From assembly GCA_040005235.1 (NCBI GenBank), contig JBDTZG010000002.1, positions 1 through 64,000 of the forward strand: DNA of 64,000 bases, given 5' to 3'. Positions 1 to 64,000 of this stretch are shown one piece after another. Position numbers and translations under genes: made by a program. The notes under the pieces are model-generated. The model saw only the letters and a list, made by a program, of their open reading frames with translations. It was not told the origin of the DNA and did no database searches. Within the stretch, counting starts at the first letter, position 1. The number at the start of each line of letters is the position of its first letter. The stretch is from Acidobacteriota bacterium. Lineage in GTDB: Bacteria > Acidobacteriota > Thermoanaerobaculia > Multivoradales > UBA5704.

Positions 1-130
1 AACCGGGGGCAACGCCCTGGGTTGGAAGAACCGGGGGCAACGCCCTGGGTTGGAAGAACCGGGGGCAACGCCCTGGGTTGGAAAATCCGGCAACGCCTGG
101 GTTGAAAAAACCGGCGGTAACGCCTCGGGG
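1..130. repeat. Tandem 28-bp REP-like palindromic repeats (AACCGGGGGCAACGCCCTGGGTTGGAAG x3, then degenerate copies)
   Basis: Units at 1, 29 and 57, then decayed copies; the core GGGGCAACGCCCTGGG is shared with repeats at 651-770. Confidence 0.8.
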
Positions 131-161
131 GTCCCGGGTTCATTTGACCGCGCGCCGTCGA

Positions 162-614
162 TTAATCCCAGACGTACCGTTCGTCGAATTCGATCCGGTG
201 GCGTTCCAGGAATTGTCGATATTCCTCCTGGAATGTCCTCGTGCGATGGTGCTCGCGTTGGTCGGCGATATACGCACGGACGGACTCTGCGTTGGATTCT
301 GAAACCGCGAAGGCTCCGTAACCGGTTTGCCAGGCGAACCCGACGAGCGCAGGCCACTGTATCTTGATCCATCTGGAGGACGACCTCTTCACATCCTTGA
401 CGGCTTGACTGACGGATACCGTTCGGGCGAGGTCGAAGAGAAGGTGGATGTGGTCCTCGACAGAGTTGATGAGCAAGGGGGCGCAGCCAAGGTTTTTCAA
501 CACGGTGGCCATATAGGCGTGCAAAGAATCGCGTATGCCATCGGTGATCAGGGGTTCACGATTCTTGGTGCTGAACACGAGGTGGATGTGAAGTCGGGCC
601 AAAGAATGTGGCAT
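162..614 (-). mobile_element. tnpA: IS200/IS605-family Y1 (HUH) transposase TnpA, REP-associated-like
   Basis: HIHLVFSTKNR, HUH motif EDHIHLL, WQTGYGAFAVS, YIADQREHH; start at MPHSL (ATG 614); no tnpB. Confidence 0.9.
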
Positions 615-650
615 GGCTTGGGTCGCCTCTTGAAGAAACCGGATTTCCGA

Positions 651-770
651 CCCAGGGCGTTGCCCCGGGCTGCCTTGGGCTGCCCCTTCGGGGCGGGCGT
701 CGTCGCAACATCGGCCCATTTTTCCCGCCCCAACGGGGCGGCCCAAGGTAGCCCGGGGCAACGCCCTGGG
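651..770. repeat. Inverted REP pair (REPIN-like)
   Basis: 651-695 CCCAGGGCGTTGCCCCGGGCTGCCTTGGGCTGCCCCTTCGGGGCG is the near reverse complement of 726-770. Confidence 0.8.
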
Positions 771-801
771 TTCCGAGGCAGCCAAGACATGAAGGGGCGA
801 T

Positions 802-2100
802 TCAACGCAACCCCGAAGGCAACCTCGGCGAAGAAATCAGCTCCCCAAATACCTGCCACCGCTTTTCCGGGTCGCCACCACTCTTTCCTTCGACGTAGGT
901 CCGGACCAAATCCCGGCCCAGGTTGTAGTTGATGACGTAGCTCCGGTAGGTGTCGAAGAAGGAGACGCGCTGTTTGGAGCGGGCGTTGGAGGAGAGGGCG
1001 TAGCGCTCCAGCCACTTGACGGTTTGGGGGGCGTCGGTTTCTCCATCCAGGTAGCGGCGGGCGGCGGTGTTTCCGGCGTAGTCGAGCTTGCCGACGAGGT
1101 GGAGAATCTCGGTGTAGTGCTCGGTTTCTTTCGGGTCGAGGCCGGCGATTGGATAGAGGACGTCGCGCTCGAAGGCGGTCCGTTCGGTTCCGGGGAACGC
1201 GACTTCGATGCCGTAGTTCGCCGTCCCTTCGGCGATCAGCGATTGGGGCGAGAAGAGGGGGTAGACCGTGAACTCGGCCCAGCCGCGATCGCGGACTAGG
1301 GTTTGTTCGAGCAGCGCGTTGTAGACGTGGTGGCCGGGATAGCCTTCGTGGCAGGCGAGGTCGATCGCCCGGTCGATCAGGATCGGCAGCTCGGTGTTCA
1401 CCTGGATCAGGCTGTGGAGGTCGCCCTTGTACCAGTTGTAGGCGCTCCACGGTTTGCCTTTCACGTACTCGACCTCGAAGCTCTCGTTAGGTGGAAGCGG
1501 CAGGTGGGCGAGTGTCCTCGCGCGGCATTCGTGGATCGCGGCCTGGAAGACGGCGTCCAGCTTGTCGGCAGGAATCGTGAATCGGTCGCGGAACGCCTGG
1601 ATGCGGTCGCCCAAAGGGCCGGTGCCCGGCACCGTGCGTTCCAGCTCGGCGAGCACGGGATCGAAATCCTTCTCGGTCTGCTTCGGCGCCACCGCGTCGT
1701 AGAGCGCGAGCGACTCTTCGTCGAACGTCCGCTTCTTACCCTCCAGCTGCTCCACGTGGGCGATCAGCGAGCCGAGCTGGTGTTCGAGGTAAGCGTGGCG
1801 CAGGTCGATCAGCGGATCGTCCTGGGCGGACGAAATTCCGGCGAGGCCGGCGCGCAAGCGTTCGGCGCGGGTGCGGATCTCGATGAGGGGCAGCTTCTCT
1901 GCTTCGACCTCGGTGCGCACTTTGGGTGGACCGTAGTAGGCGTCGACGTAGTTTCCGTCGTGGACCCCCACGGCGAGCACGAGACGAACATAGGCGCGGG
2001 CGGTGTCGTCCATCGCGGAGGCTCCGGAGTGGGTGGGTGCGGGAGAGGTGCAGGCGGCGAGGAGGGCGACGGGCAGGAGGAGAGAGAAGATCAATCGCAT
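802..2100 (-). CDS. Lipoprotein, DUF885-like putative Zn peptidase
   Basis: Lipobox LLAAC after MRLIFSLLL; HEGYPGHH and AEGTANY motifs. Confidence 0.7.
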   Translation of the reverse strand: MRLIFSLLLPVALLAACTSPAPTHSGASAMDDTARAYVRLVLAVGVHDGNYVDAYYGPPKVRTEVEAEKLPLIEIRTRAERLRAGLAGISSAQDDPLIDLRHAYLEHQLGSLIAHVEQLEGKKRTFDEESLALYDAVAPKQTEKDFDPVLAELERTVPGTGPLGDRIQAFRDRFTIPADKLDAVFQAAIHECRARTLAHLPLPPNESFEVEYVKGKPWSAYNWYKGDLHSLIQVNTELPILIDRAIDLACHEGYPGHHVYNALLEQTLVRDRGWAEFTVYPLFSPQSLIAEGTANYGIEVAFPGTERTAFERDVLYPIAGLDPKETEHYTEILHLVGKLDYAGNTAARRYLDGETDAPQTVKWLERYALSSNARSKQRVSFFDTYRSYVINYNLGRDLVRTYVEGKSGGDPEKRWQVFGELISSPRLPSGLR

Positions 2101-2108
2101 GGCGGAGA

Positions 2109-2378
2109 TCAATACTCCAAAAACGCGTCGTCCGGGTAGCAGTAGAGCCAGCGCTCGCCGCGTTCGGCCGAGGCGATCACTCGGTGGCCGCTGTCGTGGG
2201 CGTGGTGGCTCGCGTGCTGGTTCGGCGAGCTGTCGCAGCAGAGGGTGACGCCGCACTCCTGGCAGGTCCGCAGATGGACCCACCGGCCGCCGATTTTCAC
2301 GCACTCGGCGCACTCGTGCTTCTTTGGGTGGACGACCTTCTTGATGGCGTCGAGATGGCCGCAGGATCCTTCCGGCAT
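2109..2378 (-). CDS. UBP-type zinc finger protein
   Basis: CGH...CAEC...WVHLRTCQECGVTLCCDSSPNQHASHH. Confidence 0.85.
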   Translation of the reverse strand: MPEGSCGHLDAIKKVVHPKKHECAECVKIGGRWVHLRTCQECGVTLCCDSSPNQHASHHAHDSGHRVIASAERGERWLYCYPDDAFLEY

Positions 2379-2387
2379 TTTCCTCTC

Positions 2388-4058
2388 CTACTCGTGGAGC
2401 ACCTGGTGGACGAAGGAGACGGCGATCGATCCTTCGCCGACGGCAGAGGCCACTCGTTTGATGCTGCCGGAGCGGACGTCGCCCACCGCGAAGACTCCGG
2501 GCAGGTTCGTCTCCAGCAGGTGGGGCGGCCGGGCGAACGGCCAGCGGGCGTCGCGCAGTTCCTCCGGCGACAGGTTCGATCCTGTCTTGATGAAGCCTTT
2601 CGCATCGCGGGCGACGCAGCCGTTGAGCCATTCGGTGCTGGGGATCGCGCCGGTCATCAGGAAGACGTGGCCGATGTCGTGGGTTTCGACCTTGTCCGTC
2701 TCGTTGTCTTTCATCTGAACCCGTTCGAGCCGCTGGTCACCTTCCAGGGCGACAATCTCGGTGCGCGTGCGCAGCTCGATTTTCGGACTGTCCTCGATCC
2801 GGCGGATCAAATAGCGCGACATGGTCTCGGCGAGGCCGGTCTTGCGGACCAGCATGTAGACCTTCCGCGCCGTTTGAGCCAGGAACACCGCGGCCTGGCC
2901 GGCGGAGTTGCCTCCTCCGACGACGATCACCTCGTCGTCGCCGCAGACCTTCGCTTCGATGAACGTCGCGCCGTAGTAGATGCCGGAGCCTTCGAACCGC
3001 GAAAGATTTTCGAGATCCGGCCGGCGGTACTCGGCGCCCGACGCGATGATCACCGAACGGGCGCGGATGCGGGTGCCGTCATGCAACTCCAAGACGTAGG
3101 GTTTCCGTTCGCAGGAGAGGTGCTTGGCGCTCGTCGCAACCATCAGCTCGGCGCCGAACTTCTGAGATTGGGTGTAGGCGCGCCCAGCCAGCTCCTGCCC
3201 GGAGATGCCGGTGGGAAAGCCAAGGTAGTTCTCGATCTTCGAGGACGAGCCTGCCTGTCCACCCGGCGCGTTGGTTTCGAGGACCAGGACCTCCAGCCCT
3301 TCCGAAGCGCCGTAGACCGCCGCCGCGAGCCCGGCCGGGCCGGCGCCGATCACCACCAGATCGCGGATCCCGCTCGGATCGATCGAATCGTTGAAGCCGA
3401 GACAATCGGCGATCGTCTCATTGCTTGGATTGCGAAGCACCGTCTCGCCCCGGCAGATCAGGACGGGGATGTCGGCAAACGCGACGTGGAAACGATCGAG
3501 CAGTTGTTGGACGTCGTCCTCCTGGTCGAGGTCGATGAAAGCATAGGGGTGGCTGTTGCGGGTGAGAAACTCCTGAATGCGCAACGTCCCCGAGCAGTGC
3601 ATCGAACCGATGAGCACGACGTCGCCGAGGCCTTGGGCGAGCAGGTCCACGCGGCGCAAAATGAAAGCGCGGAGGAAGATCTCGCCCAGCTCGGAATCGT
3701 TCTGCACGAGGTCGAGCAGCTCGTCGTGATCCAGCTCGATCACCGAGCCCGGTTCGCCGAAGCGGGCGCGGACGAGCGAAGGGCGGCCCGAAAGCATGTT
3801 GATCTCGCCGGTGAACTGGCCCGGCTCATGGACGACGACGATCGTCTCCGCCGCACCGAACAGGCGGACGATCTCGATCGTGCCGGATGTGACGACGAAG
3901 AACGGTACTTTGCGGTCACCGGCCTCGATCAGCACCTCACCGCGCTCGCCTTGACGATTCTTGCCGTGGGCGGCGACGCGTTCGATCTGCTCGGCGGTGA
4001 GGTCGGGGAAAATCTGCTCGGGGCGCGTGGAGGCGGCGAGGGGGGCGGGATCGGTCAT
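2388..4058 (-). CDS. cNMP-binding domain + thioredoxin reductase-like FAD oxidoreductase
   Basis: N-terminal GQFTGE cNMP fold; GAGPAG, GGQAGSSSKIENYLGFP, GGGNSA, FAVGDVR. Confidence 0.88.
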   Translation of the reverse strand: MTDPAPLAASTRPEQIFPDLTAEQIERVAAHGKNRQGERGEVLIEAGDRKVPFFVVTSGTIEIVRLFGAAETIVVVHEPGQFTGEINMLSGRPSLVRARFGEPGSVIELDHDELLDLVQNDSELGEIFLRAFILRRVDLLAQGLGDVVLIGSMHCSGTLRIQEFLTRNSHPYAFIDLDQEDDVQQLLDRFHVAFADIPVLICRGETVLRNPSNETIADCLGFNDSIDPSGIRDLVVIGAGPAGLAAAVYGASEGLEVLVLETNAPGGQAGSSSKIENYLGFPTGISGQELAGRAYTQSQKFGAELMVATSAKHLSCERKPYVLELHDGTRIRARSVIIASGAEYRRPDLENLSRFEGSGIYYGATFIEAKVCGDDEVIVVGGGNSAGQAAVFLAQTARKVYMLVRKTGLAETMSRYLIRRIEDSPKIELRTRTEIVALEGDQRLERVQMKDNETDKVETHDIGHVFLMTGAIPSTEWLNGCVARDAKGFIKTGSNLSPEELRDARWPFARPPHLLETNLPGVFAVGDVRSGSIKRVASAVGEGSIAVSFVHQVLHE

Positions 4059-4156
4059 GGCCGGACCAAAATACCATGGCGAGAGAGGCGGCCACAGGGG
4101 GCCGCCCCTAGGTCCCAACGCGATGGTTTGGAATCCGGCTTGGGCGAAAACCGCCC

Positions 4157-4492
4157 TTACATCTTGGTGGCGACGGCAGCGATCGAATCGACCTTGATCG
4201 ACGTTCCGGTGAGGGTTCCGGTGACCGTGACCTCGTGGCCGACGTGGGAGAGGGCGAGATCGGTCTTGTCGATGTCGTAGACCTTCTGATCGGCGTTGTT
4301 GTAGAAGACCACCTTGCCGTCTTTCTCATGGGCGCACTTCTCGGCGCAGGCTTTCGTGTGCTTGGCGTTCGCGCCTTTGGCTCCGCAATGGCTGTCGGTG
4401 ATCCAGCCGGTCCAGGTGTCGGCCGCGAAGGACGGGGCGGCGAGAATTAGGGCGAGGGCGAAGACGAGCGAGAAGGACGTGAGCTTGCGCAT
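4157..4492 (-). CDS. Small secreted Cys/His-containing protein
   Basis: Signal peptide ending PSFA; TGWITDSHCG...CAEKC; SD AGGGAG upstream. Confidence 0.7.
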   Translation of the reverse strand: MRKLTSFSLVFALALILAAPSFAADTWTGWITDSHCGAKGANAKHTKACAEKCAHEKDGKVVFYNNADQKVYDIDKTDLALSHVGHEVTVTGTLTGTSIKVDSIAAVATKM

Positions 4493-4691
4493 GAAGGTGT
4501 TCTCCCTTTTTGGTTCGGAACCGAGCCCGCGATCTGTGGGTTCGACAGGGAGGAGTGCAGCAGGTTGCATGCCAGGCGCTCCCCCTCCGCCGGTCGTCGC
4601 GGGAATGCCGAATTGACCGGGGAGCGCCGGAGCGACGCCCCGGTTATGATGCCGAGAACGTCTCCCTGTGGCGAGGCGAGGAGGAGGAACG

Positions 4692-5690
4692 ATGCAAATC
4701 GGCATGATCGGCTTGGGGCGGATGGGGGCCAATATGACCCGCCGCCTCCTGCGTGGCGGGCATTCGGTGGTGGTCTACGACTTGAATCCAGGCGTGGTCG
4801 CCGCCCTGGCGGCAGAGGGGGCCGTCGGCTCCGCCTCTCTCGACGAGTTGGTGGCGAAGCTTGAAGCGCCGCGCGCGGTCTGGTTGATGGTCCCTTCGGG
4901 CGACCCGACCGAAAAGATGGTCGAAGCGTTGGCCGGCAAGCTTTCGGCGGGCGATGCGATCGTCGATGGCGGAAACTCCTTCTTCAAGGACGACGTGCGC
5001 CGCTCGCGCGCGCTCGAAGCCAAGGGAGTGCACTATCTCGACGCGGGAACCAGCGGCGGCGTCTGGGGTTTGGAGCGCGGGTACTGCCTGATGATCGGCG
5101 GCGACCGGGCGTCCTACGAGCGGCTGGAGCCGATCTTCTCGACCCTCGCCCCCGGGCGCGGCGAGATCGCGCCTTCGGCCGGGCGCGAAGGGCGGAAGAG
5201 CACGGCCGAAGAGGGATACCTCTATTGCGGCGTCGCCGGAGCCGGGCATTTCGTCAAGATGATCCACAACGGCATCGAGTACGGCTTGATGCAGGCGTAC
5301 GCCGAAGGGTTCGACATCCTGAAGAGCGCGGCGCTCGAACGGGTGCCCGCGGACCAGCGCTACGAATTCGACCTCGCCGACGTCGCCGAGCTTTGGCGCC
5401 GCGGCAGCGTCGTCACCTCCTGGCTGCTCGACCTGTCGGCGATCGCGTTTGCCGAAAGCCCCGAGCTGTCCGAATATGCCGGCACGGTCGAGGACTCCGG
5501 AGAAGGGCGCTGGACGGTCACCACCGCGATCGAGGAGGCCGTCCCCGTCGACGTGCTCTCCGCCGCGCTCTACGCCCGTTTCCGCTCGCGCCAAGAGCAC
5601 ACGTTCGCTGAGAAGGTGCTGTCCGCGATGCGCAAGAAATTCGGCGGCCACGTAGAAAAACCTGCCGCCCCGGCGCAGCCGGGAAAGTGA
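4692..5690 (+). CDS. gnd: 6-phosphogluconate dehydrogenase, decarboxylating (short type)
   Basis: [37 protein letters not shown]; SD GGAGG. Confidence 0.95.
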
Positions 5691-5703
5691 CGAGGAGCCT
5701 GAC

Positions 5704-7272
5704 GTGACCAAGAAGACGCCGGCCCCGGCCTCGAAACCTTCCGTGTCCGACCCGGAACGAGGAGCGCTGCTCGAATCTCCGGTCGAGGCGGTCGCCTCGC
5801 CGTGCCTCATGGTGATCTTCGGCGCGCTCGGCGATCTGACCAAGCGCAAGCTGATCCCCGCGCTCTACAACCTCGCGAGCAGCAAACTGCTGGCGCCGGA
5901 ATTCGCGGTCGTGGGCATCGGCCGCGACCCGCTCTCCGACGAGGCGTTCCGCGACCGGCTGCGCGCCGACTTGACCGAGTTCGCGACCGTGCCGATCGAA
6001 CCGGCGACCGCCGACTGGCTGTTCGAGCGGCTTCATTACGTCCCGGGCGATTTTACCGATCCCGACCTGTACGTGCGGCTCGGCAAACGCCTGACGGAAG
6101 TCGACGCCGAGCACGGCAATCACGGCGACTACCTATTTTATCTCGCGATCCCGCCGAGCTTTTTCGACGACGTGGTGGGCAACCTCGGCACCGCCGGGTT
6201 GCTCAAGGAAGCCGAAGGCCAGTGGCGCCGGCTGGTGGTCGAAAAGCCGTTCGGCCGCGACGTCGAGTCGGCCCGGGCGCTCAACAAAATGGTCGGCGAG
6301 CAGGTGCGCGAGGATCAGATCTATCGCATCGATCACTACCTGGGCAAAGAGACGGTCCAAAACATCATGGCGTTTCGCTTCGCCAACGGCATCTTCGAAC
6401 CGATCTGGAACCGGCGCTACATCGACCACGTCCAGATCACCGTGGCAGAAAACGTCGGCGTCGAAGAGCGCGGCACCTACTACGAGGAAGCCGGCGCGTT
6501 GCGCGACATGGTGGCGAACCACATGTTCCAGATCCTCGCGCTGATCGCGATGGAGCCGCCGATCTCGTTCGCCGGCAACGCCGTGCGCGACGAGCGGGTG
6601 AAGGTTCTGCAGGCGATCCATCCGCTCACGCCGGAGTCCGTGCTCACCGACGCGGTGCGCGGGCAATATCGCGAAGGGGTGCTCCAGGGTGAGAAGGTGC
6701 CGGCCTATCGGGCGGAGGCGAAGGTCTCGCCGGCATCGAACACCGAGACCTTTGTGGCGGTCAAGCTCACGCTCGACAATTGGCGCTTCGCCGACGTGCC
6801 GTTCTACCTGCGGACCGGCAAGCGATTGCCCAAGCGGGTGAGCGAGGTGGCGATCCAATTCAAGCGCGCGCCGTTCATCCTGTTCCGCGAGACGCCGGTC
6901 GAGCAGCTGAACCCGAACCTGCTGGTGCTGCACATCCAGCCCGACGAAGGGATCTCGCTCCGCTTCGAAGGGAAGGTCCCGGGTCCGTCGCTCAAGCTCG
7001 GCACCGTGCGCATGGCGTTCAACTACGCCGATTATTTCGGCGCGCGCCCGACCACCGGTTACGAAACTCTCCTCTACGACGCGATGACCGGCGATTCGAC
7101 CCTCTTTCTGCGCAGCGACATGGTCGAGGCCGGTTGGCAGGCGGTGCAGCCGATCCTCGACGTCTGGGGCGCGCTCTCGCCGCGCAGCTTCCCGAACTAC
7201 GACTCCGGATCGTGGGGGCCGAAAGACGCGAACGATCTGATCGAGCGCGACGGCCGGAAGTGGCGGACGTAG
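5704..7272 (+). CDS. zwf: Glucose-6-phosphate 1-dehydrogenase
   Basis: [29 protein letters not shown]. Confidence 0.97.
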
Positions 7273-7294
7273 CGCGGAGATCGAATCGAGAAAT

Positions 7295-7328
7295 GTAGGG
7301 GCGGCCCGGCGGCTCTACGTGGCCGCCC
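7295..7328. repeat. GTAG-type REP-like palindrome
   Basis: GTAGGGGCGGCC...GGCCGCCC between zwf and pgl. Confidence 0.45.
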
Positions 7329-7351
7329 AGATGTTTTGGATTGGGGGGATC

Positions 7352-8155
7352 ATGGAAGAGCTGACCCGAGTGGGCGAGCACGGCGCAACGAGGGTGATGA
7401 TCGCGGCCGATCGGGAAGAGCTGGCGCGCACCGCCGCTGAGCAACTCGTCCGTTCCGCGGCGCGCGCGGTGGCGGCGCGCGGACGCTTCAGTCTCGCTCT
7501 TTCGGGTGGCTCGACGCCGCGCGATTTGTACCACCTGCTGGCCCAAGAGCCCTTGGCGGCCGCGATGCCTTGGAGCGGCGTCCATCTGTTCTGGGGCGAC
7601 GAGCGGTGCGTGCCGCCGGATCACGAAGAGAGCAACTTCCGGATGGTGCGCGAGGCTCTGCTCGAAGCGCAGCTCGATCCGAATAAGCGACCGTCGATCC
7701 CGGCCGAAAACATCCACCGGATCGAAACCGAGCTGCCCGATCCGGCCGAGGCCGCCGCGCGCTACGAGGCCGATCTACGAGCGTTTTTCGGGCTTAAAGG
7801 TACGGAGGCGCCGCGCTTCGATCTCGTCCTCCTTGGGCTTGGGACCGATGGCCACACCGCCTCTCTCTTTCCCGGCACGGGCGCCGTCGCGATCTCCGAC
7901 CGGCTCTGCTTTGCTCTCTGGGTCGAGCGCCTCGCCACCTGGCGCATCACGCTCTCGCTGCCGGTGTTTCTCGCGGCGCGGAGCGTCGCGTTTCTCGCCG
8001 CGGGCATAGACAAAGCCGAGAAGATCCAGGCGATTCTCGGCGAGGACGCGCCGCGTCTGCCGCCCGACGAGTTGCCCGCGGCGGCCGTCCGGCCGACGAT
8101 GGGCGAGCTCACCTGGTGGCTCGATCGCGACGCGGCGAGCCGGCTTGCACGCTGA
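7352..8155 (+). CDS. pgl: 6-phosphogluconolactonase
   Basis: LSGGSTP, WGDERCVP, LGLGTDGHTASLFP. Confidence 0.95.
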   Translation: MEELTRVGEHGATRVMIAADREELARTAAEQLVRSAARAVAARGRFSLALSGGSTPRDLYHLLAQEPLAAAMPWSGVHLFWGDERCVPPDHEESNFRMVREALLEAQLDPNKRPSIPAENIHRIETELPDPAEAAARYEADLRAFFGLKGTEAPRFDLVLLGLGTDGHTASLFPGTGAVAISDRLCFALWVERLATWRITLSLPVFLAARSVAFLAAGIDKAEKIQAILGEDAPRLPPDELPAAAVRPTMGELTWWLDRDAASRLAR

Positions 8156-8347
8156 GGTCTCGTAAGAGAAAAACCCAGGAAAACGCTGGCGGGAATGGCG
8201 GGTGGGAGTGGGGGGAAGGGTACTTGGCGAAGCTCGAAGGGGAGTGCCGGCAGCGGTGCTCCGCATTTGGGGAGCCGGCAGCTCCGGGAGGCTTTTAAAC
8301 GCGATCGAGCTGCGCCAAGGACCTCCGGAATCCCTCGATAAAGAGGC

Positions 8348-8623
8348 TTACTTCTTTGCAGCCGGAGCCTTGACGACGGTCTTCTTCGGAGCCGCAGCCT
8401 TCTTGGCCGGAGCAGCTTTCTTCGCAGGAGCCGCCGCAGCCTTCTTGGCCGGAGCAGCCTTCTTCGCAGGAGCCGCCGCAGCCTTCTTGGCCGGAGCCGC
8501 CTTCTTCGCCGGAGCCGCAGCCTTCTTGGCCGCCGGAGCGGCCTTCTTAGCAGCGGCCTTCTTCGGAGCAGCAGCTTTCTTCGGAGCAGCCTTCTTCGCA
8601 GCAGCTTTCTTCGCGGTCGCCAT
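8348..8623 (-). CDS. Histone H1-like Lys/Ala/Pro-rich DNA-binding protein
   Basis: Almost entirely PAKKAA repeats; SD AAAGGAG. Confidence 0.8.
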   Translation of the reverse strand: MATAKKAAAKKAAPKKAAAPKKAAAKKAAPAAKKAAAPAKKAAPAKKAAAAPAKKAAPAKKAAAAPAKKAAPAKKAAAPKKTVVKAPAAKK

Positions 8624-8958
8624 CGATACTCTCCTTTCAGGTGTCGGTGCCCGAATGTGGGCGGGAGGTCATGGAAAAAAGGTACGCCACAACATCTTGC
8701 GTGTCAAGAGGTTCGAACCTCAATCCTTAGTGACTCGGTGTAGCGCAAAGCGGGCGAGAGACTCCGGAAATTCAATTCGTCCATAGGCGGCCCTAAGGCG
8801 GAAAAGAGCCCATTTTTCCTTGGGTTTTAGCGACTGCCGCGGAGCGCGGATCGCGCCGCGATCGGCGGCCGGCGGGGCGCGCCGAGGTCTCGCGGCGACT
8901 TCGCCGACGAAGAAATTTTTTTGTGCGGAAGGAGGAAACGAGGGTGTGAAGCGCGTTT

Positions 8959-10389
8959 CTAGTAGGCGTTGTGGTGCTTGAAGCCGTGCCGCAGGGTCAT
9001 CCAAAGGATCTTGAAGTCGAGCGCGAGCGACCAATTCTCGATGTAGTAGAGGTCGTACTGGATGCGTTTTTTGATCGAGGTGTTGCCGCGCCAGCCGTGA
9101 ACCTGAGCCCAGCCGGTGATACCGGCCTTGACCCGATGGCGGAGCATGTACTGCGGGATTTTGTGTTTGAACTCGCGGACGAAGGTGGGACGTTCCGGGC
9201 GCGGTCCGATGATCGACATGTCGCCTACCAGCACGTTCCAGATCTGCGGCAGCTCGTCGATCGACCAGTGGCGGATGAAGCTGCCGACGCGCGTACGGCG
9301 AGGATCGTCTTTGATCGCCCAAACCGGACCGGTGGACGCTTCGGCGTCCGCGCGCATCGAGCGGAACTTGAGGATCATGAACGACTTTCCGTCCAGCCCC
9401 ATGCGCTCCTGGCGGTAGAAGATCGGGCCGCGATCTCCGAGCCAGATGGCGAGTGCCACGAGCGGCAGGAAGGGGAGCAGCAGGGCGAGCACGGCGGCCG
9501 CGATCGCCACGTCCATCGCGCGCTTGACCAGGCTGTTCCAACCCTGGAGCGGCACCTGCGACAGGTTGATGACCGGAGTGCCGTCGACGTCTTCGAGCGA
9601 GGCGTTGAGAGTGGCGTACTGGAGGATGTCGGGCACGAGCTTGATGTCGACGATCTCGTTGCCCATGCGCTGGAGGATCTGGAGCGTCTTGCGATACGCC
9701 TCGATCGGCAGTGCCACGTAGACGTGATCGATCGAGCGCTCCGCGATGATCTCTTCGGCCTGGCGTAGCGTGCCGAGCACGGGGACGCCGTCGATCTCGG
9801 TGCCCGTTTTGCCCGGGTCGTCGTCCAGGAAGCCGGCGATCTCAAACCCTAAGTCGCGATGCGCGATGAGCTTCTGGGTGATCTCGCGGCCGAGCACTCC
9901 CGCGCCGATCACCAGAATGCGCTGCAGGTTGTGGCCCGACAGGCGGATGCGGCGCAGCAACTGGCGCACGCCCATTCGCACGGAGGCCACGAACGTGAGA
10001 TCGAGCAGCGCGAACAGCGCGAGGAACGCGCGGCTGTAGGTGAAATATTCACGGCTGCCGGGGGCCGCCGGCGGCCGGTACCAAGCAATCACCACGGAGA
10101 GCAGGACGGCGGCGAGAAGCACGGCGACGACCAGGGTGAGGACCTCATCGACCCGGCTGCGCCCGCGGCGGCTCTGGTAGAGCCCGTGGAAATAGAACAC
10201 CACCGGCCAGAGCACCAGGACGAACGGCAGCAGCTGAAGGTAGGGAGAGAAATCCGGCACGCTCTTGGTGACCGGGATGACCTCCAGCTCGAAGCGGAGC
10301 ACCCAGGCGGCGAAGAACGCGACGACGGTGGCCACCAGGTCGGCGGCCAGGTAGAGACCCGCGGTCATGCGATGGCGTTGGCGAATCAC
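8959..10389 (-). CDS. Undecaprenyl-phosphate glucose phosphotransferase (WcaJ-like)
   Basis: TM helices, CoA-binding-like IGAG, KRAMD, KFRSM, SIDELPQ, GPRPE, GITGWAQV. Confidence 0.93.
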   Translation of the reverse strand: MIRQRHRMTAGLYLAADLVATVVAFFAAWVLRFELEVIPVTKSVPDFSPYLQLLPFVLVLWPVVFYFHGLYQSRRGRSRVDEVLTLVVAVLLAAVLLSVVIAWYRPPAAPGSREYFTYSRAFLALFALLDLTFVASVRMGVRQLLRRIRLSGHNLQRILVIGAGVLGREITQKLIAHRDLGFEIAGFLDDDPGKTGTEIDGVPVLGTLRQAEEIIAERSIDHVYVALPIEAYRKTLQILQRMGNEIVDIKLVPDILQYATLNASLEDVDGTPVINLSQVPLQGWNSLVKRAMDVAIAAAVLALLLPFLPLVALAIWLGDRGPIFYRQERMGLDGKSFMILKFRSMRADAEASTGPVWAIKDDPRRTRVGSFIRHWSIDELPQIWNVLVGDMSIIGPRPERPTFVREFKHKIPQYMLRHRVKAGITGWAQVHGWRGNTSIKKRIQYDLYYIENWSLALDFKILWMTLRHGFKHHNAY

Positions 10390-11519
10390 AGGGCGGTTTC
10401 TCTCGGAAGAGCCTCGATCGGGAAACAGAGGGAGCGCAAACGTTCGGCGAATCGACGACTCGAAAAACGCTCAGCTCGCTGTCGGATCTCCAACGGATTG
10501 AATCGAAACTGACGCGCTTTGTCAATTGTCTCGCTCATTCGCCCGACCTGCTCCGGCGTCTCGCCGATCGGCTCATAGAGCAGGCCGTCGCGGCGATCCT
10601 CCACGATGTCGAGGATTCCGCCGCGGCCCGCCGCGACGATGGGGGTACCGCAGGCGAGCGCCTCGACGGCGGCAATGCCGAAATCCTCGATGCCCGGTTG
10701 CACGAACAAGGTCGCTCCTCGATAGAGATCGCGCAGCTTTTCGCCGGCCACCCGGCCGAGAAATTCTATCCTCGCACCGGAAGCCGCGGCCAGACGGTCG
10801 AGGGGCTCGCGCTCGGGACCCTCTCCGACGATCCGGAGCGGCAGCCCCGAGCGGGCGCAGGCGGCGATCGCGATATCTAACCTCTTATACGGAGCGAGCG
10901 CCGAAACCGCCAGGGCGTAGGGATGGGCAGGCTTCGGGCCTGGGCCGGGGGTGAAGAAATCGAGGTCGACCGGCGGCGCGAGCACTTCCGCCGTGCGGCC
11001 GTAGTAGCGGGCAATCCTTAGGGCGACGAAAGAGGAGTTCGCGACGAAGGTGTCGACCCGCGGCGCCGAGGCGGCATCCCAGGTGCGCAGGCGCGAGAGC
11101 GCGCCGGCTCGAAGCCTCGCGACGGCACCCGTGCGGCGCGGAAAGTAGGCGTGCTCCTGATCCCAGGCGTAACGCATCGGCGTGTGGCAGTAGCAGAGGT
11201 GAACGGCGCCGGGAGGCGGGATCACGCCCTTGGCGACGCAGTGGCTCGACGAGATGATCAGATCGAAGCCGGAGAGGTCGAAATCTTCGATCGCGGCCGG
11301 AAACAGCGGCAGGTAGTGGCGATAGAAACGGCGGATGCCGGGAGCGCGGTTCAAGAAACTAGCAACGATCGGGTGGCTCTCGATCGCGGGCGAGACGCTG
11401 CCGGGAAAATGGAACAGCGTGTAGATCGGCGCGCCGGGAAACAGCTCGCCGATCGCTTCGAGCACCTTCTCGCCGCCGCGCATGCCGGTCAGCCAGTCGT
11501 GGACCAGGGCCACTCTCAT
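10386..11519 (-). CDS. Glycosyltransferase family 4
   Basis: VHDWLTGMRGGEKV, EDFGIAAVEALACG. Confidence 0.92.
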   Translation of the reverse strand: MRVALVHDWLTGMRGGEKVLEAIGELFPGAPIYTLFHFPGSVSPAIESHPIVASFLNRAPGIRRFYRHYLPLFPAAIEDFDLSGFDLIISSSHCVAKGVIPPPGAVHLCYCHTPMRYAWDQEHAYFPRRTGAVARLRAGALSRLRTWDAASAPRVDTFVANSSFVALRIARYYGRTAEVLAPPVDLDFFTPGPGPKPAHPYALAVSALAPYKRLDIAIAACARSGLPLRIVGEGPEREPLDRLAAASGARIEFLGRVAGEKLRDLYRGATLFVQPGIEDFGIAAVEALACGTPIVAAGRGGILDIVEDRRDGLLYEPIGETPEQVGRMSETIDKARQFRFNPLEIRQRAERFSSRRFAERLRSLCFPIEALPRETAL

Positions 11520-12643
11520 CGCGGCGCGCCTTCGATCGCCTGAAGGTAGACGCCGAGCGTTTGCTCCGCCGCCCGCTCCCAGCGGAACGCCTCGGCGCGC
11601 GCCCGGCCTCGTTCGATCAGGCGGACGCGATGGTCCGGATCGGTCATGCAGCGCGCGATCGCCTGGGCGATCGCATCGAGATCGAGCGGGTCGACCAGAT
11701 GGCCGTAGCCGTTGGCGACCTCGCGCAGCGCCGAAGTGTTCGAGGTGATCACCGGAACGCCCGAAGCCATCGCTTCCACCACCGGCAGGCCGAACCCCTC
11801 GTACAGCGTGGGATAGAGGAATACCGCGGCACCCTGGTAGAGCGCGGCTAGGTCTTCGAATTCGACGTGGCCGAGCAGCTTCACCCGGTCGCCGAGGCCC
11901 AGCTGCTCGGCGCGCTGGCGGATGCGCGACTCGCCGGGCGTCCGGTCGCCGACGCAGACCAGCGGCGCGTCGAAGTTCGCGAGCCGACGCGCCCGGGCGT
12001 ACGCCTTCACCACGTTGTCGAGGTTCTTGTGCGGTTTCGGGTTGCCGACGAACAGCAGGTAGGGGCGCTCGATGCCCAATGCCGAGAGCCGACGGCCGAT
12101 CTCGTCGGGCGCAAGGCGCTGGCGGAAGCGTTCCTCCACCCCGTTGTAGATCACTTCGATCTTGCCGCCGTCGACGTCGAAATAGTCGATCAGATCCTGA
12201 CGCGTGTTTTCCGACACCGCGATGATCCGGTCGCCTCGCTCGAGGCTCCTGCGGATCATCCGGGTGGCGTAGACGAACGCGAGCCCGTTGGGCAGAAACT
12301 CAGGGTAGAGCACGTGGATGATGTCGTGGATCGTCACCACCACCTTGGACGGCACGTAGGCGGGCAGGACGTAATGGGTGGCGTGGTAGAGATCGGGACG
12401 GAGCCGGAACAGCCGCCACGAAAGGGTCGCCATCTCGCGGATCGAGTAGACCCCGGCGCGCTCGGTGACCGCGGTGAAGTTTTCCGGCAGGGTGGCGAGC
12501 AGCTCGCGATCGTCGTCCTGCGCGAGCAGCAGGTAGCGGTTGTCCCGATCGATCGCCGCCAGCCCCGAGATCAGGTTTCGGACGTAGGTGCCGATACCGA
12601 AATCTCGGATCTTTCGGGCGTCTAGGGCGATCGTATAGGGCAC
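11516..12643 (-). CDS. Glycosyltransferase family 4
   Basis: GIGTY, TIHD, KPHKN, YEGFGLPVVEAMASG. Confidence 0.92.
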   Translation of the reverse strand: MPYTIALDARKIRDFGIGTYVRNLISGLAAIDRDNRYLLLAQDDDRELLATLPENFTAVTERAGVYSIREMATLSWRLFRLRPDLYHATHYVLPAYVPSKVVVTIHDIIHVLYPEFLPNGLAFVYATRMIRRSLERGDRIIAVSENTRQDLIDYFDVDGGKIEVIYNGVEERFRQRLAPDEIGRRLSALGIERPYLLFVGNPKPHKNLDNVVKAYARARRLANFDAPLVCVGDRTPGESRIRQRAEQLGLGDRVKLLGHVEFEDLAALYQGAAVFLYPTLYEGFGLPVVEAMASGVPVITSNTSALREVANGYGHLVDPLDLDAIAQAIARCMTDPDHRVRLIERGRARAEAFRWERAAEQTLGVYLQAIEGAPR

Positions 12644-12674
12644 GCGGCAGGGGCTCCGGGGCAGACCAACAGGA

Positions 12675-13847
12675 TCAAGAGTTTATCGCGTCGGCGAAGA
12701 TCGCATCCATCCGGTCCGCCGCGCCGCCCCAGGTGAAGCGGGCGGCCTGCGCCGGGCCGCGGTCGGCAAGCTCTTGGGCCCGCCCCGGATCGGCGAGCAG
12801 CCGGCCGAGCGCCTCGGCGAGCGCCGCGGGCTCGCCGATCTCGACCTGGAGCCCCGCTCGGCCTACCACCTCGGGCAGGCTCGACCGATTCGACACGATG
12901 GTTGGCACGCCGCAGGCGAGCGCCTCGGCCGCCGGCAGGCCGAAGCCTTCATAGAGCGAGGGGTAGAGGAAGACCGAGGCGGCCTGAAAAATCCGCACCA
13001 GCCGCGCGCGGGGCACGGGACCCAGGTGGATCAACCCTTTGGGCTTGAGCGCCTCGATCCGTTCGAGCAGCTTGGGGCCGCCCCAGCCGTTCGGACCGAC
13101 CAGGACGAGCGGCGGGGTGGCGCCACGATCGCCGCCACCGAGTCCCACGAGGCCGCCGCGCTCGACCAGGAACTCCCAGGCATCGAGGATCGCGCCGACG
13201 TTCTTGCGCGGCTCCAACGTCCCGGCATAGAGAAGATAGCCGTCCGGCGCGCCGATCTCTTCGCGGGTTGCGGCGATTTCCTCGGCGGTGCCGGGGCGAA
13301 ACTCGGGATCGACGCCCGGATAGATCACCTCGACCCGGTCGGCGCAGTCGGGAAAATGAAACCGCAGATCGGCCGCCGTCGCCTGGGAATCCGCGACGAT
13401 CCGCCGGGCGCGATCGAGCGAGGCGTTGAGGAACGGATAGACGCTCCAGCGAACCTTCACCCGATGATGGTCGGGAAACAGCAGGGTCGTGAGGTCATGG
13501 ACCGTCGCGATCGCCGGCACCGGACAGCGAAGCGGCAACGTCATGTGCGGCGACCAGAGCAGGTCGACGTCCCCCGCCGCGAGCCGCTTCGGCAGCCGCA
13601 GCTGCTGCCAGATCACGCCGAGGGGAGCCGGCTGGATCTCGATCGGAACTTCCGCCCCGGCGAATTCCTCCGCTCCTTCGACCGGGCCGTGCGCGAGCCC
13701 CAGATAGCGCCGATGGCTCCGACCCCGGCGGCTCGCCAGCTCCAGCAGCAGCGACCGGGTGTAGACGCCGATGCCGGTTACCGTCCGCACCAGCGGGCGA
13801 AGATCGACGGCAACGGTAGGAAGAGACGAGGGGGAGACTTCGGACAT
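12675..13847 (-). CDS. Glycosyltransferase family 4
   Basis: TGIGVY, TVHD, GTLEPRKN, YEGFGLPAAEALACG. Confidence 0.9.
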   Translation of the reverse strand: MSEVSPSSLPTVAVDLRPLVRTVTGIGVYTRSLLLELASRRGRSHRRYLGLAHGPVEGAEEFAGAEVPIEIQPAPLGVIWQQLRLPKRLAAGDVDLLWSPHMTLPLRCPVPAIATVHDLTTLLFPDHHRVKVRWSVYPFLNASLDRARRIVADSQATAADLRFHFPDCADRVEVIYPGVDPEFRPGTAEEIAATREEIGAPDGYLLYAGTLEPRKNVGAILDAWEFLVERGGLVGLGGGDRGATPPLVLVGPNGWGGPKLLERIEALKPKGLIHLGPVPRARLVRIFQAASVFLYPSLYEGFGLPAAEALACGVPTIVSNRSSLPEVVGRAGLQVEIGEPAALAEALGRLLADPGRAQELADRGPAQAARFTWGGAADRMDAIFADAINS

Positions 13848-13861
13848 GCGAGCCGATGGTA

Positions 13862-14704
13862 TCAGGGGCTTTTGGGGGCCGGCTTGAATAGAGCCCGAAA
13901 CGCCTTCAACGCCGCCGGGTGGTAGATCGTACCGTGCCCTTCCGCGGGCGTCGGCTCGTAGATCCAGCGCAAGTCTGCGGAAGCGTTCTGCTTGAGCGCC
14001 TCGACCAACTGCTCGGTCGGCTTGACGATCCCTTTCTCGTCGCTGGTCGCGAGAAAGAGCGTGCCTTTCCCTTTGTACTCCTTCAATCGCCCGGGGGCAG
14101 AGCTCACCAACGCCTGGTGATTCCACCAGAGGCTTGGATCGAACGCGATCGAGGTATCGAACATCCCGGGCGCCAGGAAGAACGTCTCGACGACGAACAG
14201 CCCGGCGAGCGACTCGCCGACGATTCCCGTCTCGTCCGTCGTGCGGTAGCGCGCCCGCACGTCCGGCATCAGCTCCTTGGCGATGAACTCCCGGAACGCG
14301 GCGGAGCCGCCCACGTGCGGCGCGATCTTCCGGTCTTCCGGGTCTTCGGTCGGACCGGTCATGTCGCGGCGACGCTCGGTGTTTTCGATCCCCACCAGGA
14401 CGAACGGCCGCATCGTGCCGTTGCCGACCGAGACCTGGACCAGCCCGGCGACGTGCAAAAAGTCCTCGCCCATCCCGCCGTCCGGCATGTAGAGGACGGG
14501 GAAGCGGGCGTCCTTGGCGGCGTCATAGCCGGGCGGAAGGTAGACATTGATCCGCCGCGTCTCGTGGAGAATCTTCGACGGAATCGCGAATGTCTCTCCG
14601 ATCGAAAGCGGGGCCGCCGAAGTACCCGATCCTTCGCCGGCAAGCGATGCCGAGAGGGGCGGGCAGAGGACCGAGAGAGCTAGAACGGCGGCGAGTTTCT
14701 TCAT
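13862..14704 (-). CDS. Secreted alpha/beta hydrolase (IroE-like esterase)
   Basis: Signal peptide; PVLYMPDG, GESLAG nucleophile elbow, PSLWW. Confidence 0.85.
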   Translation of the reverse strand: MKKLAAVLALSVLCPPLSASLAGEGSGTSAAPLSIGETFAIPSKILHETRRINVYLPPGYDAAKDARFPVLYMPDGGMGEDFLHVAGLVQVSVGNGTMRPFVLVGIENTERRRDMTGPTEDPEDRKIAPHVGGSAAFREFIAKELMPDVRARYRTTDETGIVGESLAGLFVVETFFLAPGMFDTSIAFDPSLWWNHQALVSSAPGRLKEYKGKGTLFLATSDEKGIVKPTEQLVEALKQNASADLRWIYEPTPAEGHGTIYHPAALKAFRALFKPAPKSP

Positions 14705-14818
14705 TGGCGCCCGATCGTACCAGCACGAAACCGTGCCTTGTCGCTCGCGGGAGGAAGCGCGACACGATCGTTCGGCAGTCCTGATACACCTTCCCCACCG
14801 GGCCTTTGACGATGGGTC

Positions 14819-16798
14819 TCAACGCGTCCCGCCGCGGAAGGCCCAAAAGGGATCGGGTTCGAGGAGCGGGCGCGAATCGGGGAGGATTTCGAAGACTTGG
14901 GCTTCCTCGTCGGCAAAGGTCAGCCGCACCGGGGCTCGACGGGGCCATCGTTCGATCTCTCGCCGCTGCCAGCGGCGCAAATCGGCAAGACGGGCGACCA
15001 CGTGAGTCACTCCTTCGGCGCGCAGCCGGGCGAGATCGGCATCGTCGGGCACCGGAAAGCAACACCTTCGGCGCAGGTCGAGATTGTCGGTCGGTAGAAA
15101 GCCGCTGTAGCCGTTGACCACCGGCTTGCCGTAGTGGCTCGCGCGGTACATCGTGGGGATGTCGTCCTGCACCCGGCCGAGCGGGACTTCAAGAACCGCC
15201 CGCACCGCGGAGGTTTTCGCGAGCCATTGATCGACCGCGGTGGGGCCGAGCCTGGGCTCGATCTCGGTCCAATCGAGCCGCCGCGGCGCCTGTTCGATCG
15301 CCAGCAAGACAATCACTCCGGCGGCAAACCCACGGCGCAAGGTGATCGAGGAGAGGCGCTCGCGGAGGCGATCGAAACCGTAGGCGGCAAGAAATCCGAG
15401 CCCAACGCCGGCAAAGGCATAGAACCGGGTAGGCACCCGCATCTGGGCGAGGCCGGGAACGTAGCGGGCGAGCGGCAGGTAGACCTGGGGAAAGGTAAGG
15501 AGGAACGAGGCCGCACCGGCCGCGAGGAGACCGCGGGGCCACGCCGGCAGATCCGCCCAGCCGGCCAGAGCTGCGGCACTCTTCCCTCGCCACTTTCGGC
15601 GCAGGAAGGCTGCACTCGCCGATGCAACCAGCAGGATCAGGCCCAAGGCCGAATAGCTCGGCAAGTTCCTGGTTCCCCACGGTACGCCGGGCCATCCGCT
15701 CCAAGTTCTCGCGTCGGCGACGAGAAACGTAAGCCCCACCAAAGCGGTCAACAGCCCGAGGATGACGCGATGCCCTTTCCCTGGAAGGGGAGCTGCTGGC
15801 CTGCAAAACCGCCGCAGCCCTTCCCACGCTCCCCAAAGGGCGAAAAGGGCAACGCCGAAGCCCGGGAAGAGCGCGTTCTCCGGTCGTTCCCAGCGGGCGG
15901 TTTCAGCTCCGCCATAGAGAGAGTGCTGGGACGACGGGGTGACATAGCTCGCGAGGGTGGCCGAGTACCCTGCGATTACATCGTCTCCTCTGTGCAGGGG
16001 GAAGTGAGCGGAGGTTCGCGCATAGGGGAGGAAAAAGATTGCCGCGATGCCCGCGCAGGCGATGAGGGCACCACCCAAGCGGGCGAGATCAGCGCGGCTC
16101 CAGCGAGGCCGGTCGCGGAAAAGGAGGCGGTTCGCGGCCAGGATCGCGAGGGGTATATGGGCCATGTAGGCGAGGTAGAGGCCGCCGCTCATATGAAGGG
16201 CATAGAAGGCGACGAAGATCGCGGCGCGCCGCAAGGTCGGACGTTCGAGCAACCGGTCGAACGTCCAGAGCAGCGGCGGAATCCAGAGGGCAAGCAGGAT
16301 TTGAAGATGGCTCCCCTGGAACCATCGGAACGCGGAGAACGCGAACGCCAGACCGCCGATCCAGGCGCCGGTCGGGCTCAGGCCGCTCTTGTCCAGAACC
16401 CAGTAGAGGGCGAAGGCGGATCCGAGGTATGAGCCGAAGAACAACAGGTTGTAGAACGCGATCGGGCCGACCCCGAAGTGCCCGAGCAGCCAGCCCGCAA
16501 ACGCCGGGCCGAGCAGGTGATCGGAAAACGTCGTGACTCGGAGGGTGGGAAAAAAGTACGGCAGATTCCAGTAGCCCTTGAAGCCGTTCTGAAAATGAAG
16601 AATTCCCCACTTGAGGACCACCAAATTGAACAGAGGATCTCCTCCGTCGGGGGCCAGGTGAGTGCGGAACACCCGCCAGATCGGGCGCAAATAGAACAGG
16701 GAGAGGGCGAGAAAGCCCAAGAACGCCAAGCCGTGCCGAGCCAGGCGTTGGCCCACCTTGGACCTGGCACCCTCCGGCCTTCGAAAATCGGTCATCAC
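14819..16798 (-). CDS. Multi-TM membrane protein, GT-C/YfhO-like glycosyltransferase
   Basis: GDPLFN, many hydrophobic segments, MRVPTRF, VNGYSG. Confidence 0.65.
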   Translation of the reverse strand: MMTDFRRPEGARSKVGQRLARHGLAFLGFLALSLFYLRPIWRVFRTHLAPDGGDPLFNLVVLKWGILHFQNGFKGYWNLPYFFPTLRVTTFSDHLLGPAFAGWLLGHFGVGPIAFYNLLFFGSYLGSAFALYWVLDKSGLSPTGAWIGGLAFAFSAFRWFQGSHLQILLALWIPPLLWTFDRLLERPTLRRAAIFVAFYALHMSGGLYLAYMAHIPLAILAANRLLFRDRPRWSRADLARLGGALIACAGIAAIFFLPYARTSAHFPLHRGDDVIAGYSATLASYVTPSSQHSLYGGAETARWERPENALFPGFGVALFALWGAWEGLRRFCRPAAPLPGKGHRVILGLLTALVGLTFLVADARTWSGWPGVPWGTRNLPSYSALGLILLVASASAAFLRRKWRGKSAAALAGWADLPAWPRGLLAAGAASFLLTFPQVYLPLARYVPGLAQMRVPTRFYAFAGVGLGFLAAYGFDRLRERLSSITLRRGFAAGVIVLLAIEQAPRRLDWTEIEPRLGPTAVDQWLAKTSAVRAVLEVPLGRVQDDIPTMYRASHYGKPVVNGYSGFLPTDNLDLRRRCCFPVPDDADLARLRAEGVTHVVARLADLRRWQRREIERWPRRAPVRLTFADEEAQVFEILPDSRPLLEPDPFWAFRGGTR

Positions 16799-16873
16799 GG
16801 AGTCTTTACGGAACTGCGGCTGTTGCGTCTAGCCCTTGGGATGAATGGCTGGCGGGAGGGGATGGAAGCGGCG

Positions 16874-16910
16874 GAGAGGTAGGGAGCACGGCGAGTGCGC
16901 CCTACCTCTC
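16874..16910 (-). terminator. Hairpin downstream of the BON gene
   Basis: GAGAGGTAGGG...CCCTACCTCTC inverted repeat. Confidence 0.5.
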
Positions 16911-16926
16911 TGGGGAGGAAGCCCGG

Positions 16927-17469
16927 TTACTTCTTGACGACGATGTCGTTGACGACCGACACCACGCCTTCGGTGTGCATTGCCAATTTTGCCGCTTCGG
17001 TCTTCTCGTAGGCAGACTTGGCAGTGCCGGAAAGGGTGACCTTGCCGTTCACTGTGTCGACCTCGATCGCCACACCCTTCACTTCCGGATCGGCGATCAG
17101 CATCGACTTGACCTTGGCGGTAATGCTCGAGTCGTCAATGTTCTGCTTGGCCTTGTCGCCCGCCTCGGCGGCCTTCTCGCCAGCCGTTTCGGCCGCATTG
17201 GCGATGTCCTTGCCGGCTTCCTTGGCGGTCGCCGAGGCTTCCTCGCCGGCTACCTGAACGGCTTCCCCGGCCTGCTCGGCAGCTTCTTTCGTCCCTTCCA
17301 CCGCCGCGTTGCCCGCGGTGGCTGCGGCTTCGCCCGTCTCTTCTCCGGCGGTCTTGATCGCCTCGCCAGCCTGGGCGTTCTGTTCTTTAACGTCGGGGTT
17401 GTTGCAGGCGCTCGCGCCGAGGACGCACAGCACGGCGAAAGCGGGCAACATCAGGGCTTTGTTCGTCAT
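16927..17469 (-). CDS. BON-domain (OsmY-like) lipoprotein
   Basis: Lipobox ASAC; Ala/Glu-rich linker; DDSSITAKVKSMLIADP...GKVTLSG...GVVSVVN. Confidence 0.88.
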   Translation of the reverse strand: MTNKALMLPAFAVLCVLGASACNNPDVKEQNAQAGEAIKTAGEETGEAAATAGNAAVEGTKEAAEQAGEAVQVAGEEASATAKEAGKDIANAAETAGEKAAEAGDKAKQNIDDSSITAKVKSMLIADPEVKGVAIEVDTVNGKVTLSGTAKSAYEKTEAAKLAMHTEGVVSVVNDIVVKK

Positions 17470-17585
17470 GAGAAGGTTCTCCAAGTTCGTGATTTGGGGC
17501 AAATTAGGGGCCGTCAACGACTTAGCGAACGACCCGGAAAGGTCATTGTGCAAGATTGAGACCGCCGATCATAGAGCGTCGGTGA

Positions 17586-18488
17586 CTACTTTCCGAACGC
17601 CACCTCGAACCGGTCGACTTCGGAGAGATCCATGCGGTAGGCGGTGATCGCGAAACGGTCGGCGAAGGCGTCGACCACGCAGAAATGGTGGACCTTCTCG
17701 AAGACGTCTCCGGCGAGCCGGAATTCCGGATGCTTGTCGTCGTAGAGCGGAGCGCCTCCGCCGCCGGTTACGACGTAGGTGATGCCGTCTCGCACCGTAC
17801 GGTAGTAGATGTGGTCGTGCCCCTCGAAGACCAGGCGAACGCCATGCCTTCGAAACAGCGGATGGAGCAGGGTCCGCAGGGCCTGCACGTCCGGCTCGGC
17901 CGCATGCTGTCCGATCGAATAGATCGCCTTATGGAAGAACGGCAGGATCCGGCGTCCCGCCGCCTGCGCTGCCGCCAGATCCGCTTCGAGCCATCGGCCC
18001 TCCTCGCTCGCGGGTCCCAGATCTTCCTGGGTGTCGATTGCGACGAAGTGGATCGGTCCCTTCTCGAACGAGTAGTAGAGCTTGTTGCCGGAGAGCACCG
18101 TCTGAGTCACCCGCTGCTCGTAGTAGCCCTCGGGCGACCCGTCGTGATTTCCGCGGGCGGGGTAGTAGGGGATCTGCCGCCGCATCTCGCCGGTGATGCC
18201 GTCGAACGTCTGCCACTCCTCTTTCGAGTTGCCGTCGTGGACCAGGTCGCCGGTCTGGAGCACGAGCGCCGGACGAAACGAAAGGACGTCCGCCACGATC
18301 TTGCGATGGACCTCATGGCCGTCGCGGGTATCTCCGTAGGCGACAAATCGAAGGAGCACGTCCCTCGCCGAGGGGGCCGGCGCGGCATGAATCCGCTGCT
18401 CTTCCGGCCGCGGGGACTGGGTGCATCCGGCGACTCCGGCGACCCACAGGACGGCGAAACAAAGAGAACGCGGTCGGATCGCTGCCAT
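17586..18488 (-). CDS. Calcineurin-like metallophosphoesterase (lipoprotein)
   Basis: GDTR, TGDLV, GNHD, GHDHIY. Confidence 0.88.
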   Translation of the reverse strand: MAAIRPRSLCFAVLWVAGVAGCTQSPRPEEQRIHAAPAPSARDVLLRFVAYGDTRDGHEVHRKIVADVLSFRPALVLQTGDLVHDGNSKEEWQTFDGITGEMRRQIPYYPARGNHDGSPEGYYEQRVTQTVLSGNKLYYSFEKGPIHFVAIDTQEDLGPASEEGRWLEADLAAAQAAGRRILPFFHKAIYSIGQHAAEPDVQALRTLLHPLFRRHGVRLVFEGHDHIYYRTVRDGITYVVTGGGGAPLYDDKHPEFRLAGDVFEKVHHFCVVDAFADRFAITAYRMDLSEVDRFEVAFGK

Positions 18489-18586
18489 GGAAGGCTCCCG
18501 GGAGATGCGGCGGTTCGGATCGAAAGGCTCGCGAGAGGAGCATAGCGAGTCCCGAAGACCCGCGCCGACCGGTATAGTCACGCCCC

Positions 18587-19009
18587 ATGCTCGAAGTTCA
18601 CGACCTGCCCGCTTTGAACGCGATTCTCAACTCCCTCTCGACCGTTCTCTTGATCACCGGCTGGTTCCTGATCCGGAACCGGAAGGTTGCTGCCCATCGG
18701 GCGGTCATGATCACCGCGCTGGTTACCTCGTCGCTGTTTCTGACCTCCTACCTGATCTACCACGCCCAGGTCGGCTCGGTGCCATTCCAGGGCCGGGGGC
18801 CGATCCGGACGCTCTACTTCGCGATCCTGATCACCCACACGATCCTCGCGGCCACCGTGCCGTTCCTCGCCGGGATCACCGTCTGGCGGGCGTACAAGAA
18901 GCGCTTCGACCGGCACCGGGCGATCGCGCGCTGGACCCTGCCGATCTGGCTCTACGTCTCGGCGACCGGCGTAATCGTCTATCTGATGCTCTATCAGATG
19001 AAGGTCTGA
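18587..19009 (+). CDS. DUF420 membrane protein
   Basis: LPALNAILN, HRAVM, LFLTSYLIYH, WLYVSATG. Confidence 0.85.
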   Translation: MLEVHDLPALNAILNSLSTVLLITGWFLIRNRKVAAHRAVMITALVTSSLFLTSYLIYHAQVGSVPFQGRGPIRTLYFAILITHTILAATVPFLAGITVWRAYKKRFDRHRAIARWTLPIWLYVSATGVIVYLMLYQMKV

Positions 19010-19021
19010 GCGGACCTCCCG

Positions 19022-19396
19022 ATGCGAGCCACGGTCGGTCACTTCGAGATCCTCGCCCGCGACCCCGACCGGCTCGCCCGCTTCTTCCAAGAGGCGCTCG
19101 GCTGGACCGCAGAGCCGGTGGCGTGGGACGGCCCGGCCTATCTGAAGCTCCGCCCAGGGTTGGCAACCTTGGCGCCCTCCCGCCCGATCGGCGGCGGAAT
19201 CCTGGGCGACGCGGCCGATCCGCCGCCGCTGCTGGTGTTCCACCTCGAAGAGGGGACGCTCGAAGAGGCGCTGGCGCGAATCGAGGCGGCGGGCGGTTCG
19301 ATCGAAGCGCCGCCGGAAGCGATCGGCGGCATGGGGCATTTCGCGCGGTTCCGTGATCCGGATGGGCGGGGGTATGGGCTGTGGCGGAGCCTGTAG
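19022..19396 (+). CDS. VOC/glyoxalase family protein
   Basis: HFEI...FFQEALGW...GGGI...FRDPDG. Confidence 0.85.
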   Translation: MRATVGHFEILARDPDRLARFFQEALGWTAEPVAWDGPAYLKLRPGLATLAPSRPIGGGILGDAADPPPLLVFHLEEGTLEEALARIEAAGGSIEAPPEAIGGMGHFARFRDPDGRGYGLWRSL

Positions 19397-19408
19397 ACTC
19401 CTCCCAAC

Positions 19409-20332
19409 ATGCCACTCCACATCGAGACCCCGCTCGTCGAATCACGTCCCTTGAGTTTGTCCTCCGGGCGCGCGATCTGGCTGAAGCTGGAAGCCCTGCA
19501 ACCCTCGGGCTCGTTCAAGCTTCGCGGCATCGGACACGCCTGCGAGACGTATTACGCCCGCGGGGCAAAGCGGTTCGTCTGTTCCTCCAGCGGCAACGCC
19601 GGGCTGGCGGTCGCCTATGCGGGTCGGATCCTGTCCGTTCCGGTGACGGTGGTGGTTCCGGAAATCACGACTGAGCGGGCGAAAGAACTTCTGCGCCTGG
19701 AAGGTGCAGAGGTCATCGTTCACGGCGCGTCCTGGCAAGAGGCGAACAACCTCGCGATCTCGCGGGTGGGTGCGTCCGATGCGTTCATTCACCCCTTCGA
19801 CGATCCGCTAGCATGGCAGGGCCATTCCACATTGATCGACGAAGTCGTACGTTCCGGCAGGAAGCCTGATGCCGTGTTGCTCTCGGTCGGCGGTGGTGGA
19901 TTGCTCTCCGGCGTCGCCCTTGGGCTGCACCGAAACGGCTGGACCGACGTTCCGATCCTCGCCGTCGAAACCGAAGGAGCCGCGTCCTTCCACCAAGCTA
20001 CGAAAGCCGGGCACCCGGTCGAGCTGGAGAGAATCACCAGCATCGCAACCTCCCTCGGAGCCCGTCGCGTCTGCGAACGAGCCGTCCAGTGGTTCAAGGA
20101 ACATCCGATCCGAAGCCTCGTGGTGTCCGACCGCAGCGCCCTCTCCGCCTGCGAGCGATTCCTCCACGATCACCGAATCCTCGTCGAACCTTCCTGCGGC
20201 GCAAGCCTCGCCCCGGTCTACGACAAATCCGCGGAGCTGGAACCTTTTGGCACTGTGCTGGTCGTCGTTTGCGGGGGAGCGACTTCGACGATTGACCAGA
20301 TCCGAGATTGGTCGCGAGCGGTTGAGGTATAA
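19409..20332 (+). CDS. PLP-dependent serine/threonine dehydratase
   Basis: QPSGSFKLRG, SSSGNAG, SVGGGG. Confidence 0.9.
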   Translation: MPLHIETPLVESRPLSLSSGRAIWLKLEALQPSGSFKLRGIGHACETYYARGAKRFVCSSSGNAGLAVAYAGRILSVPVTVVVPEITTERAKELLRLEGAEVIVHGASWQEANNLAISRVGASDAFIHPFDDPLAWQGHSTLIDEVVRSGRKPDAVLLSVGGGGLLSGVALGLHRNGWTDVPILAVETEGAASFHQATKAGHPVELERITSIATSLGARRVCERAVQWFKEHPIRSLVVSDRSALSACERFLHDHRILVEPSCGASLAPVYDKSAELEPFGTVLVVVCGGATSTIDQIRDWSRAVEV

Positions 20333-20349
20333 GGCGAGGCAAGAAAATC

Positions 20350-20529
20350 ATGAGCGACAGCGATTCGAAGCCTTCCTCCGAAACCGATTGGGCCAGGGTC
20401 TCGGCGATGACAGATTCCGAGATCGATACCTCGGACATCCCTCCGCTTGGCGACGAGTTTTTCAGACGCGCTCGATTGCGACTTTCGTCGAAATTAAAGC
20501 GCGATCCGTGCCGACCTAAGCGTCGATAG
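20350..20529 (+). pseudogene. Truncated BrnA-like antitoxin
   Basis: Own translation MSDSDSKPSSETDWARVSAMTDSEIDTSDIPPLGDEFFRRARLR...; the C-terminal RHH part is absent. Confidence 0.6.
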
Positions 20530-20773
20530 GAGCGATTTTGGGCCACTCAATACCTGCTCCTACGAAGCGAAGTGTCCGGACAGCACCATCTGGGGAGTAG
20601 GCAATGCTCGGCTGGATCTGGCAAGTGTTTAGTGCGAAGTGGAATGGTAGTTGGGCCAGAAAGGGACCGCAGCGGTCCGGGCAGATCCGGCCCACCCAAT
20701 GCGATTGATACCACCCGGGCGATTAGCATTCGTCACGGTTTCTTTGCTGTGGTTGATGCACGACACATTGCCC

Positions 20774-21724
20774 TTAGTATTCATTGTTGTCGTCGTCAAA
20801 GCCGGGGTATTGATCGTCGCGTGCGTAATAGTCTGCCGCATCGTAAGTGAATGTGGCCTTGTAGGTTGCGCTCAGGTTACTTGCGCTTAACTGAGCCAGC
20901 CCGGCAATCTTTAATTGGCACGCCACACACTCAAACTTTGCCGGCAAATAGTCTTGTGTTTCAACAATAAGATCGTCCTCTAATTTCCGAATAGGTACGG
21001 AGATAGGTGCTCCTGTTACCAGCGAATCGCTGCCGCATGAAGGGCAGGTAACGCGATGTCCATCTTGGCGGGTCGCCCATGCAGACGCTTGACTTGAAAG
21101 TTTCTGGCGCTCTGCGTTGTCTTTTTCTTTCCAATTCTTCTTGTGACCTGCAATGGCTTTCGAGACTGCCTTGGCTGATTTGTCTCGCGACGCCGCAATT
21201 AGCTGCTCGGCGAATCTGGCCTCGTTGCCCCCTACTAAAAGGGCGAGGCTCTCGCCCAATGCGGCGAGCAAAACAGAGCACGTCTGATAAAAGTCTGCTA
21301 GCCATCTGGTCTCTAACCCGTCGAAAGGTGTGCTGCCGGCGTGAAGCTCTTCGTTCCGGCGATTTATATGTTGTGCCGTGAAGCCCTCTTCCGGAATGAA
21401 GGCTGGTAGGATTTCTCGTAGACGCTTCAGTACTTCCGTGATGTGGATTGAATGAGGTATAAACTTGGGTTCGGTTGGCGTGTGGCCTAGAGAATAGTAG
21501 AGATTGTTCCAGTTACTTTTGGAATCTGCAAGTAGGGTAGGGCTTACGTTTGCAAGTGCCGCGCGTGCCAGAAATTCCAAGACAAACGTAGATGTCAGTC
21601 CGAAATGCCAGTCATCTCGGGAATGCAAAAGCATATCCTGTGCATAGCGCTGAGCTTTTGCAAGGAGAGCATCCCTTGACCAAGGGTGAGCGATCTTTGA
21701 TGCTTTAGGCGTACTGGTAGTCAT
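20774..21724 (-). CDS. Putative HEPN-domain protein with C-terminal Zn finger
   Basis: LEFLARAAL helix, R-X4-H motif RNEELH, CPSC...CVAC; visibly AT-richer than flanks. Confidence 0.6.
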   Translation of the reverse strand: MTTSTPKASKIAHPWSRDALLAKAQRYAQDMLLHSRDDWHFGLTSTFVLEFLARAALANVSPTLLADSKSNWNNLYYSLGHTPTEPKFIPHSIHITEVLKRLREILPAFIPEEGFTAQHINRRNEELHAGSTPFDGLETRWLADFYQTCSVLLAALGESLALLVGGNEARFAEQLIAASRDKSAKAVSKAIAGHKKNWKEKDNAERQKLSSQASAWATRQDGHRVTCPSCGSDSLVTGAPISVPIRKLEDDLIVETQDYLPAKFECVACQLKIAGLAQLSASNLSATYKATFTYDAADYYARDDQYPGFDDDNNEY

Positions 21725-22433
21725 AAAGTTCCTTTAAGTACGCTCGGTCAACGTGCCTAGTTCCAGATGACTCCGTTGTGGCTGATCTTCCGTGCAAAAA
21801 TCTCCAGTTGTCTATTATCAGGGTATCGCCGGGATCGAGCAGTACAACCTCGAGTGGTCTGATTTTAGACAGAATGAGTTTAACCTTCGCGAATACGTCT
21901 GCGGCCAGTCCTGTTGCTGGCTTCAGAAAGATGTTATCCCATCGGATGAGATATGGGCCGTCAGATTCGGGGCGCTCAAGGAGTCTGAGAAGCTGCTTGC
22001 CATTTTGCATCGGGCGTCGAGGCTGTACGAGAGCCATGCGAAGTGCATCTTTGCCGAGTTTCGACAAAAGTCGTCGACCATCAAAGAGTCGTGTCGCAAC
22101 CTCCGGCGAACCGCAAATACATCGAAGGGCAATGTAGCGTGGTGGTATTGCCCAGTGGGCCAGGTCAGTATGGAGCGGGAAGTCTGCCGTACCGAAGTTT
22201 CCGCTGTAGGTGTTGGGCGGAGACTCAGTTAGTTCACGCGGAATCAGCTTCTGAACTGTGTTGAGGCCTTCGACCGAGTCAAGAGTTCCGAGTTTTTGGA
22301 ATGCATCGCTAGATGCCAGGTGGGGATTGAAATGGCGAATGATGCCAAAACCTCGGGTACCGATCGTCGTTGAGTTCGGGGCAAACTCTGAGGTGAGTTC
22401 TGCCCTCGAAACCTCATGTGTAGATTTATTCAT
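21705..22433 (-). CDS. TauD/TfdA-like Fe(II)/2-oxoglutarate dioxygenase
   Basis: FPLHTD (HxD), PGDTLIIDNWRFLHGR, distal Arg in RHVDRAY. Confidence 0.8.
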   Translation of the reverse strand: MNKSTHEVSRAELTSEFAPNSTTIGTRGFGIIRHFNPHLASSDAFQKLGTLDSVEGLNTVQKLIPRELTESPPNTYSGNFGTADFPLHTDLAHWAIPPRYIALRCICGSPEVATRLFDGRRLLSKLGKDALRMALVQPRRPMQNGKQLLRLLERPESDGPYLIRWDNIFLKPATGLAADVFAKVKLILSKIRPLEVVLLDPGDTLIIDNWRFLHGRSATTESSGTRHVDRAYLKELYDYQYA

Positions 22434-22437
22434 TATA

Positions 22438-23634
22438 TCAAGTCAAAGCTCCGCCCAGCTCGCGCCAGAGCCAAGAAGGAAACTCTTGCCAGGGGAGTGC
22501 GACGTGGCCACCGGGCAGTGGCCGCGCTTCGGGAATTGTGCAGACCAGGACGCCGGGGCGTGCCACGGCCGACGCGACTTGGCCGAATTTTGTCATCTGT
22601 TCGACGTGGCGCGGGGTAGGGGTCGATGTAAGCTTGATTTCGATCGGCGCCAGACCTGTCGGGGTCCTAATCAGAAGGTCGACTTCAAAACCATCGCGGG
22701 TGCGCCAGAAATAGAGGTCGGCGGGGCGGCCGAGGCTGGCGAAGACTTTTGCTGCCTCCGAGACGATCAGCCCCTCGAAAAGGGCGCCGCCCATAGCTCC
22801 TGCCAGCGCGGCCTCGGCGCTCGGTTGTCGGGTGAGGTAACAGGCGATGGCCGAGTCGAGGAAATAAATTTTCGGCGTCTTGGTCAGCCGTTTACCGAAG
22901 TTCTCGAAGTAGGGCGGCAGGAGGCGGATCACATAGGACGCTTCGAGGGTGCCGAGATAGGACTTGACGGTCGGGACGCTCAATCCCACGGTGCGCGAGA
23001 ACTCTGAGAGATTCAGCTCTTGGCCATGGCGTGCCGCTGCCAACCCGAGCAATGTCTCAAAGGCGCGAAGATCCTGAATACGGTGGAGCTGGCGAACATC
23101 ACGCTCGACATAGGTCGGAAGGTAGGACGAGAGCCAGAGATCTCTGTTTTCTGGATAGAGAACTGGATCCGGGTAGCCACCGTTCCAAATCGTTTCTGCC
23201 AGGGCGCGCCGAAGGAGGGGCGCGGTCTCTTGGAGACTGAATGGGAGCAGCTCGAGCAGGGCGATTCGACCGGCGAGCGATTCGCTGACGTTCGCCATGA
23301 GCTGGAACTGTTGTGATCCGGAGAGCAGCCAGCGGCCGTTGTTCCGCCGGTCGCGATCGATCCGAATCTTGAGCGGCGGCAGCAGTTCTGGCGCGTATTG
23401 GATCTCGTCGAGCAAGACCCGCCCTTCGGGGAGACGATCAAGGAAACCGATGGGGTCAGCCTGCGCAAGGCTCCGTTCCGTCGGGTCATCGAGCGAAACG
23501 TAACGCGCATCCGGACCGGCCTGGTGGATAAGAAACGTGGTCTTGCCGGATTGTCTCGGCCCGGTAATGAGAATCGCCGGAAACCCATTGAGCGCACGGT
23601 CGAGCGCGGAGCCAAGTAGACGCGAGAGGTACAC
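22438..23634 (-). CDS. AAA_14 ATPase with DUF4143 domain
   Basis: GPRQSGKTT, LDEIQ, SESLAGR, GGYP, KTPKIYFLD, EVDLL...IEIK. Confidence 0.9.
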   Translation of the reverse strand: MYLSRLLGSALDRALNGFPAILITGPRQSGKTTFLIHQAGPDARYVSLDDPTERSLAQADPIGFLDRLPEGRVLLDEIQYAPELLPPLKIRIDRDRRNNGRWLLSGSQQFQLMANVSESLAGRIALLELLPFSLQETAPLLRRALAETIWNGGYPDPVLYPENRDLWLSSYLPTYVERDVRQLHRIQDLRAFETLLGLAAARHGQELNLSEFSRTVGLSVPTVKSYLGTLEASYVIRLLPPYFENFGKRLTKTPKIYFLDSAIACYLTRQPSAEAALAGAMGGALFEGLIVSEAAKVFASLGRPADLYFWRTRDGFEVDLLIRTPTGLAPIEIKLTSTPTPRHVEQMTKFGQVASAVARPGVLVCTIPEARPLPGGHVALPWQEFPSWLWRELGGALT

Positions 23635-23640
23635 CCTGCA

Positions 23641-23669
23641 AATTTAAAATCCAATTTTAAATCTGTCAA
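23641..23669 (-). promoter_or_regulatory. Sigma70 promoter overlapped by a palindromic operator
   Basis: Minus strand TTGACA-N17-TAAATT, 6 nt before the GTG start; inverted repeat ATTTAAAAT-CCA-ATTTTAAAT at 23642-23662. Confidence 0.75.
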
Positions 23670-23748
23670 CCCCCTTTAAAAGCAGTAGTTTGTGCCGCCT
23701 CTTTGGCCGAAATGCAGTTCGATGGGCGCAAAACGCGCCTAAATTTCC

Positions 23749-24825
23749 CTATCCCCCCACCCGAGCCAACTCCTCCGCCGCCAGCGAGCACCCTCTAAGC
23801 TCCGCCCCCGCCGCACGTCCCATCAATCGGAACTCCCCTCCGTCGGCCACCCCAAGATCCTGAGTCAGCAAATGCACCGCGGAGCCGAGGTTCGCCAGGT
23901 CGAAGATCGCGATCAGGCCGAGGGTGCCTTGCGGTGCTTCTGCGAGGGTCTCGGGGTCGAGGATACGTACCCGCACCCAGGGCGGGGCGACGAAGAGGTC
24001 GGGGTCGCCGTCGGCGAGCGCTTCGGTGTAGAACTGGCTGGTCAGCTCGGTCATGCCGTATTCGCGGACGATCCTCTGTTTGGGGATGCCGAGGCGGGTT
24101 TCGATTTTTTCCACCAGCTCGGTGCGGGATATCTCGGTCTCTTTGCCTTTGAAACCCCCGGTTTCGAACAGGACGCTGCCGGGGGGAAGACGGAAGCGCA
24201 GCTCCTGGCGTTCGAGCGCGCCGAGCCATTGGTCGAGGGCGAGGGCGGTCGATAGCACCACGACCGGCCGACCAGCGCGTTGGCGGGCTCCCGCCCAGGA
24301 ACGGGCCGGGCCGGCCTCCACCCCGCGCGGGCCGACCACGTTGGCGCTTTCCGGGGCGCCGAAACGTGCCAGCACGTGCTCGACCATGAACGACAGGCTC
24401 GAATCGGGGAGCAGCTCGCGCGATGGGATGAGCGAGAGCATCGGCGGCCGGCCGAGCCCGGTAAGACACCAGCGGGGAAAGGCGAGGTCGATCGTCCGGC
24501 GGTAGAGGTCGGGGAACGGGTGGTGGTGGACGCTTCTCTCCTCCGGCCCTTGGGTGGTGCCGCTCGAGCGGAAGATCTCCTGGGCGGGCTCGGTCGCGAG
24601 GGTCAAGCTCTTGAACGCGGTCGTCGGAACCAGCGGCACGTCGCGCCAGGAGGCGAGCCTTTCGGGGTCGAGCCCGCGGGCTTCGGCCAGCCGGCGGATC
24701 GGCTCGATCCGGTCGTGTTGAAAACGGTACGCCGCGAGGGCGAGAGAATCAAAGGAATCGCCGGACGGATCGGCGAGGAAGCGGGCGATGCGGTCGGGCA
24801 CGGGCAGCTCGGCGGATGCGGACAT
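23749..24825 (-). CDS. LuxE/PaaK-like acyl-protein synthetase
   Basis: FRSSGTT, FETGGFKG, EYGMTEL, DLAN, TQDLG, GAELRGCS. Confidence 0.82.
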   Translation of the reverse strand: MSASAELPVPDRIARFLADPSGDSFDSLALAAYRFQHDRIEPIRRLAEARGLDPERLASWRDVPLVPTTAFKSLTLATEPAQEIFRSSGTTQGPEERSVHHHPFPDLYRRTIDLAFPRWCLTGLGRPPMLSLIPSRELLPDSSLSFMVEHVLARFGAPESANVVGPRGVEAGPARSWAGARQRAGRPVVVLSTALALDQWLGALERQELRFRLPPGSVLFETGGFKGKETEISRTELVEKIETRLGIPKQRIVREYGMTELTSQFYTEALADGDPDLFVAPPWVRVRILDPETLAEAPQGTLGLIAIFDLANLGSAVHLLTQDLGVADGGEFRLMGRAAGAELRGCSLAAEELARVGG

Positions 24826-24909
24826 GGGCGGGATTGTGCCACGCAAGCAGGGTGGTCGAGTGCTACGCTCGACGCAAGGAAATCCAATTTCAAGGGTTCA
24901 AGGGAACGA

Positions 24910-25521
24910 GTGGGCACCGAACCGTTGACCGCGGCCGATCCGGGCTGGGACGCCCTGGCGCGTACGGCCGCCGGGGACTCGATCGCGTTCGAGCTACTGG
25001 TCGGCCAGAACCAAGACCGTCTCCTGCGGCTATGCGAGCGGATGTTGGGCGACGTCGAGGAGGCGCGCGACGCGGCGCAAGAGGTGTTCCTCAAGCTGTA
25101 CCGCAACGCTGCCTCGTTTCGCCCGCGCGGCCAGCTGTTCACCCTGCTTTACCGGATCGGTGTGAATCACTGTTTGAACCGCCTGAGGCGGCGCAATCTG
25201 GTTCGATTTTTACGTTTCTCGGACCCCGGGGAAGACGACGCCCCGGTGGTCGAGCCGGTTGACCGCCGCCCCGGCGCGGCCGAATCGATGGATGCCCGCG
25301 AGCGCTGGCGGGTGGTGCGCCAAGGAATCGACAAGCTTCCCTCGAACCAGCGGGCAGTTCTGATTCTCGCCAAATTCGAGGGTTTATCCTACCGGGAGAT
25401 CGCCGAGGTGCTCGGGATCTCGGAGGGGGCGGTCGAAAGCCGCCTCTTCCGGGCCATGAGACGGCTCGAAGCGGCGCAAGAATCCGACCGCTCGATGGTT
25501 TCACCGGCAAAGAGGACATGA
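24910..25521 (+). CDS. ECF sigma-70 factor
   Basis: ARDAAQEVFLKLY, LYRIGVNHC, GLSYREIAEVLGISEGAVESRLFRA; start approximate. Confidence 0.9.
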   Translation: MGTEPLTAADPGWDALARTAAGDSIAFELLVGQNQDRLLRLCERMLGDVEEARDAAQEVFLKLYRNAASFRPRGQLFTLLYRIGVNHCLNRLRRRNLVRFLRFSDPGEDDAPVVEPVDRRPGAAESMDARERWRVVRQGIDKLPSNQRAVLILAKFEGLSYREIAEVLGISEGAVESRLFRAMRRLEAAQESDRSMVSPAKRT

Positions 25522-26261
25522 GAATGAACCGTCTGCCTGAGATCGAGCTGATGCGGCTCCTCCACGGCGAGCTGCCGCCCGAGCGCGCCTTTGAGCTTCA
25601 GGAGCGCCTCGCGCGTGAGCCGGAGCTGGCGGAAGAGCTGCGTCGGCTCGAAGCGACCTGGGACCGGCTGGAGCTGCCGCCGGCCGCCCCGGCCCCGCGC
25701 GGTTTCGCTCGCGCCGTGGTGGGCCGCGCCGAGAACGGCGGCCTTTGGAGCCTGGCGCCGACCCGCATTCGGGCGGCGGGTTTCGCCGTGCTCGCGGCCG
25801 GTTTGGCGCTCGGAGTGGGGATCGCCTCGACTCTCGCGAGGTGGGATGCCGCGACCTCCGCGGCCCCTGTGGCCACCGAAACGGTCGTCGCCTCCTCGCC
25901 CGCGGTTCCGACGGTTCCCGCCGCGCCCCAAGAGTCCACCGCGCCGATCGCGATCTCTCCGCCCGCCGTAGGCACTCCGGCCGGGCCGTCGGATGGATGG
26001 AACGAAACGAACGCGAGCGGGCCGAAGGGGACGAATCGAGCCCCGGCGCCCGCGGACGGCGCGACGTCTTCGGGCGCTTCCGCCGCGTCCGGTGCCGGCG
26101 ACCCCGCTCAGGTGGCGGATTTCGACTATGACCTGCCGGCCGAGGACGGTTCGTTCGCGGACGAGGGGACGCTCGCCGACGACTACTGGCAGGCCTTCGA
26201 CGGCACGGAAAGCGCCACGGGCTCGGGCGATGGCACCGGTTCGGGAAGCGAGGGGCTGTGA
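25518..26261 (+). CDS. Putative anti-sigma factor (single TM)
   Basis: ATGA overlap with the sigma gene; LLHGELPPE zf-HC-like N-terminus, one TM, low-complexity tail. Confidence 0.65.
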   Translation: MRMNRLPEIELMRLLHGELPPERAFELQERLAREPELAEELRRLEATWDRLELPPAAPAPRGFARAVVGRAENGGLWSLAPTRIRAAGFAVLAAGLALGVGIASTLARWDAATSAAPVATETVVASSPAVPTVPAAPQESTAPIAISPPAVGTPAGPSDGWNETNASGPKGTNRAPAPADGATSSGASAASGAGDPAQVADFDYDLPAEDGSFADEGTLADDYWQAFDGTESATGSGDGTGSGSEGL

Positions 26262-27382
26262 GGCGCTGGGGATTGATCTTTGCGCTGCTGGTCTCCGCCG
26301 GGTTGAACGCCGGGATTTTGGCGACTCTGTGGGTGACTCACGCCAAGAACCCGCCGCCTCCGCTGCCGCCGGGTGCTCAAAGTCCGCCCGCCATGGTCCG
26401 GCCGGGCGATCCGCCGACACCTCCCGGGCGTCCACCGGAGCCGCGGGAGGGAACGACGCCGGCAGGACCGCATCATGGGCCGCCAAATGGCCCCCAGAAC
26501 GGGCCTTCGGATGTTCTTCCGGGAGCCCCGCCTCCGGGGAGCCCGATGCCGCGACCTCGCGATCGCGACGGTCTTCCGGATCCGGAAGGACCTCCTCCGG
26601 ACGACGGACCGTTCGGCGGCGAGACCGCGGAGGTCGGTCCGGATCCCGGAACCGTTCTACGGGTGCCTTCGACTCCGCCACCCCGGCTGCGCGAATTCGC
26701 CGACCGTCTGGGAGTTGTCGGCGCGAAGCGGGAGCGGTTCTTCTCCTTGCAGCTCAAACTGATCGCGACGATGCGCGAAGGGCGGTGGCGAATCCAACAG
26801 CTTCGCCGCGAGGTGCGGGTCGAGATGCTCTCAGCCCGGCCGGATCGCACCAAGATCGAGGCGAGCCTCGCGGCGATCCAGAACGCCCAGCTCGCGCTCG
26901 AACGGCAGACCGTGCGCACGATCCTCGATACCCGGGAGATCCTCGACGGCGAGGCCGAGCGCCAGTACCTGGAATTCATCAACCGCATGCGCCTGGGGGC
27001 GGGAGAAGGGAAGCCCAAGGGCCCGAGACCGCGAGGCGGCGGCGGAATGATGGGCCGGCCGGAGATGCCGGGCGGCACCGGTTTCGATCCGCGCCGCGAA
27101 CCGCCGGGGAACGAACCGGCGAATCCGCCGGGCCAGAATTCACCGAGCCAAGATCCGCGCCTCAACCGGCCGGCCCGGCCGCAGGGCGGCGGCTTCGGGG
27201 GCCGGCCCGGCGGTTTCGGCCGACAGCGGCCCTTTCCGCACGGGCAGCGGATGCTCACGCCCGAAGAGCGGCTCGAACGGCGCCGCCGCTTCGAAGAATG
27301 GCAGGGGCGCCAGGGAGCGGACCAAACGGTCCCGCCGCCGCAGCGTTCCGAGCCTGAGGGCGAGGCCCCGCCGCCGGCCTGA
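26258..27382 (+). CDS. Periplasmic Spy/CpxP/heavy-metal-sensor-like protein, Pro/Gly-rich
   Basis: LLVSAGLNAG TM; helical core ending REILDGEAERQY; coupled to the anti-sigma gene. Confidence 0.6.
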   Translation: MRRWGLIFALLVSAGLNAGILATLWVTHAKNPPPPLPPGAQSPPAMVRPGDPPTPPGRPPEPREGTTPAGPHHGPPNGPQNGPSDVLPGAPPPGSPMPRPRDRDGLPDPEGPPPDDGPFGGETAEVGPDPGTVLRVPSTPPPRLREFADRLGVVGAKRERFFSLQLKLIATMREGRWRIQQLRREVRVEMLSARPDRTKIEASLAAIQNAQLALERQTVRTILDTREILDGEAERQYLEFINRMRLGAGEGKPKGPRPRGGGGMMGRPEMPGGTGFDPRREPPGNEPANPPGQNSPSQDPRLNRPARPQGGGFGGRPGGFGRQRPFPHGQRMLTPEERLERRRRFEEWQGRQGADQTVPPPQRSEPEGEAPPPA

Positions 27383-27383
27383 C

Positions 27384-27411
27384 AAAAAAAGAACCCCGCT
27401 CGCGCGGGGTT
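27384..27411 (-). terminator. Rho-independent terminator between convergent genes
   Basis: AAAAAAAG-AACCCCGC-TCGC-GCGGGGTT. Confidence 0.7.
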
Positions 27412-27502
27412 TGGAGGGAGGGAGTCGGAGGAGGGAGATTGTCTTGTCTGTGCCTTCTCCATCCCTTATTACGGAGCACCCCTCCCGTCCGTTGGGGTAG
27501 GC

Positions 27503-29959
27503 CTATCGTTCCCGCGCGATCTGCGCGAAGAACTCGGTCGCCGATTCCGCCGGATCGCCGACCAGGGCGCCCGCTCCCTCTTCCGGCAGCCAGTCGGCCG
27601 GTAGATAGCGGCGGTAGGGGGTGGCGAGGAATCGCCGGTCGAAGAGTGCGATCACCCCGGTGTCTGACGGGGAACGGATCAGCCGGCCGGCGGCCTGGAC
27701 CACGCGGGTGAGCCCCGGGACCACGAACGCGTACTCGAACCCCTTGTCGAAGCGCTCCTCGTAATACGTCTTGAGCAGCTCCTGGTCGAGCGACAGCCCC
27801 GGCAGGCAAGGTCCAATGATCGCCACCCCCTTGAGCATCTCGCCCGGGTAGTCGACCCCTTCGGCAAACGCGCCGCCCGCGACCGCGGCGAGCACGATGT
27901 CGCCGAAAATCGCCGACTTGAGCGCCTCCAGGATCAGCTCGCGCTCGCGGTCCGAATCGCTCTGGCGTTGGATCATCAGCCGCTTGGATTGCAGGCGCAT
28001 CTTGGGCGCCACCTCAGCCAGAAACTGATAGCTGGGAAAGAGCGCCAGGCAGTTGCCCGGCACGCTCTCGACGAACGCGGCGAGGCGGTGAGCGATCCGG
28101 CCGTAGTTTTCGCCCCGCAGCTTCCAGGTGGTCTCGACCGTGGCGTCGATCACCACCCGCCGGTTCTCGGCCGGGAACGGGTTGCGGATCTCGACGAACG
28201 CCGTGCGCCCGGCGCCGAAGCCGAGCAGGCCGGTGTAGAACTCGGGCGGCGAGAGGGTGGCCGACAGGCCGATCACCGAGCTGCACCGGCCGAGGACCGA
28301 CCCTAAGAACCGGCTCGGGTCCTTGCACAGCACGCGCAGCCGGCTTTCGCCTCCGCGCCGTTCGAGCGTGTGGCTGAACGCGGCATCCGAGACCGCGAGA
28401 CCGTTCAAGAATTTCAAGAGCTGGAAGTAAAGCTCGACGAACGGATCGTCCGGGCGGAAGCTCTTGGTATCCCGCTGATATTCGAGGTAATCGACGAACG
28501 CCTCGTCGAACGCCGGGCGCAGCCGCCAGAGCTCCTCTTCGGGCAGGGGAGCCTCGACCGCCCGTTCCCCCGCAGGTCCCTCTTCGAGCGCGTCGGCCAC
28601 GGCGTGCTCGATCAGATGGGCGAGCCGGGCGCAGAGCGCTTGGAGCCTGAAATGGATCGGCTCGCCCCCGCGCTGCATCCCCTCCGCCGCGCGGCGGGCG
28701 GTGCCGGACGACAGCTCGGGCGAGTAGTAGCCGCGCCCGCGGTCGACCAGATTATGGACCTCGTCGATCACCAGGATGGTGTCCGACAGATCGCGGTCGG
28801 CGGCGAAATCGGGCAGCGAAACGTAGGGGTCGAACGCGTAGTTGTAATCGCAGATCGTCACCTGCGCGCGTCCCGAAAGCTCCAGGCTCACCTCGAACGG
28901 ACAGACCTCGGCGGCTTTGGCGGCGGCGAAGATCGCGTCGGGCTCCAGCAGGGCCGAGTCGTCGAGCAGGCGCGGAATCACCCCGCTGGTGTGCAGCTTG
29001 AGCGCGTAGTCCTTGGCGAAGCGGCAGTATTCCTCGTGACAGATGATCTGGTCGTTCGCGCACATCTTCGCCTTGGCCCGCAGGCGCACGGCGCGAAAGG
29101 CACCGTCCTGATCGAGCAGGCGGATCACCGCGGTCGCCATCTCCTGCTGGGTGGTCTTGGCGGTGAGCACGAACAGCCGCTGGTCGTTCGCCAGGGCATG
29201 GCGAAGCGCGGGGTAAAGGGCGGCGACCGTCTTGCCGATGCCGGTGGTCGCCTGGAGCAGCAGGTGCTCGTGATGGGCGACGGCGGTCTCGGCGGCGGCG
29301 AGGATCTCCTCCTGCCCCGGGCGAATCTCGGGGAACGGAAACCGCAGCCGCTCCGCCGCCCGGTGGCGATCGGCCGCCGCCTGGCGGCCGGCCTCCCAGG
29401 TGTGGATCAGCAGGTTCAACCGGCGGCGCACGCCGATCTCGATCGTCCGCACGTCGAGATCGAGCGGCTCGCGTTCGGTGTCCGAGCCGGTTCCGTCGTC
29501 GTGGCTGCCGATCGAGATCAGCACCAACTCGGCGCGAATCTTCTCCGGAGCCCCCTCGCTCGAAGCGAGCATCCAGGCATAGAGGAGCGCCTGGCGCTGG
29601 TACATCTCACGGATGTGCGGCGCGAGGGTGGCGCCGCGCCGGACCGACTTGATCTCCTCGACGACCAGAGTGCCGTCCGGCTCCTTCCTCAGGCCGTCGA
29701 TTCGCCCCGAGACCGAAACCTGCCAGACGCTCTGGCCGACGCGATGCTCGAAGCGATGGACGACCACCACCTCGCGCTGATAGGTCGCGTCGGTGCCGAG
29801 CGTCTCTTCCTGATAGCGGCTATGGATCGCCTGCCCCAGCCACATCCGCTCGTAGCCGCCCCGGTTGGCGAATCCCAACGACCGCAACAGGCTGGTGTCG
29901 AGCAGATCAGCGACCGCAAGATCGAGCGCTCGCCGGGTGGCGTCGAAGCGCGGAGCCAT
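27503..29959 (-). CDS. DinG/XPD-family helicase with N-terminal PD-(D/E)xK nuclease-like domain
   Basis: GQAIH, GRIDG...VEEIKS; ATTGIGKT, Fe-S Cys residues, DEVH, EGVD, QAAGRLIR. Confidence 0.88.
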   Translation of the reverse strand: MAPRFDATRRALDLAVADLLDTSLLRSLGFANRGGYERMWLGQAIHSRYQEETLGTDATYQREVVVVHRFEHRVGQSVWQVSVSGRIDGLRKEPDGTLVVEEIKSVRRGATLAPHIREMYQRQALLYAWMLASSEGAPEKIRAELVLISIGSHDDGTGSDTEREPLDLDVRTIEIGVRRRLNLLIHTWEAGRQAAADRHRAAERLRFPFPEIRPGQEEILAAAETAVAHHEHLLLQATTGIGKTVAALYPALRHALANDQRLFVLTAKTTQQEMATAVIRLLDQDGAFRAVRLRAKAKMCANDQIICHEEYCRFAKDYALKLHTSGVIPRLLDDSALLEPDAIFAAAKAAEVCPFEVSLELSGRAQVTICDYNYAFDPYVSLPDFAADRDLSDTILVIDEVHNLVDRGRGYYSPELSSGTARRAAEGMQRGGEPIHFRLQALCARLAHLIEHAVADALEEGPAGERAVEAPLPEEELWRLRPAFDEAFVDYLEYQRDTKSFRPDDPFVELYFQLLKFLNGLAVSDAAFSHTLERRGGESRLRVLCKDPSRFLGSVLGRCSSVIGLSATLSPPEFYTGLLGFGAGRTAFVEIRNPFPAENRRVVIDATVETTWKLRGENYGRIAHRLAAFVESVPGNCLALFPSYQFLAEVAPKMRLQSKRLMIQRQSDSDRERELILEALKSAIFGDIVLAAVAGGAFAEGVDYPGEMLKGVAIIGPCLPGLSLDQELLKTYYEERFDKGFEYAFVVPGLTRVVQAAGRLIRSPSDTGVIALFDRRFLATPYRRYLPADWLPEEGAGALVGDPAESATEFFAQIARER

Positions 29960-30050
29960 GGCGGTGGAGTATAGCGGGGCGGCCCAGATCCGGACCGGTT
30001 GGGGCGGCGTTCGTGGTTCCTGGGTCGCGGAAGGGTGGCAACCGAAGCCC

Positions 30051-31340
30051 TCACCCCACCGGAGCCAACGTCACGCAGAGCACCCGGTCCCAAGCCGGCT
30101 CGACCTTGCTCACCCCCGCGAGCAGCCCGAGGCCGATGCCCGCCGCGCCTTCGAGAAATCCTTTGCTTGCGAGCCACTCCGGGCCGTCCTTGAAGCCGCC
30201 GAAGAACGACCGGTAGCCGGCGACCCCTTCGCCCGGCTGGCGCAGCTCCAACGACTGGGCGTACCAGTGCACCGCCGCCGCGCCGAGTTTCTCGTCTCCC
30301 GAAGCCTGGTACAGGCGGTTATAGAGATGGGCGATCCCCACCCCGCCGTGGCAGAGGCCGGCATCACGCGCGCCGGCCGTTTCGTCCGGATGGCCGGTGC
30401 AGTCGCGGGCGATCGAGAGCGCCGCCTCTTCCCAATCCTTCCGGTCGAGCGCCCGGGCCGCAGCGAGCAGGGCGGTGGCGATCCCGAGATCGCCGTAGCA
30501 CCAGGCGAGCCGGGAAGGGGCTAGCGTGTCGACCCCCGGGCTCACGGTATAGCCGAACCGGGAGCCTGTTCCCTGGGGAAGTTGGCTCGACAAAAGCCAC
30601 TCGACGGCGCCCTCGGCCAGCGGTCGCGCCTTTTCGATACCGACCGCCGCAGCGGCGGCGAGCACCGGAATCACCCCCGGCACGCCATGCGCGACGCCCA
30701 AGTTGTAGTAGCCGTTCGGGCTGGTCTCGCGCTGATGATCGGGGAGCTGCTCGGGCGGAGTGAACCAGGTGACATGGCCGTTGTCGCGCTTTTCGGCGAG
30801 GTCGTCGAAACGATGGACCGCCTGCTCCAGGACCTGCCGGGCGGAGGGGCGATCGATCCGCTCCAGAGCGTAGACGCCGAAACCGACCAGGCCGCCGATC
30901 AGGTCGTAGGTCTCGGTCCAAGGATGGGAGAGCAGGTCGGTGAGCGCGGTGTCGATCTCCTCGTTCGCGTCCTCCCCCTCTTCGCTCTCGTAAAGGCGCC
31001 CCTGGAGGTGCTCTGCCACCCAGGCAACGCCGGCAAATCCGCCGTACAGGCTCGCGCCCATCGGCTCGGTGGCGAGCGCCTCGACCGCCTCGTCGAGATG
31101 GCGCTCGGCTATTTCCGCGTACTCCTCGCTGCCGGTCGCTTCGGCGAGGTAGGTATACAACAGAGCATGCCCGGCGTTGCCGCCCGCGAGCCCCGGCGAT
31201 TCGCCGGTCCGGTCGCCGGGATACGGAGAGACCGCAGGGGCGTCGGGAAAGGCGGCGACGATCTCTTCGATCGACCGGTTGACCCGGTCCGCCAACTCGC
31301 CCGACAGGATCGGCCGCCAAGGGCCGGATGGGTTGCTCAT
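30051..31340 (-). CDS. LanC-like lanthionine synthetase C protein
   Basis: YDLIGG, NLGVAHGVPG, RLAWCYGDLG, GLCHG (Zn ligands Cys/Cys/His intact). Confidence 0.9.
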   Translation of the reverse strand: MSNPSGPWRPILSGELADRVNRSIEEIVAAFPDAPAVSPYPGDRTGESPGLAGGNAGHALLYTYLAEATGSEEYAEIAERHLDEAVEALATEPMGASLYGGFAGVAWVAEHLQGRLYESEEGEDANEEIDTALTDLLSHPWTETYDLIGGLVGFGVYALERIDRPSARQVLEQAVHRFDDLAEKRDNGHVTWFTPPEQLPDHQRETSPNGYYNLGVAHGVPGVIPVLAAAAAVGIEKARPLAEGAVEWLLSSQLPQGTGSRFGYTVSPGVDTLAPSRLAWCYGDLGIATALLAAARALDRKDWEEAALSIARDCTGHPDETAGARDAGLCHGGVGIAHLYNRLYQASGDEKLGAAAVHWYAQSLELRQPGEGVAGYRSFFGGFKDGPEWLASKGFLEGAAGIGLGLLAGVSKVEPAWDRVLCVTLAPVG

Positions 31341-34012
31341 TGCACACCTCCTTCGCGCTCGGCTCGCAAGGCTTCGAGATCGCGGCGCAGCTTGCCCGAC
31401 TCCTCTTCGAGCCGGCCGAGCCGTTCCGCGAGGTTGCCGGCGATTTCTAGGGATTCACGCAGTTTGATCGCAGACTTTCGCGCCCGCTCGCGCTGGCCAT
31501 AGCTCGGCGCGTTCGCCGCGGCACGGTCGAGGGCCCCGAGCGCCTGTTTGTCGCCCAAGTCGGCGAGGGCCGAATAGACCCGCGAATGCATTCGGTCGTC
31601 CGGGTCGTCCAGGTAGCCCAGAAGCAGGCGCAGCGCCTGGCCTTTTCGTTTCATGCCCAACGCGGAGTCGCCGGAGGTTTCGCCCGCCGTGCGTCCCAGC
31701 TCGGCGATCGCCGAGAAGGCGGCCCCCCGGCTCTCGGCCGGCGCGCCGTAGGCCGCGAGCCGGAGCGCCTGGTTCCAGGCGCGCGGATCGCCGAGCTTGG
31801 TGAGCGCGGCAAGGGCCGAGCCGCGAAGGACCTCTCTCGGACTCGGCCGGTCGAGCGCCGCGAGCAGGGCCGTTGCCGCCTCTCCCCGGTGATCTCCCGG
31901 ATCGACGAATTCGCCGAGGGCGCCGGCCGCCGCCGCGCGGACTTTCGCGCTCGGGTCGGAGGCGAGCAACACCGCGAGTTTGGGGATCAGCTCGGGATGA
32001 CTGGAAAACTTGCCGAGCGCCTCGGCCGCCGCGGCGCGGGCCTCGTTCTCCCGCTCGCGCCTCTCTCCCGCAATGGCGGCGACCAGCGGCGGAAGGGCCT
32101 CCTTCGTCGCCACATCGCCCAAGGCGGTGGCCGCCGCGGCGCGGAACGCCCGATGGCGGCCGGTGCTAAGCGTCTCGGAGAGCGCCCCGATCGCTTCGGT
32201 TCCACCGATTTTGGCCAAAGCGCGCACCGCTTCGAGCTTCGGAGCGAGCGAGGGGCTCCCCTTCAACTGGGCGATCCATTCGGGCGCCGGTTTGGTGAAA
32301 TCGACCGCGGCGAGCAGCCAGCCGTTCGGGTCGACCACCACCGTGTCCGGCTTCTCGGAGCGGGGGAGCACGAAATCCTGGGCTTTCTTGGCCTCGACGT
32401 TCAAGCGCTGGATCTCGACCCCGGCTGGGCCGACCCAGGCGATTTCGAGTGGAAAGGCGAACAGGCCGGTCTCCGCGGTGATCTCCTGGTTCTGTTCCAC
32501 GTGCAGCCGCGCGGTGTGGTCCTCGGCCGACCATTCCCAGCGGACCGCCAGCTCCGGATGCCCCGCGCCGTAGACCCAACCGTTGAACAGCGGGGCGAGG
32601 ACAAGGCCGGAGGTCTCTTCCAGCGTGCGCTCGAAATCTGCCGTGGTGACGTTCTGGACGGCGAACCGCTCGACGTAGCGGCGAATGCCGGCGTAGAACG
32701 CCTCATCGCCCATCTCGCCGCGCAGCATGTGGAGGACGAGGGCCCCCTTGCTGTAGGTGGTCGCATCGAACATCGCGCCGGGATCGACGAATTTGCCCGT
32801 CACGATCGGCCGCCGGTAGTCGCCCTCATCCTCGTCGAAGTACTCGGTGCGCGCCTCGTCAATCTCGGCATCCAACTCGTCGAGGCCCCGGTCGTGCCCA
32901 GAATAGAGCATACCGAAGTAGGAGGCGAAACCCTCGTTGAGCCAGATTTCCGACCAGTCGCGGCAGGTGAGCAGGTCGCCGAACCATTGGTGCGCCGCCT
33001 CGTGGGCGACCAGGCCGACGCTCGAAAAATCCTCGTCGTCCGCCGCATCGTGGAGCGTGCCGATCGTCTGGGTGGTCGCCGAGATGTTCTCCATCCCCCC
33101 GCCGAAATCGACCGCGGCGGTCTGCGCATACTTCGCGTAGGGGTAGGGCCGGCCGGTCACCGTCGAGAAGAAACCGATGATGTCGGGCGTCTTGCCGAAC
33201 GACACCTGCGCCTGTGCCTCGCGCCCCGGCGGCACGTAGTACTCGACCGGTATGTCGTGCCAGGCATCGGCGATCCGCACGAGCTCGCCCGCGACGATGC
33301 TGGTCAGATAGGTCGAGTGGGGAATGTCCATCTGCCAATGGAAGGTGCGCCGGCCGTCCGGGCGCGTGACGGTTTCGACCAAACGCCCGTTGCCCACCAC
33401 GGTCCAGCTCGCAGGAACGGTCGCCAGCATCTCGCTCGTCGCCCGGTCGCCCGGCTCGTCCCAGCTCGGAAACCAATAGCGGTTGTCGATCTCCTCCCCT
33501 TGAGACCAGATCTGCTTCGGCTTCTTCGGGTACCCGGCGTCCGGGCCGACGAAGCGAAGCCCCTCCGTGGGGTGCGCCGAATAGTCGATCGCGATCTCCA
33601 ACCGATCGCCCGGCCCGTACGCCTTGTCGAGCTTCAGGCGGATCGTCCCGGCCGCCGCGTCGGTGGACACCGCGAGATCCTCCGCCACCCCCGAGAGTCG
33701 CGCCCGCGAAACGTTCAGGCCCACGCCATGAAACGCCACCTCGGAAAGGCCCGAGCGCAAAGGCGCCAAAACCTCGGTCGCAGTACCCGAAACTTGCCTT
33801 TTTTCCCAGTCGAACGCCAGGTCGAGCTTCACGTGGATCAAATCGAACTGGCGAGCCGGCGCATAGCGGATCGGAGTGTCGGCGGGCGCAAACGGCTTGC
33901 GACCCGGAGCCGCGCCAACCGACCCCGCGCCGAGCCAACCCCCCGCAAAAGCGAGACCCAGAACGACCAGCGAACGGCGAAGTTCGAGCGAACAACGAGG
34001 GCAAGAAGGCAT
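31337..34012 (-). CDS. M1-family Zn aminopeptidase with C-terminal HEAT repeats
   Basis: GGMEN, HEAAHQWFG...WLNEGFA, YSKG; repeated RAAAAxALG; signal-like N-terminus. Confidence 0.9.
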   Translation of the reverse strand: MPSCPRCSLELRRSLVVLGLAFAGGWLGAGSVGAAPGRKPFAPADTPIRYAPARQFDLIHVKLDLAFDWEKRQVSGTATEVLAPLRSGLSEVAFHGVGLNVSRARLSGVAEDLAVSTDAAAGTIRLKLDKAYGPGDRLEIAIDYSAHPTEGLRFVGPDAGYPKKPKQIWSQGEEIDNRYWFPSWDEPGDRATSEMLATVPASWTVVGNGRLVETVTRPDGRRTFHWQMDIPHSTYLTSIVAGELVRIADAWHDIPVEYYVPPGREAQAQVSFGKTPDIIGFFSTVTGRPYPYAKYAQTAAVDFGGGMENISATTQTIGTLHDAADDEDFSSVGLVAHEAAHQWFGDLLTCRDWSEIWLNEGFASYFGMLYSGHDRGLDELDAEIDEARTEYFDEDEGDYRRPIVTGKFVDPGAMFDATTYSKGALVLHMLRGEMGDEAFYAGIRRYVERFAVQNVTTADFERTLEETSGLVLAPLFNGWVYGAGHPELAVRWEWSAEDHTARLHVEQNQEITAETGLFAFPLEIAWVGPAGVEIQRLNVEAKKAQDFVLPRSEKPDTVVVDPNGWLLAAVDFTKPAPEWIAQLKGSPSLAPKLEAVRALAKIGGTEAIGALSETLSTGRHRAFRAAAATALGDVATKEALPPLVAAIAGERRERENEARAAAAEALGKFSSHPELIPKLAVLLASDPSAKVRAAAAGALGEFVDPGDHRGEAATALLAALDRPSPREVLRGSALAALTKLGDPRAWNQALRLAAYGAPAESRGAAFSAIAELGRTAGETSGDSALGMKRKGQALRLLLGYLDDPDDRMHSRVYSALADLGDKQALGALDRAAANAPSYGQRERARKSAIKLRESLEIAGNLAERLGRLEEESGKLRRDLEALRAEREGGVQ

Positions 34013-34187
34013 GGCGTTTCTCCCGGGCGCAGAGCGGAGCGCGTATCTTAGCCCGGACTGCGGGCTTCGACTTGGGGTCCAAGGCCAAAACAACGGGCTC
34101 CCTGGGACCGCCGGCGTCTCGCCGGCGTTTTTCGCAGGCAGGGCCATCCGTTTGGCGCCGCGAGCCTCCGGAAGATAGCCTTCCCTC

Positions 34188-34697
34188 ATGGAACGCCCCC
34201 GCTACCGGATCGCCCTGGAGAAAGAAGACTTCAAATTCTCCGCCGCCCACTTCACCCTCTTCCCCGACCGAGATGCCGAGCTGCTCCACGGCCACAACTA
34301 CCGCGTCCGCGTCGAGCTCGCCGGCTCCCACCTCGACGACCTCGGCCTCCTGGTCGATCTCGACGCCGCCAAACGAAAAATCCGCGCCCTCTGCGCTGCC
34401 CTCGACAGCCGCATGCTTCTCCCCGAATCCGGAAGTCAACTCCAGGTCGAAACCCAAGAAGGAGGAGTCGAAGTCCGCTGGCGCGACCGCCGCTACGTCT
34501 TCCCGGTTGAGGACGTGCTGATCCTCCCGATGGTCAACATCTCCATCGAGCTGCTCGCCGAGTATTTGTGGCGGGCGCTGGCGGAGGAGTTTCGGAGCGG
34601 GGGAGTGGGAGCGGCGATCGGGGCGGTGGAGGAGCTGGAGGTGGGGGTTGAGGAGACCGCCGGGCAGAAGTGCGTGCGGTGGGGGCGGGTGGGGTGA
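34188..34697 (+). CDS. 6-pyruvoyl-tetrahydropterin synthase / QueD family
   Basis: FSAAHF, LHGHNY, SIELLAEY, VEET. Confidence 0.85.
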   Translation: MERPRYRIALEKEDFKFSAAHFTLFPDRDAELLHGHNYRVRVELAGSHLDDLGLLVDLDAAKRKIRALCAALDSRMLLPESGSQLQVETQEGGVEVRWRDRRYVFPVEDVLILPMVNISIELLAEYLWRALAEEFRSGGVGAAIGAVEELEVGVEETAGQKCVRWGRVG

Positions 34698-34764
34698 GTG
34701 AATGGGCGGCGAGGCGGCATAGAGCCTAAGAAGACGAAATCGGACCTTTGCATGCTGGAAAACG

Positions 34765-37700
34765 ATGAGTGAAACCGCACAAGCGCTGGAGCGGATGACT
34801 GACGAGGGCAAGTTTGAAGAGCTTGCGGGGGCCGTGTTGCGCTCCTGCAGCTACCCTGGCCTCAACGATACTGGAAGGAATTCGCAAGGGAAGACCATCA
34901 AGTCCCCCGTGGACGGCGTCTATCGAGTCCCGGGAAGCTACCCGTCTCACTACGTGATCGCTCATCACACTACGGTCAAACTGAAAGGCCTGCGCGGGAA
35001 ATGGCTGAACAAGGAAGCCGGGGATGTGGGCAAGGCGGCTCGATGGGCCGAGGACCGGCGGCGTCAGGAGCCCGGCACACGAGTCACCCTGGTCTTGACC
35101 TGCAACCGTAGGGTCTCGGAAGGCCTGATTGCGGAGGTGGGCCGAACCTGCTCGCAGGGAGGCCTCGAAGAGGATATCTGGAGTGTCCTTCGCCTTCAGG
35201 AGTTCCTCGATCGCGATCCGAGCGGCCAGCGAATCCGGGAAGACTGCCTCGGCGTTCATCAGGAGCGGCTAGATGAACATCTCCTGCGGGAACTGGGTGA
35301 GCGGAGTTGTGGGGCCTATGCTGAAAGGGAGCTGTTTGGGGCGTGCTTGGACGAGAGAGTTGCGCGAGCGCTCGACGCTGAGCTCTCGGATTTTGTGACG
35401 AGAGGGAGGAGTGGCTCGGTCACGTTTCTTGTCGGCAGTTCGGGCCACGGCAAGACCACTGCCGCACACAACCTGCTGCGTGGGCATTTGGCAGGCGGAG
35501 GACTTGGCCTTTGGTTTGAGCCGGACACCCTCCAACGATCGTCGTCAATCGAGGCGGCGATTGAGGACACGCTTCGGGGTCTCCGTCCGAAGATCGAGTC
35601 TGGCTGCGGATCGATTGCTATCGGTCTTGCGCGGAAGCACGGAGATTTGCTCCTCGTAGTCGACGACGTTAACAGGACCACGTCGCCTGCCGAGCTCATT
35701 CAGAAGGTGGCATCTTGGAATTGGCAGGGGGCTCCAGTCGGGAGAAGTGCGACGGCTTCCCAGGAGAACGCAGGGTACCAAGTCCTCTGCCCGGTCTGGC
35801 CCCAGGTGCTAGGGCAGATCACTGATCAAGCCGAGAGGACCATCCAGAGTCTCTGTTTCTATACCGGTCCGTTCTCCGCTGAGGAAGGACCCACTGCGCT
35901 CTTGCGTCGAGCGAAGAGGGCCGGTATGGAGCTGACAGCGCTGCAGGCAAGTGATCTTTCAACACGGCTCGGCCATGAGCCTCTACTTATTTCTTTTTGG
36001 AGTGAGGGTTCAACTGGGGAGAGCCCCGTTCCGGTTCCGTCCCAGGTGATCGACCGGTTCATTCAGAAGCGGCTGGCCGACCTCTCGAGATCTGATCCGG
36101 GGACGGGCCTGCCTGAGGAGTATGAAGAAACGCTGCTTCATCTCTCGGATCAATTGCTCGAGGAACACGTGTTCAATCCATCCTGGCCCCGTGTGAAGGC
36201 CTACTTTGAGAATCACCTCGGCAAGCTTACGCAGCTTCGGCGCCTGATAGACCACAAGGAAGTGATCCGCTTGGAACCTTCGGCACGCGAACGGCGGCTG
36301 GCTTTTCGCCACGACCGGGTTCGAGACCACCTTCTTGCGAAAGCCATCCATCGAAGAATGGCTGTAGGTGGGATACCTCCTGCCTTCCTCAGCGATCCCT
36401 ACTATGCCGAGGTCATCGGTCAAGCCCTGCTTCTCGGGGACCTTGATCCAAGTTGGGCCACTCGCATCGAGCAAGCCAATCCCCTGGCCCTGTTCTATGC
36501 CCTCCGAGTCTTCCAGCAGGCGAGCAGTCCAATGGAGAAAGCGGTTCTGGAAGCGATTCTTCGGTGGATCCAAGATGAGGTTGTGTCTGATCGCTGTGTA
36601 AAGCCGCTCCGGTGGAGCGTGGATCAAGTCCTTTCCGAAACGGATTCCCCTCATGTCGTCGAGCTGACAGAGCGATTCTCGTCGCAGTGGTTTGGTCTGT
36701 GGGAAGCGCGCATGAGAAATGGCGATGTAGAAGCCGCCTGTAAGTACTCCGAATGGCTGGGATTCCGCTTCCTGAGCTCCCGAATGACTCTGCTGGCTCG
36801 GCACGCAAAGGAAGTATTCGGTGATCAGTTCACAAGAGATTTGGCGGCTCTCCTGGAGAGACCCAATCTCTCCGCCGAGGTTCGTAGAGGAGCACTCTAC
36901 CTTGCTGGTTTGTTGGGAGACCCCGAGCTTGCCCCCGCAATCGTTCGTTGTTTGGAGGAGGGCTGGTACTCGGCAGATTTGGTCAGGGCGTTCCTCTGGG
37001 CCGGTTTGCGCTGTTGCAGCGATCCCGCGCCGGTCCTTGATCCGGTTCTAGATTTCTGGGGAACACTTTCAGATGAGGGGTTAGAGAACAATCTACCGTC
37101 CGATCGATCTGCTGTGATCGCTTATGGGGGGTTGACCGATGCCTTAGCCCGATTCGGAGCGAATGACCTCGCGATTCCGTACCTATTGGCTCGAGCCACT
37201 GAGCAGGGCGGGCCCCTTGAGTGGCCATTGTTCGTGATCCTTCGGCGGCTGGACCATCCTGATGCGCTCGAGTTCTGTCTCCGAGACAAGCGGGGTTGGG
37301 ATCTCTCGCAATATTGGAACTCCGGATCCATGACGCGGGCCGCCGCTATCGTAAGGTCCAGAGACAGGCTACGTCACATCTGGGAAGATGAGATCGAAGA
37401 CACGGAGGCTAGGTCACGCGCATTTGCTTTGTGGAGCCTGGGAAGCAGCGAGGGAGAGATCGCGGTGCTTCGTGCCATTGGCCGCGACTCGCCGCTGCAC
37501 AGCCAAGCCCTTCGTATGCGAATAGAGCTGGGAGATCGGAGTTGCGCTCCGGAGATCCTCTGGAGGCTCAAGACCGAGGAGCACTCGTGGACTTGGTGGT
37601 TCCATTGCGAGCGAATTTGGTCGAGGCCGCTCCGAGAGGCCCTGGAGGGGCACTTCGAGCGTCGGGCCAATCAGATGGAAAGGGCAAGTGCGTGGCAGTC

Positions 37701-38439
37701 CTTCAATGAGGACTGGCAGATATCTGAACTCCTTGGCAGGATCTCACCTTTGGAAGCGGAAGAGATACTGACCCGACATTGGTCCCATCTGCGCTATTCG
37801 CCTGAGTTTGTTCAGACAGCCCTGTCCTTGGGGTCCTCCCGGGCGATCACCCTAGCTTTGGAGGCGGTACGCGAATGCCCCGAACCGAAGAAGATCTTTG
37901 AATTCATAAACCAAGGAGAGTTTGCTCGTAGGCTGGAGGAGGATGGGACGTCCCCTGAGCTTTCTTCGCGGCGTCTTGAGTGCCTTGGCCCGTATATTCA
38001 GTTGTTCGATGAGCAAGCGATCGACTGGCTTTGGCATGTCTGCAATCGCAAGAGGTTATTCTCATGGCGTCGTAAACACGTTGACGACTTGCTTTCCGAA
38101 AATTTCCGCCAGCGCGCCGGCCTATCAGAAAGAGATCTAGTTGCCGAGCTAGACAACTTCGTCATAAAGGCAAAATCAAGGGGCTTCCTGCGCCTCTGGA
38201 TAGACGGCTTCCGGCAGAGAGGCGATCCGGACACGAAAGCCATGAGGATCGTATCTTCGTGGCTCCGAGAAAGGGGAACGTTCGAAGCGCTGCAAGTTGC
38301 AGCGGAGTGCGTGGCACTGGGCGGGTCTCGCGACGACTTGGCTCTGCTGGAGGGTGCAGGCTTTTCCGCCCAGGAGCCTCGAGTTGCCACTTTGCTAGCG
38401 GCGACCCGTTTCCGGGTTTTCCGGCGCTCGCTTTCCTGA
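34765..38439 (+). CDS. Large STAND/NACHT-like NTPase with N-terminal restriction-endonuclease-like domain (putative defence protein)
   Basis: FEELAGAVLR...PVDG N-terminus; Walker A GSSGHGKT; Walker B LLLVVDD; FRHDRVRDHLLA; long helical C-terminus. Confidence 0.7.
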   Translation: MSETAQALERMTDEGKFEELAGAVLRSCSYPGLNDTGRNSQGKTIKSPVDGVYRVPGSYPSHYVIAHHTTVKLKGLRGKWLNKEAGDVGKAARWAEDRRRQEPGTRVTLVLTCNRRVSEGLIAEVGRTCSQGGLEEDIWSVLRLQEFLDRDPSGQRIREDCLGVHQERLDEHLLRELGERSCGAYAERELFGACLDERVARALDAELSDFVTRGRSGSVTFLVGSSGHGKTTAAHNLLRGHLAGGGLGLWFEPDTLQRSSSIEAAIEDTLRGLRPKIESGCGSIAIGLARKHGDLLLVVDDVNRTTSPAELIQKVASWNWQGAPVGRSATASQENAGYQVLCPVWPQVLGQITDQAERTIQSLCFYTGPFSAEEGPTALLRRAKRAGMELTALQASDLSTRLGHEPLLISFWSEGSTGESPVPVPSQVIDRFIQKRLADLSRSDPGTGLPEEYEETLLHLSDQLLEEHVFNPSWPRVKAYFENHLGKLTQLRRLIDHKEVIRLEPSARERRLAFRHDRVRDHLLAKAIHRRMAVGGIPPAFLSDPYYAEVIGQALLLGDLDPSWATRIEQANPLALFYALRVFQQASSPMEKAVLEAILRWIQDEVVSDRCVKPLRWSVDQVLSETDSPHVVELTERFSSQWFGLWEARMRNGDVEAACKYSEWLGFRFLSSRMTLLARHAKEVFGDQFTRDLAALLERPNLSAEVRRGALYLAGLLGDPELAPAIVRCLEEGWYSADLVRAFLWAGLRCCSDPAPVLDPVLDFWGTLSDEGLENNLPSDRSAVIAYGGLTDALARFGANDLAIPYLLARATEQGGPLEWPLFVILRRLDHPDALEFCLRDKRGWDLSQYWNSGSMTRAAAIVRSRDRLRHIWEDEIEDTEARSRAFALWSLGSSEGEIAVLRAIGRDSPLHSQALRMRIELGDRSCAPEILWRLKTEEHSWTWWFHCERIWSRPLREALEGHFERRANQMERASAWQSFNEDWQISELLGRISPLEAEEILTRHWSHLRYSPEFVQTALSLGSSRAITLALEAVRECPEPKKIFEFINQGEFARRLEEDGTSPELSSRRLECLGPYIQLFDEQAIDWLWHVCNRKRLFSWRRKHVDDLLSENFRQRAGLSERDLVAELDNFVIKAKSRGFLRLWIDGFRQRGDPDTKAMRIVSSWLRERGTFEALQVAAECVALGGSRDDLALLEGAGFSAQEPRVATLLAATRFRVFRRSLS

Positions 38440-38566
38440 CTAAAGGCCCTAGCCTGGTCATCCGCTTTTTAGGCAAATGGGCCAGTTGTCCTTTCGAGGC
38501 TCGGTTAGGATTCTGCGCAGGCGTGGGTGTGGATGATCGGTAAGGAGCGCTATAAGGTAGAACGCT

Positions 38567-38863
38567 ATGTCCAACACATCTCCTAAGCGCGTAGCCATCA
38601 AACTGCCCACTCCGGAAGAGGATGCCGCCATCGTGGCTGCCGCCAAGGCGGATCCGGATGCGCAGCCTCTGACGGACGAACAGCTCGAGGCCATGGTGCC
38701 GCTGCGGGCGGTACGCGGCCGGCCGAAATCGGCGAGCAAGAAGCAGTTGCTCTCGGTGCGCTACAGCCCGGAGGTCATTGAGTTCTTCAAGGCGACGAGC
38801 GACGGCTGGCAGGCCCGAATGGACGGGGTGTTGCGGGAGTACGTGGCGCGGCACTCCCGGTGA
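38567..38863 (+). CDS. BrnA-family antitoxin (orphan)
   Basis: DPDAQPLT, RGRPK, SVRYSPEVIEFFKA...GWQARMDGVLR. Confidence 0.85.
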   Translation: MSNTSPKRVAIKLPTPEEDAAIVAAAKADPDAQPLTDEQLEAMVPLRAVRGRPKSASKKQLLSVRYSPEVIEFFKATSDGWQARMDGVLREYVARHSR

Positions 38864-38890
38864 GACGCGTACGAGGTATTGAGAAACCAG

Positions 38891-39121
38891 TCAGTCACGT
38901 GGTTCGGCTACATCCCCGTACAAGTAGTCCTCAAGGTTGGCAGACCAATCTGGCGGACCGTCTAGATCGAGCGCCCTTGCGGTACGGAGAAAGGAGGATG
39001 CGACCGGGGCAGGCCCCGCCGCCGACGACTCGAGTGTCAGGCGCACCCGGGTATTCGGGGCGAGGTCGAGCGGTGTTTCCGGGCGCAATACCGTGCCGTC
39101 GAAAAAGGCGGTAATTGTCAT
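38891..39121 (-). CDS. AF2212/DUF104-like antitoxin
   Basis: ITAFFDGTVLRPETPLDL...RVRL...DWSANLEDYLYG. Confidence 0.7.
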   Translation of the reverse strand: MTITAFFDGTVLRPETPLDLAPNTRVRLTLESSAAGPAPVASSFLRTARALDLDGPPDWSANLEDYLYGDVAEPRD

Positions 39122-39279
39122 TCGTTTTCGCTCCAGCGTACCCTGGCGGTCTGGCGCTTCCGGGCTTCCACGGACAACCAGGTCGCTAGAATAGAATAGC
39201 AGCGGACGCCACCCCGCCTTGGCGCCATTAACCGAGGCGCTCGGGGGTTCAACCGCCCGGCCAGGGAGCGCAAACGGCT

Positions 39280-39531
39280 CCCGAATTCGAATTCGGGACT
39301 CCCGAAATGGAATTCGGGAGTTAGAAAATGGAATTCGGGACCCCCGAATTCGATATCGGGGACGCGGAAATGGAATTCGGGACCCCCGAAATGGAAATCG
39401 GGAACCCCGAAATGGAATTCGGCAGTCCCGAAATGGATTTTGCGAGTCCCGAAATGGATCTCGGGAGTGCCGAATTCGAATTCGGCGGCCAGAAAATCGA
39501 ATTCGGGAGCCCGGAAATGGAATTCGGGAGC
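39280..39531. repeat. 12 x 21-bp quasi-palindromic tandem repeat (CCCGAAATGGAATTCGGGANN)
   Basis: Contiguous units with no spacers; the first unit contains the perfect palindrome CCCGAATTCGAATTCGGG. Confidence 0.9.
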
Positions 39532-39672
39532 CGATCGCGGGCTCGTCCGGGCCGCGTCGACGGTGCTCCTTTGCGGTAAGCTCCCCCCACTTCCAAGGCG
39601 CAGGTCGCGCCTGATTCCCCTTACGATCCGCTCATCCTTACGCCGAACCGGCTGATTTCCGGAGCGCACGCC

Positions 39673-41028
39673 ATGACCGAAACCGCGGTCGCCACCCCTT
39701 CCTCCTCGATCGTCCTCGTCACCGAAATTCCCGGGCCCCGCTCGCGCTCGCTTTGGGCGCGGCGCGAAAAAGCGACGCCGCGCGGCCTTGCGCATACGGC
39801 GCCAATCTTCATCGACCGGGCGGAAGGGGCACTCCTTCACGACGTGGACGGCAACGTCCTGATCGATTTCGCCGGCGGGATCGGCACCCTCAACTTCGGT
39901 CATACGAACCCGGCGGTGGTGGATGCTGTGCGCGAGCAGGTGGGACGGCTCACCCACGCCTGTTTCACGGTGGTCGGCTACGAGCCCTATCTGTTGCTCG
40001 CGGAGCGCCTGAACGCGCTGGTGCCCGGGGCGTTTGAAAAGAAGACGATGCTCGCGAACTCGGGCGCCGAGGCGGTGGAAAACGCGGTGAAGATCGCCCG
40101 CCATGCGACCGGCCGGCAAGGGGTCTTGGTGTTCGAGCACGGCTTCCACGGCCGCACTCTGCTGGGGCTTTCGATGACCAGCAAGGTGAAGCCCTACAAG
40201 CTCGGCTTTGGCCCTTACGCCCCCGAGATCTACCGCATGCCGTTTCCCTACGAATACCGGCGTGAGGCGCCGTGCACGGCCGCCGCCTACGAGCGGGAGA
40301 TCCGGGAATTCTTCGCCTCGTACGTGGCGCCCGAGCAGGTCGCCTGCGTGGTGATGGAGCTGGTGACGGGCGAAGGGGGCTTCATCCCGGCGCCGCCCGC
40401 TTTCGTCGAGGCGCTCTACCGGGTGTGCCGCGGCAACGGCATCCTGTTCGTCGACGACGAGATCCAGACCGGATTCGGCCGAACGGGCAAGATGTTCGCC
40501 TGCGAGCACTACTCCGAGCTGTTCGATTTCGCCCCCGATCTGGTGATCACGGCGAAGTCGCTGGGCGGCGGCCTGCCGATCTCCGCCGTCACCGGCCGCG
40601 CCGAGATCATGGACAGCCCCCAGACGGGTGGCCTCGGCGGCACCTATCTCGGCAACCCGGTGGCCTGCGCCGCGGCGCTCGCGGTCCTCGATCAGGTCGA
40701 AAGCGAAGGGATGGTCGAGCGCGCCCGAGCTTTAGGCGCCAAAGTCGAAACCCGCTTCGCCGAGCTCGCCTCGCGCTACTCACGAATCGGCGACGCCCGG
40801 GGCCTGGGCGCCATGCGCGCGCTCGAATTCGTCACGGATCGGGTGACCAAGGAACCCGACAAAGAGTTCACCCAACGAGTGATCCAAAACGCCTACAAGA
40901 GCGGGTTGCTGCTGCTCTCTGCCGGCACCGCGGGCAACATCATCCGGACGCTGATGCCGTTCGTGATCACTGACGATCAGCTCGACGAAGGGTTGGCACT
41001 GCTCGAACGGGTAATCGCCAGCGCGTAA
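39673..41028 (+). CDS. gabT: 4-aminobutyrate aminotransferase
   Basis: DFAGGIG, NSGAEAVENAVKIAR, FHGRT, DEIQTGFGRTG, AKSLGGG. Confidence 0.92.
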   Translation: MTETAVATPSSSIVLVTEIPGPRSRSLWARREKATPRGLAHTAPIFIDRAEGALLHDVDGNVLIDFAGGIGTLNFGHTNPAVVDAVREQVGRLTHACFTVVGYEPYLLLAERLNALVPGAFEKKTMLANSGAEAVENAVKIARHATGRQGVLVFEHGFHGRTLLGLSMTSKVKPYKLGFGPYAPEIYRMPFPYEYRREAPCTAAAYEREIREFFASYVAPEQVACVVMELVTGEGGFIPAPPAFVEALYRVCRGNGILFVDDEIQTGFGRTGKMFACEHYSELFDFAPDLVITAKSLGGGLPISAVTGRAEIMDSPQTGGLGGTYLGNPVACAAALAVLDQVESEGMVERARALGAKVETRFAELASRYSRIGDARGLGAMRALEFVTDRVTKEPDKEFTQRVIQNAYKSGLLLLSAGTAGNIIRTLMPFVITDDQLDEGLALLERVIASA

Positions 41029-41039
41029 GGAGGAACATC

Positions 41040-42404
41040 ATGTCGATCGCATCGATCAATCCGGCCACCGGCGAAACCGTCGCCACCTTCGAAGAGCATT
41101 CGGCCGCCGAGGTCGAGAGCCGGGTCGCCGCGGCCGCTGCGGCGTTTCGTTCTTGGCGGCGCAGCCCCTTTGCTGACCGACGCGCAGTTTTAGTGCGAGC
41201 CGCGGAGATCCTAGAATCCGAAAAGCAGCGCTTCGGCGAGATCCTCACGCTCGAAATGGGCAAGCCGATCGGCGCCGCGGTCGCCGAGGTCGAGAAATGC
41301 GCCTCCTGCTGTCGCTTCTATGCCGAGCACGCGCCCGCCTTCCTGGCCGACGAACCCGCGGAAACCGATGCGAAACGGAGCTTCGTCCGCTACGACGCGA
41401 TCGGCGTCGTGCTCGCCGTGATGCCCTGGAACTTTCCGTTCTGGCAGGTCTTCCGCTTCGGCGCGCCGGCCGTCATGGCGGGCAACGCCGGGCTACTCAA
41501 GCACGCTTCGAACGTGCCCCAGGCGGCGCTCGCGATCGAGGAGATCTTCACCCGCGCCGGAGCGCCCGCCGGGGTTTTCCAAACCCTCCTGGTCGGATCG
41601 GGCGCGGTGCAGGCGCTGATCGACGATCCGCGCATCGCGGCGGTGACCTTGACCGGCAGTGAAGGCGCGGGAGTTGCCGTCGGCCGTGCAGCGGGTGCGC
41701 AGATCAAGAAAGCCGTGTTGGAGCTGGGCGGCAGCGACCCGTTCCTCGTGATGCCGAGCGCCGATCTGCCCACCGCGATCAGCACGGCAGTCAAAGCCCG
41801 GACGATCAACAACGGCCAATCGTGCATCGCGGCGAAACGCTTCATCGTCCACCGCGATGTAGCCGCGGTCTTCGAAGCTGAATTCGTCGAGCAGATGGCG
41901 GCGTTAGAAGTGGGCGATCCCATGGACCCCAAGACCGCGATCGGCCCGCTCGCGACCGAAAAGATCCTCGAAGAGCTGGACGATCAAGTGCAGCGATCGA
42001 TCGCGGCCGGAACCCGGTGCCTGACCGGCGGAAAACGCCTGGATCGCAAGGGCAACTTCTACCCGCCCACCGTTCTCGCCGATCCGCCTGAAGGCTGCCC
42101 CGCCTACGCCGAAGAAACCTTCGGCCCGGTGGCCGTGCTGTTCACCGTAGAGAACCTGGACCAGGCCATCGCGCTCGCCAACGCCACCCCGTTCGGCCTG
42201 GGTGCCTCCGCCTGGAGCACCAATCCCGCCGAACAGGAGCGCCTGATCGCCGAAATCGAAGCCGGCTCGGTTTTCATCAACGGCATGGTCAAGAGCGACC
42301 CGCGGTTGCCTTTCGGAGGGATCAAGAGGAGCGGTTTCGGCCGCGAGCTCTCGGCTCATGGGATTCGGGAGTTTGTGAACGTGAAGACGGTTTGGGTGGG
42401 GTAG
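41040..42404 (+). CDS. NAD(P)-dependent succinate-semialdehyde dehydrogenase
   Basis: MPWNFP, LELGGSDP, GQSCIA, EETFGP; directly follows gabT. Confidence 0.9.
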   Translation: MSIASINPATGETVATFEEHSAAEVESRVAAAAAAFRSWRRSPFADRRAVLVRAAEILESEKQRFGEILTLEMGKPIGAAVAEVEKCASCCRFYAEHAPAFLADEPAETDAKRSFVRYDAIGVVLAVMPWNFPFWQVFRFGAPAVMAGNAGLLKHASNVPQAALAIEEIFTRAGAPAGVFQTLLVGSGAVQALIDDPRIAAVTLTGSEGAGVAVGRAAGAQIKKAVLELGGSDPFLVMPSADLPTAISTAVKARTINNGQSCIAAKRFIVHRDVAAVFEAEFVEQMAALEVGDPMDPKTAIGPLATEKILEELDDQVQRSIAAGTRCLTGGKRLDRKGNFYPPTVLADPPEGCPAYAEETFGPVAVLFTVENLDQAIALANATPFGLGASAWSTNPAEQERLIAEIEAGSVFINGMVKSDPRLPFGGIKRSGFGRELSAHGIREFVNVKTVWVG

Positions 42405-42477
42405 GGGGGCTGACAAGTACTTCCGTGGGAGGTATCGATGTCTCGCCTGGAACAATCGGGCTCTCGATACATTTCCC

Positions 42478-43491
42478 TTAAGCGGCGAGATCAAAGCCAG
42501 TAGCTGCCCAGCTGGCGAACCCTTTTTGAATCGCGCGGAAAAGTACGTCAGGGTAAGATTTTGCCAATCTCGCAGTCGTCTCCATCGCGGAGGGAGAAAC
42601 CACAGTTAGGGCTTTGTCGCTTCGTTCAGCAATGGCGGAGAGCAGGAAGCGAAAGGACTCCTCGTCAACCGGGTTGAACCTGAATCCGATGGCGACAATG
42701 GAATCAGAGTTCCGTACCAGCTCCAGTGCTCGGGACCTCATGATCTCAATAAAATCTCTTTTCAACCCAACTGTTTTCTCTGGAACTGGAGCGATTACTC
42801 TCTCCTCTATCTCCGCGATTGGTCCTGATTCGTATTTGTGCTGACCGCTCCACGGGAGAAACAACTCACCCAGAGAACCTGGCTCAAGAATGTACTGAGG
42901 CATCTCAAGTCTCATTCTGCGAACGCCAGCTTGATCGGGCTTCGAGATCGATACACGTGATTCGTAGACACAAAGCGAGCCGTGAAGATGAACCACCAAA
43001 TTCTGTGATTTTGCCGGGACCTTGTTTTCGTGCGATTGGATTAACCCGGCAGCGACCGGCACCCCATAACCGTCTCGCGGAATCCATCGCTTCATACGCA
43101 AGAGGGAAAGTTCTATGAAGGAGTCGTAGTTAAAGGTTATGAAATCGGCGTCTTTAAAGGTCTTCAGGAATCGCCCGTAGGAACTCACTTGCTCACCTTC
43201 GGGAATTAGGCGAGGAACAAGATTCCAGTCGGTCCACATTAAATCCTCGTAGAGTCGCCTGAGGGGCTCATAGTTCTGGGACAGCAAGGATTCTTGAAAC
43301 CACTCCTCGACCGAGGAGCAAACCTCTTCGGTTCGGTTTGGATAACACAGCCGAATCAGGTCGGATACCAACGGATATCTGCAGGAATAGTCGTATGGCC
43401 CTCCCATGGAGTGCTCAACATGAATCGGCCCGATTTCTGATCCGGCATCAACACCAAATCCAGCGCCAATGATAAAAGCGATCCGTCCCAT
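42478..43491 (-). CDS. SIR2-like domain protein
   Basis: FIIGAGFG, FITFNYDSFIE, HLHGSL, IGFRF; AT-richer than flanks. Confidence 0.72.
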   Translation of the reverse strand: MGRIAFIIGAGFGVDAGSEIGPIHVEHSMGGPYDYSCRYPLVSDLIRLCYPNRTEEVCSSVEEWFQESLLSQNYEPLRRLYEDLMWTDWNLVPRLIPEGEQVSSYGRFLKTFKDADFITFNYDSFIELSLLRMKRWIPRDGYGVPVAAGLIQSHENKVPAKSQNLVVHLHGSLCVYESRVSISKPDQAGVRRMRLEMPQYILEPGSLGELFLPWSGQHKYESGPIAEIEERVIAPVPEKTVGLKRDFIEIMRSRALELVRNSDSIVAIGFRFNPVDEESFRFLLSAIAERSDKALTVVSPSAMETTARLAKSYPDVLFRAIQKGFASWAATGFDLAA

Positions 43492-43559
43492 TGCTGCCTC
43501 AGCCGCGAGACCTACCCGCGCAAAATCAGACAGAGTCCCGCCGCTCTCTGGCGCATTTT

Positions 43560-43982
43560 TCAGTAAATTTCCGCCACCCAGATGAGGGGGACTGGGGAGG
43601 AACCGCCGCTGAGCGCGTTGTAGAGCTTGCCGTCGGCGGTAACAAGGGCGCAGTCCCGATCGACCGCAAGTGCCAGGTAGAGGCTGTCGTAAAAGCTCCT
43701 AGAAAACGAGGATGCGATTTCCCAGGCGATGCTTGTAATCCCGACAGATGAGTGAAGCTGCACCGGGAAGTGCCGGAAATCCTGGAGCAAGGCACCGCCC
43801 TCCTCGGCAGTGATCTCGCCTCGGCGCCATTTCTTCCAGAGGATGTTCCCGACTTCAGGCCAGAGAAGATCTGGAGCCCAAAGCTCGTAATCCTCGGCGA
43901 GTAGGAGAGCAGCCGTGTCGGAGTAGGGCTCCGGCAAAATCCACTTGGCCGCTACACTCGCGTCGACGACCACTCGCCTCAC
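43560..43982 (-). CDS. vapC: VapC/PIN toxin
   Basis: VVDASVAAKW, EVGN, YDSLYLALA, LVTAD. Confidence 0.9.
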   Translation of the reverse strand: MRRVVVDASVAAKWILPEPYSDTAALLLAEDYELWAPDLLWPEVGNILWKKWRRGEITAEEGGALLQDFRHFPVQLHSSVGITSIAWEIASSFSRSFYDSLYLALAVDRDCALVTADGKLYNALSGGSSPVPLIWVAEIY

Positions 43983-44209
43983 CGCTCGCGATCCTCGCGA
44001 ACCAGGTCGGCACTATCGCTTCGCATCCGGCCGGCCAGCCGTTGCCTCCAACGGTCGGCGATCTCCCGAGCTTCGGCGGGTGACAGCCGGGCCGAGGTTT
44101 CGAGGATTGCTTTGACTTCTCCTTGGAGCGACCTGCCGTGCTGCTGTGCTTGCCCTTTCAAACGATCGACGAGAGCGGTATCGAGATCCCGAACGAGAAT
44201 TTGGGCCAT
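43979..44209 (-). CDS. FitA-like RHH antitoxin
   Basis: MAQILVRDLD...HGRSLQGEVKAIL...DSADLVREDRER; overlaps the PIN gene. Confidence 0.88.
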   Translation of the reverse strand: MAQILVRDLDTALVDRLKGQAQQHGRSLQGEVKAILETSARLSPAEAREIADRWRQRLAGRMRSDSADLVREDRER

Positions 44210-44228
44210 GACGAACCTCCACCAAGAA

Positions 44229-44247
44229 TGCTATCAAAGTGAAAGCG
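44229..44247. promoter_or_regulatory. Putative FitA/VapB operator
   Basis: Imperfect inverted repeat TGCTATCA-AAG-TGAAAGCG just upstream of the antitoxin; half-site resembles the FitAB site. Confidence 0.5.
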
Positions 44248-44322
44248 CCTTGGGAATCTGGTTCCTCCGGAAGTAGGCCCTAATAGTTGCCAAGCCCAAA
44301 ACGGCCATTTAGACTGAATCCC

Positions 44323-44544
44323 ATGGTCACGCGCGATCTGAAACGGCTGGTATTGAGGCTTCCGGCCGAGGATCGCCAGGAACTGGCCGAGGCCCTCTGG
44401 GACAGCCTCGAAACCGAGCCAGCCACTCTGCCTGCCTGGCAGCGGCAGATTCTCCAGACCCGGCTGGCGGAGCTTGAAGCGAATCCGGAAGCGGGCTCCT
44501 CCTGGGAGGAGGTCGAAGCGAGGATCTGGCCGGAAGGCGCATGA
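44323..44544 (+). CDS. Addiction-module antitoxin component (TIGR02574-like)
   Basis: LPAEDRQELAEALWDSL...WQRQILQTRL...SSWEEV. Confidence 0.8.
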   Translation: MVTRDLKRLVLRLPAEDRQELAEALWDSLETEPATLPAWQRQILQTRLAELEANPEAGSSWEEVEARIWPEGA

Positions 44545-44674
44545 GTGCCCGGCCGGTTTGGCTGGCCGTCACGGCCGAGGTCTGGCAAAGTCTCTGAGAG
44601 GGCGGCCCGGGGGAGAAGCTCAAGCCCCGTTATAAGATCACCCGTCCAACGCTCGCCCCTCAGGAGCCTCCGCT

Positions 44675-45862
44675 TTGAGCCCTAACGACATCGTCCTTTG
44701 CGCCCCCGTCCGCACGCCGATCGGCAAATTCAGCGGCGTGCTTTCTTCACTTTCCGCGGCCGATCTCGGTACCGCGGCGGCTAGTGCCTGTCTCTCCCGT
44801 GCGGGAATTTCGGGGTTTGCCATCGACCAGGCGATCTTCGGCCATGGTCGGCAGGCGGGAAACGGTCCGAACACCGCCCGGCAGATTTCCTATCGAGCGG
44901 GGGTACCGGTTGAATCTCCGGCGTTCACCGTCAACCAGGCGTGCGGGTCGGGATTGCAGGCGGTGCTTTCGGCCGCGCGGACGATTTTGCTCGGCGAGGC
45001 CGAGGTGATCCTTGCGGGCGGCACGGAGAGCATGTCGAACACGCCTTATTTTCTGACTCGCGCCCGGACCGGGTACCGGCTGGGGCACGGGGAGATCGTC
45101 GATGGGATGTACCGGGACGGGTTCGACGACCCTCTGTCGAAGCTGGTAATGGGCGAGACGGCCGAGGAGCTGGCGGCGGAGAAGGGGATCGGACGCGACG
45201 CGTCGGACGCCTGGGCCTTGGAGAGTCAGATTCGTTGCGAACGGGCGCGAAAGGCGGGCCGGTTCGTCTCCGAGATCGCTCCGATCACGGTGCCGGGAAA
45301 GAAAGGCGACCTCCTCGTCGAGGCCGATGAGCACCCGCGCGATGGGATGACGATCGAATCGCTGGCGAAGTTGCCGACCGTTTTCCGCAAAGGGGGCGCG
45401 GTGACGGCAGGCAACGCCTCCGGAATCACGGACGGGGCCGCCGCTCTGCTGGTCGCTTCGCGCGCGGCGGCGGAGCGGTGGGGGTTGAAGATCGAAGCTC
45501 GGCTCGCGGGCTGGTCGGTCGTCGGGGTCGAGCCGCGGATCATGGGGATCGGCCCGGTGCCGGCGGTTGAGAAGCTGCTCGCGCAGACCGGGCGGACGCT
45601 TGCCGAGATTGAGGCGATCGAGCTGAACGAGGCGTTCGCTTGCCAGGTGCTCGCCTGCATCGAAGGTCTGGGGCTCGATCCGGCGCGGGTCAACCCGGAC
45701 GGCGGCGCGATCGCGCTGGGCCATCCGATCGGAGCGACCGGTGCGCGCATCCTGGTCACGTTGCTGCACGGGATGGCCGCGCGCGGCGAAAAGCTTGGCA
45801 TGGCGACGCTCTGCATCTCCGGCGGAATGGGGATCGCGGCGCTGGTCGAAAGAGAGTCATAA
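44675..45862 (+). CDS. Acetyl-CoA C-acyltransferase (thiolase)
   Basis: RTPIG, NQACGSG, AGNASG, NEAFA, GHPIGATG, LCISGG. Confidence 0.93.
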   Translation: MSPNDIVLCAPVRTPIGKFSGVLSSLSAADLGTAAASACLSRAGISGFAIDQAIFGHGRQAGNGPNTARQISYRAGVPVESPAFTVNQACGSGLQAVLSAARTILLGEAEVILAGGTESMSNTPYFLTRARTGYRLGHGEIVDGMYRDGFDDPLSKLVMGETAEELAAEKGIGRDASDAWALESQIRCERARKAGRFVSEIAPITVPGKKGDLLVEADEHPRDGMTIESLAKLPTVFRKGGAVTAGNASGITDGAAALLVASRAAAERWGLKIEARLAGWSVVGVEPRIMGIGPVPAVEKLLAQTGRTLAEIEAIELNEAFACQVLACIEGLGLDPARVNPDGGAIALGHPIGATGARILVTLLHGMAARGEKLGMATLCISGGMGIAALVERES

Positions 45863-45889
45863 GATCGAATGATGGCCAGAGATTTGTTC

Positions 45890-45939
45890 GTAGGGGCGGA
45901 GCTTGCCTCCGCCCGGGGGCAGGCAAGCTGCCCCCCTAC
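45890..45939. repeat. GTAG-type REP doublet
   Basis: GTAGGGGCGGAGCTTGCCT...AGGCAAGCTGCCCCCCTAC. Confidence 0.6.
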
Positions 45940-45969
45940 ATCACAGAAGCTCGAGAGGTTCGTCCGCCC

Positions 45970-46701
45970 ATGATCCTCCTCACCACCTCCGTCGAGGAGA
46001 ACGCCGAGCCGTACATCGACGCCTTGCGGGCGGTCGGATTCCGGGACGACGAGATCACCGTCCTCGGCCCGGAGCGGCGGGCGGAGGCGGGGGAGTTCGC
46101 CGCGCGCGCTGCCGGCGTTCTGCTCTCGGGAGGTTGCGACATCGAACCTTCCCGCTATGGCGAGGCGGTCCTTCCCGAGGGGAAGGTCGAGTCCCTCAAG
46201 AAGCGCGACGAGCTGGAGTGGAACGTGCTCGACGCCGCGCGGGAGCTGCGCCTGCCGGTCTGGGGGATCTGCCGCGGCTTGCAGGTGATCAACGTCTACT
46301 TCGGCGGCTCGCTCTGGCAGGACCTTCCCAGCCAGGTCGCTTCGACGGTGTCGCACGTTCCACCCGATGCCGAAACGCCGCTCGCGACCCTGGCGCACGA
46401 GATTCACGTGTCGGCGCACGATTCGCCTCTCGGTGAGCGACTTGCAGCTCGGGGCGAGCCCGTCGGCGTCAACAGCCGCCACCATCAGGCGATCAAAGCG
46501 CTCGGGGCCGGATTGCGGACCGTCGCTCTGTCGCCGGACAACCTGATCGAGGCGCTTGATCTCGACCCGGACGGTGCCGACGATTGGTGGCTGCGCGCCG
46601 TCCAATGGCATCCGGAAAATCTGCTCGAGCTTCCCCGCCAGCGCGCGCTCTGGGAAGATTTTGCCGCGGCGGCGCGTAGCCGCGCGAAGGAGACGCGATG
46701 A
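45970..46701 (+). CDS. Peptidase C26 / gamma-glutamyl-GABA hydrolase (PuuD-like)
   Basis: LSGGCDI, GICRGLQ, VNSRHHQA, VQWHPE. Confidence 0.9.
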   Translation: MILLTTSVEENAEPYIDALRAVGFRDDEITVLGPERRAEAGEFAARAAGVLLSGGCDIEPSRYGEAVLPEGKVESLKKRDELEWNVLDAARELRLPVWGICRGLQVINVYFGGSLWQDLPSQVASTVSHVPPDAETPLATLAHEIHVSAHDSPLGERLAARGEPVGVNSRHHQAIKALGAGLRTVALSPDNLIEALDLDPDGADDWWLRAVQWHPENLLELPRQRALWEDFAAAARSRAKETR

Positions 46702-47471
46702 ACGAACCCGTGAAGCTCGAACGCAGCGCCGACCGCCGGGTTGCCACGCTCACGCTCGACCGGCCGCCGCTCAACATTCTCGACCTCGAAATGATCGCGG
46801 CGCTCGAAGGGCACCTTGCGGATCTCGAACGAGACACATCTCTGCAAATCGTGGTCGTGCGCGGTGCGGGGGAGCGGGCGTTTTCGGCCGGGGTTTCGGT
46901 CCAGGACCACACGCCGGACAAAGTCGAATCGATGCTCCAGGGGTTGCATGGCGCGATCCGCAAACTGGCGGATTCGGACGCGGCGACGATCGCCGTCGTT
47001 TCCGGCCACTGCCTGGGCGGCGGGATGGAGGTGGCGCTCGCTTGCGATCTCGTCCTCGCGGCGGACAACGCCAAATTCGGCCAGCCGGAGATCAAGCTCG
47101 GCTGTTATCCGCCGGTCGCCGCGGCGCTCTACCCGCGACGGATCGGCCCGGGCCGGACGCTCGAAATGCTGCTCTCCGGCCGCAACGTCTCGTGCGAGGA
47201 AGCGGAACGGCTCGGCCTCGTCCATTGGCGCCTGGCTGCCGATCAGCTCGATACCAAACTCGCCTCGATCCTGGAAGACTTTCTCCAGTGGAGCACGCCG
47301 GTCGCGCGCCTGACCAAGCGCGCCGTGCGTGCGGGACGCGATCTGCCGTTCCACGAGGCGCTCGACGCGACCGAGCATCTTTACCTGGACGACCTTTGCG
47401 AGACCGAGGACATGGCCGAAGGAATCCAGGCGTTCCTCGACAAGCGCCCGCCGGTCTGGAAGCATCGCTGA
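46698..47471 (+). CDS. Enoyl-CoA hydratase/isomerase
   Basis: FSAG, CLGGGME, FGQPEIKLG, EGIQAFLDKR. Confidence 0.9.
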   Translation: MNEPVKLERSADRRVATLTLDRPPLNILDLEMIAALEGHLADLERDTSLQIVVVRGAGERAFSAGVSVQDHTPDKVESMLQGLHGAIRKLADSDAATIAVVSGHCLGGGMEVALACDLVLAADNAKFGQPEIKLGCYPPVAAALYPRRIGPGRTLEMLLSGRNVSCEEAERLGLVHWRLAADQLDTKLASILEDFLQWSTPVARLTKRAVRAGRDLPFHEALDATEHLYLDDLCETEDMAEGIQAFLDKRPPVWKHR

Positions 47472-47505
47472 AGACTTTTTTCGCACACCCGAACAGGAGA
47501 CCCCC

Positions 47506-48282
47506 ATGCCCGAAACCGTACTTTTGGAGCGCGACGGCCGTGTCGCGATCGTGACCATCAACCGTCCCGACAAACTCAACGCCCTGTCGCAGCAGGTGCG
47601 CGACGACATGCTCGAAGTCCTGGCCGAGATCGAGAAGGACGACTCGCTCGGAGCGGTGGTCATCACCGGCGCGGGCGAAAAGGCGTTCATCGCGGGAGCC
47701 GACATCGGCGAATTCGCCGGCCGCTCTCCGCTCGATCAGCGCGACGCGATGCGCAGCCCGCGGATCTTCGACGCGATGGCGACCTTTCCGAAACCGGTCA
47801 TCGCCATGATCAACGGCTTCTGCCTGGGCGGCGGATGCGAGCTCGCCGCTTCGTGCGACATCCGGATCGCCTCGGACAAGGCGCGTTTCGGCCAGCCGGA
47901 GATCAAGCTCGGCCTGATCCCCGGGGGAGGCGGAACCCAGCGCCTGCCGCGCCTGATCGGCAGCGGCCAGACCATGCGCCTGATTTTTTCGGGCGAGATG
48001 ATCGACGCGGCGGAGGCGCAACGAATCGGCCTGGTCGAAATGACCTTCCCGGCCGAGGATCTGCGGGCGAAGACGCTGGAGCTGGCGGCAAAGATCGCTT
48101 CGTACTCGCCACTCACGCTGCGGATCGCGAAGGAATCGATCCGCAATAGCGAGAAGCTCCCGATCGAAGAGGGCCTCTCCTACGAGCGCGACCTGTTCTG
48201 CCTCTGCTTCTCGACCGAAGACAAGAAGGAGGGCGTCGCCGCCTTCCTCGAAAAGCGGCCGGCGGCCTGGGTGGGGCGGTAG
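47506..48282 (+). CDS. Enoyl-CoA hydratase (crotonase)
   Basis: NRPDKLNA, FIAGAD, GGGCE, PEIKLGLIPGGGGTQRL. Confidence 0.92.
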   Translation: MPETVLLERDGRVAIVTINRPDKLNALSQQVRDDMLEVLAEIEKDDSLGAVVITGAGEKAFIAGADIGEFAGRSPLDQRDAMRSPRIFDAMATFPKPVIAMINGFCLGGGCELAASCDIRIASDKARFGQPEIKLGLIPGGGGTQRLPRLIGSGQTMRLIFSGEMIDAAEAQRIGLVEMTFPAEDLRAKTLELAAKIASYSPLTLRIAKESIRNSEKLPIEEGLSYERDLFCLCFSTEDKKEGVAAFLEKRPAAWVGR

Positions 48283-48332
48283 AGGGGAGGAGGGCGGCCC
48301 GGTCGGGTCAGACCGACGGGCCGCTCTCGCGG

Positions 48333-48625
48333 TTATCACCACTCGGCCGCTCTCTCGATCTGGCGCTGCGCCCGCGGCTTGATGAGTTGCTGCAGCGCCA
48401 AGACTAGCCAAACTTCCTGAGGCGCTCGAACAGCTCTTCCCCCGAGATTCCTTCCTCGCGGTCGGCTTCTTCAAGGGCTTCGAGAAGCTCCTCCTCTTCG
48501 GCTGCGGAGAGGCGAACGGAGGCTTCGGAATCGCCCGAGAAGACCGTCACGACGGCACCCTAGGGAAGGGACGAACCTTCAAGGATGATCTTTCCCCCGA
48601 CGACGGTTCCGGTAGCTACTTGCAT
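48333..48625 (-). pseudogene. Decayed antitoxin + RelE/ParE-like toxin stub
   Basis: 48625-48404 reads MQVATGTVVGGKIILEGSSLP*GAVVTV...EELFERLRKFG with an internal TAG; then LALQQLIKPRAQRQIERAAEW*. Confidence 0.6.
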
Positions 48626-48882
48626 GGAGGAATGTTACTACTCGGCGTCCGGAGGAGAAAGTCCGCTCGCCGCCCCACCTCGCTTCTGTCCCCCTCGCCG
48701 CCCCACCTGTCTCACCACTTTGTGACGAATCCCCTCCTTGCGGTGTAAACCATTGTGCGTATACTTCCCTCACTCGCCAGGGCGAATGCTGGAAAACGCC
48801 ATGTACTACGGGGCTTTTTCGCTATCGGCTTCGCTTCTGGAGAGGATCGAAAAACCCGGTCTAGACGACGCGAGGCGAGGCT

Positions 48883-49893
48883 TTGACGGCGAAGGCGAAG
48901 ATCTTCCTGTTTTCCGCGACGGTGATCGCGGTGGCGATCTGCGGGGCTCTGTGGGCTTCCGCCGCGCTTGCGCTCCTGGAGCGCCCTTGGGCGGTCGTCG
49001 GACTGGCCGTGTGCGTCGGTCTACTCGGCGCTTTCGTCGTCGTCCTTCTGCTCCGCCAGGAGATCGGGCCGCTGCGCCGGCTCGCGAAGACCATCTCCGA
49101 GATGGCCGAGCGCGGCGAGCTGCAGAGCGATTTTCCTTCCGCGGCGGGCAACGGCGAGGTCCACGAGATCGAAGAGACGATCCGTCGCCTGCTGGGCACG
49201 CTCGAAGAGTCGCAGGACGAACGGGAGCGCTCCTACGTCGAAGCCCTCGGCGCGGTGGTCGCCGCGGCGGACGCCCGCGACCACGAAACGGCGGGGCATT
49301 CGTTCCGCGTTGCCCACTATGCGCTCGCGCTGGCCAAACGGCTGGGCCTGGAAGGCGAGGAGCTGAAGGCCATCGAGTGGGGCGGCCTGCTTCACGATGT
49401 CGGCAAGATGGCGGTTCCGGACGAGATCCTGAGGAAGGTCGGGCCGCTCTCCGACCGCGAGTGGTCGATCATGCGTCAGCATCCCGGCTGGGGCTTCGAG
49501 ATGCTGGCCGACATCCGGTTCCTCCAAAAGACGGCGCTTCAGATCGTCTACAGCCATCATGAGCGCTGGGACGGCGAAGGGTATCCGACCGGGTTGGCGG
49601 GCGAGGAGATCCCGCTCGCGGCGCGGATTTTCGCGGTCGTCGACACCTACGATGCGATGACCTCGGATCGTCCCTATCGCCGGGCCGGCACCCACCATGC
49701 CGCGGTGATGGAGCTCGAACGGGTGGCGGGCCGCCAGCTCGACCCGCAGGTGGTCGCCGCGTTCCGGCGCATCCCCGAGATGGAGCTACGCCGCCTGCGC
49801 GAGCACTGCGACAGCTTCCACACCGGTTTGACCCTGCCGCCCGAGCTGCTCACCACGAGCAAGTTCGGCCGCCTCATTGCGGTCGAGCGCTGA
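48883..49893 (+). CDS. Membrane HAMP + HD-GYP c-di-GMP phosphodiesterase
   Basis: Two TMs, LLHDVGK, HHERWDGEGYP, DAMTSDRPYR. Confidence 0.9.
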   Translation: MTAKAKIFLFSATVIAVAICGALWASAALALLERPWAVVGLAVCVGLLGAFVVVLLLRQEIGPLRRLAKTISEMAERGELQSDFPSAAGNGEVHEIEETIRRLLGTLEESQDERERSYVEALGAVVAAADARDHETAGHSFRVAHYALALAKRLGLEGEELKAIEWGGLLHDVGKMAVPDEILRKVGPLSDREWSIMRQHPGWGFEMLADIRFLQKTALQIVYSHHERWDGEGYPTGLAGEEIPLAARIFAVVDTYDAMTSDRPYRRAGTHHAAVMELERVAGRQLDPQVVAAFRRIPEMELRRLREHCDSFHTGLTLPPELLTTSKFGRLIAVER

Positions 49894-49940
49894 GCTTTTA
49901 AGTCAGCGCAGATCCCCGAATCAGAGTACTCTGGGAAGGC

Positions 49941-50345
49941 ATGGCCTCCCTTCTTCATCCCCAAATCTCGCCGCAGGACAGAAAGCGCCTCCTAGCGGAG
50001 GGTCTGGAGAGCTTCCGTCATGGCGATTTTTACGCCGCCCACGACGCCTGGGAAGAGGTCTGGCGTTCGACCACGCCGGAGCCGAAGGATCTTCTGCGCG
50101 GCTTGATCCAGATCGCCGCGGGTCTTCACCTCGAACGCGATCTCGATCGCCCGGCCGCCGCGCTGCGCGTGCTCGGCCGGGGACGCGGCCAGCTCGAAAC
50201 CCACGGGCCGACCGGGCTCGGGCTCGATCTCTCCGCGCTGGCGACCAAAGTCGCCGCGATCGAGCGCTGGCTCGCCGCGGGGCGCCCCGATCCGCGCCCG
50301 GCCCCGCCGCGTCTGCGGCTGGTCGATCCGGCAGCGCTGGCCTGA
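49941..50345 (+). CDS. DUF309 protein
   Basis: FYAAHDAWEEVW, GLIQIAAG. Confidence 0.82.
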   Translation: MASLLHPQISPQDRKRLLAEGLESFRHGDFYAAHDAWEEVWRSTTPEPKDLLRGLIQIAAGLHLERDLDRPAAALRVLGRGRGQLETHGPTGLGLDLSALATKVAAIERWLAAGRPDPRPAPPRLRLVDPAALA

Positions 50346-50361
50346 GCTCTGATCTCGGGTC

Positions 50362-51288
50362 CTAAGGAATCCCGTAGCGCCGCCGCCGCTCCCAGAGCGA
50401 CTTGCGCGATATGCCGAGCAGCTCGGCGGCGTAACCTTGATGTCCGCGGGCGTAGGCGAGGGCGCGGCGGATCTCTTCGATCTCGACCTCGTCCAGCCGG
50501 CGCGGGCGGTCGCCGCGAGCTCCCGGCGGAGGCTGGGGATCGAGCGGCCCGGTGCCCGGGCTCGACGCCACCAGGCTCCGTTCGAGAACGTTGCGTAGCT
50601 CGCGCAGATTGCCGGGCCAGGGGTGGGCGAGCATCCAGGCGCGCGCCCGGTCGGTGAGGCCCGGGTTGGGACGGCCGATCCGCTCGGCAAGGTCGGCGAG
50701 CAGCTCGTCGATCAGCTCGGGCAGATCGGCGCGTCGCGCGGAGAGCGGAGGAAGCCGGAAGCTCAAGACGTCGAGGCGGAAGAAGAGATCGACCCGGAAC
50801 GTGCCGCGCTCGGCGCGTTCCGCAAGATCGGGCGGGCCGGTGGCGAGGAAGCGTACGTCGGCCGCCGTATCGGTGCCCCCTAAGGGGGCGTAGCGGCTTT
50901 CCGCGAACAGGCGCAGGAGCTTGCCTTGGACGGCGATCGGCAGCCCTTCGACCCGATCGAGCAGCAGGCTGCCGCCTTGGGCCAGCTGGACCCGGCCGGC
51001 GACCGTTCGGTCGGCCCCGGTGAACGCGCCGCGGCGAACTCCAAACAGCTCGCTCTCGAAAAGTGTTGAGGGAATGCCGCCGGCATCGACTTCGATCAGC
51101 GGGCCGCGCGAGCGCCCGCTCGCCGCGTGGAGCGCCCGGGCGAGGTGGGTTCGGCCGGTGCCCGCCTCGCCCAGGACGAGGATCGGCGCCTCCGAGCGGG
51201 CGGCTCGATCGGCACCGGCGAGATGAAGGGACAGGTCGGGGTAGAGGAGAAGACGAGCGAGGGCGAGCGGCGAGCCCGCGGCGTTCAC
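50362..51288 (-). CDS. Sigma-54 interaction domain + Fis HTH regulator, with no sensory domain and degenerate Walker motifs
   Basis: ESELFG...GAFTGA, WPGNLREL, AAELLGISRKSL; Walker A GEAGTGRT, Walker B LLLDRV. Confidence 0.82.
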   Translation of the reverse strand: MNAAGSPLALARLLLYPDLSLHLAGADRAARSEAPILVLGEAGTGRTHLARALHAASGRSRGPLIEVDAGGIPSTLFESELFGVRRGAFTGADRTVAGRVQLAQGGSLLLDRVEGLPIAVQGKLLRLFAESRYAPLGGTDTAADVRFLATGPPDLAERAERGTFRVDLFFRLDVLSFRLPPLSARRADLPELIDELLADLAERIGRPNPGLTDRARAWMLAHPWPGNLRELRNVLERSLVASSPGTGPLDPQPPPGARGDRPRRLDEVEIEEIRRALAYARGHQGYAAELLGISRKSLWERRRRYGIP

Positions 51289-51731
51289 GGCGTTTTGATC
51301 TCGGTCTCGGCGCCTGCGATTTCGGTTCCGTCAGCCTCTGCAGGCGGAGTGCGGAACGAGGCGGTGACGTCGGGGGCGTCGGACCAAAGGCGCTCCAAGG
51401 CGTAGTAGTGGCGCGGCTCGTCGAGGAAGGCGTGGACGATCAGGTCGCCGTAATCGAGCAGCACCCACTGGCCGCGCTGAAGACCTTCGATGTGGAGCGG
51501 CCGGACTCCGGCGCTCCGGAGGTCCATTTCGACCGCGTCGGCGATCGCCTGCACCTGGCGCTCGTTGGTGCCGCCGCAGACCACGAAGTACTCGGTGAAG
51601 TCGGAGACCTTGCCCAGATGGAGCACGCGCAGATCGACGGCCTGGCGCCCATCGGCGGCGGCAACGGCGGTACGCACTCGATCCAGGGTGGAGAGAACGG
51701 GGTGGGGAGCAGTCTTTGTTTCAGTCGTCAT
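51285..51731 (-). CDS. rsfS: Ribosome silencing factor
   Basis: NERQVQAIAD, WVLLDYGDLIVH, YYALERLW; follows nadD. Confidence 0.93.
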   Translation of the reverse strand: MTTETKTAPHPVLSTLDRVRTAVAAADGRQAVDLRVLHLGKVSDFTEYFVVCGGTNERQVQAIADAVEMDLRSAGVRPLHIEGLQRGQWVLLDYGDLIVHAFLDEPRHYYALERLWSDAPDVTASFRTPPAEADGTEIAGAETEIKTP

Positions 51732-52330
51732 CGATAGAGGCGATACTTGTGGATGTAGTCTAACACCAAGGGGGGAAGAGCGGAGGTTAGCGGTTCCTCC
51801 CCCCGGCCGAGCCGCTCGCGCAACTCGGTCGAGGAGAGATCGATCGTACGGTCCGCCAGGACCATCGCCTGCCCCGAACGGAGCAGGTCGGCGAGCGCCG
51901 GGGAGAGCGCCTCGGGCGCCAGATCGGAGCCGGGCCGCGCCAGGACGATCAGGCGGGCCGCGTCGGCGATCTCCTTCCAGCGCCACCAGGCTTCCAGCTC
52001 CAGGAACGAATCGCCCCCGATCAGCAGATGAAGCTCGGCGTCGGGGTAGGCCCGACGGAAATGCTCCAGCGAGTCGATGGTGTAGGCCGGCCGGCCGAAG
52101 GTCAGCTCGAAAGGCGAGGCATAGAGCCCCTCTTCGGACAGCAGAGCCAGCTCGACCATCGCGTAACGGGCGAGCGCGGGGGCGAGTTGGCGGCCCGGCT
52201 TGTGCGGCGGTTGGGCGGTCGGAAGATAGATCACCCGTTCGAGGCCGAGCGCCTGCCGCGCCGCGCGGACGGTTTCGACGTGGCCGGCGTGGATCGGATC
52301 GAAGCTGCCGCCGAACAGGCCGATCTTCAT
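51728..52330 (-). CDS. nadD: Nicotinate-nucleotide adenylyltransferase
   Basis: GGSFDPIHAGH, PPHK, YTID, IGGDS, SSTELR. Confidence 0.95.
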   Translation of the reverse strand: MKIGLFGGSFDPIHAGHVETVRAARQALGLERVIYLPTAQPPHKPGRQLAPALARYAMVELALLSEEGLYASPFELTFGRPAYTIDSLEHFRRAYPDAELHLLIGGDSFLELEAWWRWKEIADAARLIVLARPGSDLAPEALSPALADLLRSGQAMVLADRTIDLSSTELRERLGRGEEPLTSALPPLVLDYIHKYRLYR

Positions 52331-52333
52331 GGC

Positions 52334-53413
52334 TCAGTCTTCATGGATCAACTTCGGCTCCGAGCCCTCGTATTCCGGATGGCCCCCGGCGGGTCTCGCG
52401 GCGACCGGTTCGCGGACCTTGGTTTCGGAGAGGTGCTTGGCGAGCCTCTGGATCAACGGCCGGATGCCCGCCCCGGTGGCCGAGCTGATTTCGAAGTAAG
52501 GAATGCCCCGTTCGGCGGCCGCGGCTTCGAGCTCGGCGCGCCGCTCTGGAAGTCCTGAGTCCGCCTTGCTGCCGATCAGGAAGCGCGGGCGTGCCAGAAG
52601 CTCGGGGTTGAACGCCTCCAGCTCGCGCTCGACGACGTCGAGATCCGAGAGGGCGCTCCCTTCGGTCGACAGGTCGACCAGGTGGACGAGCGCACGGCAT
52701 CGATCGACGTGGCGGAGGAACTGGAGACCCAGACCCGCCCCTTCCGAAGCGCCCGCGATCAGTCCGGGCAGGTCGGCGATCACGAACGGTTCGGTTTCGA
52801 GGCCGAGGGCGACGACGCCGAGCTGAGGGGCCAGGGTGGTAAACGGATAGTCGGCGATCTTCGGGCGCGCCGCGGAGATCACGCTGATCAGGGTCGATTT
52901 CCCGGCGTTCGGCAGCCCGACCACCCCCGCGTCCGCGAGCAGCTTGAGCTCCAGGCGCAGGCGGAGATCTGCCCCTTCGGTGCCCGGGTCCGCCCGGCGC
53001 GGGGCCTGGTCGGTCGCGGTCGCGAAGCGCGCGTTGCCTTTGCCGCCCCGTCCGCCCGCCGCCACCCGCAGACGCTCGCCGTGGCGCAGCACCTCGCCCA
53101 CCAGCTCGCCGGTTTCACGGTCGTAGACTTGGGTGCCGAGGGGAACCTCGATCTCCAAATCGCCGCCGGTCTTGCCGGTTTTGTTCTGCCCTTCGCCGTG
53201 GCGACCGCGCTGGGCCGCGAACTGCGCGACGAAGCTCAGATGGAAAAGGGTGTTCTTCGCCTCGTCGCCGACCAGGAAGACCGAGCCGCCATGACCGCCG
53301 TCGCCGCCGGACGGGCCGCCCTTCGGGACGAATTTCTCCCGCCGGAAGGCCAGACAGCCATTCCCGCCGCGTCCGCCAAGGACGTGGATCGAGCACTCGT
53401 CGACGAAGATCAA
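52334..53413 (-). CDS. obgE: GTPase ObgE
   Basis: FRREKFVPKGGPSGGDGG, GLPNAGKST, YPFTT, DLPG. Confidence 0.97.
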   Translation of the reverse strand: MIFVDECSIHVLGGRGGNGCLAFRREKFVPKGGPSGGDGGHGGSVFLVGDEAKNTLFHLSFVAQFAAQRGRHGEGQNKTGKTGGDLEIEVPLGTQVYDRETGELVGEVLRHGERLRVAAGGRGGKGNARFATATDQAPRRADPGTEGADLRLRLELKLLADAGVVGLPNAGKSTLISVISAARPKIADYPFTTLAPQLGVVALGLETEPFVIADLPGLIAGASEGAGLGLQFLRHVDRCRALVHLVDLSTEGSALSDLDVVERELEAFNPELLARPRFLIGSKADSGLPERRAELEAAAAERGIPYFEISSATGAGIRPLIQRLAKHLSETKVREPVAARPAGGHPEYEGSEPKLIHED

Positions 53414-53510
53414 GGTGGGTTTCTAGGGTCGAGCGGAAGGTTACCGTTGGCGACCAGGGCGCGGCGGGCTTGGGGCCGATGCCCCGAGCCGCGCCGAATC
53501 ATGGTTCTAA

Positions 53511-53810
53511 CTACTCGCCGGGGGCGCCGGGGGCGTTTTCGGCAACTGCGGCGGGAAGGGCGGGAACAACGTGGACGAACCGGCCGTGCCGACCCCGGTC
53601 CTGAAACTTGACCACGCCGCCGATCTTGGCGAACAGCGTATCGTCCTTGCCGCGGCCGACGTTGGTGCCGGGAAAGAACTTGGTTCCCCGCTGGCGGACG
53701 ATGATCGAGCCGCCGGTCACCTGCTCGCCGCCGAAGCGCTTGATTCCCAGGTACTGGGGGTTCGAGTCGCGGCCGTTGCGAGTCGAGCCCTGTCCTTTTT
53801 TATGCGCCAT
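53511..53810 (-). CDS. rpmA: 50S ribosomal protein L27
   Basis: [22 protein letters not shown]. Confidence 0.98.
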
Positions 53811-53839
53811 GACACCTTCTCCTGTGCTGCGACTTAGGT

Positions 53840-54160
53840 CTAGCTGTTGTCCGGCAGGTCGATGCCGTCGATGCGAATGCGCAACAGGTTCTGGCGGTGA
53901 CCGTTGGTCCGCCGATACCCCTTGCGCCGCTTCGACTTGAAAACCCGGATCTTCGGTCCCCGGATCTGGCCGAGGAGAGAGGCACGAACCTTGGCTCCGA
54001 CGACGGTCGGCTGTCCCATCTGGACGCCGGCATCACCCGAGATCATCAAAACCCGATCGAGCTCAAGGGTATCGCCCTCGGCTCCGGTCAATTCGACTTC
54101 AACGACGTCGCCCGGGGCGACTCGGTACTGCTTACCACCGCTTTCGATCACCGCATACAT
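53840..54160 (-). CDS. rplU: 50S ribosomal protein L21
   Basis: [18 protein letters not shown]. Confidence 0.97.
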
Positions 54161-54195
54161 AGTAGGAAACTCCCTTTGCGTCTCGGGGGACGCGC

Positions 54196-54726
54196 GTGGA
54201 CGGCGGAACGTATCACGGGGTGTCGAGAACGGTCAACGGCAAGTTGACCGGCTGGGGCAGGGTCAGCCTGGACCGGCTCACCGATCCTGCCGTATCCCGC
54301 TTCTGGTACGACACCCCTGGGGGCGCGCTCGGCACCGCCGACTTCCGGACCTTCACGCTTACCGTCGGCGACCCGACGAAAGACGTCTTGATCGCTCTTG
54401 CCTGGACCGATCCCCCCTCGATCTGCGGCAACTCCCAAACCCCGCTGGTGAACGACCTGCAGCTGGAGGTGAAGGAGGTGGGGACCGCCCTCACCTGGCG
54501 AGGCAACAACTTCCAGAAGAATCGCGGCGGCGGCGATACCGGCTACTCGTATCGCTACACCGCCGCCAACCAGGCGCGCCTGACCGATAAGATCAACACC
54601 GTCGAAGCCGTGTTCATCCCCCCGAGCCAGCTGCGCGCGGGCCAGCGGCTTCAGATCACGGTGACCGGTGTAGCGGTGCCCAACCCGCGGCAGCGTTTCT
54701 CGCTGTATGCCTACAACTTGCGCTGA
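54196..54726 (+). pseudogene. C-terminal fragment of an S8 subtilisin-like peptidase
   Basis: TGWGRV (end of catalytic domain), LAWTDPP, LVNDLQLEV, NTVEAV, QRFSLY; no catalytic D/H/S motifs. Confidence 0.6.
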
Positions 54727-54752
54727 ACAGCGCGATCGAAAGGCGGTTGGCG

Positions 54753-55277
54753 ATGAAAACTCTCTGGATCTCAATTCTCTTCGTCCTGGGACTGGCCGAG
54801 TGTAGCCTGGCGCAGGACCGGTACCGGGTGCTGGTTCGAATGAACCTGCGGGTCACGGTGCATTTTGTCGGAGTCCCTGATGCTCCGAGCTACTGGGAGG
54901 GACACCGCCTCTATGCGCGAGGCGGCTACCTAACGGAAACTCTTGTCCAGCGGAACGCACAAGGGCTTAACAACTCTTTCCTTCGCGGCGCCCCTGGCCC
55001 CGTCTTCCTCACCGAGCTACGGCGTGTGCTCAACGTGAACCGAATCGGAGTTCAGAAGAGTTGTTGGACTGATCGCGACCCGCGCTTTGCCGGCGAAGAA
55101 GAGGTCGTCTGGAATGGCCGCGGTGGCCGCGAGAACCGATTCGTCGTCACGTTCGCCCGGGAGCCTGTTGCCGGACTGCCAAAGTGCTCTGCCGAGACCG
55201 AGAACATTCTCAATGCCCTAGACTTCTACGAAGAACTGACCCAAGAAAGGGGCGAGTCGATCGTTTACTCGGATTGA
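54753..55277 (+). CDS. Secreted hypothetical protein
   Basis: Signal peptide MKTLWISILFVLGLAECSLA; two Cys in the mature part. Confidence 0.6.
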   Translation: MKTLWISILFVLGLAECSLAQDRYRVLVRMNLRVTVHFVGVPDAPSYWEGHRLYARGGYLTETLVQRNAQGLNNSFLRGAPGPVFLTELRRVLNVNRIGVQKSCWTDRDPRFAGEEEVVWNGRGGRENRFVVTFAREPVAGLPKCSAETENILNALDFYEELTQERGESIVYSD

Positions 55278-55376
55278 GCCGGCACCCGCCAACGGCTGGC
55301 GCTCCGCACCGCGTGCCTTGAAGCCGGTGTCGACCGCCCGGCCCGGCGTGACCAGCGACCCGAACGAGAAAACAAC

Positions 55377-55407
55377 GGCCGGGAGAGGATTGCCCCCTCT
55401 CCCGGCC
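55377..55407 (-). terminator. Hairpin terminator
   Basis: GGCCGGGAGAGG...CCTCTCCCGGCC with a T-rich tail on the minus strand. Confidence 0.6.
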
Positions 55408-55419
55408 TCGAACGCCGGA

Positions 55420-55812
55420 TCAGGCTTCGGCGCTCACGGACTGCCCTTCACTCGCCTTGGCTTCCGCCGGTGCTTTGGCCTTGGCCGACGGCGCCCTCTT
55501 GCGGAAGTCCTGGGGCCGGATGCCGAGCTTCAGCAGCTCCGGGTTCTTGAGTCCCAGATGGGCCTGAAGGTGGGCTTTCAAGCGGAGTGCGTCCTCGCCA
55601 ACCTTGCGGGCCAGTTCCTGCCGGCGTTTGGCCAAAGCGTGCGCCTCGCCTTCGAGATCCTGGATCCGATTCGCCATGCCGCTGAGCTCGGCGGCTGCAA
55701 CCTTGAGCCCAGCATGGAGCTCCTGGGCCGCCGGCACCGAGCCGAGCAACGGCTCCGAGTTGGCGACCAGGGTGGACCACCGCTGCGTCTTTTCCGCGTA
55801 CGAATTGGGCAT
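55420..55812 (-). CDS. Small helical/coiled-coil hypothetical protein with basic tail
   Basis: Strong SD AAAGGAGG; high-GC codon usage; LLKLGIRP then a K/R/A-rich tail. Confidence 0.75.
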   Translation of the reverse strand: MPNSYAEKTQRWSTLVANSEPLLGSVPAAQELHAGLKVAAAELSGMANRIQDLEGEAHALAKRRQELARKVGEDALRLKAHLQAHLGLKNPELLKLGIRPQDFRKRAPSAKAKAPAEAKASEGQSVSAEA

Positions 55813-55885
55813 GATGCCCTCCTTTGTTGAACGTGCAGCCCGAAATGGACTCGCACAACTGAAACCGTTCTTCACCGAAATGACT

Positions 55886-56095
55886 CTTCCCTCCGGCGGG
55901 ATCGCCCTTCCCTCCAGCGGGATCGCTCTTCCCTCCAGCGGGATCGCTCTTCCCTCCAGCGGGATCGCACTTCCCTCCAGCGGGATCGCTCTTCCCTCCA
56001 GCGGGATCGCTCTACCCTCCAGCGGGATCGCTCTACCCTCCGGCGGGATCGCCCTTCCCTCCGGCGGGATTGGTCTTCCCTCCCGCGGAATCGCT
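55886..56095. repeat. 10 x 21-bp tandem repeat (CTTCCCTCCAGCGGGATCGCT)
   Basis: Ten contiguous near-identical units with no spacers. Confidence 0.95.
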
Positions 56096-56521
56096 CTTTC
56101 ATCCCCCTTCCTTCTTGCTTCCGGGTCGGGTTCCTTCCGACGCCGGAGACCCTAGCAAACGGCCCGCGCGCTTCCGGGCCTGGGCCACTTTGGTAAGATC
56201 TAGAGTTACACCTAGAGGGTATCCCTCACTCTGTGGGGGTGTTCCGCTGGTGCGGCCTCCTACCCGAGGTGGAATTCCCCCACGCCGCAACGATCCAGAG
56301 CGGTTTCCGAGAAATCGAGCAAAAAGGGGTTTCGGGCGAAGATTTCTACCTGAGGGCCGTCGAAGTCCGAGAATGCGCCCTCGCGAGTGGGGATGCGAGG
56401 GTCCCGGATTGAGGCAGCGAAAGCCGGAAATTTCCGGTCAAACCATCATGAATGATGTCGGCCCGGGGCTTCTAACCAGCGACGAGGAGTTCTTTCGGCA
56501 ACAAGCGAGATTGCGTTCCCC

Positions 56522-56995
56522 TTAGCTTCGGTCTCTCGTCCTTGGCTTCTTGACAGGAGCTTTCCCACGCCTTCTCTTCGGCAGGAGGAGCTGCGGCGGC
56601 GGGCCGAGGAGGTCTTCGATTTTCGAGAGATCGCGATCGAGATCCCTGATCAACTCGGTGGCAACCTGAATCAACCGCTTCCGATCCAAAATGGAGTCAT
56701 TCTCTTCGAGGTTCGACACGGCCTCGTTGAGCCCTTCCCGCGAGTGGCGAAGATCCGCAACTAACGCTCGGAGATGCACTTTCGGCCAGGGCTCCCCGTC
56801 GTCGCCGCCTTCTTTCTCCAGTTCCAGCAATCGATCGGCAACGGCCTCGGTCAGTACGGCCAGCTTCGCGCGAAGCTCCGGATCGGCGAAGTGGCACAAC
56901 ACCGCTTCGCGAAACGGCGCCAGCTCGCGCCAGCGGCTTCCTTTCACCACCTCCAGATCGAGGACCACCTGGAACTTGACGACTTCGGGCTTCAT
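56522..56995 (-). CDS. Hypothetical helical protein with basic C-terminus
   Basis: ATGA overlap with the upstream gene; third gene of a coupled operon. Confidence 0.65.
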   Translation of the reverse strand: MKPEVVKFQVVLDLEVVKGSRWRELAPFREAVLCHFADPELRAKLAVLTEAVADRLLELEKEGGDDGEPWPKVHLRALVADLRHSREGLNEAVSNLEENDSILDRKRLIQVATELIRDLDRDLSKIEDLLGPPPQLLLPKRRRGKAPVKKPRTRDRS

Positions 56996-57372
56996 GAGGA
57001 TCGACGACTCCTTTGCGCCATTCGATGGCGGCGCTGCTCATGTACGAGGCAGAAAAATGCGCCAGGGTTCGCGGCGCCTTGTCTCATCAACGCGGCGAAA
57101 ATCCGAAGCTTCGCTTGCGAGCCTGGCGGTGGCCCGTTCTTCAACAGTTCGAGCAGCCGGTCGGCCAGATCGGGAAGCAATCTGCCTCGTCCTTGCAGGA
57201 GAAGGATGGCCCCCAGCTCGAAGTAGGCGTCGGTGGCGAGAAAGGCCTCGCCGGTCGCGCCCCAATTTGCCGCGGACCGACCGAAGAGCCTCGCGGCGTC
57301 TTCCAGCCGGCCTTGATCGCGCGCCGCCTCGGCGCGGGCGAAGGTTTCCTCGGCATCCTGGGGGGACTTCAT
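56992..57372 (-). CDS. Stand-alone TPR-like protein
   Basis: MKSPQD start overlaps the upstream stop (ATGA); AEAARDQGRLEDAARLF...LGAILLLQGR. Confidence 0.65.
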   Translation of the reverse strand: MKSPQDAEETFARAEAARDQGRLEDAARLFGRSAANWGATGEAFLATDAYFELGAILLLQGRGRLLPDLADRLLELLKNGPPPGSQAKLRIFAALMRQGAANPGAFFCLVHEQRRHRMAQRSRRSS

Positions 57373-57818
57373 GCCGAGCGCTCCAAGCCCTTCCGATGGG
57401 CGCGCACGTCCGCGAGCAGCTCCCACAGGAAGTGCGAATCCGGCGGGGTGATGTCGATCAAGACCAGAATGTCGAGAAAGAGGTCGGCCACGTCGGGCGC
57501 GACGGTAAGAGCGCTCGGCCGATCGACGATCCAGTCCGGCAGGTCGAAACCTTCCAGGCGATAGACCGCGGCGAGCGCGAGGGTGGCCAAACCTTCGAGC
57601 CAGGGCAGTCCGGAATTGCCGAAACCGTGAGCCGCGATGAGGAATGCTTCCTCCGCCCGGGCCAGGTCCCCCGTCACAGCGGCGCGCTCGGCAAGTTCCA
57701 TGGAGCGCCACGCAAGGCGGAAAAAGGGCGAACGCGCCGGAAGCGAGGTCGGCGCATCCGCGAGCCCCTCGGGCACGAGAGGAGGTGCGAGACGCCCGAG
57801 GGTGGATGGAGGGTCCAT
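57369..57818 (-). CDS. Stand-alone TPR-like protein
   Basis: RLAW...TGDLARAEEAFL...GLATLALAAVY; start uncertain (57818 or 57836). Confidence 0.55.
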   Translation of the reverse strand: MDPPSTLGRLAPPLVPEGLADAPTSLPARSPFFRLAWRSMELAERAAVTGDLARAEEAFLIAAHGFGNSGLPWLEGLATLALAAVYRLEGFDLPDWIVDRPSALTVAPDVADLFLDILVLIDITPPDSHFLWELLADVRAHRKGLERSA

Positions 57819-57981
57819 GTCCGACAGCCTAAGCACGGATGCGGAAGTTTCAGCCGGGGAGCTCGGTAAGGTCCTGAAATTGGCCGTGAGGATGGATATT
57901 TCCGCTTCGCGAAATCTCGCCTGCTTCTCTCTGTCGCGAATGGTGTAACCTCACTATCAAAACGCTTTCGGAGACCACCAG

Positions 57982-59451
57982 ATGCCGAAATCGAAGGACC
58001 AACTCTTCCCGCCGCTCGGCGTTGCGCTCCACTACCTGCGCACGATCGCCAAGATCTCGCGAGAAGACTTCGGGCGCCCCTTGGGCCTGCCTTCGAAGAC
58101 CATTTCGGATTACGAATCGGGACACCGAACGCTCGGACGGAAGCTGGCGGAGCAGCTGCTCTCAGCGCACGGCATCGAGCCGCAGGCGCTCGACGAGGTG
58201 CTCGCCGACATCAGCGCCCGCCGAAGCGTGATTTTTCCCGAAGGGACGTTCCCCCTGCCGCCCGAGGAGCTGCATCGGCTCGCCCGCGAGGGGCGGGAAA
58301 TCTCGCGTGCCATCGTTTCGGAGGTGGCGCGGTTGCGCCGAAGGGATCGCGCCCGGGCGGACCACGCCCTGGCGGGCGAGCTGTTCGAGCAGCTCGCGGG
58401 CTCAACACCCCACCAGCGATGGCTGTTCGTGACCCGCGCCGAGAAGTTCCGGCTCTGGGCACTGTCGGTTCGATTCGGAGAAGAGAGTACGAAGGCCGCG
58501 TCGGCCGACACCGACCGTGCGGCCGAGTACGCGACGCTCTCCCTGCGCATCGCCCGGCTCGCGCCGGCTGCGCCCAAGTTTCGTGCGCTGCTCGAAGGGC
58601 AGGCCTGGGCGTTCCTGGCGAACGGCCGGCGGGTCAAGGGATATCTGCCCAAGGCCGACCTGGGCTTCGCCCGATCGGCCCGGCTCTGGCAGGAAGGGGA
58701 GGGTGGCGATCCCGACCGGCTGCTCGATCCGACGCGACGGCTCGACCTCGAAGCTTCGCTGCGCCTGGACCAGGGCCGGCTGGACGAGGCCCTAGAGTTG
58801 CTCGACCGCGCGCTCGCCGAGGGACCGCAAGGAGTTGTGGCAGGGCGTCGACTGGTCCAGAAGGCGTTTGTGTTGGAACGGTACGGTCAACCGGAGGCGG
58901 CGCTCAGCGCATTGGACGACGCTGAAATGAGGGGCGCCGGACTCGACCCTCAGTTGGGTGCCTGGATCGTCGGCAACCGGGCCGTCAACTTTTGCCATCT
59001 CGGTCGCTTCGAAGAGGCCGCGGTCATCGTTCCCGTAGTCCGTACCCTGGCGATCGAGCTGCGTAACACGATCGACCTCGTGCGGGTGGATTGGCTGGAG
59101 GCCCGCGTCCTCGCCGGCCTCGGCCGGATCGAAGAGGCGATCCTGAAGCTCCGCTCGGTGAAGCAGGAGTTCAGCGCGCAGGGCGATTCCGTCGATACGG
59201 CGCTGGCGTCGATCGACCTCGCGGCTCTTCATCTCGATCGAGGGCAGCCGCGTTTCGCGCGGGAGTTGGCCGCCGACGTGGCGAAGCTGCTCGATGTGCA
59301 GGGGGTCCCCCGCGACCTGCTCGCCGCGCTGATCCTGTTCGTCCAGGCGCTCGAACAGGAACGGGCAACCGCGGCGGCGGCGCGCGATCTCATTCGAGCC
59401 CTCGAACGACGCCGACCGATCGAATCGACATCTTTGGCGGAAGAGAAGTGA
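57982..59451 (+). CDS. XRE-family HTH regulator fused to TPR-like repeats
   Basis: ALHYLR...SREDFG...TISDYESGHR; repeats DQGRLDEALELL, YGQPEAALSAL, LGRFEEAA, LGRIEEAI. Confidence 0.85.
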   Translation: MPKSKDQLFPPLGVALHYLRTIAKISREDFGRPLGLPSKTISDYESGHRTLGRKLAEQLLSAHGIEPQALDEVLADISARRSVIFPEGTFPLPPEELHRLAREGREISRAIVSEVARLRRRDRARADHALAGELFEQLAGSTPHQRWLFVTRAEKFRLWALSVRFGEESTKAASADTDRAAEYATLSLRIARLAPAAPKFRALLEGQAWAFLANGRRVKGYLPKADLGFARSARLWQEGEGGDPDRLLDPTRRLDLEASLRLDQGRLDEALELLDRALAEGPQGVVAGRRLVQKAFVLERYGQPEAALSALDDAEMRGAGLDPQLGAWIVGNRAVNFCHLGRFEEAAVIVPVVRTLAIELRNTIDLVRVDWLEARVLAGLGRIEEAILKLRSVKQEFSAQGDSVDTALASIDLAALHLDRGQPRFARELAADVAKLLDVQGVPRDLLAALILFVQALEQERATAAAARDLIRALERRRPIESTSLAEEK

Positions 59452-59482
59452 TCTCTCCATTCGGCCGGCACTCCCAAGAGCA

Positions 59483-59503
59483 CGTAGGGGCTCCGCCCCT
59501 ACG
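59483..59503. terminator. Hairpin between the convergent regulator and peptide genes (GTAG REP-like)
   Basis: CGTAGGGGC-TCC-GCCCCTACG. Confidence 0.55.
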
Positions 59504-59555
59504 GACAGCGAGCACTTCGGATCTCGGAGTTCCGGCAGGGCAAGTTTGGCCGCGG

Positions 59556-59861
59556 TTACGGCTTGCATCTCCCGTCGGGGTCGAAAGCGCAGCCGCTGTC
59601 TACCGGCGCGGGCGCCGTGCCGCAGCGGCCGTTGGGATCGAAACCGCAGCCGCCTTCTACCGGAGCGGGCGCCGCGCCGCAGCGGCCGTTGGGATCGAAA
59701 CCGCAGCCGCTTTCGGCCCAAAGCGAAGAGAGGACGCCCCGGAGCCAGCCGCCGAAGTCCCAGGGGATCGGAACCGCGGCGGCCGGCGCGGCGGCCGAAA
59801 GCAGGGCGATCAAAGCGGCGGCGAGGGGCAGGACGGACGCCCGAGAACGAAACGTAGACAT
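59556..59861 (-). CDS. Secreted repeat-peptide precursor with three C[GA]FDP[ND]GRC cores
   Basis: SD AAGGAG; Sec signal ending APAAA; 57-bp (19-aa) repeat period. Confidence 0.85.
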   Translation of the reverse strand: MSTFRSRASVLPLAAALIALLSAAAPAAAVPIPWDFGGWLRGVLSSLWAESGCGFDPNGRCGAAPAPVEGGCGFDPNGRCGTAPAPVDSGCAFDPDGRCKP

Positions 59862-60014
59862 CGAAAATCTCCTTTTCCAAGGCGCCGTCTACGCCGGCCG
59901 GGACGGCAGGCGCCTGCGCCCTGGCGGAGTATGGAGCGGCCCAGAGTGGAAATCTCCATCGGAACGCCTCGTGGCGGCACGTTTCCTCTTCCAGCCGGGC
60001 GCTAACGAGGCGGC

Positions 60015-60791
60015 ATGACCGATTTCGGGATCGCGGTAGGTTTCCTTCGATCGCTCCGCGGCTGGAGCCGCGAGCAGGTGGCTCGCGCCGCCGGCCTACA
60101 TGCCTCATCGATCGGCCGTCTGGAAAATGGGCGCCGCCCGCGCCCGGGGACGCCGGAGAGGATTCGCAGGGCGTTCGGCCTTTCGCTCGCGACCTGGCAA
60201 CGACTGCTCGACCTGATCGCCGATTGTCGCCATGAGATGTCGTTGGGCTCAGCCCTCGATCCTTCGACCGAGGCGGATCCCCTCGAAGAGACGCTTTCGA
60301 TCCTCGTTCCGCGGATTCTCGCGGCGTTGACGGCACTCCCGTCGGCCTCGGTCAAGGCTACCCCTCCTCCACTCCCCGCCGCCGCCGATCGCAGGCGGGC
60401 CGACGAGCTTTGGGGACGGCTTCGGCCCTTGAGCATGGCGGACCGGAGGGAGTTGATCGCGGTGGGCGAGGAATATTCCTGCTGGGCGCTCGCCGAGCGG
60501 CTCGCCCAAGAGAGCGAGAAGCTCGCGCTCGACCGTTCGGCGGAAGCGCTGGCGCTCGCGGGAATGGCCGATCGGATCGCCGAAACCGCTCCCATGCCGT
60601 CGCGCTTTCGCGCGCGACTGCGAGGCTTGACCACCGCCTATCTGGGTTACGCAAGGCGGGTCGCAGGCCACCTTGAGGGAGCCGAAGCAGCTTTCCGCAG
60701 GTCGGACGAGCTTTGGACGTCGGGAGCCGGGGGCGATCCCGCCGGGTCGCTCGACGACTCCCGGCGGCTTGCCCTTAAGACAAAGCATTAG
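60015..60791 (+). CDS. Short XRE-HTH/TPR-like paralogue lacking the C-terminal TPRs
   Basis: LRSLRGWSREQVARAAGL...IGRLENG; WALAERLAQESEK and GGDP..LD..RRL align with 57982..59451. Confidence 0.8.
   Translation: MTDFGIAVGFLRSLRGWSREQVARAAGLHASSIGRLENGRRPRPGTPERIRRAFGLSLATWQRLLDLIADCRHEMSLGSALDPSTEADPLEETLSILVPRILAALTALPSASVKATPPPLPAAADRRRADELWGRLRPLSMADRRELIAVGEEYSCWALAERLAQESEKLALDRSAEALALAGMADRIAETAPMPSRFRARLRGLTTAYLGYARRVAGHLEGAEAAFRRSDELWTSGAGGDPAGSLDDSRRLALKTKH
60707..60785 (+). repeat. 79-bp direct repeat, copy 1
   Basis: About 69/79 identical (hand count) to 62189-62267. Confidence 0.85.
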
Positions 60792-60862
60792 CCCGAAGTT
60801 CTAGGGTCACGTAAGGCCGAGACGCTGGTGAAAGAGTGCCGCCGCACCGAAAGGGAGGAGCC

Positions 60863-62149
60863 GTGAGCCGAGTCGCAGTTTGCCACCTGCTTTGGGTCCT
60901 GGCGCTGCTCGGGTCACCTTCGGGCGCCCTGGCCGTCCTGTGTACGATCGACGACGTGCCGGCCGCGACGCTGTTGCTGCCGTACTTCGAGGTCGATTTG
61001 AACGACCCGAACGGGATAAATACCCTGATCTCGATCAACAACGCCTCGGCCGATGCGGTCCTGGCCCACGTGGTCCTCTGGACGGACACGTCGGTGCCTA
61101 CCTTCGATTTCAATCTCTATCTGACCGGTTATGACGCCCAGACCGTCAGCCTCCGCGACATCTTCAACGGCACGGTTCCGCTAACCGCCTCGGCGGGGCA
61201 GGACCCGGCGGACGCGATCAGTCCGAAGGGCACGTTCTCGCAGGACGTCAGTTTTGCGAGCTGCACCGGCCAACTGCCGCCGCCACCGATTCCCGATTCC
61301 ATCGTCACCCATCTTCGCGCGTCGCATACTGGGACGTTCTCGGCGATCCTGAACGGCTGCGCGGGTCGGGCCTTCGGCGACCGCATCGCTCGGGGCTATT
61401 TGACGATCGACACGGTCAGCAACTGCACCCTGCGCTTCCCGGGGGATGCCGGCTATTTCGCTTCCGGCGGCACGGGCGACGCGACGAACCAAAATGTCCT
61501 CTGGGGCGACTACATCTACCTCAGTCCGGGCGAGAACTTCGCCCAGGGCGAGACGCTCGTCCACGTGGAGGCCTCGGCCACGAATCCGGAGACCTCGGTT
61601 CCAGGTCAGTACACGTTCTATGGCCGATACGTGAACTGGACGGCGGCGGACAACCGCGAGCCGTTAGGGACGACCTTCGCCGCGCGCTACGTCAACGGCG
61701 GAAGGTTCACCGGGGGTACCGACTTGATCGTCTGGCGCGACTCGAAGGTCGACCAAAGCGCGTTCCGGTGCGGATATTTGCCACCCTGGTATCCGCTCGC
61801 CGAAGAGCGGCTCGTGGTTTTCGACCAGCAGGAGAATGCGGAGCTGCAGCAGACGCCGCCTTTTTCGCCGCCGCCCGGAGGGGGCGATTGGCTGCTCCCT
61901 TTCCCGGCTGAGGCGCAGCGCACGGCGATTGACGGCGAAGATTTTCCGGTGTCGTTCAACTTCGGCTGGATCTACTTGGATCTGAACACCTTCGTGATCG
62001 CGGCCGGTTTCAACCCGGCGAAAGATCCGGCCGCGGAACAGGCCTGGGTGACGGTGGTGATGGACGCCTCCGGTCGGTTCAGCGTAGGGTACGACGCGAT
62101 TCAGCTCGACAGCGCCTGCCGCGTCGATCACACGCTGATCGGCGGCTGA
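60863..62149 (+). CDS. Secreted Cys-containing beta-rich hypothetical protein
   Basis: SD GGGAGG, GTG start, signal peptide, CTIDDVPAATLLLPYFEVDL, QNVLWGDY, FGWIYLDLN. Confidence 0.8.
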   Translation: MSRVAVCHLLWVLALLGSPSGALAVLCTIDDVPAATLLLPYFEVDLNDPNGINTLISINNASADAVLAHVVLWTDTSVPTFDFNLYLTGYDAQTVSLRDIFNGTVPLTASAGQDPADAISPKGTFSQDVSFASCTGQLPPPPIPDSIVTHLRASHTGTFSAILNGCAGRAFGDRIARGYLTIDTVSNCTLRFPGDAGYFASGGTGDATNQNVLWGDYIYLSPGENFAQGETLVHVEASATNPETSVPGQYTFYGRYVNWTAADNREPLGTTFAARYVNGGRFTGGTDLIVWRDSKVDQSAFRCGYLPPWYPLAEERLVVFDQQENAELQQTPPFSPPPGGGDWLLPFPAEAQRTAIDGEDFPVSFNFGWIYLDLNTFVIAAGFNPAKDPAAEQAWVTVVMDASGRFSVGYDAIQLDSACRVDHTLIGG

Positions 62150-62188
62150 AACCGCGCCGAAATCACCGGCGCGGTCGCTTCAGGCCTT

Positions 62189-62267
62189 CGAGCTCTGGAC
62201 GTCGGGAGCCGGGGGCAATCCCGCCGGACTGCTCGACGGGTCCCGGCGGCTTGCCCTGAGGGCAAAG
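62189..62267 (+). repeat. 79-bp direct repeat, copy 2 (remnant of an XRE-TPR 3' end)
   Basis: Translates ELWTSGAGGNPAGLLDGSRRLALRAK. Confidence 0.85.
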
Positions 62268-62476
62268 GGACTCCCAGGAGAGGAAGTCACGAGGCTCGCG
62301 GATTCTCTCAGCGCCTAAGGGCTGAAGGCGAAAGCAGGTCAGGAATGGCGGGGACCTCGGGGGCCGTCGAAAGCCTTCGGCCCGCCATCGGTTCAGTCAG
62401 CCTCCGCGGCTGGCCGCAGGACACCCTGGCCCATGAGGAACCGAATCTCGGCGAGATTTGGCGCTATTCTTTTTCC

Positions 62477-62644
62477 ATGGACGCGCCCGATTACCTGATG
62501 TGCCTGGAGTGCGGCAGCCCTTGCTACGTCTTCGAATGGGAGGGGGAGCGGCTGGTCGAAGCGGTTTGTGCCGCCTGCGGCAATGAAGATCTGCCCCTGT
62601 TCGTCACCCCGGAGGAGTTCGAAGAACAGATGACGGGGGGGTGA
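62477..62644 (+). CDS. Small Zn-ribbon protein
   Basis: CLECGSPC...CAACGN. Confidence 0.65.
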   Translation: MDAPDYLMCLECGSPCYVFEWEGERLVEAVCAACGNEDLPLFVTPEEFEEQMTGG

Positions 62645-64000
62645 GGGGGCGGCTTCCGCCGACACCGCCGACACCGCTGAACCTCGGCGCGGGGAGCGGC
62701 GCGGCTTCAGTGCCGGGTACGGCGAGGGGCAGCAGCACGGTGACCGTCGTTCCTTGGTTCGGATCGTTCGGCCGGCTGTCGATCCGCACCGAGCCGCCGT
62801 GCGCCTTGGCGATCCGGTCGACGATCGCCAGACCTAGGCCGGTCCCCCCTTTGCGGGTCGAATAGAAAAGGTCGAAGATCTTCGGCAGCTCGTCGGCCGG
62901 AATGCCGATCCCGTTGTCGGAGACCGCGACCGCCACCTGCCGTCCGTCCGTCCGCTCCGATCGCCCCGGCTCGGCGAAGTCGACGGTGAGCGCGAGCAAG
63001 GGCCGCCGGGAGAGCTCCTCGGTGGCGCCCAGGGCGTTTTGCGCGAGATTCAAAAGCAGCTGGGTCATCTGGCTCGGGTCGACGCTGATGAGCGCACCGC
63101 CCGAACGGTCCTCCACCCGCACCTGGGCGCCCCGGCGTTGGATTTCGCCGCCGAGGATCTCCGCCACCTTCTCGCAAAGGGCGACCGCAGGCATCTCGGT
63201 CCGGTCCAGCGCGCGCGGCTTCGCATAGGAAAGGAAGTCGGTCACGAGGCGCTCCAAGCGGCCGATCTCGGAGCGGGTGATCGCGAGCAGGCGTTTGCCC
63301 GTCGATGCCCCCGACCGGTCGTCGATCTCCTCCTCCAGCATCTGCATGTTGAGGCTCAGCGAGTTGAGCGGGTTCCTGATCTCGTGAGCGAGGCCTGAGG
63401 CAAGCGTGCCGATGTAAGCGAGCCGTTCGGCTTCTGCGGCCTGAACTTCCAGGCGCCGGGCGCGCCGCAGCAGGGTGAGGATGATCGCGTAGGCCGAGCC
63501 GATCAGGGCGATCGTGAGAGCGCTGATCAAGCCGGTCTGGCGGATCAGCTCGGAGCGCAGCGAGCGGGTCCGCTTCGCCAGCTCGCTCTGGGAGATGCCG
63601 ATCTCGATCACCCCGAGCGAGCCGATCGGCACCCGCACGTTCGGTGCGTCGGCCGAAGCAGCGGTGGGCGAGGTCACCGGTGCCTCGAAACGGCGTTCGG
63701 TGACCCGCCGCCGCGGGGCACCGCGCGGCAACTCGGCCGAGCCGAGGAGAGGGCCGCGCGGGTCGAACAGTTGCGTTCGCCGCTGGTCGCGCAGCACCAA
63801 GACGCCGTTCTTGTCGCGGATTTCGACCGTGCGCACGATGTCGCGCCGTGCCAGGATCGAGTCGATGTAGGTCTGAGTCTCCTGCTCGACCGCGACCGCG
63901 GTGAACAGATTCTTGTGGATCTCGGCGTTCTTGGCGATCTGCTGGGCCAAGTTTTCCGCCTCGGTTCGGGTCTCGACCAGCGCGCGCTGGATCTCCCTTT
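62604..64000 (-). CDS. Sensor histidine kinase (5' end outside the window)
   Basis: TM, LAHEIRNPL, LLNLAQNA, DNGIGI, GTGLGL. Confidence 0.93.
   Translation of the reverse strand, partial: REIQRALVETRTEAENLAQQIAKNAEIHKNLFTAVAVEQETQTYIDSILARRDIVRTVEIRDKNGVLVLRDQRRTQLFDPRGPLLGSAELPRGAPRRRVTERRFEAPVTSPTAASADAPNVRVPIGSLGVIEIGISQSELAKRTRSLRSELIRQTGLISALTIALIGSAYAIILTLLRRARRLEVQAAEAERLAYIGTLASGLAHEIRNPLNSLSLNMQMLEEEIDDRSGASTGKRLLAITRSEIGRLERLVTDFLSYAKPRALDRTEMPAVALCEKVAEILGGEIQRRGAQVRVEDRSGGALISVDPSQMTQLLLNLAQNALGATEELSRRPLLALTVDFAEPGRSERTDGRQVAVAVSDNGIGIPADELPKIFDLFYSTRKGGTGLGLAIVDRIAKAHGGSVRIDSRPNDPNQGTTVTVLLPLAVPGTEAAPLPAPRFSGVGGVGGSRPLTPPSSVLRTPPG

Follow-up and report, generated by a model that had tools for sequence, protein, structure and literature searches.

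Peptide signalling via cytoplasmic TPR receptors is regarded as a trait of Gram-positive bacteria (Bacillota). Passages in three sources place the RRNPP(A) systems in this phylum (PMC10075063; PMC9765709; PMC11343458), while for other phyla signals are described, in a passage of the first of them, as enzyme-made small molecules (PMC10075063). PMC11343458 describes phage Rap systems whose propeptide contains the pheromone in tandem duplicates, and for Rap–Phr a section of PMC3601965 reports that a conserved Asn side chain contacts the main chain of the peptide.

Here, we analysed a three-gene cassette in a stretch of 64,000 nt from an Acidobacteriota genome (the window), for which an RRNPP-like module releasing C-X7-C cyclic peptides had been predicted. 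This interpretation is partly supported, by genetic linkage and by the receptor fold and not by the ring. We propose that the cassette is one copy of a lineage-expanded signalling family, in which a Sec-exported repeat peptide would be recognised as ligand by the TPR domain of the adjoining regulator. A literature search returned no report of such a cassette in Acidobacteriota; supplementary files, which may list RRNPP-like matches outside Bacillota, lay outside its scope.

Organisation of the cassette

The ORF list confirms the 101-aa signal-peptide precursor with three CxFDP[ND]GRC repeats at 59556..59861(-), its sequence exactly as predicted, in convergent orientation to the gene of a 489-aa regulator (A) and divergent from that of a 258-aa paralogue (B). 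From family alignments, 21 paralogues and a logo of 320 units, the precursor can be divided into a signal peptide (residues ~1–29), an amphipathic pro-segment (30–50) with a conserved LW..L..LW pattern and three units (51–101), the N-terminus being composed of MSTFRSRAS and the signal-like segment LPLAAALIALLSAAAPAAA, followed by VPIPWDFGGWLRGVLSSLWAE. The units ES-GCGFDPNGRC, EG-GCGFDPNGRC and DS-GCAFDPDGRC, in this order and spaced by APAPV linkers, fit GC(G/A)FDP(N/D)GRC, with the general form [DE]-x-G-C-x-x-D-P-x-G-R-C, and are encoded by a 57-nt tandem DNA repeat of 2.5 copies and 90% matches (59572-59711, minus strand). An AAGGAG is located 7 nt 5' of the precursor ATG.

Regulator A (57982..59451(+)), separated from the peptide gene by 104 nt, is an XRE-HTH protein with TPR repeats and the putative peptide receptor. 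An XRE-type HTH at residues ~1–75 is followed by a long helix (94–139) and approximately seven to eight TPR-like hairpins up to residue 476. Pfam returned TPR_5 (E 1.2e-5) and, below cut-off, HTH_31 (4.9e-5) and HTH_3 (4.3e-4), and a PDB profile search matched residues 5–72 to the HTH domains of ClgR, C.BclI and HipB (E 7e-7 to 1e-5). Neither a signal peptide nor a hydrophobic span is seen in the sequence, which points to a cytoplasmic protein. The AF2 model (pLDDT 89) is all-helical, with alpha-hairpins at residues 143–476, and its best Foldseek matches are peptide-binding TPR superhelices (LGN, E 7.6e-6). RapJ–PhrC (4gyo) was matched with E 3.1e-4 and a TM of 0.59 on the target, RapJ ranking 31st and RapF 40th after eukaryotic LGN and designed TPRs, and no RRNPP chain was found among the best 60 of 147 matches at E<=1 in the PDB sequence search. 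The modelled fold match to Rap is compatible with distant kinship as well as with convergence.

In 36 homologues of A, N214, R217, N332, R368 and W371 are invariant, and taking the AF2 model into account, the conserved polar and aromatic residues N214, R217, R252, D255, N332, D365, R368, W371 and R375 recur on alternate helices. A complex prediction for TPR residues 125–480 (36-row alignment) with the mature peptide 30–101 (10-row alignment) gave a score of 0.01, which, obtained without controls, weighs neither way. Kinship to the Streptomyces WhiJ-type regulators was considered and dropped, as NCBIfam returned only sub-threshold matches (NsdA family E 0.003, Sco1979 0.025).

Regulator B (60015..60791(+); Pfam HTH_31, E 4.2e-11) is divergent from the peptide gene, is 31% identical to residues 12–257 of A and ends after the first TPR-like hairpins. 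This short form is kept in orthologous cassettes (258–274 aa), while across related cassettes B is cut off at many different points, which counts against the ligand/receptor reading. The 3' end of B is additionally affected by a later insertion (60707..62267(+)), recognised by repeat and homology comparison, in which the gene of a 437-aa secreted protein (60836..62149) lies between two direct repeats of 79 nt with 87% identity (60707-60785 and 62189-62267). What is left of the former B tail lies 3' of the second repeat copy and ends at 62317. The inserted protein belongs to an unnamed family with existing paralogues; it has no Pfam match, and the protein atlas returned only unnamed Acidobacteriota clusters.

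The divergent control region between the peptide gene and B (59862..60014) contains blocks conserved in four related cassettes, namely a GC-rich imperfect palindrome (59880-59915), GGAGTATGG (59926-59934) and the near-palindrome TGGAAATCTCCA (59947-59958). From the alignment, the inverted repeats and a match to GGAAATNTC, we infer an operator role. Likewise, two blocks 5' of A, GATATTTCCGCTTCGCGAAATCTCG (57895-57919) and CTGTCGCGAATGGTGTAACCTC (57931-57952), both on the plus strand, are preserved in six related cassettes with diverged flanks in the alignment and constitute a putative operator and promoter. GGAAATNTC occurs five times in the window against 2.0 expected, with all five copies at 56.4–60.0 kb and 3 of 100 shuffles reaching this number, and can be considered a lead only, since the pattern was picked after data inspection. 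The operator word GAAATCTC is not enriched within the window (4 against 3.3 expected). Between A and the peptide gene, a perfect 8-bp GC-rich hairpin, GTAGGGGC-TCC-GCCCCTAC (59484-59502), is a possible bidirectional terminator, which was missed by the terminator scan because no T-run follows it; consensus scans for sigma-70 promoters and intrinsic terminators over 57750-60900 gave no sites, and an Rfam scan of 56000-63000 gave no matches.

Upstream of A, a small ORF (56992..57369(-)) weakly resembles its last helices (residues 379–475; hhalign probability 47%, E 2e-4). Two other ORFs were ruled out as copies of this tail: 57369..57836(-) (hhalign probability 2.9%) and 56522..56995(-) (1.8%), the latter encoding 157 aa and recurring upstream of A in five other modules.

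Linkage and variation of the peptide–TPR pair

Linkage of the DPNG-peptide ORFs to XRE-TPR genes elsewhere had been set in advance as a test of the original prediction, and it holds in every sample. In the 6.2-Mb host genome, none of the 21 peptide genes is more than 400 nt away from an ORF of the regulator family, whereas by our arithmetic only about 4% of the genome is as close to one of its 107 such ORFs; the layout with A convergent and B divergent is found in 15 of the 21 cassettes. Among relatives, linkage was observed at 18 of 19 loci in 19 other genomes, and in 100 further related loci for 108 of 109 peptide ORFs, with 104 convergent full-length A genes and 88 divergent B genes. A flank survey of these 109 cassettes, covering genes within 700 nt, showed that the neighbours are regulator genes. 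Together with 62 homologues of the precursor at E<1e-3 (a count that includes the window's protein itself), the 21 paralogues and their complete regulator adjacency are far beyond chance. In other families of the order, linkage is again complete (15 of 15; five genomes, four families). There the genes are ordered differently, most peptides lack Cys and the regulator has another N-terminal domain. Whatever else changes, peptide and TPR domain remain together.

Each of the 24 family genomes contains between 1 and 49 matches, and the genome searches found them in 31 of 41 relatives and in 1 of 300 other genomes of a phylum sample. All named homologues belong to Thermoanaerobaculia, phylum Acidobacteriota. 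Public sequencing runs containing this DNA are soil, root and rhizosphere metagenomes, possibly including its source, and no RNA runs are listed.

Across 130 peptide ORFs, precursors carry one to six units in tandem, the pro-segment is conserved in 102, and a signal-peptide-like N-terminus is found in 116, as counted by a simple N-terminal rule made for this analysis rather than a dedicated predictor. If the unit is numbered [DE]-x-G-C-x1-x2-D-P-x5-G-R-C, the logo of 320 units is most variable at x1 (3.3 bits of entropy) and x5 (3.0 bits). The acidic residue noted in the prediction ahead of each unit recurs as D or E at position -3 in 216 of the 320 units; that it serves as a cleavage signal is conjecture. 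The proposed C-X7-C ring, in contrast, did not stand as a conserved feature, since the Cys pair is present in 294 of 320 units, the closing Cys is absent in 26, and Cys-less members, many of which end exactly at ...DPNG, occur with the same partners. As the link to the TPR domain extends to mostly Cys-less, anti-sigma-like families, the conserved partners are, as judged from the sequences, a cytoplasmic TPR domain and a secreted peptide with repeats of the form x-x-D-P-x-G, and not a disulphide ring.

In sister lineages and at other loci of the host genome, the TPR sensor is fused to an anti-sigma-like zinc-motif domain in place of the HTH, rendering the peptide–TPR pair the core and the output module exchangeable. 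Within its N-terminal ~50 residues, 19 sequences keep H, H, C and C with no or almost no exceptions (H-x24-H-x3/4-C-x2-C, mostly H-x4-C-x2-C), and the domain consists of three short helices. Eleven of its 12 best Foldseek rows are anti-sigma factors (seven chains of RslA 3hug, then RskA, MucA, RsiW and ChrR), all at E >= 0.56, RslA aligning with 28% identity and 2.2 A over 46 columns; Pfam zf-HC2 stays below cut-off (E 0.016 to 3.6). The N and R of the first conserved site in A are invariant in this class as well. An ECF sigma gene directly precedes 2 of the 17 anti-sigma-like TPR genes of the host genome (contig C103), the other 15 being without an adjacent sigma gene, and none was found upstream of out-of-family cassettes among the 10 ORFs tried. 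A recognisable peptide gene lies upstream of only about 7 of the 17, which again counts against the ligand/receptor reading.

The cassettes of the host genome span approximately nine receptor clades. Judged against a null that ignores relatedness, single peptide positions are clade-specific: one clade has V at x5 in all 12 units and another has H there in 15 of 18, with x1 of the latter as variable as random draws, while elsewhere x1 is T (15 of 16), I (9 of 12) or E (31 of 43). In the clade to which the window's cassette belongs, orthologues with receptors 62–85% identical differ freely at x1 and x2, a poor fit to a strict code at these positions. It should be noted that co-inheritance of peptide type and receptor clade is expected of any tightly linked genes and is, alone, no sign of co-evolution; a hydrophobic x5 has arisen independently only about six times on an 87-leaf tree, which is few against 356 receptor columns.

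Proposed mode of action and alternatives

Taking sequence and structural models together, we hold it to be probable, if only by a modest degree, that the locus is a peptide-ligand/TPR-receptor switch working like RRNPP systems. The precursor, its signal peptide being visible in the sequence, would be exported, its amphipathic pro-segment would be cut off by machinery common to the paralogues, and its tandem units would be freed as several short peptides per precursor. These could return to the cytoplasm, plausibly via the only Opp/Dpp-type binding protein matched in the genome (SBP_bac_5; contig C8, 64502-65602, 3.7 kb from the cassette and 0.5 kb beyond the window end), and occupy the groove of the TPR superhelix of A, where the invariant Asn, Arg and Trp may hold the D-P-x-G backbone and variable residues may read x1, x2 and x5. 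Binding would alter the HTH activity of A at the boxes 5' of A and between the peptide gene and B, and B, a paralogue that is shorter but shares the HTH, may act there as a modulator or competitor. Several points speak against the ligand/receptor reading: Sec export in a diderm goes no further than the periplasm, a disulphide ring would be reduced upon re-entry to the cytoplasm, and a strongly conserved pro-segment is not usual for RRNPP and could point to another role.

The peptide may instead be an end product, antimicrobial, metal- or calcium-binding or envelope-associated, whose transcription the XRE-TPR proteins merely control while their TPR domain senses another cue. In its favour, exported effectors typically have a signal peptide, an amphipathic helix and small disulphide loops, conservation of the pro-segment hints at a separate function for it, variation at x1 and x5 could reflect an arms race, and x1 and x2 drift among close orthologues. 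We nevertheless consider this unlikely, since Pfam and NCBIfam searches of the window neighbours found no maturase, immunity or exporter family beside the cassette, the genes within 700 nt in the 109 cases are regulators, and a plain promoter–regulator relation needs no TPR link that persists across two gene orders and two kinds of output domain. It would be unusual for one kind of effector to have as many as 49 private regulator pairs in a genome, and peptide positions fixed by clade fit a matching partner. The chance of an intracellular partner switch, in which the precursor or its C-terminal units would meet the TPR domain before export and the regulator would report synthesis or export flux, appears small, as the frequent signal peptides and paired Cys argue for action after export and oxidation, and tandem units are more easily explained by dosage of a released product. 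Such a switch would, however, need neither an outer-membrane route nor re-import, extended or C-terminal peptides are common ligands of TPR domains, and the many Cys-less members stopping at ...DPNG would suit it. To a multi-core RiPP, with the pro-segment as leader for an enzyme encoded elsewhere and the units as modified cores, we assign a very low probability, although a leader-like conserved segment with one to six cores and hypervariable positions matches RiPP logic and the product may still signal: no maturase family was matched beside the window's cassette, regulators take up the flanks of the 109 surveyed cassettes, and 21–49 precursors per genome would hang on one remote enzyme. A Sec signal peptide ahead of the leader is uncommon in bacterial RiPPs.

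Going beyond the ligand/receptor switch at this locus, we tentatively suggest, at somewhat less than an even chance, a peptide language in Thermoanaerobaculia that arose independently of the Gram-positive RRNPP systems, with up to 49 private channels per genome, each combining a secreted, multi-copy x-x-D-P-x-G peptide with a cognate cytoplasmic TPR sensor whose output is an XRE HTH (direct transcription) or a soluble zinc anti-sigma (via a sigma factor). No earlier family in which peptides communicate with cytoplasmic receptors would then be known from a diderm phylum, and its specificity code could be read at x1, x2 and x5. If true, the principle would extend to outer-membrane bacteria, namely soil and rhizosphere Acidobacteriota, raising the question of how peptides exit and re-enter and opening a way to study the social behaviour of a soil phylum that is abundant yet poorly cultured. 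Hundreds of natural peptide–receptor pairs with two output modules and clade-fixed positions would render a specificity code testable with synthetic peptides, and the family could serve synthetic biology as a set of possibly orthogonal peptide switches.

Comparison with known systems

The zinc-binding anti-sigma factors RslA, ChrR and RsiW (zf-HC2) share the H/H/C/C motif and the three short helices with the anti-sigma-like class, which differs in having no membrane segment and a cytoplasmic TPR sensor paired with a secreted peptide. In design only, the precursor resembles yeast alpha-factor, an unrelated protein with signal peptide, pro-region and tandem signal copies with spacers, and the proposed switch resembles PatS–HetR of cyanobacteria, likewise unrelated, in which a diderm's DNA-binding protein is the cytoplasmic target of a ribosomal peptide.

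Rap is the sole RRNPP member among the Foldseek matches of A at E<=0.001 (4gyo, 3ulq). Rap–Phr resembles the anti-sigma-like class in having a TPR receptor without an HTH of its own, and the precursor in carrying several pheromone copies in one propeptide; its groove Asn that contacts the peptide main chain may have a counterpart in the conserved Asn residues of A. However, Rap acts on response regulators through an N-terminal three-helix bundle where the present receptors carry an XRE HTH or a zinc-motif anti-sigma-like domain, and its peptide gene lies downstream of the receptor gene instead of convergent with or upstream of it.

With RRNPP(A) systems at large (PlcR–PapR, NprR–NprX, AimR–AimP, Rgg–SHP, PrgX), the cassette shares a cytoplasmic receptor of XRE-HTH and C-terminal TPR domain adjoining the gene of a Sec-exported propeptide, as well as many diverged paralogous pairs per genome; in Rgg–SHP the peptide gene is divergent from the regulator gene, an order like that of the peptide gene and B. 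Of the predicted RRNPP-like module, the linkage and a TPR superhelix nearest to peptide-binding TPRs, Rap–Phr included, are thus retained, while specific RRNPP kinship was not detected, the fold match being generic and no specific sequence match occurring among the best 60 of 147 PDB matches. The cassette further differs in its host, a diderm of the Acidobacteriota, in comprising three genes with two paralogous regulators, and in a precursor that combines a pro-segment with one to six tandem Cys-closed units where RRNPP precursors carry one C-terminal linear pheromone.

Cassette architecture and genomic linkage

All sequence elements described in the original prediction, which had proposed a peptide-signalling system at 57982-60791, are present in the ORF list and in the sequence. 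A 101-aa repeat-peptide ORF (59556..59861, − strand; AAGGAG 7 nt before the ATG) lies convergent with the 489-aa gene of regulator A (57982..59451, + strand), an XRE-HTH and TPR protein, and divergent from its 258-aa paralogue regulator B (60015..60791, + strand). The convergent A and peptide genes are 104 nt apart, and the gap contains a GC hairpin with a perfect 8-bp stem (59484-59502). The precursor begins with a basic start and an Ala/Leu-rich hydrophobic stretch closing in AAA, which by its sequence is a Sec-type signal peptide, continues with the segment VPIPWDFGGWLRGVLSSLWAE and carries three units, ES-GCGFDPNGRC, EG-GCGFDPNGRC and DS-GCAFDPDGRC, separated by APAPV linkers and encoded by DNA that repeats in tandem every 57 nt (2.5 copies, 90% matches). 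The pro-peptide measures 72 aa. No Pfam match was obtained for the precursor; A matches TPR_5 (E 1.2e-5) with HTH_31 sub-threshold, and B matches HTH_31 (E 4.2e-11). The nearest paralogue of this cassette, on contig C10, shows identities of 67% for A, 59% for B and 68% for the peptide.

Adjacency of peptide ORFs to the regulator family, the check set beforehand, was observed almost without exception. Within the genome (6.22 Mb, 140 contigs, 66% G+C; window at C8:1-64000), a family HMM run over 79,781 ORFs picked out 21 peptide ORFs (E<1e-3), and a regulator-family ORF lies within 400 nt of 21/21. The regulator family was taken as 107 ORFs from three jackhmmer rounds, some generic TPR and HTH proteins among them, and by our own arithmetic about 4% of the genome is that near to one of these. 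The layout of the window, with A convergent and B divergent, recurs in 15/21 cases, while in 6/21 the peptide gene precedes a TPR gene on the same strand.

Matches to the family HMM were found in 31/41 related genomes: in 24/24 other genomes of the same family, with 1-49 matches each, and in 6/16 genomes from other families of the order. Together the 31 positive genomes would contribute several hundred cassettes. A phylum-wide sample yielded one marginal match in 1/300 other genomes, in a thinner search with 15 candidates scored per genome. At 19 loci from 19 other genomes, regulator genes were located beside the peptide in 18/19, the exception being a 2-kb contig end. A further 100 loci, picked from the best-scoring rows of the related-genome search and thereby biased towards Cys-type peptides, contained 109 peptide ORFs, with a regulator-family ORF within 700 nt in 108/109, a convergent full-length A in 104 and a divergent B in 88. 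In five genomes from four other families, 15/15 peptide ORFs, which are mostly Cys-less, have behind them a co-directional gene whose product matches the regulator profile in its TPR part only; the TPR-only character of these following proteins was confirmed by Pfam for 8/15, the eight that were scanned. At one out-of-family locus (L033:3-755, + strand), the N-terminus of a phage-type integrase (Arm DNA-binding E 7e-12, SAM-like domain) is encoded just upstream of the peptide–TPR pair, from which some cassette copies may be carried on mobile DNA.

Peptide types and candidate receptors

Of 190 candidates from a protein database search with the peptide, 76 proteins reached E<=10 and 62, the window's own among them, E<1e-3; the sole names attached to these homologues are 'hypothetical protein' of Thermoanaerobaculia, a class of Acidobacteriota. 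All family members share a common plan of signal peptide, conserved LW..L..LW amphipathic segment and 1-6 tandem units. From 320 Cys-first units in 130 ORFs we derived the logo [DE]-x-G-C-x1-[IL]-D-P-x5-G-[RG]-C, in which positions are counted from the first Cys and variability is greatest at x1 (3.3 bits) and x5 (3.0 bits). Unit types in this genome include CGFDPNGRC and ESGCGFDPNGRC; other cassettes encode MIDPNG and DPVG types. The acidic residue before each core, originally suggested as a possible cleavage signal, is retained as a frequent feature, with D/E at −3 in 216/320 units. The C-X7-C ring suggested alongside it is not constant: the closing Cys takes the eighth position in 263/320 units, stands one earlier in 31 and is absent in 26, and Cys-free members occur (GLEADPNGRP, GISIDPLGRP, IQIDGNG and many ending exactly in ...DPNG). 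Since some members lack any Cys, the invariant core is a D-P-x-G turn with its preceding hydrophobic residue and not a ring.

In a FastTree phylogeny built from the TPR regions of 87 A proteins, cassettes from different genomes group into well-supported clades, every one with a characteristic peptide type. The C-E-[IL]-x-P-D-G type marks a 17-member clade (x1 = E in 31/43 units). In a 4-member clade x5 is V in 12/12 units, and in a 6-member clade 15/18 units carry H at x5 and 17/18 carry G at x7; further clades show x1 = T in 15/16, x1 = I in 9/12 and x1 = G in 10/16 units. In the V and H clades, x1 varies like random draws (2.1 and 2.8 bits, against a null that ignores relatedness), with receptors only 50-72% identical within each clade. 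Different receptor clades therefore constrain different peptide positions, as a matching partner would. A real caveat is that linked genes share their history, so that a peptide type may follow its receptor clade through relatedness, which the random-draw null ignores. A second caveat is that within the window's own clade x1 and x2 drift among orthologues (GF, NA, AL, SV, DL, GW and others) with receptors 62-85% identical. Of the cassettes of this genome, 14 were placed in the tree; they occupy about nine clades, and several of them form pairs of recent paralogues.

Regulator A was compared with known structures by profile and by predicted fold. A profile of 36 A homologues matched generic TPR proteins in the PDB as well as XRE-type HTH domains (ClgR, C.BclI, HipB; E 7e-7 to 1e-5), with no receptor of the RRNPP type, the Bacillota pairs of HTH/TPR receptor and exported propeptide, among the best 60 of 147 matches. 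The AF2 model from the 36-row alignment (pLDDT 89) comprises the HTH, a long helix 94-139 and helical hairpins up to residue 476; the TPR domain is taken as about residues 125-489. Its best Foldseek matches in the PDB, from E 7.6e-6 upwards, are superhelical TPR domains whose groove accommodates an extended peptide (LGN/Pins), with RapJ–PhrC (4gyo) at rank 31 (E 3.1e-4, TM 0.59 on target) and RapF at rank 40. The modelled fold fits a peptide-binding TPR protein without singling out RRNPP receptors. Invariant or nearly invariant polar residues of A (N214, R217, R252, D255, E257, R261, N332, D365, R368, W371, R375) are located on helices 198-219, 250-263, 323-339 and 363-379, four of five successive alternate helices, a spacing that would suit residues lining a single face of the TPR array. 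In Rap–Phr, the peptide backbone is gripped by the side chain of one conserved Asn, and a conserved Asp forms a pair with an Arg that is conserved in the peptide (PMC3601965); conserved Asn and Arg of A facing the invariant D-P-x-G would be an analogous arrangement.

The co-directional TPR proteins constitute a second candidate receptor class without HTH. Across 19 sequences, the N-terminal H, H, C and C are invariant or nearly so, mostly as H-x24-H-x4-C-x2-C. The TPR portions of this class and of A are homologous. In the L-A-N-A-x-R block of the second class, the invariant N176 and nearly invariant R179 correspond to N214 and R217 of A by our own comparison of two consensus lines. For the N-terminal domain, Pfam zf-HC2 remained sub-threshold (E 0.016, 0.12, 3.6), and AF2 predicted four helices in the first 100 residues (pLDDT 88.9). 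Foldseek placed anti-sigma domains in 11/12 best rows (seven RslA 3hug chains, RskA, MucA, RsiW, ChrR), with RslA at 28% identity and 2.2 Å over 46 columns, all E-values being 0.56 or worse. We therefore call this domain anti-sigma-like without claiming membership of the anti-sigma factors. An ECF sigma gene precedes 2/17 of the anti-sigma-like TPR genes examined in this genome, both on contig C103, and none was present among 10 upstream ORFs tried in other families. At C103:11850-16838, the sole site in this genome with this class beside sigma factor genes, two anti-sigma-like TPR genes and the gene of a Cys-less IQIDGNG repeat peptide are interleaved with three matches to sigma-70 region 2. 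A recognisable peptide gene lies upstream of about 7/17 anti-sigma-like TPR genes of the genome. The peptide stays with the TPR domain while output domain, gene order and cysteines change, and this is what matters for the mechanism.

Regulator B, control regions and neighbouring genes

Regulator B aligns with A residues 12-257 and ends just past the G-G-D-P loop. Its orthologues measure 258-274 aa, so that in this case the short form is maintained. The wider set of cassettes includes full-length versions of B as well as versions truncated at many different points. B may be a competitor, a partner or a decaying copy. At its end, a 1.48-kb segment is bracketed by two 79-nt direct repeats (60707-60785 and 62189-62267, 87% identical) and contains the gene of a 437-aa secreted protein of unknown family (60836..62149), which is matched six more times elsewhere in the genome, at identities of 41-81% (contigs C56, C45, C79 twice, C42 and C103). 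The repeats represent the 3' end of B, and the second copy passes into what is left of the tail that B once had, a remnant that extends to 62317 and resembles the tail of an orthologue. The end of B is therefore where the 437-aa gene entered, by insertion or by recombination.

Upstream of A, the blocks GATATTTCCGCTTCGCGAAATCTCG (57895-57919) and CTGTCGCGAATGGTGTAACCTC (57931-57952) are kept in six related cassettes while their flanks diverge. Between peptide and B, a GC-rich imperfect palindrome (59880-59915) and the elements GGAGTATGG (59926-59934) and TGGAAATCTCCA (59947-59958) are kept in four cassettes. The word GGAAATNTC, a pattern picked after seeing the data, occurs 5 times in the window against 2.0 expected, all within 56426-59956 and in or beside the cassette, both conserved control regions included; this clustering is only a lead. 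The site at 56426 forms a perfect palindrome, GGAAATTTCC, downstream of a 157-aa ORF (56522-56995, − strand). This ORF matches no family. Counterparts at 38-61% identity precede A in five other modules of this genome (on contigs C8 at 187 kb, C79, C10, C59 and C76), and it may be a further cassette member. Also upstream of A, a small ORF (56992-57369, − strand) is similar to the final helices of A, which span residues 379-475 (hhalign probability 47%, E 2e-4), a resemblance absent from its neighbour at 57369-57836 (− strand). About ten 21-nt tandem repeats at about 55870-56100 would, according to the ORF list, translate as SGIALPS or, from the opposite strand, as RSRWREE.

Proposed mode of action and relation to RRNPP systems

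Product architecture, signal peptide by sequence, receptor fold class, linkage and clade-specific constraints are shown, and on balance we lean towards a ligand–receptor switch working like RRNPP systems. In such a switch, the exported precursor would be cleaved into units, the peptides would exit the cell and re-enter, and a peptide bound in the groove of the A TPR domain would alter transcription. The sole genome match to an Opp/Dpp-type binding protein (SBP_bac_5) is located at C8:64502-65602, 0.5 kb past the window end and 3.7 kb from the cassette, a closeness expected by chance in a few percent of cases with 21 cassettes in 6.2 Mb (own arithmetic).

A signal peptide would also suit an exported effector under regulation by its neighbours, a reading we regard as unlikely; the clade-specific constraints are those expected of a matching partner. 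An intracellular partner switch, in which the TPR protein would meet an unexported precursor, has the signal peptide against it, and we rate it as improbable. Slightly less probable still is a RiPP modified in trans, the alternative named originally: the tandem units suit it, and the gene that travels with the peptide encodes a TPR regulator.

In the full texts retrieved, literature on RRNPP/RRNPPA, peptide quorum sensing, Thermoanaerobaculia and Acidobacteriota comprised only Bacillota work (PMC10075063, PMC9765709, PMC11343458, PMC12700828, PMC3601965), and, among the papers listed that share at least four terms with the subject of cell-cell communication by such propeptides and HTH/TPR proteins, none mentions Acidobacteriota. 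PDB matches of A include no RRNPP chain among the best 60 of 147, and RapJ stands only at rank 31 by fold, a result compatible with distant kinship and with convergence alike; we do not assign the cassette to the RRNPP family. The taxonomic range of the cassette differs from that of this family, whereas its architectural features are shared with it.
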